Below are positions 1 through 64,000 of a DNA stretch of 64,000 nucleotides, one piece after another; position 1 is the stretch's first letter; every line of letters begins with the position of its first letter. The stretch is from NCBI GenBank assembly GCA_977017645.1, contig OZ360231.1, positions 47,802,001 to 47,866,000 on the forward strand, read 5' to 3'. This DNA comes from Torpedo marmorata. Taxonomy: Eukaryota. The notes beneath the pieces were generated by a model, which did not search any database, was not told the origin of the DNA, and worked only from the letters and a program-made list of their open reading frames with translations. A program made the translations under genes and the position numbers.

Positions 1-14060: not shown

Positions 14061-14689
14061 TGACAAAGAAGAACTTACTGTACATAAAAAGGCAGATGTT
14101 GTTTGGATTCTTACAGACATGCGGAAGCAATAGAAACCTTTCCACATCAGAAATCAAAGAAATACAAGAACCGGTCCACATCTACACTAAGTAGGCTTAC
14201 ACTTTTAGCATCCACAAGGACAGACGAGGACGTTGAAGATAATAAAATGCATCTGTAAAGCTCAACTTAAGTAAACCATTAGTTATTAATATAAATTACA
14301 ACTATACCTTGCACTAAGAAATACACATCCCTGATTATGCTTACCTCACATGTCTGATTGAATATTAAATCCTGAAAAATAATGAACATTTTCGCTGTAA
14401 CTTTTTTTTATTCACTGTAAAAGTGAATGTATAGTGAAGATCTGGAAATGAAATCGAAGGAGACCAGCAAAGTCATTCTGTGTACTACACACAACGTAAA
14501 AAGAAATCTTGCTGGGTGAAGTAAGATTAACATACATTTGCTGATATCAGAAGGTCCAACAAAATCATCCTCTAAACAAACTTTCATCATACTGCCCTAA
14601 AATGCCTTACCTATACACAAATATCTCAACCTTAAATTTTAAATAGAGTGGAACAGCATTTCTTCCTGCTCTCTGGTTCAAAAATGACT

Positions 14690-15330
14690 TGCTTCCACTC
14701 AGGTTTTATCAGTTCCAAGTTGACAAAGGAACATTACCTTTTCCAGTTTTGAGGATGGAAATATTCGATGGGACATGCAAGTGCACAGTTTGTGTATTGA
14801 CATGCTCCTTCAGCCGTGGAGACAGGTTTTCTGTGTACAGTGCTACCATTTCATGGAGTCAAGGTTTTATCGGTTCAACGCCATTTTGAGTGGCCAGAGA
14901 TTGCCAAGAGTTAGTGAGGATGTTGCACCTCTTAAAGGAGGCTTTGAACATATCCTTGCCAACCTGATCATATCTTTCCATGATGAAGCCCAGAATCACG
15001 TCTGTTTCAAGAGTTTGGAGTTGGGCGTGCGCGCGACATGTCCAATCCAACAAAGTCAACTGAGTGTAACGCGGGCCTCAGTGCTGGGGAATGACATAGA
15101 GTAGGATATCAATGTTGGTCGTGAAACACAAAAGTCTGCAGATGCTGTGATTGTAGTAAAAACACAGAAATGCTGGAGGAAGGGCTCTGGCCCGAAACAT
15201 CAGTAAAATATTTGTACCTCCTATGGACGCTGTGAGACCTCCTTTCTGTGTTTTTACATCAATATTGGTCATCTTAGCCTTCTAATGAATGCCAAGGGTT
15301 TTGCAGAGACAGCATTTATTTCAGTGCCAA
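14690..15330 (-). mobile_element. Old RTE-clade LINE 3' remnant
   Basis: KDMFKASFKRCNILTNSWQSLA resembles RTE C-termini (KDxLKASLKxCxI...WExLA). Confidence 0.55.
15121..15257. mobile_element. Mini Penelope insertion of two head-to-head tails
   Basis: Flanked by ATCAATGTTGGTC (15108-15120) and ATCAATATTGGTC (15258-15270). An antisense tail is joined to a sense tail containing GAAGGGCTCTGGCCCGAAAC. Confidence 0.75.
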
Positions 15331-16729
15331 GAGATCTCTGCTGGAAGTAGTCCAAGCCTGCGGCATTCACAGAGCTCTCAAGACCCAGGTTCAATCCTGA
15401 CCTCAGTAGCTATATAGATTGCACTTTCTCCCTTGCATTTTCATCAGGTGCCCTGGCTTTTCCCCAAAATCCCAAAGGTGTGTTAAATGACTACTCTAAC
15501 TTGCCCCTTGGTGTAGATTAATGGTAAATAAATTAAAGTAATATTGGGAATATGGGAGAGGATAGGTGACAATGCAACAGGGAAAATAAGGAGGGGGATT
15601 AGAATGGATGGAATTGCTCATTTGGGAGATGGAATAAGTCAAATAGGCCAAATGGCCTCCTTCTGAATCACTATAATTAACACAATGTTTAAAGAATGCA
15701 TCTCAACAGTGACCAAGGTCATCCTTCAGCAGGGCAGTTGCTTCATCAAAGCCAGAGGTGATTGGTGGCTGCCTCCTCCTCACAACAACTCTGGCTCAAT
15801 GCCCTTCTAGCACCTACCATTACTGTGACATCACAGCCATTTAGTCTGGGCAATGACTTCAACAGCACCATCGATATGGCTGCTGGACACTATATCCCAA
15901 CTCTTGATTGAAATGGTAAAGACTCCAAACTGCAACATCTTCAGCAACACTGCAGATGGAGCACCACAGTAAGACACCTGGGCAGGTCAGCCTGGTCTAG
16001 GATGGACATCGTCTCTCAAACACTCAAGGTCCAATGCACCAACATAACACTCGTGTCCTTCCCTGACAACTGCCTCCAGCTGACTGATGTTAGCTACAGG
16101 AAGGTGCGAAGGATGGGAAGGGTTATTGAAGCTGAACATAAAACTGCTGATGTCAGAAAATATAGAGGTGCTCAAAGGGAACTTTCCAGGTTGAAGAACC
16201 TGAAAACCAATCTTTGACTGACCATTGGTCCACAGATTGAGAAGTGTGCACAACCAGTTTAAATGGCCCTTGGAGGCCAGGAATTTCAGCAAAACCAAGC
16301 CAATGTTCTTCGACAATGAGTTAAAATGATTCTTCATTCCGTTTGGCATCACATCCGATCCCATGAGGTACTGGGAATATGGTCCAGAGGAGTGGGGACA
16401 CATGCCAGGAATTCTGTGCCATCAACGTCTGGCCAAGGTGAAGAAGCAACTGGGATCGTGGGAGCGGCATTTTCAACTGCGGGAAAAATCCAGGTCAATA
16501 GGTGCAAGGTGCTTTCCTTGTTCGAAGAGCTGCTACAGGTGTGCCCACACATGACTCATGCACTATGCAGCATATATCGAGCCCTGCCATGCAACAGTCA
16601 CCCGTTATCGTATATATTCGTGTAATTGTAGTTTTTTGGACCAATTTTTCAGGTCAAATTTGGGGGGTTGACTTTTACACGGGTCATACTTTTGACCGCG
16701 GTAAGTACCTGCGTCATACAACGCGTCAG

Positions 16730-17005
16730 GAGCTCGGATGGCCAGGACCGGGTGGTGAGTCCACGTTCGAAGCATCAGAAGCTCAGATGGGTGGGCAGCC
16801 GGGGCCTAGGAGAGAGTCTGTGGCCAGGGTGTCGGGAGTTCGGATGGGCAGGCGGCCAGGCCCAAGGAGAGAGTCTGTGGCCGGAGCGTCGGGAGCTCGT
16901 ATGGGCAGGTGGCCAGGGCCTAGGAGAGAGTTTGTGGCTGGGGCGTTGGGCGCTCGGATGGACGGGCGACCGGGGCAAGGGTACACGGTCAGAGCATCGG
17001 GAGCT
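16730..17005. repeat. ~57-bp GC-rich minisatellite (~4 copies) next to a pogo-like fragment (16605-16710)
   Basis: Unit approx. GCTCGGATGGGCAGGCGGCCAGGCCCAAGGAGAGAGTCTGTGGCCGGAGCGTCGGGA, giving 19-aa periodicity in the ORF track. Confidence 0.8.
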
Positions 17006-17724
17006 GTAATCAATATTCTTACTTTTATTTGCACTAATTGTGAAATTGGTGATCTTCAGCACACTTCCTTAAAATCTGCTTCTAAGATTTCATTCCTCCC
17101 AGGTGTACCTTCCAGCTTTGTTATAACATTAACTGCAAAAATCAGACTGCCAGAAGTCGTGAAACCCCTCTTAAACCTTCAAGTCAAAAAGGTGAAAAAT
17201 AGTTCACTGATGTGCCCATTATGATATAGCTACACTGGTATTCCACTTACTGGCACCAATATGACTAATCAGTTCCTATTGCATTAACACATGGATTTAT
17301 TTAGACTGTGGGTTACTGGGGTAAATATATTTTGAACCTGGACCAAAAGGCCGCACAACTAAATGTTTCTTGACAATATGAATATTTTCTGTGAATATTG
17401 CATGTTCATGTTGACCCCTTAAGAAGTATTGCACTGATACAGTTTGTTTTTTAAACTTTGATGCCTTGATTTGAAGAACAAAGCTTTTCAGATATTTGAA
17501 GTTATCACCAATCCAAGTGTAACTAAACAAGATTCACATTTTTGTACAGAAAATCCACCTGTTTAATGTATCCTCGGGTAGTTCAATAGGACTACATTGT
17601 GGTAGTGGTGGGATGTGGATCATTCCAAAAAGTTCCACTCTCGTTCCATTAGTTCTTGCTTTCAAGATATGTACAGATGCCAAGTGGTCCTCCATGGTAT
17701 GGAATGGAAAATGTTAATTGAAAA

Positions 17725-18970
17725 ATCAATAAACTGAAGATGCTGGAAAACTGAAATGAAAGCATTAAGTTGGTCAGGAAGTATCTGTGGAAGGAGAAAC
17801 AGTTAAATCCGCCAGGTCAAAATCCCTTCATCTGAACTAGAAAAGTGAGAAAACAAGTTAGATTGCAGAGAGGGAAGTGACAAAGGGTAAGGCAAGATTT
17901 GCTAACGTGATCTTACTTTTTACTGAGATGCATGGTCAAAAGATTGATGAGGGCAGTTAGGGAAAGTAAAACACAGAAAAAATGATAAAAGTTGTAAAAT
18001 GCAGTTAGGGTTATCAATGAAATCTGAAACTGGAAGGAGAATGCTAGAAATATCTAGCAGATCTGTGTCTGTGGAAAGGGAAAGACCGAGTTATATTACA
18101 GATGGATGAGCTCACAGCAGAACTGGTCAGTACTACTAACAAAATAATTCCCAGACTGAAGATGAATTGCTGTTCCTCAAGCTTACATTGGCCTTTGTTC
18201 AAATAATGGAGAGGGCCTCAGACAGATAGATCAGAGTGGGAGTGGAATGGAGAATTCATGTGGCAGGCAACGGGAAGCTCAGGGACACCCCTGTGGACTG
18301 AAAGAGGTGTTCCACAAAGCAGTCACTCAATGCATTTGGATTCCGTGATGCAGAATAGACCATATCATGAGCAGCGCATGCAATGCACTGGATTGGAAGA
18401 AGTGCAAGTAAATCACGACTTTACCTGGAAAGTCTGTGTTTGGGTCCCTGGAAGGGATGAGGTAAAAGAGCTGGTGCAACTTCATGTGTGTTTGCATGGG
18501 AAATTGCTGTGAGTTTTGGTGGAAATGGAAAAAGAGACCAGGAAGTCAAGAAGGGAACTGTCTCTCAGGAATCTGAGAGAAGATATGTTGTGGAGGAATC
18601 TCATTGAAGTTGACGGAAATTACAAAGGATGATGCAGTGAACGCTGGTGGGATGGAATGTGAGGACCAGGGGATTTCTCTCCTTGCTCCGTCCAGGTGAA
18701 GAAAGGGCAAGAGCAGAGATCCAGAAGAGCCACAATTGAGGGCTCTGTCAACTATGATAAAGTTGAAACAAGAGTGAAAGAATAAAGAGATCACAGGAGC
18801 ACCTTTATAGAAAGACTCATCATCAGAGTCGATATGACAGAGATGAAGGATTAGGGAGAATGAACTGAAATCTTTACTGCAAGCAAGGTGGGAGGAAGTA
18901 GTTGGGGTAGTTATGGGAGTCTATGGGCTTGAAGTGGATACCTCCAGAGACAGACAGAAACCCAGAAAGA
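17725..18970 (-). mobile_element. Highly decayed older Penelope-like element
   Basis: Tail-like AGATGCTGGAAA...CCCTTCATC, plus degenerate endonuclease and RT segments collinear with younger copies. Confidence 0.6.
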
Positions 18971-19459
18971 GGTGCTGTGAAAAGAGCAGAGCGTCCTCAA
19001 GGCTGGCATTCATGGAATATGAACAATTGCATTATATTCAATATTTAGTTTATGCTGTTTTTTGTCATTGATTTCCTCACAGCAGGTACTATTGCCAGCC
19101 GAATAGGCAAATGTGCTATTCCCAGGATTCTGTCCATTTCTGTGACTGAGGGCTGTTACATGACCTTCATACTGAATTTCTTATCATCTTCATAGATTGA
19201 TGTTCATTGGTATAACAGAGGCACTACATGGGGTACCTTCTCCTGCTTGCAAGTCCTATACCAGGAAAACTGCAGCGGAACAACAAAATACTGAGGAGAT
19301 ACACAAGGCAAGAGATGTTGGAATCTGGATCAAAAACAAAATTAGCTGGAGGAATTCAACGGATTGAGCAGCATCCGCAGGGGAAAGGGAATCGTCAACA
19401 TTTCTGGTCGAAACCCTTCATCAAAAATGAAGGGTTTACATAATAGAAAAAAAAAACAC

Positions 19460-21340
19460 ACATGTGACAGATTGGGAAGCATTGATGTTCAAAAGGTCCT
19501 AGGTCTGCCTGTACATAGGTTGCTGAAGGCTAATATGCAGGTGCAACAAGAGAAGAAGAGAGCAAATGATGTTTGCTATTATTATGAGAGGATCATAAGT
19601 AAGGAAGTCTCTTTGAAATTGTATAGATTCTTGCTGAGACCACACCCGGAGAACTACACACAGTTTTCTTCTCCTTACTCAAAAAGGGTGTACTTGCCAT
19701 AGAGGGGATTTGGTGTGGAGATTCACTTGACTGTTCCCGGGATGGAACTGTATTCTTTAGAGCAGCAATTCTCAACCTTTTTTTGGCTATGGCCCCCTTT
19801 GGACTCTGCTCAAAGTTTATGGGCCCCCTTCCCTATGAAGCAGTCAAATTTAGTTGGTTTCTTCCATACTACTCTCCTACTAAATACATAAAAAATCATT
19901 AAAAAATTAATGTTACAAGAGGTGAAAAGAAAATAAGGATTTTACTTAAATGTTCTGTGGCCCCCAGGGAGGGGCTTAGGGCCCCCGTTGAGAATGGCTG
20001 CTCTACTCTATTCCTTGTGGTTCCTCAGCCTCTCCCTCCTAAAAATCAACAATTAGCGCCTTGGTCTTTGTGACAGTGAGAGAAAGATTGGTATTCTGGC
20101 ACCACCCAGCCAGAATCCTGTTTGCTGACTTACCATTTTCAGTTTTCGGCCAACAATGGTGGTGTCATCAGTGAATTTGTAGATTGATGTGGACCTGAAC
20201 TTTGATTCGCAGTCATGGGTGTACAAGGAATAGAGTCAGTGTGGAGGTGAATGGTATGGCCCCGTTGAGAATGGCTGCTTTAGAGTTTAGAAGAATGAGA
20301 GGGGATGTCACTAAAACAGACACATTTCTTAAAGAGCTTCTTAAAGCCTGGGATTGTCCAGTGAGGCTGCATGGGTGGAAATAAGAAGGGGGTGATCACT
20401 TTGTTCAGATTGTCCTACAGATCTCGCAATGGTCAGTGGGAATTCGAGAATGAAATATATACAGAGATCACAGATAGCTGCAAGAATAATAGGGTTGTAA
20501 TGGTAACTTTTCAAATATCAACTGGGACTAGAGTAGTACTAGGGGCTTGGATGGGGTGGAATTTGTTAAGTGTGTTCAGGAAAGTTTTGTCGAGCAATGT
20601 GTAAATAGCCAACTAGTGAGGGGCAACGGTTGACCTCCTCTTGGGAAATGAGGCTGGACAAATGATTAAAATGTCAGTGGGGGAGCACTTTGGGACTAGT
20701 GACCATAATTATATTAGTTTTTAAATAGTTATGGAAAACGATAGGACTGGTCCACAAAATCAAGTACTTGGGGAAAAGCCAGTTTTGTTAGTGTAGACAG
20801 GAACTTGCAAAGGTTGATTGGAAGAGGCTGCTTGCAGCTAAAATGATATCTGACAAGGGGGAGCATTCAATAGAGATATAGGAAGAGGTTAGGGGCAAGA
20901 TGTTCCTGTTCGAGTGAAGGGCAAGGCCAGAAAGAGGTGCTGGAAGGCTGCAGGATGGCTCGTGTTGTGTCTTTATTCAAGAAGGGCTGTAAGAAAAAGC
21001 TAAGGAACGACAGTTAACGTCAGTGATGGAGAGGTTACTGGAGGAGATTCTGAGAGACAGAATCTTCCAGCATTTGGAAAGGCAAGGATTGATTAGGGAG
21101 AGTCAGCATGGCTTTGTTGCAGGGAAATTATGCATCAGAATTTGATGGATTTTTTTCCCAAGAGGTGGCCAAGAAGATTGATGAGGACAAGACAATTGTC
21201 TTTGTCTGCACGGATTTTAGCAAGGCCTTTGACAAGGTACCACATGGCAGGCTGCTTCAGAAGGTTAGATCACATAACACCCAGGATAAGATCGGCAATG
21301 AAGACAAAATTAGTTTGGCAGTAAAACTCCAGAGGGTGTG
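19460..21340 (+). mobile_element. Decayed CR1 LINE fragments
   Basis: LYRFLLRPHPENYTQFSSP and DFSKAFDKVPHGRLLQKV. Interrupted by the hAT composite at 19763. Confidence 0.75.
19763..20277. mobile_element. Composite hAT MITE carrying a captured Rex1 fragment
   Basis: 8-bp TSD CTTTAGAG (19755-19762, 20278-20285). Left TIR CAGCAATTCTCAAC and two right TIRs GTTGAGAATGGCTG ending at 20000 and 20277. Confidence 0.85.
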
Positions 21341-21433
21341 GAAGAAAGTTCATGCAGAAAGGGTGACACCAACTCTAACATAGTTGGCCAACAGCCCATT
21401 TTAATACAGTGCCTGGACCTGACTATTTGTGAT

Positions 21434-22696
21434 AAAATCACAGAAATGCTGGAGGAACTCAGCTGGTCTCGCAGCGTCCATAGGAGGTAAAGATATATTA
21501 CCGACGTTTCGAGCCTGAGCCCTCCTTCGAGGAATAAGCAAACAACAGGAAGGCATCAGAATATAGACCAGGCTGGCTGGGGGAAGAGTCCAGGCCAACA
21601 AAAAAAAAAAAAGAGGAGAGGTGAGGATTGATTTTGGCTCTGTGAAAGGAGACAGAGGGAAAAGGGAAAAGAAAAGAGAGAGAGAGAGAGAGAGATGGAT
21701 GGGGGAAAGGCAACAGGGAAGAAGGGGGGTTTTACGGAAGCCAGAGAAGTCGATGTTAATGCCATCCAGTTGAAGGGTGCCCAGATAGAAGATGAGGTGA
21801 TGTTCCTCCAATTTGTGGGTAGTCTCAGTCTGGCAGTGCATGAGACTATGGACAGACATGTCAGCAAGCGAATGGGATGGGGAATTGAAATGGGTGGCCA
21901 CTGGGAGATCCACGCTGTTGCGGTGGACAAAGCCGAGGTGTTCAACAAAGCAATCTCTCAGTCTGTGCCCAGTCCCTCCGACGTAGAGGAGACCACAACA
22001 AGAACACCTGATGCAGTAGATGACCCCCGCAGATTCACAAGTGAAATGTTGCTTCACTTGGAAGTACTGTTTGCTGCCCCGAATGGTGGTGAGGGAGGAC
22101 GTGTGGGCGCAAGTGGAGCATCTCCTGCAGTCACGGGATAGGTGCCAAGTGGACGATTGGTGAGGAGAGAGGAGTGGACGAGGGAGTCACGGAGGGAGCG
22201 GTCCCTGTGGAAGGCAGAGAGGGGAGGAGAGGGGAATATGTGTCCAGTGGTGGTTGGCGGAAATAGCAGAGGAGAGGATGTGCTGGGTGAGGAGGCTGGT
22301 GGGATGGTAAGTGAGGACAAGGGAAATCCTGTCCTTGTTGCATGTGGGGTGGAGGCGTCCAGGGCAGATGTACGAGTAATGGAGGATATGCGGGAGAGGG
22401 CCGAGTTGATGGTGGTAGAGGAAAAGCAACATTGTTTAACGGAGGAGGACATCTCTAATGATCTGGCATGGAAGTCCTCTTCCTGGGAGCAGATGCGGCA
22501 GAGACAGAGGAATTGAGGGAATGGAATGAATCCTTATAGGGGACAGGGTGGGAAGAGGTGTAGTCGAGGTAGCTGTTGGAGTTGGTGGGATTGTAGAAGT
22601 AGACAAGCTCATCATAGGTGCATGAGGCAGCACCAAAGTAGTTGTTGATGTTGCGGAGGAAGAGTTGAGGGGCCTTGCCTGTGTAGGCTTGTAGAG
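21434..22696 (-). mobile_element. 5'-truncated Penelope-like element
   Basis: ORF 21401-22057 (VIYCIRCSCCGLLYVGGTG) and a 9-bp TSD ATTTGTGAT (21425-21433, 22697-22705). Confidence 0.88.
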
Positions 22697-23894
22697 ATTT
22701 GTGATCACTACTTGTGATCAGCGAGACTTATTATTTTGAATCCAAGTTGTAGCCTTAACTGTCGTCAAGTTCTGTCAAGTGCAGACAATATTCAATATAA
22801 GTAATCAGTAGGAGAGCCTAGTTCAACACAGAAAGGACACAAACAAGTTTACCTCAGTCCTCACCAAGGTTGCAAAGCTCTTCCCCCTGGATTTTGGTGT
22901 ACTTAACATCTGCAGTTTAAAACAAATGTACACAATAAGTGAAAATGGGGTTACTTTCGTAAAGAATTTGAGTACTGGCAAAGGATCTTAAGCTAACGAT
23001 TCAAATGCATTGCTTTACTAAATATCAATACCACCGTCACATTTTCCAAGCCTCCCGCTGCTCGGATGATTAAAATGATCAAGACCTGGTGCAACCCTCC
23101 CACACCAGAAACAAATATATTTTAAAATTAAATTCTTGGCCCAATTAATTTCATTACCCGCTGAACCACACGTGGTGACCCAGCGCCTAACACTGTGGGA
23201 GTTCCATTGTGGGGAGTTCCTATCGCAATTCCCCAATGAGTTTGTATCCTGGTTCTTCACTGACACAAGAGAATGGGCCACATATTTTCTTAACAGAACC
23301 AATGTAGCTTTTCAATGACAGAATGTCATACTTCAGCCGGGCAGAATTATGAGATGGGGTGTAGAAACATGAAGACAGGTGATGTGCCAACTGGCAGACA
23401 TTCGGAATAAGAATTTATTGTCACGAACAAGTCATGAAATTCATTGTTTTGCAGCAGCATCACAGTGCAAACATTTATATAAACCACATTATAAAATAAA
23501 TAAAAATAGTGCAAGATAAAGAAAAAGTCATTTCAATGCACTGCCTTTTGCAGCCACCCCTTCACACTGCTGTACCTGTCCATCTCCACGCCCCAGCCAC
23601 AGTCAGGTGTCACCGCGTCCCGTCCCGTCCTTCCTGCAGTTGCAGCCTCCACTTACTGCGCTGCTCTTGCATTTCTCCTGACAGATGTCCTTCAAATTGC
23701 CCCTCGCAATCCAGCCCATCAAGGTAATGCCCAACAGCACTTTTTCCCGACCTTAAACTTGCACTGACGCTTCACTGCGGGGCAGCGTGACATTAGAAGG
23801 GTCACATGAAGTAAAAATTATCCACCCACCCCCCCTCTCTGTACATCATTGGATGAGGTTCCCGTTGCTCGGAACAACTCAGCTAGGAGGACTC

Positions 23895-25470
23895 CTTCAG
23901 ATTTCAGATCAGATTTCAGATTTATTGTCAGAGTACATACATGACATCACATACAACATTGAGATTCTTTTTCCTGCGAGTGAGGCAGAATTACCACTTA
24001 TTGGCAGTGCAAAAATATAATGTAATATAAAATAACTGTACACAATCTACACGTGTAAACAAATTAAGAAATGTAAACAAACTGTGCAATACAGAGAGGA
24101 AAAAAACAATAAAATGCAAAAGTAAGAGTCCTTAAATGAGTCCCTGATTGAGTTTGTTGTTGAGGAGTCTGATGGTGGAGGGGTAGCAGCTATTCCTGAA
24201 CCTGGTGGTGTGAGTCTTGTGGCACCTATACCTCTTTCCTGATGGTGGCAGTGAGAACAAAGCGTGTGCTGGGTGGTGTGGATCCTTGATGATTCCTGCT
24301 GCTCTCCAACGGCAGCGTTCCCTGTAGATGTTCTCAATGGTGGGGAGGGTTTTTCCTGTGATGTCCTGGGCTGTGTCCACTACCTTTTGCAGGACTTTAC
24401 GCTCAGGGGTATTGGTGTCCCCATAACAGACCGTGATGCAGCCGGTCAGCACACTTTCCACCAGACCTCTGTAGAAATTTGCCAGGGTTTCTGGTGTAAT
24501 TTCCAAACCTCCGCAAACTTCTGAGGAAGTAGAGGTGCTGACGTGCTTTCTTCACGATGCCATTAGTGTGTTGGGTCCAGGAAAGATCCTCCGAGATAGT
24601 GACTCCCAAGAACTTAAATTTGCTCACCCTCTCCACGACTGATCCCCCAATGATCCCTTGATCGTATACCTCTGGTTTTCCCTTCCTGAAGTCAACAGTC
24701 AGTTCCTTGGTTTTGGTGACATTGAGTGTGAGGTTGTTGTTGATGCACCATTCAGCCAAGTTTTCAGTCTCCCTCCTGTATGCTGACTCATCGCCCCTTT
24801 TTTTTTACAACCCACTACCTTGGGTTTTTTTACAACCCAGAGTCAGCGAACTTGTAGATGGTATTCTCATACCGAGCCACACAGTCATAGGTGTAAAGTG
24901 AGTAAATCAGGGGCTAAGAACGCACCCCTGTGGTGCTCCGGTACTTTAAATTTTTTTAAATTTAGAGATACAGCGCGGTAACAGGCCATTTCGCCCCTTG
25001 AGCCCGTGCCACCCAATTACACCCAATTAACCTTCAACCCCCCCCCCCGGTGAATTTTGAACAGTGGGAGGAAACTGGAGCCCCTGGGGAAAACCCACAC
25101 AGACGCGGGGAGAACATACAAACTCATTACAGACAGCGCGGGATTTGAACCCTGGTCCTGATCGCTGTCGCTGTCACAGCATTGCGCTAACCGCTACGCT
25201 AACCGTGCCGCCCCTAATGGGGATGTAGATTATGGAGGAGATTGATGGAATTGTGGAGGAGATGTTCTTACCAATCCTCATTGATTGTGGTCTGGAGGTG
25301 AGGAAATCAAGGATCCAATTACACAGTGGGGTGTCGAGTCCCAGGTCTTGGAGTTTGCTGATCAGTTTTGAGGGGATGATGGTGTTAAATGCTGAACTGT
25401 AGTCGATAAAGAGCATCCTGATGTATGCATCTTTGCTGTCCAGGTGTTCCAGGGATTTGTGTAGAGCCAG
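23895..25470 (-). mobile_element. Rex1/Babar-like LINE interrupted by a SINE
   Basis: [13 protein letters not shown] at ~25.4 kb continuing to the C-terminal ORFs 24132-24759, with a (TCTGAAA)n tail. Confidence 0.85.
24950..25212 (-). mobile_element. tRNA-derived V-SINE (HE1-like)
   Basis: A/B-box head, V-core (GTTCTCCCCGCGTCTGTGTGGGTTT...TTTCCTCCCAC) and CR1-like tail. Confidence 0.8.
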
Positions 25471-25859
25471 TTGCTCCTGAGTATTCTTCACCTTCGCGTT
25501 ATTCCCAGCTTGAAATCCCAGCTCCTGAGTGCAAGAATGCAGGTCGACATCTATTTTGTAGTACTTCTGTTTTTGATTCCAAAAAAAATTAATGATGCAA
25601 AATATTATTGCCACCAAAGATTTAATATTCCAAGGTTTAAATTTGCAGATGCCTTGAGTAGATCTCGACAAAATTACTTGATTTTAGAAACAACGTTTAA
25701 TGCTCCACATGGTATCTGAATGCATCAATGAGTTTGCAGTGTTTGTATTTTAAATACAATGGTATGTGAGATAGGGATAGGGGAAATCAGGAAGTCATTG
25801 AGAGAGTGGTCCCAATGGAAAGCAGAAAGTGTTGTGGAGGGGAAGTTGTGACTGTGATG

Positions 25860-26900
25860 TTGTCACATTTCACTTGGTGGAAATTGCAAAGAATAGTGCG
25901 CTGAATGCGTAGGCTGTCCTGAAGTGGAAAGCCTCATCTCAGAGACAGATGCAATGGAGACGGAGAAACTGAGGAAAAGGGATACATCTTTACAAGAGAC
26001 AGAATGGGAGGAGGTGTAGTCCAGGTCGCTGTGGGAGTCAGTGGGTTGCGGGTTTATAGTAAAAGACAATAGATACTTTGTCTCCTGAGATAGAAACAGG
26101 GAGATCCAGAAAGGAGAGAAAGGTATCAGAAATGGTCCAAGTGAATTTGAAGGTTGGGGAGGGGGTGGGGGGGGGGGAGGGAGAGTTGTAGCAAAGTTAA
26201 TAAAATTGACAAGTTCTGCACAGGTACAAGACCAGCACCAATGCAGTCATAGATGAAACAGAGAAAGTGTTGGGGAGTAGAGTCAGAGCAGGTTTAGAAC
26301 AAGTACTGCTCAATCGAGTTGATGAAAAGTCAGGTGTAACTCAGGCCCATGTTAGTGCCCATGGCTACATATTTGTGGAAAGTGAGAGAAATTAAAAGTT
26401 ATTCAGGGTAAGTCCAAGAACTGCCAGGTGCAGGAGAGTGTTAGTAGAGAGGAACTAGTTTGATCTGTGTTCAAGTTAGAAATGGAGGGCCCCAGGATCT
26501 TGCTGATGGGTAACGGGCATGTACAGGGTCTAGACATCCATGGAAAATAGAAGACAGTGGAAGCCAGATGAAGAGCATGCAAAGTGTGCCAGATGTAGTT
26601 AGGAAGGGGCCGGACAAGGGGGAGGATGAGATAGAGTCAATGAGGAGGTAAGTTCAGTGGGGAAAGAGCAGGCAGAAACAATGGGGTTACCTGGGCAGAC
26701 CAGTTTGTAGATTTTGGGTAGGAGATGGAAATGTGCAGTACAGGGTTGACACACTGTCAGGTTAGAGGCTGTGATCTCTTATGATGAGATTTGTAATCAT
26801 ACGGGAGACAGTGACCTGGTTCTTGGTGGGGTCATAATCCAGGAGTAGGTATGATGAGGTGACCAAGAGTTGCAAGGTAGAGGTCAGTCCACATTAGATA
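25860..26900 (-). mobile_element. Old Penelope-like RT remnant
   Basis: PTDSHSDLDYTSSHSVSCKD and degenerate GTNMGP-type motifs. Confidence 0.65.
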
Positions 26901-27329
26901 TCTATCATCAAGATTTAGCACTCTACTGTTTATAAGGCATTGTTTAACCCTTAGAAGTGTTTGTAATAGAAGAATTAAGGCATTTCGTGGAAAAAATATA
27001 TTTCACACACAAAGCTTTTTGGTCACTGATTAGTTGGAACCTTCCTCCCAATATTAATGAAAATCTGAGGTTTGCTTTAAACAATTACCTGGAAACATAT
27101 CAAATAAACAAACTTAATTGCTTTCCAAACATTGACAGTTTAGCTCATACAGCTGTACTACATCTTCATCTTGCTTAAAGATTGGAATGGTTGAATATTT
27201 TGATTTAGTCATACATGCTATCAAGTTCTAATGAATTGCTCTGAGATCAATTATTAATACTTGAGAAATGAATGACAAGTAACCCAACCAAGATGAAGTG
27301 TCCACCTCAATGTTATTGGTTCCAAATGT

Positions 27330-28200
27330 TGGCAGTATTAAGAATGTAATAACAATGGTATTATTACCATCTTAATACTTTCAATAGGTTGTGTGGATTT
27401 ATCATCTTTCAGTTCCAACAGTTTCTCCAATAACTTTGTTTTGTTAATATTCATTTCTTTCAACTCTTCATCCACTCTAGACCCCTTTTCTCCACTATTT
27501 CAAGATGGATTTGTATGTCATTTTCCAGTAAGATGGACAGAAAATATTTAATTTTGCTATCATTTCCTAATTCCACAATTCCTTGTATCTCATTATGCAA
27601 CTAAGTTTTGGTAATCTTTGTCTTTTCACATAACTACAGAACCTTTTACAATCTTCTTTTACATTTCTTGCTTGATTACTCTCCTGTCAGCTTTCACTTA
27701 TTCATTTCCTGGAATGCCTTTGCTGAATTCTGAAATGCTTTCAGACTAAGCACACTTTTTGGCAACATTATTAGCCTTTTCCTTTGACCCAACACCATCT
27801 TTAACTTCGCTTATTATCCACAACTGGACAACATTTGCCCCTGTGCTTTTGTGTCTAAAACTGATAGGTGTTGAAATAATATCCTCATTCTGTTCAAGGC
27901 CATTGTAGTTCATTCCCATTCTTTGTAATGTCGCTTCCCAACTTTCCCAAAGTTGCCAACTCATGTCTCATACCCCATATGGTGCTTTATTTAGATTTAA
28001 AACTCTACTTCAGATTGAAATAAATTATTTTCAATATACTAGACAAGAATTTTACATCAAATTTAGACTCACTTTCCCTATCAGATTAACTCAACTTTTT
28101 CTTGCTGCATGATACCAAATGTAAAATCATGTTGACTTTGTCAATATTAAAACCATATTGCAAAAACATTTCTTCTATACTCCATGGATGTATCCTCCAC
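27330..28200 (-). mobile_element. Old CR1 remnant
   Basis: VVQLWIISEVKDGVGSKEKANNVAKK aligns by eye with the CR1 ORF2 linker (QPWITNEIKCNIKSK at ~36.9 kb). Confidence 0.55.
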
Positions 28201-28887
28201 ACTGTTACCATTAATTTGATCATAAGTGCAATGTGCATTCAGATCTTCAGTTTTATCATTTTACCATTTGTCTCCATACTGGTTCTAATTTAAGGTGTAC
28301 ACTTACATTTGCGTGCTCCATCACTTCATGACAGAAGAAAGTTATTAGTACCCATTTCACTACCCTGTACTCTTACCTTACTCTCTCTTTAACCTTCACA
28401 ACTTCCTGCATCAGAACCCTCTTCTGCCCCATATTTTGTCCATTTTTTGCTGCATATAATATTTTTTCAATTTCTTCCTAAACTAGATTCATAGAGCATT
28501 ACAGCAAAGTACAGGCCCTTCTGCCCACGATGTTGTGAAGATCTATATAAACCTACCCAACAATCTCAACCTTCCCGACCTCGCACCCATAATGCTCAAC
28601 CCCTGGCAATGCACTCTCGACACCCACTTCTCTCTGTGTAAAAATAATTACCCCTGACGTCTCGTATAAACTTTCCTCCCCTCACCTTATACAGTTGTCC
28701 TCTGGATTTGCTATTGTCAGCCCAAGAAAAAGGTGCTGGCTGTCCACCCTATCTCTGCCTCACAATTTCTATTCCTTTTTAAACCAAATACCATCTCCAT
28801 TTTCCAACTTAATCTTTATCAACATTTCTCCATTTCTGGTCCTTTCATTCTCAGTTGATTTTGTTGTGTCAAGTTTTTTTTTTATCT

Positions 28888-29130
28888 GGCACGGTTGGCG
28901 TAGCAGTTAGCGCAACGCTAGTACAGCGCAAGCGATCGGGACTGGGGTTCGAATCCTGCCCTGACTGTAAGGAGTTTGTACATTCTCCCCGTGTCTGCGT
29001 GGGTTTCCTCCGGGCGCTCCGGTTTCCTCCCACCATCCGAAACGTACCGGGGTTGTAGGTCAATTGGGTGTAATTGGGCAGCACGGGCTCATGGGCCGAA
29101 AGGGCCTATTACCGTGCTGTATGTCTAAAT
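28888..29130 (+). mobile_element. tRNA-derived V-SINE (HE1-like), full length
   Basis: TGGCGTAGCAGTTAGCGC A-box, GGTTCGAATCC B-box, V-core GAGTTTGTACATTCTCCCCGTGTCTGCGTGGGTTTCCTCC and tail GGGCCGAAAGGGCC...GTGCTGTAT. Confidence 0.88.
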
Positions 29131-29696
29131 TTTTTTTTAATTTAAAAATTTCAATTTAAATTTTAAAAATTTAAAGAACTGAATAAACTATTCCAAAGCA
29201 GTCCAAATTTCAAAAACCCTAAAATAAAATCAAAAGCAAAATCATTAATTCCTTGTCTCTTTTGTAAAATTTACGTGGAACAATCCAAGTTTTGCACTGG
29301 TCACTGAAGCTTGTCATTGCCTTTCTTTGAGGTCCCCTGACAATGAATCAAATACCTCCAATCTCAAAAGCTCAGCCTATCATCTCAAACCTCAATTAGT
29401 GCCGACTTCATCATGAATATGAGAGCATAATTTGTGAATAAATTGTTAAAATAAAAGCACATCAGCCTATTCAGTTTTTTGTGGACGACATCGAGGGAGT
29501 TTCTTCTCCCCTCATCACTAACCCATCAACAACTAGAAGTACTTCAAAAGGGCATCCATCTGTCCATTGCCCAAGTTGTGCAAGGTGACGTGCCTCAATG
29601 ACTAGCGGCCAGGGGCACTGACATCTACCGTGATGAAGGGTTTTGGATTATCAACCTCCCCTCCTCAATGCTGACCATCGATGCTGTCCTCTACTC

Positions 29697-29929
29697 CAAC
29701 CATTCTCAACTTTTTTTTGGCTATGACCCCCTTAGGACTCTGCTCAAAGTTTCTGGGCCCCCTCCCCTGTGAAGCAATCAGATTTTGGTTTCTTCCGTAC
29801 TTCTCCTACCGACTACATAAAAAGCATTAAAATATTTATGCTATGCCGAGGTGAAAAGAAAATAAGGCTTTTACTTAAATGTGCTGTTGCTCCCAGGGAG
29901 GGGCAGTGGGCCCCCATTGAGAATGTCTG
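29697..29929. mobile_element. hAT MITE inserted in a Rex1 remnant (~29660-30330, minus)
   Basis: 8-bp TSD CTCTACTC (29689-29696, 29930-29937) and TIRs CAACCATTCTCAA / TTGAGAATGTCTG. Confidence 0.85.
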
Positions 29930-32369
29930 CTCTACTCTATATTCCTTGTGGTTCCTCAGCCTCTCCTTCCTAAAATCAACAATTAGCACCTTGGTCTTTG
30001 TGACAGTGAGAGAAAGATTGTTATTCTGGCACCACCCAGCCAGAATCTCAATCTCCATCCTGTATGCTGACTCATCATTATCATTTATTCAGCCAACAAT
30101 GGTGGTGTCATCAGCAAATTTGTAGATTGAGTTGGAGCTGAACTTCGATACGCAGTCGTGGGTGTATAATAGAGTCAGCATGGAGGTGGTGATGTTGCCG
30201 ATCCGCACTGATTGCGGTCTGCCAATGAGGAAGTTCAAGGATCCAGTTGCAGAGGGATGGACAGAGTCCTAGGTCTTTTAGTCTCGCTGGTACAATGGTG
30301 CTAAACAGTGAGCTGCAGTCAACGAACACCAACTTAATGATGGTGTTCCACCTAACTTTCATGTCATTGGCAAACCTGGAAACCTGATCCTCTGACCTTG
30401 CCTCTATTTTATACAAGCCACAATAATTGAGGGAAAGACAGCAAATACATGTGGCAAAAAGTACCGTATGTGGTGAATTTGAGTTGCAGGAAATTTTACA
30501 ATGATGTGACAAGCACGATTGTCTTGTCCGTCAGTGTTTTTTGAGAATCCAGATATTCCTGTAATTGATTATATGAAGTGGCCCTTCTTCCATAAAGATG
30601 CATCAAGATGCTGGATAGCAACAAAAAAAAATGAAAAGCCCAGAACATTGGGTACAGGTTTGGTCCACATCAAAAAAAAAAGGATAAACTTGCCATAAAA
30701 GTTCATCAGACCAAAGTCTGAAAAGTTTGTATTGATTCTGGCAATATTCATCAGAGTTCAGAACAACAGAATACAATATTATGAAATGTGCCACATTTTA
30801 AACAGGGTACAGCTGTAAAAGTTGCTGTCTTCAGCAACCAGGGAAAATCCTAATCCCTAGTACTACCTATGAAGTCTGCAAGATCTCCCAGTAACCACGT
30901 GGGTTTCCTCCCATATCCCAACGACATGTGCATATTGTTAATTGGCCACTGTAAATTATTCCTAGAGGGGTGGAAATACAATGAGAGATTGCAAATGCTA
31001 GAATCTGGAGCAAAACACAATCTGCTGGAGGAACTCAGTGGTCAAGTGGCATCAAGTGGGAGAAAAAGGTCAAGACCAAGTCTTACCAAAGGGTTCTGAC
31101 CCAAACCATTTTCTCCCAATGATGCTGCTCGACACACTGAGGTCCTCCAGCAGATTGCGTTTTGTTCCTAGATGGTTGTTGAGTGGTAGAATCAGTAGCT
31201 GGGGATAGGTTGATGGGAATGTGGAAAGATTAGTGCAGGATTGCTATTGATAATGCTGGATGATTGTCCGAGATGCAATGAGCCAAAGTGCCTGCTTCCA
31301 TGTTGCACGCCTCTGTGGCTCCACACACTGCATGCAAGGAGGATGCATCTTCTTTGGAAGCAGGGGTCACAGTCTCAACAGATTGCTTTAGGGCTGAGAT
31401 GAGGAGTAATTTCTTCACTAAGAGGGCAATGAAGCTGTGAAATTCTTTACCACGCAAGGGTATGGAAGACAAATTGCTGAAATACTATTAATCAGTGGAT
31501 AGATTTTTAAATACAAAATAGGGTGTGCAGGAATTATAACATTGAGAGACAAGATTAGATTTCATAGTCAAATGACAGAGAGTGTTTGAAGGGCTGAATG
31601 GCCTATTTGTGTTTCCACTTTTCTTTGAACTCAGAGGACTGGTACATCATTACCTACTATATGTCTGACCTGAGGGGGTCTGCTGCTGGCATGGTGTAAG
31701 GATTGCCATAAGAACATAGGAGCAGAAATAGGCTATTCAGCCCATTGAGTCTTCCCTGCCATTTAATCGTGAGCTGATCCATTTTCCCAACAGCCCCACT
31801 GCCTGGCCTTCTCCCCATAACCTTTAATGCCCTGACTAAATCAAGAATCTATCAATCTCTGCCTTCAAATACACCCAATGACCCTGCCTCCACAAAGGCC
31901 TGTGGCAACAAATTCCACAGATTTACCACCCTCTGGCTGAAGAAATTCCTCCGCATCTCTGTTCCAAGTAGACACCCTTCAATCCTGAAGTTGTGCCCTT
32001 TTGTCCTAGACTCTCCCATCTACTGTCTATGCCTTTCAACATTCTAAATGTTTCAATGAGATCTCTCCCCCCTCCCCCATTCTCCTAAATTCCAACAAAT
32101 GCAGGCCAAGAGCTGTCAAACGCTCCTCATAAGATAACCCTTTCATTTCCGGAATCAACTTTGGGAAACTCCTATGAATCCTCTCCAAAGTCAACACATC
32201 TTTCCTTAAATGAGGCGCCCAAAACTGCTCACAATACTCCAAGTGAGGTCTCACCAGTGCCTTATAAAGCCTCAACATCACATCCTGCTCGTATATTCTA
32301 TTCCTCTTGAAATGAATGCCAGCGTTGCATTTACCTTCTTCACCACTGACTCAACCTGCAAGTTTACCT

Positions 32370-33416
32370 AAAAACCACAAATGCTGGAGAACTCAGCAGG
32401 TCAAACAGTGTCTTTTATGTAGCAAAGGTAGAAATACATAACCGACGTTTCGGGCTTGAGCCCTTCATCAAAGTATGAGAAAATGCCGGCAGGTGTCCGA
32501 ACAAAGGAGTGAGGGGGGAAGGGGGGTGGGAAAGGCAGGAGATGATAGGTGGAGAAAGGAGGGAGGGGACAGCAGCAAAGAGGGGGAGGAGGGATGGCTG
32601 GGTGGGTGGAAAAAAACAGGAAGGACAGGTGAGGGGGGAGGGGAAGGGAACAACAAGCAGGTTTAGTGGAAAGCAGAAAAGTCAATGTTAATGCCATCTG
32701 GCTGGAGAGTGCCGAGACAGAATATGAGATGTTGTTCCTCCGATTTGCGAGTAGTCTGGGTGGGATAGTACATGAGGCCATGGACAGACATGTGAGTGTG
32801 GGAGTGTGACCCAGAATTGAAATGGTTGGCTACTGGGAGGTCGCTGTTGTTGCGGACGGAGAGGAGGTGCTCAGCAAAGCGGTCTCCCAATCTACGACCG
32901 GTCTCTCCAATGTATATAAAGTCACAAAGGGAGCACCCGATGCAGTAAATAAGTCCTCTGGATGTACAAGCCTCATGTACTATCCTACCCAGACTACTCG
33001 CAAATTGGAGGAACAACATCTCATATTCCGTCTCGGCACTCTCCAGCCAGATGGCATTAACATTGACTTTTCTGCTTTCCACTAAACCTGCTTGTTGTTC
33101 CCTTCCCCTCCCCCCTCACCTGTCCTTCCTGTTTTTTTCCACCCACCCAGCCATCCCTCCTCCCGCTCTTTGCTGCTGTCCCCTCCCTCCTTTCTCCACC
33201 TATCATCTCCTGCCTTTCCCACCCCCCTTCCCCCCTCACTCCTTTGTTCGGACGCCTGCCGGCATTTTCTCATACTTTGATGAAGGGCTCAAGCCCGAAA
33301 CGTCGGTTATGTATTTCTACCTTTGCTACATAAAAGACACTGTTTGACCTGCTGAGTTCTCCAGCATTTGTGTTTTTTACTTCATCCACGGTGTCTACAG
33401 ATTTTCGTGTTTACTT
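32370..33416. mobile_element. Palindromic Penelope insertion (two head-to-head 3' ends)
   Basis: Near-perfect ~410-bp inverted arms 32370-32778 and 32970-33378, with a 14-bp TSD CTGCAAGTTTACCT (32356-32369, 33417-33430). Confidence 0.92.
33277..33306 (+). ncRNA. Minimal hammerhead ribozyme-like motif in Penelope tail
   Basis: TTGATGA-A-GGGC TCAA GCCC-GAAACGTC: core boxes around a 4-bp stem II. PLE tails are known to carry minimal hammerheads. Mirror copy at 32442-32471 (minus). Confidence 0.6.
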
Positions 33417-33831
33417 CTGCAAGTTTACCTTCAGGCTATCCTGCACGAGAACTCCCAAGTCCCTTTGCATCTGGGCATTTTCAATTTTCTCCCCATTAAA
33501 AAAAAAATAATCTGACCATTTATTTTTTCTACCAAAGTGCAAGACTGTATTTCATTTGCAACTTCTCTGCCCATTCTCCTAATCTGTCTTAAATCCATCT
33601 GCAGCCTCTGTTTCTTCAACACTACCTGCTCCTCCACCTACCTTTGTATCATCTGCAAACTTGGCCACAAAGCCATTCATTCCATAATCCAAATAATTGA
33701 TATACAAGGTAAAAAGAAGCTGCCCCAACACCAACCCCTGTGGTTCACCACTAACAACTGGCAGCTAACCAGAAGATGATTCCTGCCAATCAACCAATGC
33801 TCTACCAACGATAGTATGTTTTCTGATATAG

Positions 33832-34205
33832 CAGTGGTTTTCAAACTGCCCCCCTAAACTCACATTCCACCTTAAGCAATCCCTATGCCATAAGTGCTCT
33901 GTGATTGGTAAGGGATTGCTTAAGGTGGTATGTGAGTGGGAAGGGAAGGTTGAGAACCACTGCTCTAAAGCCAATTGTTACTGAAATATTTTGCTTGAGA
34001 AAAATCGTCATTGCCCATTTCCTTTGGAGTTATGAAACCGTGCACATAACGAGTCAATTAGGTACGATGAAAACAGTGGTTTTCAAACTTTTTCTTCCCA
34101 CTCACATACCACCATAAGCAATCCCTTACTAATCACAGAGCACTTATGGCATAGGGATTGCTTAAAGTGGAATGTGAGTTTAGGGGGGCAGTTTGAAAAC
34201 TGCTG
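33832..34205. mobile_element. Dimeric hAT (Charlie-like) MITE
   Basis: CAGTGGTTTTCAAAC termini and two ~130-bp inverted units around a ~110-bp spacer. Same structure at 62289-62634. Confidence 0.85.
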
Positions 34206-34372
34206 TTATAGCATGGGCTCTTGTCCTGTTAAGTAGCCTCATGTACAGCACTTTGTCAAAGACCTTCTGAAAAACCAAATACACAACATCCACTGCATCT
34301 CCTTTATCTAGCCTGCTTGTCACTTCTTCAAAGAATTTCAATGGGTTGGTCAAGCAAGGTTTTCCCTTAAGG

Positions 34373-34464
34373 CAGTGGTTCTCAACCTATGTCATTGGTG
34401 CTCTGTGGTTTGTAAGGGATTACTTAAGGTGGTATGAGTAAAAAAAAAAGGTTGAGAACCACAG
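34373..34464. mobile_element. Monomeric hAT MITE related to the dimer unit
   Basis: CAGTGGTTCTCAACC...GGTTGAGAACCACAG with TSD CCTTAAGG/CGTTAAGG. Confidence 0.75.
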
Positions 34465-34995
34465 CGTTAAGGAAACCATGCTGGCTTTGGCCTATCTTGT
34501 CATGTGCCTCCAAATACTCCGTAACTTCATTCTTGAAAATCGACTCCAACATCTTCCCAACCACTGACGTCAGGCTAACCGGTCTATAATTTCCTTTCTA
34601 CTGCCTCCCTCCCTTCTAGATTAGTGGGGTGATATTTGTGATTTTCAGTCCTCCAGGACCATACCAGAATCTATGGATTCCTGAAATATTACCAATGCCT
34701 CCACAATCGAGGGTGTAATCCATCTGGTCCAGGAGACTTATCTACTCTTAGACCATTCAGCTTTCTGAGCACCTTCTCCCTTGAAATAGTAACTGCATCC
34801 ACTTCTCTTCCCTGATATCCTTTGACATCTGGCACACTGCCAGTGTCTTCCATAGTGAACACTAATGCAAAGTACTCAGTTAGTTTCTCTGCCATCTCCT
34901 TGTCTCCCATTATTATAGACAATAGAAGCTGGAGTAGGCCCTTCGGCCCGTCAAGCCAGCACCGCCATTTTACAGATCATGGCTGATCACTACTA

Positions 34996-37929
34996 TCAGT
35001 ACACCTTTCCAACCTTATCCCCATAACCCTTAACTCCCCTGCCCACTAGAGTCTTATCTAACTCTCTTTTGAACATAATCAGCGAATCTGCCTCTACCAC
35101 CCTCTGTGGCAAAGCATTCCACAGATTCACTCTTCTCTGGGTAAAAAATTTTTTACTCATCTCCGTCCTAAAGGGCCTTCCCTGTATTCTTAAACTATGC
35201 CCTCTAGTCCTCGTCTCTCCCATCATTGGGAACAAGTAATCTGATTCCACCCTGTCTATCCCCTTGATAATCTTGTATACCTCAATCATGTCCCCCCTCA
35301 TCCTTCTAAACTCCATCGGATATAAGCCCAGTTTTTCTAACCTTTCAGCATACGTCAATCCTGCCATCCCGGGAACTAACCTTGTAAATCTGAGCTGCAC
35401 ACCCTCAATAGCTAGTATGTCCTTCCTCAAATTTGGGGAGCAGAACTGGACGCAATACTCCAGGTGAGGTCTCACCAAGGCCCTGTACAACTGCAGGAGG
35501 GCATCTCTGCTCCTATACTCCAATCCCCTCTTTATGAAAGCCAACATACCATTTGCCTTCTTCACAGCTTTATGAACCTGCATGTTAGCCTTCAGTGACT
35601 GGAGTACAAGTACACCCAGATCCATTTGCACTTCCCCACTCCCTAGCTTGTCTCCATTTAAATAATACTCAGCTTTCCTATTACTGCCCCCAAAATGGAT
35701 AACCTCACATTTGCTCACATTGAACTTCATCTTCCATTCCTCAGCCCACTCCCCCAACCTGTCCAAGTCCCTCTGCATTTTCCTGACATCCTCCTCACAC
35801 TTTACACCGCCACCCAATTTAGTGTCGTCTGCACATTTGCTCATGTTATTAATAATCCCTTCATCCAAATCATTTACATAAATGATAAACAACTGAGGAC
35901 CCAACACCGATCCCTGCGGCACTCCACTTGTCACATCCTGCCATCCTGAAAATGACCCGCTTATCCCAACCCTTTATTTCCTATTTCTTAACCAATTTCC
36001 TATCCATGTCAGCACCTTACCTCCAATACCATGCTCCCTGATCTTGCCCACTAGTCTCTTGTGCGGGACCTTATCAAAGCCCTTCTGGAAGTCCAAATAC
36101 ACCACATCCACTGGCTCTCCCAAGTCCACCCTCTTTGAAAAATTCCAGAAGGTTAGTCAAGCATGATTTACCCTTAAGGAATCCATGCTGACTAGCCCCT
36201 ATACTATTACTTCTGCCTAAGTGTTCTGCTGTTACTCCTTTTATGATAGATTCCAATATCTTCCCCACCACTGACGTCAGGCTGACCGGTCTATAATTTC
36301 CTGTTTTCTCCCTCCCTTCTTAAAAAGCAGCACCACATCAGCCACTCTCCAATCCACAGGGACCTCTCCCGAATCTATGGAACTTTGGAAAATGTCGAAC
36401 AGTGCCTCCACAATTTCCAGAGCAACCTCTTTAAGCACCTTGGGATGCAGCCCATCAGGCCCTGGGGATTTATCAGCCCTCAGTCCCAACAATTTACTCA
36501 CAACCTCCTGCTTCTGGATCTGGATATCCATCAGATTCCCTACTTCCCTAGGAAAGTTCCCCAAGTCTCTTGATACTGCATGACCACTACCCCCTAACTG
36601 ACCATAACCTATATCCTCCTTGGTGAAGACAGATGCAAAGTATCTGTTAAATTCCTCAGCCATTTCCTTGTTTCCAGTAATAATTTCACACTTTTCCATT
36701 TTTAATGGCCCAATTTTAGTCCGAACCAATTTCTTCTTCACATATCTAAAAAAGCTTTTGCTATCCTCTATTATATTATTTGCTAATTTCCTCTCGTACT
36801 TCATTTTTCCCTCTCGTATGACTTTCTTAGTTACCCTCTGATGTTTTTTGAAGGTTTCCCAATCCTCTAACTTCCCACTCTGCTTCGCTATCTTATACTT
36901 ACTCCCTTTGGACTTGATATTGCACTTGATTTCGTTAGTTATCCACGGCTGCCATTTGCATCTCCTAGAGCCTTTCCTCCACTTTGGAATGAATTTGTCC
37001 TGAATCCTGAGAAAAATGCCCATAAATACCTGCCATTTTTCCCCAGTTGTCCTCCCAGCTAGGGTATCTTTCCATTTTATTTTGGCTAGCTCCTCCCTCG
37101 TAGCTGCATAATCCCCTTTATTTAACTGCAGTACTGATGCTTCCAACTTCCTTTCTTTTTCCCTTTCCATTTGCAGATTAAAAGTAACCATACTATGGTC
37201 ACTATTCCCTAATGGCACCCCTACTTCGAGGTCACTTATTAACTCTGCATCGCTGCACAGCACCAAGTCCAGAATCGACTTCCCCCTGGTAGGTTCCTCC
37301 ACTAGCTGCTCCAAGAATGTATCTCGGAGACATTCTATAAACTCACTCTCTTGCTTTCCTGCCCCCGCCTGATTTTCCCAGTCCACCTTCAAGTCCCCCA
37401 TAACTACCGTATTGCTACCACTTTGACATGCCACTCTTAATTCTTGATTTATACTACTTCCTATATCTGAGCTACTTTTTGGAGGCCTGTAAATGACCCC
37501 CATTATGGTCTTCATGTCTTTGCAATTTCTTAATTTTATCCAAACAGACTCTACCCCACCTGTTTCAATGTATTTCCTTTCAAACGCCTGAATTTCATTT
37601 CTTACCAACAGAGCTACCCCACCTCCTCTTCCTAACTTTCTGTCCTTTCTATAGGACGTGTACCCTGGAACATTTATTTCCCAATCCTGCCCCTCCTGCA
37701 GCCATGTCTCTGTTACTCCGATAATGTCATAACCTCCTATTGCCATTTGCGCTTCAAGCTCATTCATTTTATTCCTTACACTCTGTGCATTCATATACAA
37801 TACCTTGATACCATACCTCCCTTCTCCCTCCACCTTTGTTCCTGATGCACCCGCCCCTACTCTCCTATCCCTTTTTGTTCCCTTTTTCCTTATGGTTTCA
37901 CCGTCTATCGGAACCACCCCTATATTCAC
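34996..37929 (-). pseudogene. CR1 ORF2 (AP endonuclease + reverse transcriptase), frameshifted
   Basis: IIGVTETWL, GGGVALLV, GVIYRPP, LGNSDH, KSPGPDG, QHGFLKGKSCLTNL, GVPQGSVLGP and CADD, split over three ORFs. Confidence 0.92.
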
Positions 37930-37976
37930 TCTCCTATCCGTTTCCCTATCAGTCTGGTTCCCTTCCCCCTGCCAAT

Positions 37977-39019
37977 TTAGTTTAAATCAAACCCAACAGC
38001 ATTATTAAACCTAACTGCCAGTATATTGGCCCCCTTTGTATTCAGATGTAAACCATCCCTCCTGTAGAGGTCTTGTCTCCCCCAGAATAGATCCCAATGG
38101 TCTATGAACCTGAATCCCTGCACTCTGCACCATTCCTTCAGCCACACATTTAACCTCCTGATTTTATTATTTTTCCCCCACCCCCACACAGCACAGGTAG
38201 CAGCCCCGAGATTACGATCCTGGATGTCCCGCTTCTTAACCTCCTTCCTAGCTCATGGTAGTCCCTCTTCAGGATCTCCTCCTCCATTTTATCCACGTCA
38301 TTTGTACCCACGTGTATCAAGACATCCGGCCGCTCACCTTCTCCTCCCAGGATACTCTGAACCCTATCCGAGATATCTCGCACCCTGACTCCTGGGAGGC
38401 AACACACCATGCGGGAACACTTGTCAGGTTCGCAGAATCTTCTGTCTGTTCCCCTGACAATGGAGTCCCCAATGACCACCATGTTCCTCTTCCTTCCTTT
38501 CCGCACCACCGGCTCCCTTGGCCCAACCTCTGGCAGGTTATCTTCCCCAACGTCATCCAATACAGTATATTTGTTGCTAAGAGCAGTAGCCACCAGGGTG
38601 CTCACCACTGACCTAGCAACTTTCCCCCCTCCCCTGACAGTAGTCCACTTACCTGACCCCCCCCCCAATCCAGGGGTAAACACTTCCCTGAACATCGTAT
38701 CTATAAATTCCTCACTCTCCCTGATAAGCCGCAGATCATCAAGCTGCAACTCCATTTCTTTAATTTTATTCTTTAATACTTGTGTCCCGTTACATCCCCT
38801 GCAGGTATGCCCTGTGGGAAGGTTTAAGGTCCTCTCACTTACCTCCTCACTCTCTCTGACGAGCCTTAGGTCATCAAGTTGGAGCTCCAGTTCACCAACT
38901 CGGTCCCTAAGGAACCCCACCTCGTCGAACCTGGCACAGATATGGCCATTTGGGAGGGTGGAAGTCACCCATGGCTCCCACATCTGGCAACTTGAGCAGA
39001 GCACTAACCCCATAGGCAT
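37977..39019 (-). pseudogene. CR1 ORF1 (Cys motif/coiled coil + SGNH/GDSL esterase), frameshifted near the C-terminus
   Basis: VVIGDSIVRG, CCLPGVRVRDI and IHVGTND, continuing as LYRRDGLHLN in ORF 37977-38189. Confidence 0.88.
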
Positions 39020-40525
39020 GGCTCAGTCTTTTAATGTAGTGTAATGTACAGTGCACTCACCTAGGAAGGGCTAATAAAACAGCCAACCTTTCTCCCCGCC
39101 TGCTTTCGCCGAAGCCTGATGAGCCAAAGCCTGGAAGTCCCACTCCTTCGCTGTGCCACTTACTCGCTGGGCCGCTCCCTGTCCCTCTTATTTATTGGCC
39201 TTTTACCCTCTCCTGTACGCCCGACCAATGGCCGCCTCCGACTCCTCCTCTGACCTTTGCCGCAGGCCCCGATAAGTTACTTTTAAAAAAGCCTTACCTT
39301 CTCTCTGACTCTTTTCTCCTCTGTCATCTCCTCTCTCCTCTCCCGTGTCATTTTCTAATGGCCCTATATCTACTCTCACCTCTCTTTTACTCTTTACATA
39401 CTTGAAGAAGCTTTTTGTATCCTTTTTGATATTATTTGCAAGCCTATTTTCACACCATCTTTTACCTCCTTAATAGTTTATTAGTTACCTTCTGTAAGTT
39501 TTTAAAAACTTCTCAATCCTCTATCTTCCCACTAATTTTTGCTTCCTTGTATGCCCTCTTCTGCTTTTACGTTGACTTTGACTTCTCTGGTCACCCACAG
39601 TTGTGACATTTTTCCATTTGAATATTTCCTCTTTTTTTGCCTTTAAGATCAGTTCTCTTTTAAGTAGGTTTTCTTGAGTTCACACACACCCCCCCCCCCC
39701 CACCTCGGACTCAACATCCTCAGCTCCACCAACCCTACAATCTGCCACCTGAGTCCAATTGATTGCCTCTTCTTCAACACCACTCCTGTCACATCTCCAG
39801 ACCCTCATCCTCCAGTTGGCCTCATTCTCCCTAACCACACCACAATCCCCATAAATACTCTCTCCATCCCGAGATCCCTCCAATGTTTTCTATACCACAC
39901 ACCAGCAGCCCCAATTTGACTTTTGGATTTCTCCTGCAAGTCATAGCTGGAGGCAGGAGCTAGGGTTAAACAACCTTTGTGCACCTCTAATTATTACACT
40001 CTGAAGCATCTGGACAAATAGAATTTAACCACTCAGAAAGATTCCAGATAAAACTTTGCGTGATAAGACGAGTTAATTTCTAATTTAGATCTGAACAGTG
40101 AATAACTGAAAATTGATTTTGAAGTACAGTAGTTTTTTTTTCCACTAACAAAATGTTACCCAACGAGCATTTCCTGAAAGTGGGTGTTATCAGATGAAAA
40201 TATTGGGTCACCTATAATGTGGTAAAAGTCCTACATCAACAGATTTGAACAACCTTTTGATAATAACCTAATCTTTATAAAATATCATTTGAGAACATCG
40301 GTTGCGCAGAAAGGTTTTCAAACATTCTGATGAAAGCACAAGATTGAAGCATTGGTGCATCTTGGTATATACAGCAACTTAAAAATCGGACTTTGTCACA
40401 GTTCAGTACTCTTGGTGAGGTTAAGAAATTTTAATGGCATGGTGATTTTCCTTGTTTTCAATACTATTTCGGCACGAGCGACCTGGGTTTCAAACTGGCA
40501 TTGTCTGTTATGAGTTTGAACGTTC

Positions 40526-41290
40526 AGAGGTATACAATCCAGTGATCATTGTGGGGATCAGAGGTGGAGAGGGTGAGCAAATTTAGGTTCTTGGGAGTCA
40601 CTATCTCGGAGGATCTTTCCTGGACCCAACACATCAATGGCACAGTGAAGAAAGCACGTCAGCGCCTCTACTTCCTCAGGAGTTTGCGGAGGTTTGGTAT
40701 GACACCAGAAACCCTGGCAAATTTCTACAGAGGTGTGGTGGAAAATGTGCTGACCAGCTGCATCACGGTCTGGTATGGGAACACCAATACCCCTGAGTGT
40801 AAAGCCCTCCAAAAGGTAGTGGACACAACCTAGGACATCACAGGCAAAACCCTCCCCACTATTGAGTACATCTACAGGGAACGCTGCCGTCGGAGGGAAG
40901 CAGCAATCATCAAAGACCCACACCACCCAGCACCCGCTCTGTTCTCGCTGCTGCCATCAGGAAAGAGGTATAGGTGCCACAAGACTCGCACCACCAGATT
41001 CAGGAATAGCTGCTACCCCTCTACCATCAGAATCCTCAATGACAAATTCAATCAGACTCATTTAAGGACTCTTACTTGTGCACTTTATTGATTGATTATC
41101 TTTGTTCTCTGCATTGCACAGTTTGTTTACATTCGTTATCTGTTTACAGTTCTTTTATTTGTTTATGCTGTGTACAGTTTATTTTTGCACTACCAATTAG
41201 GGGTAATTCTGCCGCGCCTGCAGGAAAAAGGAATCTCAGAGTTGTATGTGATGTCATGTATGTACTCTGACAATGAATCTGAAATCTGAA
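40526..41290 (+). mobile_element. Rex1/Babar-like LINE inserted into a V-SINE (~40470-41430)
   Basis: VERVSKFRFLGVTISEDLSW and a (TCTGAAA)n tail. The SINE head lies before it and the SINE core/tail after it. Confidence 0.85.
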
Positions 41291-41864
41291 TCCCTGTGAC
41301 CTGCATAGAATTCCTTCCCGTTTCCTCCCACCCTCCAAAACGTATGAGATGGTAGATTAATTGGGTGGCAGGAGCTTCATGGGCTGGAAGGGCCTTCTAC
41401 CATGCTGTATTGATAAAATAAAATAAAAACTTTTCTGGCACATAATAAAAACAAGTAAACATTTTGTGGAATAGCCAAGGAACAGAAATTGCTTGCACTT
41501 TATTATAAAGTAGCTCTCTGGTTTCCCTCATTCCTCTGTGATTACCCAATGAATGCAAAGCCCTCCTTCAGAACATTACAATTTGAACCACTGGTGCATC
41601 AACTCTAGGTTCAAATGTGAATGCAAGGAAAACTTGATAAGTGATAGTGTTAGAGACATGATGACAATTGGAAATGAATATCAGAACATTCCTAATCATT
41701 GGAGAGTAAATGACTGCAAGAATGGGAACAGCACTCCCGAATGGATCCCCTCAGAAGTTCAAGTGCGGCTGCAGAAAGTCCTTCCGTGCGAGAGGCATCA
41801 ACTGTGAAATTCTGCACACTTTCTCCATTTCCACCTATCTCAACCGATTCTGGCTACAGCTGGT

Positions 41865-42365
41865 TCAGATACCAAGTTTATTGTCATCTGATTGCACAAG
41901 TACAACCCAACGGAACAGCGTTCTCCAGTCCTCGGTGCAAAACATGCAGACACACAACCAGACATAACATATACAGACAAACAATACATATGCAGGACAA
42001 GTATTCATATATACAAATAAATAAATAAATATTGTTTCGTGAATATAAGTCTCGGACTGTAGAGTTTCAAGGTTCCTTTTATTGTCACGTAATAATACAT
42101 TAAAAATGTAATATATATGATATACTTCAACTTTTGTCCACCATAAGGCAAACAAAGAGTCGCCATGAGCATTGTCCGGCGCCCCTAATAATAAGAGAAA
42201 GAGAAGCAAAAGAGAGTCCCCTCCGAGTCACCGAGTGTCCATGGATCCGCCTCCAGCCTCCGCAGCCGCACAGACTCCGGTCCAAGCCATCAGCCACCCA
42301 AGTTCCAGATCCAAACCAGATCAGGACACCTTCAGTGCCCGAGATCCTTCAGGAGCCTTCAAAAT
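41865..42365 (-). mobile_element. Rex1 tail fragment plus fragment of the GC-rich non-autonomous family
   Basis: 41865-42060 matches the 13.6-kb tail. GAGAAGCAAAAGAGAGTCCCC...GTCACCGAGTGTCCAT is complementary to ~7025-7066. Confidence 0.7.
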
Positions 42366-42924
42366 GTATGACCAATTTGGGAAATGTTAATGTGCAAAAT
42401 AGTATTGATTTAGTACAGATCTACCAAACTGGGCGTTCACGAGGCACTCTGAGACAGCACAAGTAGAGTAGCATTTATACTTTCTGATGAAATACATTCC
42501 CCAGTGTAACTTACTCTACAGAATTAATAAGGGTCATAATGAATCTACTAAAAGAGAATGGTTAACAACATCCTGAATACAGAGAAAGCAACCCTGTGAA
42601 ACCACTGCACTGGACACCTGTAGATAAAGCAGCAAAAGCAACATTCGCAGAGCGAAGCAATGCAACAACCAACAGATCAGGTCTACACACATACCACATC
42701 CTGTTTTGAACAATGGTTGATTAAACAACTGGAAGGGTGGAGGGGGAAAAGAGTCGATGCCAATGAGCAAAACAAAATAATGGTGACTGGGGAGATTCAT
42801 GAATACACAGGCCCAGAAACATGCCTTGCATGAAGGAAGTGGTTGTGATTGCTGAAGGCCAGTCCCCTTTGTGTCATGGTCGAGGCAGTACCCTGGCCGC
42901 AACATCAGATTGCTTAACTGACAA

Positions 42925-43145
42925 GGGCGGTACGGTTAGAATAGTGGTTAGTGCAACGCTGTGACAGCAGCTGTCCGTAAGGAGTTTGTACGTTCTCCTC
43001 GTGTCCACATGCGTTTCCTCCGGGTTTCTTCCCACGTTCCAAAGGTGTACAGGGTTAGTAGGTCAACATGGATGTAATTGGGCGGCGCGGGTTCGTGGGT
43101 CAGAAGAACCCCGTTACTGTGCTGTATCACTAATAATTTAAAAAC
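42925..43145 (+). mobile_element. V-SINE, internally deleted
   Basis: Head and V-core (GTAAGGAGTTTGTACGTTCTCC) similar to the copy at 28888. Confidence 0.75.
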
Positions 43146-46100
43146 CTGCCCTTTAATGTGACTGTTCATCAATGATTGCAATGTACAGTAGCTCTCAAGT
43201 TTGTAAGACAATGACGCAGTCATATATTGAGACACATCCACGCTTGGGTGCGATAAATCGCACTTTGTTCCAGTCAATGACAAGAAACCATCACGCTTGA
43301 TATTCAATGGTATGAACATCAACAAAGTCCCTTGGGGTCCACCACCGATCAGATATTCAGCAGGACCATCCAAAAATAGACCCACTAGAGCAGATAAGAT
43401 GCTGAAGCTTGCAGTTGGAGTGGTGGGAGCAAGAGGCGCTCAACTTAGAGCTCAATTCTTCTCCACTATTTAATTATAAAGAATGCGGTGCAATATTTTT
43501 CACTTTCATTGAGGTGTGAAGCAACATTCAAGCAGATTGATACCATCCAGTATCAAGCAGTGCAGTTCACTGACACCATTCACAAGTTTACCATTCACTC
43601 CCTCCAGCATTATTACAGTAACTAATATATACCATCAACAGGATGCAGGACTGCAAAACATCATGTCTTTGTCAGCAACCCCTGTAAAAACACACTACCT
43701 CTGCAACCCTGATGGGCAAGAACTAGAATGGAACACTTTGAACTTTGCTCCCTTCTGCAAACAACCCCATTGCATATTGGATATACTGGGTCATTTGTGT
43801 GACTGTCACAGTAAAAATACACTGCGGTAGCACATATCACAATCATAAATATATTACACTTTTACCATTAAGTCAAACACCCTAATCAATCATCACTACC
43901 ATTATTGCAGAAGATTTGCAGAATTAACCACAATCATCATCATCTCATTCAAGATGCCAAATTCTGGGGAATGATTTTTTTTAATGAATAAAGCAACCAG
44001 AATTTTAAAAAATCACTAAACTATTCTGCTTAGCGAGAATAGAGGTTTATTAATCCTAGTACAACAAAATACAACTTTTGGATAACATGACAGTAAATTA
44101 GCTGATTTTGGAATACAAATGGTACCAAGTTGTCAAGAATTAAACAACAGACGTTCCATTTGATTACATAAGCAAAGCTGCATTAATTACAGTAATATTT
44201 CCCATGGCTGTTTTCTAGCAGGCAAATTTTCTTTAGTCAAATTCCATCATATTTTGGCACACAAGATAGCTTGCAATGATACAGCTACAAAATGCTGTCA
44301 ACTAGATTCACCAAACAACGGCAATAACACGAATTCTCTCCATTCTCTTCCTTGCGAGGCAGATTTCAATTTTGGGAAAGAAAGTAGATACAATTCTTGC
44401 TATGGATAGATAACATAATTTTAGAATGGATTATCAGATAGTATTTGAAGCATAAACATGGCTCTCTTCCCAACTTTGGATTCAGTGAAAATAAACTGTC
44501 GTAGCACATGACACCACCATAAATATATTACACTTTTACCATCATCTGTTAGGTAACAAAAAAAAGGATTTCAAAACAAGTAGTTCTGACAAAACAAACA
44601 TTAAGCAGTTTTGTATTTTCGTTTAATGCAGAGTTCAAAAACAAGTTGGACAATAGATTTCATTCCTGTAAATCATGGGCATGCAAAAGTAGAGCAAGCA
44701 GTGCACTCACCCTACTTTCCCTCTCCAATAATCAGTGAGCACGTTCAGATGGTGCACAAATGAGCACAATGTGTGCTTCATGTTTTTCTCCAAATATGGT
44801 TCCATTTAAATATCTGCACACACGTGGGTGTTAGTGCCACTGCCTTGCCCCCACTCCATGAACACAATTTATGCAGGAATAGCTCAGAACAATAGCAAAT
44901 AGCCGATTAGTTCCTCAATTTTCAGGTGCAAATTTAGGTCATTATTATTAGTGGATTATTCAACAACATTTGAACCACAATTCAAGCTTAAGGCTGTTCT
45001 TCTTCAATAATAGAACAAATATTTTTTGGGGGGAGGGAAGGTGTTCATTAACTAAGTCAGAACATGAGATGAGCTATTGTATTCCTATTGCCCCTGCAGA
45101 GAAGTTAATGTCCCTACCAGCCAACTCATCCTAAATCCCGTTTTTGGCTGTGCAAAAGATGCTGGTACTTATTGTTCATTACTATACAAAGCATGCCACT
45201 TATCTATTCAGAGATCGTGACAGCCCTGATGTATTAGCAATTTACAAAGGCATCATATCCAAAATTCTTTCGTCATTACCTGGTTTAAATCTTCCTATCG
45301 AACAACATGGTGGGAGCATCTTCACCGGAAGCACTGCAGTAGTTTACCATCAACTTCAAGGGCATTTAGGATGGACAATAAATGCTGGCCTTGCCACATC
45401 CAAATGTTAAAGACAAAAATGGGCATATTCACTCCAGAAATGAAATTTGTATTTTATGCAAATTAAAAGCTCATGTCACATCTCTGTGATCATGTAAATA
45501 TTTCTAAACCATGTGAAAATCCTATAAGAAGTCAGGTAAAGGATGAATATATGAACAATACAAAAAAACACCATCTATAAAAGGCATGCACAAAATATGG
45601 CAGGTTTGCAAGTGGAAATTGTAACGGTATGCAAAAACTCTTAAATTTTGCAGGTAAAAGTTTGACCGTGTTTTAGTTAAATCTCAATTATCGACATTTC
45701 TGTAGCTTTTAAAAAAAAAAACTCACATGTGCATATTAAACAAGTGATTTAGTGGATTTGTGGATGTCACAAAGTAACGTACTGGTCTGCTCGAATGTTT
45801 CATAAAAGGCATTGTTGAGATAACATTGGGACCATAGGAAATTACAGTTCCAAATCACTTCCACTGTCCATTATTGAAGCCAGCTATTTACATCTGAGAA
45901 TGAGCACTTCACATTTTCCATTCCCATAGTTATCAATGCTAAAAACATTCTTTGCACTAGGTTAAAATACACCATCTCTTTTCTGCAAACTCACTTCTTT
46001 AAATCAACTGTTCCAATCTTATTTACATGATTATCTTAATCATTTAATTATTCAAGAGTGCAACCTATAACCCAACACTCATGAAATTGATGCAATAGCA

Positions 46101-46294
46101 AACTTGGCTGAAAAAGTCTTAACGTGGAATGTAATCTTTGAAATAAAAGTCAGATTAATGTTTGAAAATCTTTAGATTTTACCATCCATCTCTTCTTGGA
46201 TGTGAATCGTGTTCGTACCGAATGTACACCAATGTCAAAGTGAAACATATCTTGAAAGAAATTGCATTTTTGTCCACAATTTCAACTTTAACTT

Positions 46295-46300
46295 TTTATT
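46295..46300 (-). terminator. Candidate polyadenylation signal of traf3ip2l
   Basis: AATAAA on the minus strand ~185 nt after the stop codon. Confidence 0.4.
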
Positions 46301-46482
46301 ACTGTATTCTGCACATCTGAAATATTCTTTCGTGAATAATCCATCAAAATCAAGGTTACCAGAACCCCTGGAGAATTGGCTATCCTTTGCTACAGCACTT
46401 GCAAAACATTAAAAAGATAACGTATGGAACTTAATTAGCACATGCATGTTGTATGACATTGCAGCACCAAGATCAAACTGGA

Positions 46483-46629
46483 TTAAATAGATTTCTGAAT
46501 AATGGTAGGAAGTTCGCCAACTGGAGGTGGGTTGTACTTTTCCAAACGCATCAATCGTCGTAGAATATCTTGGCTCTGCCCTGGCCAATTGTAGACATGT
46601 GTATTTAGAAGCCATGAAGGAACATGTTT
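46483..46629 (-). CDS. traf3ip2l: TRAF3IP2/Act1-like SEFIR adaptor, last coding exon
   Basis: tttgttcAG acceptor, then KHVPSWLLNTHVYNWPGQSQDILRRLMRLEKYNPPPVGELPTIIQKSI*, matching the Act1-family C-terminus (HVPxWLxNTHVYxWP). Confidence 0.92.
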   Translation of the reverse strand, partial: KHVPSWLLNTHVYNWPGQSQDILRRLMRLEKYNPPPVGELPTIIQKSI

Positions 46630-46819
46630 CTGAACAAATAAAATTAACAAGAATCATTTAATAAGTAGCAGGAAGAATTTGCAACCTGTTAATCACATTC
46701 CTAATTGATCACTATGGTTTAATCAGATCTTAATTAAACATTCACACTTCATTCCTTCTCTATTACATGAAGTTCAACTGGAATATACCTAGGTTTGCTC
46801 ACAAGATATAGTTTGCAAA

Positions 46820-48340
46820 AGTAAAACACGAGAATCTATAGACACCGTGGTTGAAGTAAAAAACACAAATGCTGGAGAAACTCAGCAGGTCAAAGAGTGT
46901 CTTTTATGTAGCAAAGGTAGAAATACATAACTGACGTTTTGGGCTTGAGCCCTTCATCAAAGTATGAGAAAATGCCGGCAGGCGTCCGAACAAAAGAGTG
47001 AGGTGGGAAGGGGGGTGGAAAAGGCAGGAGATAATAGGTGGAGAAAGGAGGGAGGGGACAGCAGCAAAGAGGGGGAGGAGGGATGGCTGGGTAGGTGGAG
47101 AAAAGCAGGAAGGACAGGTGAGGGGGGAGGGGAAGGGAACGACAAGCAGGTTAGTGGAAAGCAGAAAAGTCAATGTTAATGCCATCTGGCTGGAGAGTGC
47201 TGAGACGGAAAATGAGATGTTGTTCCTCCAATTTGCGGGTAGTCTGGGTGGGATAGTACATAAGGCCATGGACAGACATGTGGGTGTGGGAGTGTGACCC
47301 GGATTTGAAATGGTTGGCTACTGGGAGGTTGCTGTTGTTGCGGACGGAGAGGAGGTGCTCAGCAAAGCGGTCTCCCAATCTACGACCGGTCTCTCCGATG
47401 TAGAGAAAGCCACAAAGGGAGCACCGGATGCAGTAAATAAGTTCTCTGGATGTACAAGTGAAGTGCAGTTTCACTTGGAAGGCCTGTTTGGGGCCCTGGA
47501 CCGTGGTGAGGGGGGAGGTGTGGGCGCAGGTGTTGCACCTCCTGCGGGCACAGGGGAAGGTGCCGGGGGTGCGATGGGTGGGGAGGGATGAGTGCACGAG
47601 TGAATCGCGGAGGGAGCGGTCCCTACGGAGGGCCGAGAGGGGAGGAGAAGGAAAACTGTGTCTAGTGGTGGGATCCTGTAGTAAGTGCCGGAAATTCCGG
47701 CGGATAATGTGTTGGATGCGGAGGCTGGTGGGGTGGTAGGTGAGGATGAGGGGGATTCTATGTTTGTTGTGTCTGGGGGCAGAGTGGGCCAGGGCAGATG
47801 AGCGGGAAATGGAGGAGATGCGGGTGAGGGCTGAGTTGATGGTGGTGGAGGGGAAGCCACGTTTGTGGAAAAAGGCAGACATTTCAGAAGATCTGGACTG
47901 GAACACCTCATCTTGGGAACAGATGCGGCGGAGGCGGAGAAATTGAGAGAAGGGGATGGAATCCTTGCAGGGGACAGGGTATGAGGAAGTGTAGTCCAGA
48001 TAGTTGTGGGAGTTGGAGGGTTTGTTGTAAATGTCAGTGGAAAGCTTGTCTCCTGAGATGGAGACAGAGAGATCCAGGAAGGGGAGAGTGTTATCGGAGA
48101 TGGACCAGGTGAGTTTGAGATCGGGGTGGAAGTTGGATGCGAAGTGGATGAAGTTGACAAGCTCATCGCGGGTGCATGTGGCAGCCCCGATGTAGTCATC
48201 GATATAACGGAGGAAGAGATGAGGGGTCTTGCCTGTGTAGGCTTGCAGCATGGATTGCTCCACAAAGCCCACAAACAGGCAGGCGTAGCTGGGACCCATG
48301 CGGGTACCCATGGCTACTCCTTTGATTTGGAGGAAGTGGG
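46820..48340 (-). mobile_element. Young 5'-truncated Penelope-like element (Neptune-like) in the last traf3ip2l intron
   Basis: 12-bp TSD ATAGTTTGCAAA (46808-46819, 48341-48352), an uninterrupted reading frame and a complete tail. Confidence 0.93.
47151..48340 (-). CDS. Penelope RT C-terminal half + Cys-rich linker + GIY-YIG endonuclease (open, 5'-truncated)
   Basis: GVAMGTRMGPSYA, RYIDDY, CARRRCNTC and LIYCIRCSLCGFLYIGETGRRLGDRFAEH. Confidence 0.88.
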
Positions 48341-49349
48341 ATAGTTTGCAAATGGAAATGCACAATTACATAAATCCTTGATTACATTTGAATTTAGAAC
48401 AACTGACTACAGAATCAACCTCTGGCATTACAGTCAGTCAACTCTCATCAGTCACAATTCCACTGCAAACTTCCAGCAGTGTGCCCACTAATATTCTGCC
48501 CACCTAACAGCTCCCTCATTCACTCCCCAAAGCAGCACATTATTAATCAATGCTTCAAGCTAAATCTACCCTTCTTTAAGTAAATGTCATCCAAGTACAA
48601 ATTTGGATTTTGATTTCCCATATTCTTTTCCTCTAAACACACTCAAGACACATCTCCTAAATTTCCCACACCTATGACAATTGAATTTCTTGTCCTTGGA
48701 AGTATCGGATTTCCACCACAAATGCAAATTGTTGCTGACCTGCAGACCAATTACTGCCATCTCCTCCTCTTCCCCCAACCCCCCACACCTGCCACATACT
48801 GTACCATCTACTTCTCTGCTATGCTCTTTCATTCTTGTACACCCTCAGCCTCTCCTTCGAATCAAGCTACACACTCATTTATCTCAAACACCCTTTTCTG
48901 TCACCTTGTACTCTCCTCAGAATTCACAGTCCTCTTTAAACACTTCACCTATCTTCACTCGATGTTAATAGTTACCTGTTCCAAGAGAAGATTATCACTA
49001 GCCACATAGCCTGCAACTGTCCTCTCAGGTCCTGATCCACCTTGGTCTTCTCTCACGCATCCTTCTTTTTAACTCTCCTGTTACCCAGTTTCTTTCCCCT
49101 TCCCAACCTGGTCCCATCTGCCCACCCTCCCTCTGTTACCTGGCTCCACCCATCACCTTCTTTTCTTATCAGTTTCATAATCTGCTGTCCTTTGTTATCT
49201 CCACTTATCACCTCCCAGCCCTTACAACAATCTCCACCCTTCCCTTCTCCACACAGCTCCATCTGCATTTCAACTGCTCCTTATATGGGTCCACATAACT
49301 TGCCAGCTCCTGCCTCACCGTCTGCCCTCCTCACCTCTTTACAATGGCT

Positions 49350-49555
49350 CAAACAGTGTCTTTTATGTAGCAAAAGTAGAAATACATAACCGACGTTTCG
49401 GGCTTGAGCCCTTCATCAAAGTATCAAGCCCGAAACGTCGGTTATGTATTTCTACTTTTGCTACATAAAAGACACTGTTTGACCTGCTGAGTTTCTCCAG
49501 CATGTGTTTTTTACTTCAACCACGGTGTCTACAGATTTTCGTGTTTTACTTTTCA
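49350..49555. mobile_element. Mini palindromic Penelope tail insertion inside an older Penelope tail
   Basis: Perfect 59-bp arms 49349-49407 and 49424-49482, with an 11-bp TSD TTACAATGGCT (49339-49349, 49556-49566). Confidence 0.9.
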
Positions 49556-49931
49556 TTACAATGGCTACCTGCCCTTTACACTTTCAGTCCTGATGCAAGG
49601 TCTCGACCGATATGTCAACCATCTCTTTGCCTCCCAGCTGCCTGACCCGCTGAGTTGCTCCAGAAGCTCGTTTTATGCCAGACACCAGCATCTGCAGTGC
49701 CTTGTATCTTCGTTGCTAGGTATTTCTCTGCATTTCTAACACATGGGGGGAAAAAGTAAAGCAAACGAAACATGACTGGCTCCTGACAAATGCAAATCTT
49801 GATTCAGTCAAGCTGGAAGAAAAGCAGTCCTCAATATTTTTTTATTATGGCATCTCGCAACCAAGCCAAATTCAGTCTAATGGTAAATAATTGGAGTCAT
49901 GCTCGAGAAGACAAGCAGTGTTACTTTAGGA

Positions 49932-50220
49932 CAGTGGTTTTCAAACTGCCCCCCTGAACTCACATTCCACTTTAAGCAATCCCTATGCCAGAGGTGCTCT
50001 GTGATTAGTAAGGGATTACTTCAGGTGGTATGTGAGTGGAAAGAAAAAGTTTGAAAACCACTGTTTTAATCGTACCTAATTGACGGTTTCATAACTCCAA
50101 AGGAAATGAGCCAATGACAATTTTTCTCAATCAAAATATTTCAGTAACAATTGGGTCTAGAGCCAATTGAGGTTCTCAACCTTCCCTTCCCACTCACATA
50201 CCACCTTAAGCAATCCCTGC
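49932..50220. mobile_element. Truncated dimeric hAT MITE, opposite orientation
   Basis: CAGTGGTTTTCAAAC terminus and the reverse complement of the spacer seen at ~33963-34074. Confidence 0.8.
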
Positions 50221-50289
50221 CAGACACTTAAGCCCCTTTTATACTGCAAAGAAAGCGACGTTAAAGATAGAACATTTCTGTCTTTAAGT

Positions 50290-50765
50290 CGCCTCACTTA
50301 CCTTTATAAAAATGCAGATGGTGGATTGCCAAGGCGTAATCCGAAATGCCTAGGAGGTAGACACAGAGGTGGAGCGAATCTCTCCACCTCCTCTATAAAA
50401 AGAAAGCAGCCTAAAGCGTCTGGCAAGGGGCGGTCTGATGACGTCGCGATGACGCCTTCAGCCCCGCGACCCAGGAGAGTTGATCTATATGGCAATGGCC
50501 GTCTTCGTTACCCATAATCCCCCACGCAGCTGGAACCGCTCTGCGTTTCCCTGACGCTGGCACTGACAGAGCGGTTCCAGCTGCGTGGGGGATTATGGGT
50601 AACGAAGACGGCCATTGCTCGGTGCATATGTTTGACTTCACGGCGGCGGGCGGCGCTACTGCACCACTCGCTCCGCCTCCCTATGATCGGATGCCGGCTC
50701 CTGACCCAGCTCTGCATAAAGACAATGCTGGAAACGTCATGTAGGTCTCCATAAAAAGTAAGTTC
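50290..50765. promoter_or_regulatory. CpG-rich bidirectional promoter-like module with inverted ZNF143/Staf sites
   Basis: GC box at 50427, TGACGTC at 50439, TACCCATAATCCCCCACG at 50509-50526 and its mirror, and outward-facing donors AAG|GTAAGT (minus, 50302) and AAA|GTAAGT (plus, 50757). Confidence 0.65.
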
Positions 50766-51124
50766 ACCTTTTTTTTTTTTTTCTTGAGCCTTCTTTATTG
50801 CGGGGTTGCACCATAAAAAGGGCTTATAACTCTGAAAGTCCCCCTCTACATCAGTTTCTTCTTTGCAAAACGCCATGACTCCCATGTCCATGAAAGTACT
50901 TTTGGACATATGCCCAAATACCTCACTTGGCTCCGTCTGCCCGTCTTTGTGTAATAATGTTCTAGTAATAGCCCTTGGGATATTTTGCATTTTGAAGGAG
51001 TACATAAATCACAAACATAGAGCTTCATTCCTTCAAATTTTGCTTGATGGAACTTTTAAAAAGGATTTAAATAATCCCATTTGAAAAACAATCTGACATC
51101 TTAAATTTATTAATATTGCTAAAT

Positions 51125-51335
51125 TTTAATTTTTTAAAATTTAGACATACAGCACGGTAACAGGCCCTTTCAGCCCATGAGCCCGTGCCGCCCAAATTCA
51201 CCCAACTGACCTACCACCCTGGCAAGGTTTGAACAGTGGGAGGAAACTGGAGAACCCAGAGGAAATCCACGCAGACACGGGGAGAATGTACAAACTCCGG
51301 ACGCTGGCGCTGTAATATCGTTGCTCTAACCGTGC
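51125..51335 (-). mobile_element. V-SINE
   Basis: V-core and CR1-like tail, complementary to the copy at 28888. Confidence 0.8.
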
Positions 51336-63141: not shown

Positions 63142-64000
63142 AGGCGTTTTCAGACCGCCGACATCTTGTGACCCGGGAAAAGTTCCAGCGAAGCCTGGAC
63201 CTTCGGGTTCTTTCAGGCTGCAGCGTAACTTACCTGGAAAAATAGAAACAGGCAATTTAAGGGTGGTCCCGCCTCCAACGATGACGATGCGAGTGACGCG
63301 TTACGCACTCGCAGGAAATGTTTCAAAAAACAACGGGCCCGCTCAGGGCGGCGGCTCAATGCGAGACCCGCATTACTGTAAATGCCCAGCACTTTTTATT
63401 CCAATCTTGGGGCGGGTTTGGACTGAGAGAGGTTAGAGTGATCTGAGTGGTGAGCGGCGTTATCATACAGTTCGCGTTTGTAAGAATGATACTGGGAGAT
63501 CCCAGCACTCTACCATGGCGAGGATTTCACCAGCTCCTGGAATCCAGCGAACAACTAATCTCCGTCTCTATCTTCACTGCACCAAGCGTCGCCGAGAAAT
63601 CCTAATGCGCACACGGACCTGTTTAATGCAACCTCCCCACTCCCACCCAACTGACTGATCTGAGCCCGGCATTCTGCTGACAGAATGGGTTATTTACCCT
63701 TCAGCGCTATGTTCCCCTGTCCTCGTCTGACTCTCAGGATTAAAGGGAAGCGGGTCCGGGAGCTGCTGAAATGCCAACGCGGTTCCCGCTTCAGAGCTTA
63801 CTGAGATAAAGATGTCAGCTGTTGAACGATTTCAGGCGAAATATATATGTACAGTCCAGATCAAAATTATATCTGGACTCATCTGTGATGCAACTAGATA
63901 TGCCTGGGGTATATCTGAGATACTCTGGGATATCATAATTGGACAGGACAATGTTTCAAAAAAACAACGGGCCCGCTCAGGGCGGCAGCTCAATGCGAGA
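63142..64000. mobile_element. Unclassified CpG-rich element, possibly PIF/Harbinger-like, running off the window
   Basis: Abrupt start AGGCGTTTTCAGACCGC and a 50-bp direct repeat at 63317 and 63950. Confidence 0.35.

Follow-up and report, generated by a model that had tools for sequence, protein, structure and literature searches.

A 1-kb palindrome in the Torpedo marmorata genome is a single insertion of two back-to-back Penelope-like copies, probably primed from both strands of a staggered cut

The 1-kb palindrome in the 64-kb stretch of Torpedo marmorata DNA analysed here (the window) is one real insertion, consisting of two 5'-truncated, back-to-back copies of a Penelope-like element (PLE). 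Both copies lie inside one target-site duplication (TSD) and come from one source subfamily, one of them ends with the PLE tail and the other without it, and the junction at which they are joined is unique to this site. The arrangement probably arose by double target-primed reverse transcription, with each strand of a staggered cut priming one of the copies. The insertion is a dead end from a young, very abundant Neptune-like Penelope element, and the locus is unremarkable within its family; the main value of the analysis lies in the population statistics of such pairs and in palindrome centres that occur as twins, rather than in the single locus. The locus comprises the following features:

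31852..32355, minus strand: host LINE of the CR1/L2 type, portion downstream of the insert; its alignment with paralogues spans the site
32356..32369, plus strand: left copy of the target-site duplication, 14 bp, direct repeat; present once in each of the 14 paralogous host copies fetched
32370..32969, minus strand: long arm, a 600-nt 5'-truncated, tail-less PLE copy that ends at the proximal site; contains the end of the GIY-YIG endonuclease coding region, the 3' UTR and a hammerhead-like motif
32444..32471, minus strand: hammerhead-like motif of the long arm, mirroring the one at 33277..33304
32779..32969, minus strand: 191-nt spacer, the partnerless part of the long arm, a GIY-YIG/CCHH coding segment
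32969..32970, no strand: inversion junction, 1-nt microhomology, no filler, genome-unique
32970..33416, plus strand: short arm, a 447-nt 5'-truncated copy with tail that ends at the distal site
33277..33304, plus strand: minimal hammerhead-like motif read from the sequence, with U3 rather than C3, a stem II and the palindromic GAAACGTC
33380..33416, plus strand: 37-nt PLE tail, in the sense described in the text of PMC8557442 and PMC11167929
33417..33430, plus strand: right copy of the target-site duplication, 14 bp, direct repeat
33431..33764, minus strand: host LINE of the CR1/L2 type, portion upstream of the insert, with RT C-terminal motifs (RVT_1 match)

The inverted arms (32369-32778 and 32970-33379) are 410 nt each and 99% complementary, with six substitutions over 409 aligned nt, and are separated by 191 nt. 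This agrees with the near-identical arms of about 410 bp described in an earlier sequence-only reading, as does the identity of the spacer, which is the 5' continuation of the minus-strand copy, translates to the GIY-YIG region and is 98-99% identical to dispersed copies. The orientation given there has to be reversed: the two 3' ends do not lie head to head at the centre, where instead the 5'-truncated ends meet, and the 3' ends of both arms face outwards. The 37-nt tail is found on the short, plus-strand arm only, a point absent from the earlier reading. The inversion junction, formed with 1 nt of microhomology and without filler, occurs once in the 6.2-Gb genome when up to one mismatch is allowed. 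An imperfect 9-bp hairpin visible in the sequence spans this junction and may be due to chance. A second small inverted pair lies at 49349-49551 of the window.

The repeat bounding the insert (32356-32369 and 33417-33430) is exact. The host is a LINE which we take, from its motifs rather than from a tree, to be of the CR1 or L2 type. A single reading frame runs through the reconstructed empty site, and Pfam RVT_1 matches the host LINE at 33582-33764 (E=0.0031). The empty-site check was made on paralogous host LINE copies in the same genome, and in all 14 that were fetched the alignment spans the site with contiguous flanks and the 14-mer present once (11 exact, 3 with one change). The earlier claims of a host LINE on both sides and of a single 14-bp TSD around the whole insert thus held up. 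No inner TSD was found, and the two arms have six non-majority variants in common; together with the single TSD and the paralogous empty sites, this bears out one insertion of one Penelope-like family, with neither a TSD for each arm nor a different subfamily origin.

The family shows several features of endonuclease-bearing (EN+) PLEs. The spacer piece matches the GIY-YIG endonuclease (Pfam PF01541, E=0.0018) under the curated cut-off because the piece at this locus is truncated, and the endonuclease frame stops at the family stop codon. In the spacer translation there is a CCHH motif whose two cysteines lie between GIY and YIG (LIYCIGCSLCDFIYIG), with RFAEH and ANHF after it; a CCHH motif in this position is described as a feature of EN+ PLEs (PMC8557442). 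Reverse transcriptase (RT) is absent from the truncated locus and is seen upstream of the endonuclease in L123, a near-full sister copy with a 980-aa open stretch (RVT_1 E=9.8e-7) and the endonuclease after one frameshift. Another copy, L121, has a direct pLTR at its 5' end, and its tail continues into a leader of ~1.1 kb before the ORF. The family has two classes of 3' end, about 40 nt apart. With its endonuclease, CCHH motif, RT-EN order and pLTR and tail, the family is an EN+ Penelope-like one. A CX4CxxC linker, CARRRCNTC, is present in L123 and in a window copy at 46.8-48.3 kb, and a CX2-5CxxC linker between RT and EN is described for Neptune and Nematis (PMC8557442); the linker motif, rather than an RT tree, points to the Neptune (or Nematis) clade. 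A MITE or fold-back DNA transposon was considered and rejected, as the junction is unique in 6.2 Gb and the ends are asymmetric retroelement 3' ends.

The architecture of an inverted 5'-truncated copy, a one-sided tail and one TSD is already known for PLEs. PLE units have been described in which an inverted 5'-truncated copy lies beside the 5' end, with a 30-40-bp tail at one end only (PMC8557442), and such units (Pen2a_Av, Pen2) are found inside 9-10-bp TSDs, with head-to-head as the most frequent arrangement (PMC3846280). Opposite-strand hammerhead pairs 100-700 bp apart have also been reported (PMC4209133). The locus resembles these EN+ units in its inverted 5'-truncated copy, its tail at one end, its single TSD and its head-to-head layout, and differs from them, as far as their descriptions go, in that each copy is no more than a short stump and neither has a direct pLTR. 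The TSDs of pairs in T. marmorata are sharply at least 14 bp long, whereas they are variable in the account of PMC8557442 and listed as 8-10 bp in that of PMC3846280. In T. marmorata, moreover, orientation and tail asymmetry have been counted genome-wide: exact-motif short pairs number 3,974 head-to-head matches (gap 60-260) and 84 tail-to-tail matches (gap 10-260), counts in which complex loci can enter more than once, and the tail lies on one arm in 2,997 matches and on both arms at 67 loci (134 matches). The rarity implied for the palindrome by the earlier reading is therefore not borne out, as this arrangement has been described before and recurs thousands of times across the genome.

The search for inverted pairs that had been proposed was run, and TSD, arm lengths and junction microhomology were tabulated over sampled pairs. 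The surveyed regions comprise 79 that cover 100 matches, 80 further short-pair regions and loci from searches; the samples come almost all from one contig and are mostly short pairs. The first pass, which mixes loci picked for one tail or for two, yielded 115 non-redundant inverted structures: 99 with one tailed and one tail-less arm, 5 with both arms tailed, 1 with both tail-less, 1 partial and 9 with one end not callable. The tail-blind subsets contain 60 structures, 7 of them with one end not callable, and among the remaining 53 pairs 50 are tailed/tail-less, 1 is partial-tail/tail-less, 1 is tailed on both arms and 1 on neither. Single, unpaired ends are tailed in 27 cases and tail-less in 21, so about half of the pairs would be expected to be mixed if the arms were independent.

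A second regularity concerns the TSD. Among the 99 mixed pairs, 46 have a TSD of 14 bp, 39 of 15-18 bp and 12 a shorter one, and 2 have none, so that 85 reach at least 14 bp, with a mode of 14; the lengths of 15-18 bp would be given by chance extension or microhomology. A sample of new pairs gave at least 14 bp in 34 of 38. The 48 single ends divide into 3 of at least 14 bp, 11 of 9-13, 6 of 7-8 and 28 with none, the last being a share that broken alignments inflate. At the 46 sites whose TSD is 14 bp long, the target shows a two-fold symmetric bias, with A at -7 (28) and -3 (31) and T at +3 (28) and +7 (28). Only the T side was replicated at 15 new sites (+3T 10, +7T 10; -7A 6, -3A 7), and the studied locus has A at +3, against the bias.

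Double target-primed reverse transcription would account for this layout as follows. An RT-endonuclease, probably dimeric, would nick both strands 14 nt apart. One target 3' end would start a cDNA at the distal site, giving the tailed arm, and the other would start at the proximal site, ~37-40 nt upstream, giving the tail-less arm. The templates may be the same RNA or two RNAs of one source, which the survey data do not distinguish. Both cDNAs would stop early and be fused by host end-joining through short microhomology or filler. The geometry of the pairs implies that each arm is cDNA extended from one of the target 3' ends.

Published biochemistry on the Anolis carolinensis Poseidon element PAc is consistent with such a reaction. 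The anole PLE cuts and extends both strands in vitro, with two start sites that delimit the tail; it is predicted to form a dimer, and hammerhead cleavage is not required (PMC11167929). PAc resembles the Torpedo family in its two RT start sites, which in the latter would likewise delimit the tail, and in carrying a hammerhead upstream of the tail, where the Torpedo copies have a hammerhead-like motif; the cutting and extension of both target strands by PAc and its predicted dimer match what is proposed for the Torpedo family. They differ in that PAc belongs to the Penelope/Poseidon clade with an ORF starting in the hammerhead (PMC11167929), whereas the Torpedo copies carry the CX4CxxC linker typical of Neptune/Nematis and, in one long copy, ~1.1 kb from tail to ORF. 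The main text of PMC11167929 does not link two-strand extension to inverted copies, and PMC8557442 states that the way in which PLEs make inverted copies is unresolved. We infer the coupling of strand to start site from genomes only, the anole enzyme having shown no start-site difference between strands in vitro (PMC11167929). The mostly open-access literature searched contains no statement of such strand coupling; a two-strand model may appear in PLE reviews from 2005 and 2006.

Priming by both strands, as put forward in the sequence-only reading, is thus favoured by the survey and by the in vitro data (PMC11167929), and the part of that proposal that gave both strands one common start near the RNA 3' end gives way to two sites ~37-40 nt apart, apparently one per strand. 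Simple pairs with a tail on both arms, which make up 3 of the 10 both-tailed loci fetched, count against a strict model of one start site per strand, and the many single copies indicate that double priming is not obligatory. The survey counts tie the published two-start-site biochemistry to a genomic layout and allow a direct test in vitro.

In LINE-1 twin priming, the second target strand primes a second cDNA, giving an inversion inside one TSD with microhomology at the join, and the two segments are non-overlapping parts of the RNA. Twin priming of the L1 type was rejected for the Torpedo locus, where the arms duplicate the same 410 nt; PLE cDNAs, by contrast, would both start in the same end region, which is why the arms duplicate each other.

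An unlikely alternative to double priming is that a double-stranded palindromic cDNA forms first, by self-priming on an antisense template (PMC3846280), and is then integrated, with the endonuclease cutting at two sites and the tail as a resolution product (PMC8557442). This would explain the strict one-tail asymmetry and the fixed TSD, and it draws on a similar motif at both end sites and on a recurrent hairpin-type junction beside the hammerhead core, seen in 4 of 120 pairs. The spacers, however, belong to one arm and reach 2-3 kb, and the in vitro RT start sites coincide with the tail ends (PMC11167929). Most junctions, moreover, are unique and carry microhomology or filler. Among 87 junctions, 61 were resolved, 36 of them filler-free and 25 with filler, and at least 2 nt of microhomology is present in 22 of the 36 filler-free joins, against a null of 15%. 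Two fillers are copies of sequence flanking the same site (27 nt from ~0.5 kb away and 15 nt from ~3.9 kb away), which argues against a preformed palindrome and fits joining at the target.

Single priming followed by fold-back, in which the first cDNA copies itself into the second arm, is still less probable. Junction microhomology agrees with it, and the 5' ends of the two arms coincide above chance, lying at most 3 nt apart in 26 of the 120 pairs, whereas permutation gives 7.3 (maximum 17 in 5,000). A copied arm, however, cannot contain 3' sequence that is missing from the first arm. At the studied locus the long arm is tail-less and the short arm tailed, so plain fold-back is excluded there unless the tail was trimmed from the primed end; because the tail-less arm is the longer one, the tailed arm is not a DNA copy of it. 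The same combination of a tail-less spacer arm and a tailed partner recurs widely: of 120 simple pairs, 50 have a tail-less arm that extends further 5' than its partner, and plain fold-back is excluded for these as well; in 24 it is the tailed arm that extends further, and in 46 the two are within 10 nt of each other (9, 9 and 6, respectively, in the positional sample), with differences of up to 2,153 nt. Fold-back would fit the 46 near-equal pairs too and may apply to some of them. Overlap of the outer junction with the TSD by at least 1 nt, found at 68 of 89 tail-less and 45 of 90 tailed ends, was set aside as evidence on mechanism, since fold-back predicts overlap too and the counts have no null.

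It is scarcely credible that two elements inserted independently at one site, or that recombination later produced the inversion. The family is dense, with 80,117 genome matches to an exact 29-mer from the element 3' end, and chance neighbours do exist, as the tail-to-tail matches show. Against this stand the one TSD round both arms with none inside, the six shared non-majority variants and the orientation of neighbours: the first 100 29-mer matches on contig C1 include 17 head-to-head and 0 tail-to-tail pairs of neighbours no more than 5 kb apart, where about 2 per orientation would be expected. Across pairs, the arms share subfamily variants in 10 of 10, 4 of 4 and 27 of 33 cases (11.6 expected) at three sites, with weak concordance at some others (3 of 14, 4 of 8), and divergence is 2.0% within pairs and 3.4% across insertions; arm-to-arm conversion could raise the concordance. 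An assembly or library fold-back artefact can practically be dismissed, given that the arms differ at six positions, terminate at biologically distinct sites and lie within a TSD that the paralogues confirm. Contigs from four sequencing runs, which represent a high-copy repeat, include no piece that spans the locus.

A side result of the survey is that three filler-bearing junctions each occur exactly twice genome-wide, both times on contig C1, in pairs with different 14-bp-type TSDs and unrelated flanks. The twins L095/L097 are 88 kb apart, L213/L215 2.7 Mb and L302/L303 1.5 Mb; the first two were noticed within the sample and the third emerged when three junctions were tested blind. For the remaining two of these, those of the studied locus and of L214, no twin was found genome-wide, and a palindromic master spreading genome-wide was rejected for both. 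Three centre variants common to L213 and L215 do not occur in the positional sample (0 of 75, 49 and 54), and L213 has rare variants at both outer ends that are absent in L215, a pattern that fits copying of the centre only. The three cases, all on one contig, provide a lead which suggests that palindrome centres are copied between neighbours, either through local ectopic conversion that follows breakage of the palindrome or by bridging on a neighbour during integration. Filler-free junctions also recur, 10-100 Mb apart, and are better read as independent use of hotspots.

Inverted Ty pairs are mitotic recombination hotspots in yeast and, like the palindromes here, are close inverted retroelement copies, there shown to initiate breaks and gene conversion (PMC3616911). 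The yeast events measured in that work are allelic crossovers, whereas the twins would be ectopic and intrachromosomal and are read from three cases. The mostly open-access literature searched for conversion contains no description of twin centres. Should twin centres prove general, these palindromes would be participants in intrachromosomal conversion, with consequences for genome stability and for the dating of repeats in a 6.2-Gb genome.

Taken jointly, these observations permit a tentative reading, somewhat doubtful as a whole, in which PLE integration is a coupled two-ended reaction and centres are then overwritten by a same-chromosome neighbour. A symmetric dimer would cut with a fixed 14-nt stagger and assign one RT start site to each strand, which would have filled the genome with thousands of palindromes. 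The overwriting would take place in the course of integration or follow a break in the palindrome's centre, and no less than a fifth of the junctions with filler would then have one local twin; twin members make up 5 of the 25 filler-bearing pairs sampled, most of which were checked within the sample rather than genome-wide. If this reading is true, the family would be a genome-wide barcoded record of PLE integration chemistry and of megabase-range ectopic repair.

The earlier reading also predicted that read-through transcripts would fold into long dsRNA bearing a hammerhead-like motif on each strand, a proposal that the analysis does not support. The motif is indeed present in both arms, where it is expected in a pLTR, but its core is non-canonical, with U3 and G8 in place of a C3-G8 (or U3-A8) pair, and an Rfam scan of 31500-34500 gave no hammerhead match; its six weak miRNA/snoRNA matches, all under the gathering score, fall on neighbouring hairpin repeats. 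A U3-A8 hammerhead variant has been described (PMC4209133). The core begins TTGA in 86 of 86 matches to a pattern that left that base's neighbours free. The RNA fold of 33255-33430 has a z of -0.86 and a minimum-energy state that differs from the hammerhead fold, and a full hairpin transcript would pair the hammerhead-like motif with its own antisense.

Hammerhead cleavage was rejected as the origin of the arm 5' ends, as 10 of 240 ends fall in the canonical cut-site bin. The 10 nt immediately 5' of the hammerhead core form a bin with 53 of the 240 ends, and this bin contains a match to the Inr consensus. Both cDNAs may therefore run off one RNA 5' end at this Inr-like bin, in a sample selected for short pairs.

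Three twin pairs of palindromic insertions of the Penelope-like (PLE) family each have a filler-bearing centre in common, the centre being the join of the 5' ends of the two inverted arms:

G000:C1:1975772 and G000:C1:2063306, twin pair L095/L097, common filler-bearing centre
G000:C1:40807096 and G000:C1:43526259, twin pair L213/L215, common filler-bearing centre
G000:C1:37569498 and G000:C1:36073360, twin pair L302/L303, common filler-bearing centre

Each centre occurs exactly twice in the genome, with both occurrences on one contig and less than 3 Mb apart. Partners are identical across the filler-bearing centre, have different TSDs and lie in unrelated flanks; in one of the three pairs, the centre and the outer ends belong to different subfamilies. 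These patterns suggest that centres have been copied locally between palindromic insertions. L067/L085, one complex PLE pair present in two copies with a tandem array alongside, is not a twin of this kind but a segmental duplication; its TSD and flank are the same in both copies.

Some fillers match the flank of their own insertion. The junction filler of L300 (at 1501) has a 27-nt inverted match to its own flank, with the source at ~1032, and that of L095 (787-802) has a 15-nt inverted match to its own flank at 4695. Such inverted matches resemble the products of templated end-joining.

Arm 5' ends cluster at positions 3430-3439 of the near-full reference copy L123 (equivalent to window 33266-33277), just upstream of the hammerhead core. 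The sequence of this hotspot is Inr-like, and the site may represent a transcript start. A near-perfect hairpin junction at the hotspot recurs in 4 of 120 pairs. In L121, a leader of ~1.1 kb (~5330-4190) separates the ORF from the 5' pLTR tail. In L073 and L124, the final 40 nt of this leader also occur immediately upstream of 5'-truncated copies, an arrangement that suggests derivation by internal deletion.

The window holds further copies of the main locus's PLE family. A second small head-to-head pair (49349-49551) has a 14-bp TSD with one mismatch, and its non-tailed arm ends ~30 nt before the usual site. A single tailed, 5'-truncated copy (46819-48346; 12-bp TSD) comprises the RT C-terminus and EN and is 95% identical to the main locus. 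Older PLE relatives, at 72-80% identity to the main locus, lie at ~1.4-4.2, 12.4-13.1, 15.1-15.2 and 21.4-22.0 kb, and the end of a related, older repeat forms a small inverted pair (31007-31168; 34 nt, 91%).

The host LINE of the main locus also carries insertions of three short, MITE-like hairpin repeats:

window 33824-33970, MITE-like hairpin repeat
window 34070-34213, MITE-like hairpin repeat
window 34362-34475, MITE-like hairpin repeat

Two of them are mutually inverted (128 nt, 92%), and the three account for the weak Rfam miRNA matches near the main locus. In a further LINE copy on the minus strand (34996-35973), the RT reading frame is open over 325 aa (RVT_1, E=4e-11).

Follow-up and report, generated by a model that had tools for sequence, protein, structure and literature searches.

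The hairpin at positions 49339 to 49566 of the window (the 64,000-nt stretch of the Torpedo marmorata genome that was analysed, contig OZ360231.1) is, to judge from its sequence, the 3′ pLTR of an endonuclease (EN)-bearing, Neptune-type Penelope-like element (PLE), inserted head-to-head and 5′-truncated in both arms. Twin priming is its probable origin: in one insertion event, both 3′ ends of a staggered break of about 14 nt would have primed separately on the element RNA. Taken singly the locus is unremarkable: there are well over a thousand stubs like it, and the architecture is of the type published for EN+ PLEs. The stub population constitutes a large natural data set on how PLEs form inverted repeats and tails. 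Its statistics (one tailed and one untailed end, unique sequence in both arms, and a stall zone blind to the cleavage site) speak more for twin priming than for the self-priming proposed in print, and they yield direct predictions for the in vitro system already available.

In the pLTR numbering used throughout, +1 is the T of TGATGA. The insert consists of an inverted copy of −5 to +70, one shared base (49424) and a forward copy of +12 to +141. The inverted arm (49350 to 49424, minus strand, pLTR −5 to +69/70) terminates at a minor start site, the majority of inverted arms reaching to near +103. It carries a complete minimal hammerhead-like motif (49386 to 49424, minus strand), recognized from sequence and fold and sense on the strand of the host gene, with U at core position 3 and a predicted cut between 49392 and 49391. 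Core positions of this motif are numbered as is usual for hammerheads and as in passages of PMC4209133. The forward arm (49424 to 49552, plus strand, +12 to +141) is without the hammerhead core and has a 2-nt deletion near +91; it includes the one-sided PLE 'tail' (49515 to 49552, plus strand, about +105 to +141), which lies between the two main end sites. The plus strand of the insert is without a hammerhead core, and the complete motif is present on the gene's strand alone. At the head-to-head seam (49424, microhomology of 1), −5 of one arm meets +12 of the other, at least 15 nt 5′ of the predicted cleavage site (+27/+28).

The initial annotation had described 49349–49407 and 49424–49482 as exact reverse complements, and all 59 of 59 bases agree. 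The 16-nt 'loop' between them is the continuation of the inverted arm up to the seam at 49424, with no spacer. The fold of the hairpin has a z value against shuffles of −17 on the plus and −18 on the minus strand, and the hammerhead-like motif is predicted to be locked inside the perfect hairpin. Both arms contain CAAAAGTAGA, and the copies at 32423, 33316 and 46912 have CAAAGGTAGA, which confirms the earlier observation of a variant common to the arms and different from the copies at 32.4, 33.3 and 46.9 kb. The shared rare variant, C44T, is located at 49375 (minus strand) in the left arm and at 49456 in the right arm. The focal arms belong to the oldest haplotype, with about 1.1% private changes per arm. 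By our own arithmetic about one pair in four should therefore be identical, and the 59-bp perfection is unremarkable.

An exact 11-bp duplication (49339–49349 and 49556–49566) encloses 206 bp, as originally annotated. When extended, it becomes a duplication of 14 bp with one mismatch (49336–49349 and 49553–49566), the last 11 bp of the left copy being exact. Among 78 palindromes of the family, the TSD was 14 bp in 39, 14–16 bp in 64 and 11 bp in none. A TSD of 14 bp rather than 11 bp is thus likelier at the focal locus, because 14 bp is the family mode and the sister insertion at 32.4 kb has 14 bp. Older repeat copies were searched for the empty site of the focal insertion and it was not recovered, so that the choice between 11 and 14 bp rests on the family mode.

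The sequence of the insert is that of the 3′ end of the element at 46.8–48.3 kb, in whose open frame an RT motif and a GIY-YIG match (E 3.7e-4) were found. This 5′-truncated copy (46815 to 48342, minus strand) comprises the C-terminal part of RT, a CX4CxxC linker, GIY-YIG, pLTR and tail. A genomic copy, L085, has a 934-aa open frame with matches to RVT_1 (E 4.9e-6) and GIY-YIG (E 0.003), both below the Pfam curated cut-offs. RT and, at the C terminus, GIY-YIG in a single ORF are thus found in the parent family and are absent from the stub itself. The CX4CxxC motif lies in the RT-EN linker, upstream of GIY. According to the part of PMC8557442 that treats the linker, a CX2-5CxxC motif marks Neptune/Nematis rather than Penelope/Poseidon, and it points to the Neptune/Nematis clades for the parent family; a Poseidon assignment was dropped for this reason. 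In near-full-length copies the tail leads directly into the ORF (591 exact copies of the junction), a partial-tandem pLTR being present upstream of the ORF. Since the tail is continuous with the ORF, the insertion ends are internal to the RNA. The family is abundant, with 30,596 exact copies of a tail 30-mer in the 6.2-Gb genome and at least 1,701 palindromes whose seam is near the focal one (1,667 + 31 + 3). A young haplotype (42T, deletion at 80, 90T), carried by L157, L160, L165, L196, L213, L216, L221, L228, L229 and others, shows 1 private change over 1,524 bp, pointing to activity that is very recent or still under way. One palindromic insertion was seen in at least 14 near-identical copies, all between the same flanking sequences, on C79 of G000 (about 4.85–7.11 Mb) and on C1262, and is read as a segmental or tandem duplication.

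Insertion ends were analysed in two samples. The tail-selected sample, unbiased for the seam, started from the first 100 occurrences of the tail 30-mer (3 unparsed and 2 duplicates dropped, n = 95). The seam-selected sample consisted of 80 palindromes, of which 2 were dropped as duplicates (n = 78), the focal locus being kept apart. The first 30 matches to the focal sequence are biased to its seam and variant and were excluded from all rates. An adjacent inverted segment was found in 36 of the 95 tail-selected insertions (31 parsed, 5 by eye), and where parsed inverted segments ended in the tail region, 21 of 26 did so at +97 to +108. End pairing in the 78 palindromes was regular: 65 paired an end at +95 to +111 with one at +130 to +156, in 10 the tail end was combined with a shorter one, one was two-tailed and two were of other kinds. 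The tail, about 37 nt long in the family, was present on just one arm in 75 of the 78. Both main ends (about +103 and about +140) are located at a GTGTTTT(TT)ACTT motif. The focal locus, like L011 and L204, belongs to a minority class with a short end at +69/70, at the similar motif TGTTTGAC.

In the focal stub, −5 to +11 is present in the inverted arm alone and +71 to +141 in the tailed arm alone. Because both arms include sequence of their own, neither was copied from the other, and separate priming, one event per target strand, is therefore likely; we infer this priming step from genomic end patterns. Separate priming of both strands also fits the behaviour of PAc, the anole PLE, for which PMC11167929 describes in its in vitro sections cutting and extension of both target strands, two internal start sites that bound the tail, and a hammerhead cleavage that is dispensable. 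Against twin priming, 28 of 78 seams have extra or mismatched bases, the focal seam has just 1 nt of microhomology and its inverted arm is at the minor end site, and the predicted fold of the stall zone is unexceptional (z = −0.7). In addition, the start-site data given in PMC11167929, obtained with the Penelope/Poseidon clade, revealed no difference between top and bottom strands. Among the papers listed by searches of the openly accessible literature for twin priming in PLEs, none was found to state the model.

The interpretation given in PMC3846280 and PMC8557442, where they discuss such insertions, is that a single cDNA folds back and self-primes, one arm copying the other, with an endonuclease trimming the short end; PMC3846280 proposes self-priming on an antisense template. 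We consider this scheme improbable here, although it accounts directly for variants common to both arms, and some seams are centred on self-palindromes such as TGCCGGCA (6 of the 15 loci fetched at that anchor). At the focal and many other loci the untailed arm has upstream sequence missing from the tailed arm, by up to about 1.9 kb, and the tailed arm holds a tail that is missing from the untailed one. In the tail-selected sample, the untailed arm was longer by more than 100 nt in 7 of 31 parsed inversions and the tailed arm in 3 of 31, an outcome that copying of one arm from the other could not produce. Which arm reaches further at the seam had no regular bias in 77 palindromes (28 versus 32, with 17 equal). 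At loci where each arm has unique sequence, the two mechanisms invoked in these papers, self-priming and endonuclease resolution, are disfavoured by this pattern. A different alternative is that transcripts start in the pLTR at about −40 to +20 and that the short arms are strong-stop-like cDNAs which ran off the RNA 5′ end. In its favour, the tail–ORF junction is at the 5′ end of a unit-length transcript, and promoters in pLTRs are described in the relevant parts of PMC8557442 and PMC3846280. However, 17 of the 22 upstream pLTRs that reach +27 continue beyond −41, a stop rate of 23% (1 of 30 loci in this sample unparsed) that is like the 27% of terminal pLTRs (23 of 86). Judged from these copies, a fixed RNA 5′ end is unlikely to be the cause of the stall zone, and run-off as a whole has as small a chance of being correct as fold-back.

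With twin priming as the preferred reading, the two cDNAs could have been copied from one RNA or from two. Variants common to both arms of a pair numbered 104, compared to 39 in shuffled pairs (maximum of 57 in 5,000), and 101 compared to 38 when CpG sites were left out. At five diagnostic sites the variant was in both arms 91 times and in a single arm twice. These sequence comparisons support descent of both arms from one template lineage. The haplotypes are stratified by age, with private changes of 1.14%, 0.73%, 0.36% and 0.07% from oldest to young (L164, of a divergent subfamily, being left out of this analysis), and subfamily succession alone, with two different RNAs, would therefore also give concordance. 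C44T was absent from the forward arms of the family (0 of 91). Genome-wide, it was two-sided at 3 loci and one-sided in 31 matches (about 17 independent, 14 being one duplicated segment), with 1,667 matches lacking it. Independent mutation would give 0.08–0.2 two-sided loci, and the probability of at least 2 with the focal locus excluded is 0.003–0.02. The sharing of C44T between arms is thus probably real, by way of a variant-bearing source copy or later conversion. Being usually one-sided, C44T is mostly a post-insertion mutation, and the two-sided cases could be conversion.

Twin priming from two separate RNAs, with the common C44T arising by later conversion or by template switching between arms, is possible though rather unlikely. 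Age stratification of the haplotypes and the mostly one-sided occurrence of C44T are in its favour, as is the focal copy, whose arms are identical despite its oldest haplotype and its TSD mismatch. Against it, private arm differences persist (52 in 4,345 compared bp), so that conversion is not pervasive, and at the seam the two arms often reach to positions near each other. Of the earlier proposal that both arms were copied from the same RNA in one event, the single insertion event stands. A single RNA molecule is likely, tempered by the age-stratified subfamilies and by possible conversion between arms.

The ribozyme structure had also been proposed to mark where cDNA synthesis stops or switches. 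Mapping of the mini-palindrome junctions, suggested at the same time, gave a cluster which overlaps the hammerhead but forms a broad zone. With equal-length anchors and gap range, 659 seams were counted at about −11 to +19 (an undercount, the anchor there being CpG-rich), 662 at −41 to −11 and 166 at +27 to +57. In the tail-selected sample, 5′ ends were 3.7-fold enriched in −41 to +27 (23 of 95 ends, p = 2e-6, the interval being chosen post hoc), and those of non-inverted copies were also enriched there (2.5-fold, p = 0.017). Microhomology of at least 2 nt was present in 31 of 50 clean joins, compared to about 14% expected, and exact seam positions follow inverted microhomologies. The supply of inverted 4-mers was rejected as the sole cause of the zone, there being 5 in +27 to +57 and 3 in −11 to +19.

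Self-cleavage, or the ribozyme fold itself, as what fixes the stop or switch point is unlikely on balance. In its support, the zone starts just 5′ of the predicted cleavage site, 12 ends fall in −11 to +27 versus 1 in +28 to +56, seams in the ribozyme 5′ half far outnumber those just downstream (the 659 and 166 above), and one predicted fold encloses about −19 to +30 as a single domain. On the other side, only 1 of 120 arms begins at +26 to +30, around the predicted cleavage site, and the 662 seams upstream of the motif equal those within its 5′ half. The 146 pooled 5′ ends peak at −50 to −1 (28 of 113 at risk) versus 0 to 49 (18 of 131), that is, upstream of the motif. The family majority has U at core position 3 with G8, where the core of an active hammerhead (CUGANGA...GAAA...UH) has a C3–G8 pair; cleavage was dispensable in the in vitro work described in PMC11167929. 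A cluster of 7 5′ ends also lies at an unrelated 8-bp hairpin within the ORF, at about −505 to −517 (L085 is an example, and the seam at 32.9 kb in the window is close), possibly a second stall site unrelated to the ribozyme. Cleavage as the cause of seam position is disfavoured, and the ribozyme region may contribute structurally. Enrichment of seams does extend over the hammerhead's 5′ half, but the ribozyme is not supported as their specific marker. An Rfam scan of the 64-kb window gave no matches at the gathering score.

An independently mobile mini-element (MITE, SINE or retrozyme) or a selected small-RNA locus is a very improbable identity for the focal hairpin. Many copies with one junction, taken at the outset as the sign of a MITE or SINE family, were not found: 34 seam classes were present in 49 loci, and ends and TSDs vary. 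Some seams do recur, the 0/+12 seam in 7 of 49 loci and the focal seam in 5 of the best 30 matches, and a long perfect hairpin within an intron could suit a small-RNA locus. However, the 0/+12 seam, the commonest and one with 4 nt of microhomology, has the tail on either arm (4 versus 3) and occurs in different haplotypes, and the focal seam was seen in 0 of 49 loci of the seam-selected sample. The 14-bp TSDs, the asymmetric and variable outer ends and the absence of tandem units also argue against a mini-element. Given the diverse seams, the tail on either arm and the mixed haplotypes, the stubs are therefore rebuilt at each landing and have not spread as a unit. A non-LTR retrozyme, as described in the portion of bioRxiv 10.64898/2026.07.22.740005 that defines it, consists of tandem head-to-tail units with a hammerhead in each, whereas the focal insert is a single head-to-head unit with one complete motif. 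Contigs of 4 RNA runs over 48900–50000 covered mainly repeats, and no listed piece spans the locus, which makes them uninformative on expression or editing. Among RNA records, none was listed for the pLTR–ORF junction. The proposed pre-miRNA or siRNA role is conjectural, and nothing sets the focal locus apart from the other hairpins of its type, of which there are at least 1,700. Perfect hairpins in introns, if numerous, would supply dsRNA, for which a function is speculative.

The following sequence of steps would produce the stub. Each 3′ end of a target break staggered by about 14 nt would prime reverse transcription on the element RNA. The two ends would mark two internal RT start sites, at about +103 and about +140, the focal copy having used the minor site near +70. 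Both cDNAs would be prone to stall between about −41 and +27, a zone which covers the 5′ half of the hammerhead and some 30 nt upstream. Joining of the stalled cDNA 3′ ends would often make use of a short inverted microhomology, and each cDNA would serve as template for completing the other. The hairpin would be a by-product of insertion, with no role for ribozyme cleavage in setting the seam. Both cDNAs were probably made from one RNA held by a protein dimer. More tentatively, and with somewhat less than even confidence, we propose that a PLE protein dimer makes two copies of one RNA simultaneously. The two fixed start sites, about 37 nt apart, would be divided between the subunits, as would the two strands of the 14-nt staggered cut; the trailing polymerase would displace the leading cDNA, and the cDNAs would be joined where they stalled around a folded, non-cleaving hammerhead domain. 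If true, this scheme on its own would explain three features of the whole class: tail, inverted pLTR and palindromic seam.

LINE-1 also forms 5′ inversions by twin priming, in which two target ends prime two cDNAs that are joined at microhomology within one TSD. L1 primes at its poly(A) and at a variable internal site, and the two segments barely overlap. Here, the two internal sites are fixed and the overlapping segments give a palindrome. Among PLEs the closest are EN+ insertions with an inverted 5′-truncated pLTR, a one-sided tail of 30–40 nt and a TSD, described for Pen2a_Av of Adineta in PMC3846280 and also in PMC8557442. The focal stub is alike in its head-to-head inverted copy at the 5′ end, the tail on one end, the TSD around the whole unit and the palindrome at the seam. 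It differs in that no more than the pLTR end is left in either arm, and the TSD is about 14 bp versus 8–10 bp.

PAc (Poseidon of Anolis), as presented in the mechanistic part of PMC11167929, is alike in that both strands are cut and extended from two internal sites bounding the tail, a feature that we infer for the focal family. It belongs to another clade, the ORF of the focal family having the CX2-5CxxC linker of Neptune/Nematis. Its description leaves inverted arms unexplained and reports no strand difference in start site, whereas in the focal family almost all palindromes combine one end of each kind. Minimal hammerheads in PLE pLTRs, including opposite-strand pairs 100–700 bp apart, are noted in passages of PMC4209133. 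The focal motif resembles these in its type I minimal form, palindromic helix III and pLTR location, and differs in its U3 with G8 core and in being a single complete motif, predicted to be locked in a hairpin.

The host intron (46630 to 51590, minus strand, GT..AG) is flanked by consecutive SEFIR-coding exons of a TRAF3IP2-family gene. The two minus-strand exons match human TRAF3IP2 residues 134–159 (E 1e-4) and 159–202 (E 5e-12); they were found directly, a SEFIR family search of the genome having given 10 scored candidates with the window absent among them. The annotated host, traf3ip2l, is thus correct at the level of the family, paralogue aside. The 46815–48342 copy and the focal stub are two copies of one young family, 2.4 kb apart in a single intron, and longer-range pairing between them in the pre-mRNA is possible. 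The same family has a larger head-to-head insertion at 32356 to 33430, with 410-nt arms and a 14-bp TSD. The focal stub seems to be nested in an older, diverged PLE 3′ end (49060–49348 and 49567–49710; weak matches at two loci), some 25 bp upstream of the hammerhead-like motif (CTGATG...CGA) belonging to that element. A second perfect hairpin of the intron, at 50492–50618, has 52-bp arms (by eye) and a 23-nt loop in a CpG-rich stretch. Its outer ends were confirmed; L275 and L293 contain matches of about 89%, pointing to a hairpin repeat that is dispersed. Further along the window, at 52706–56245, the ORF list alone reveals broken gag-, protease-, RT- and integrase-like frames of an LTR retrotransposon.
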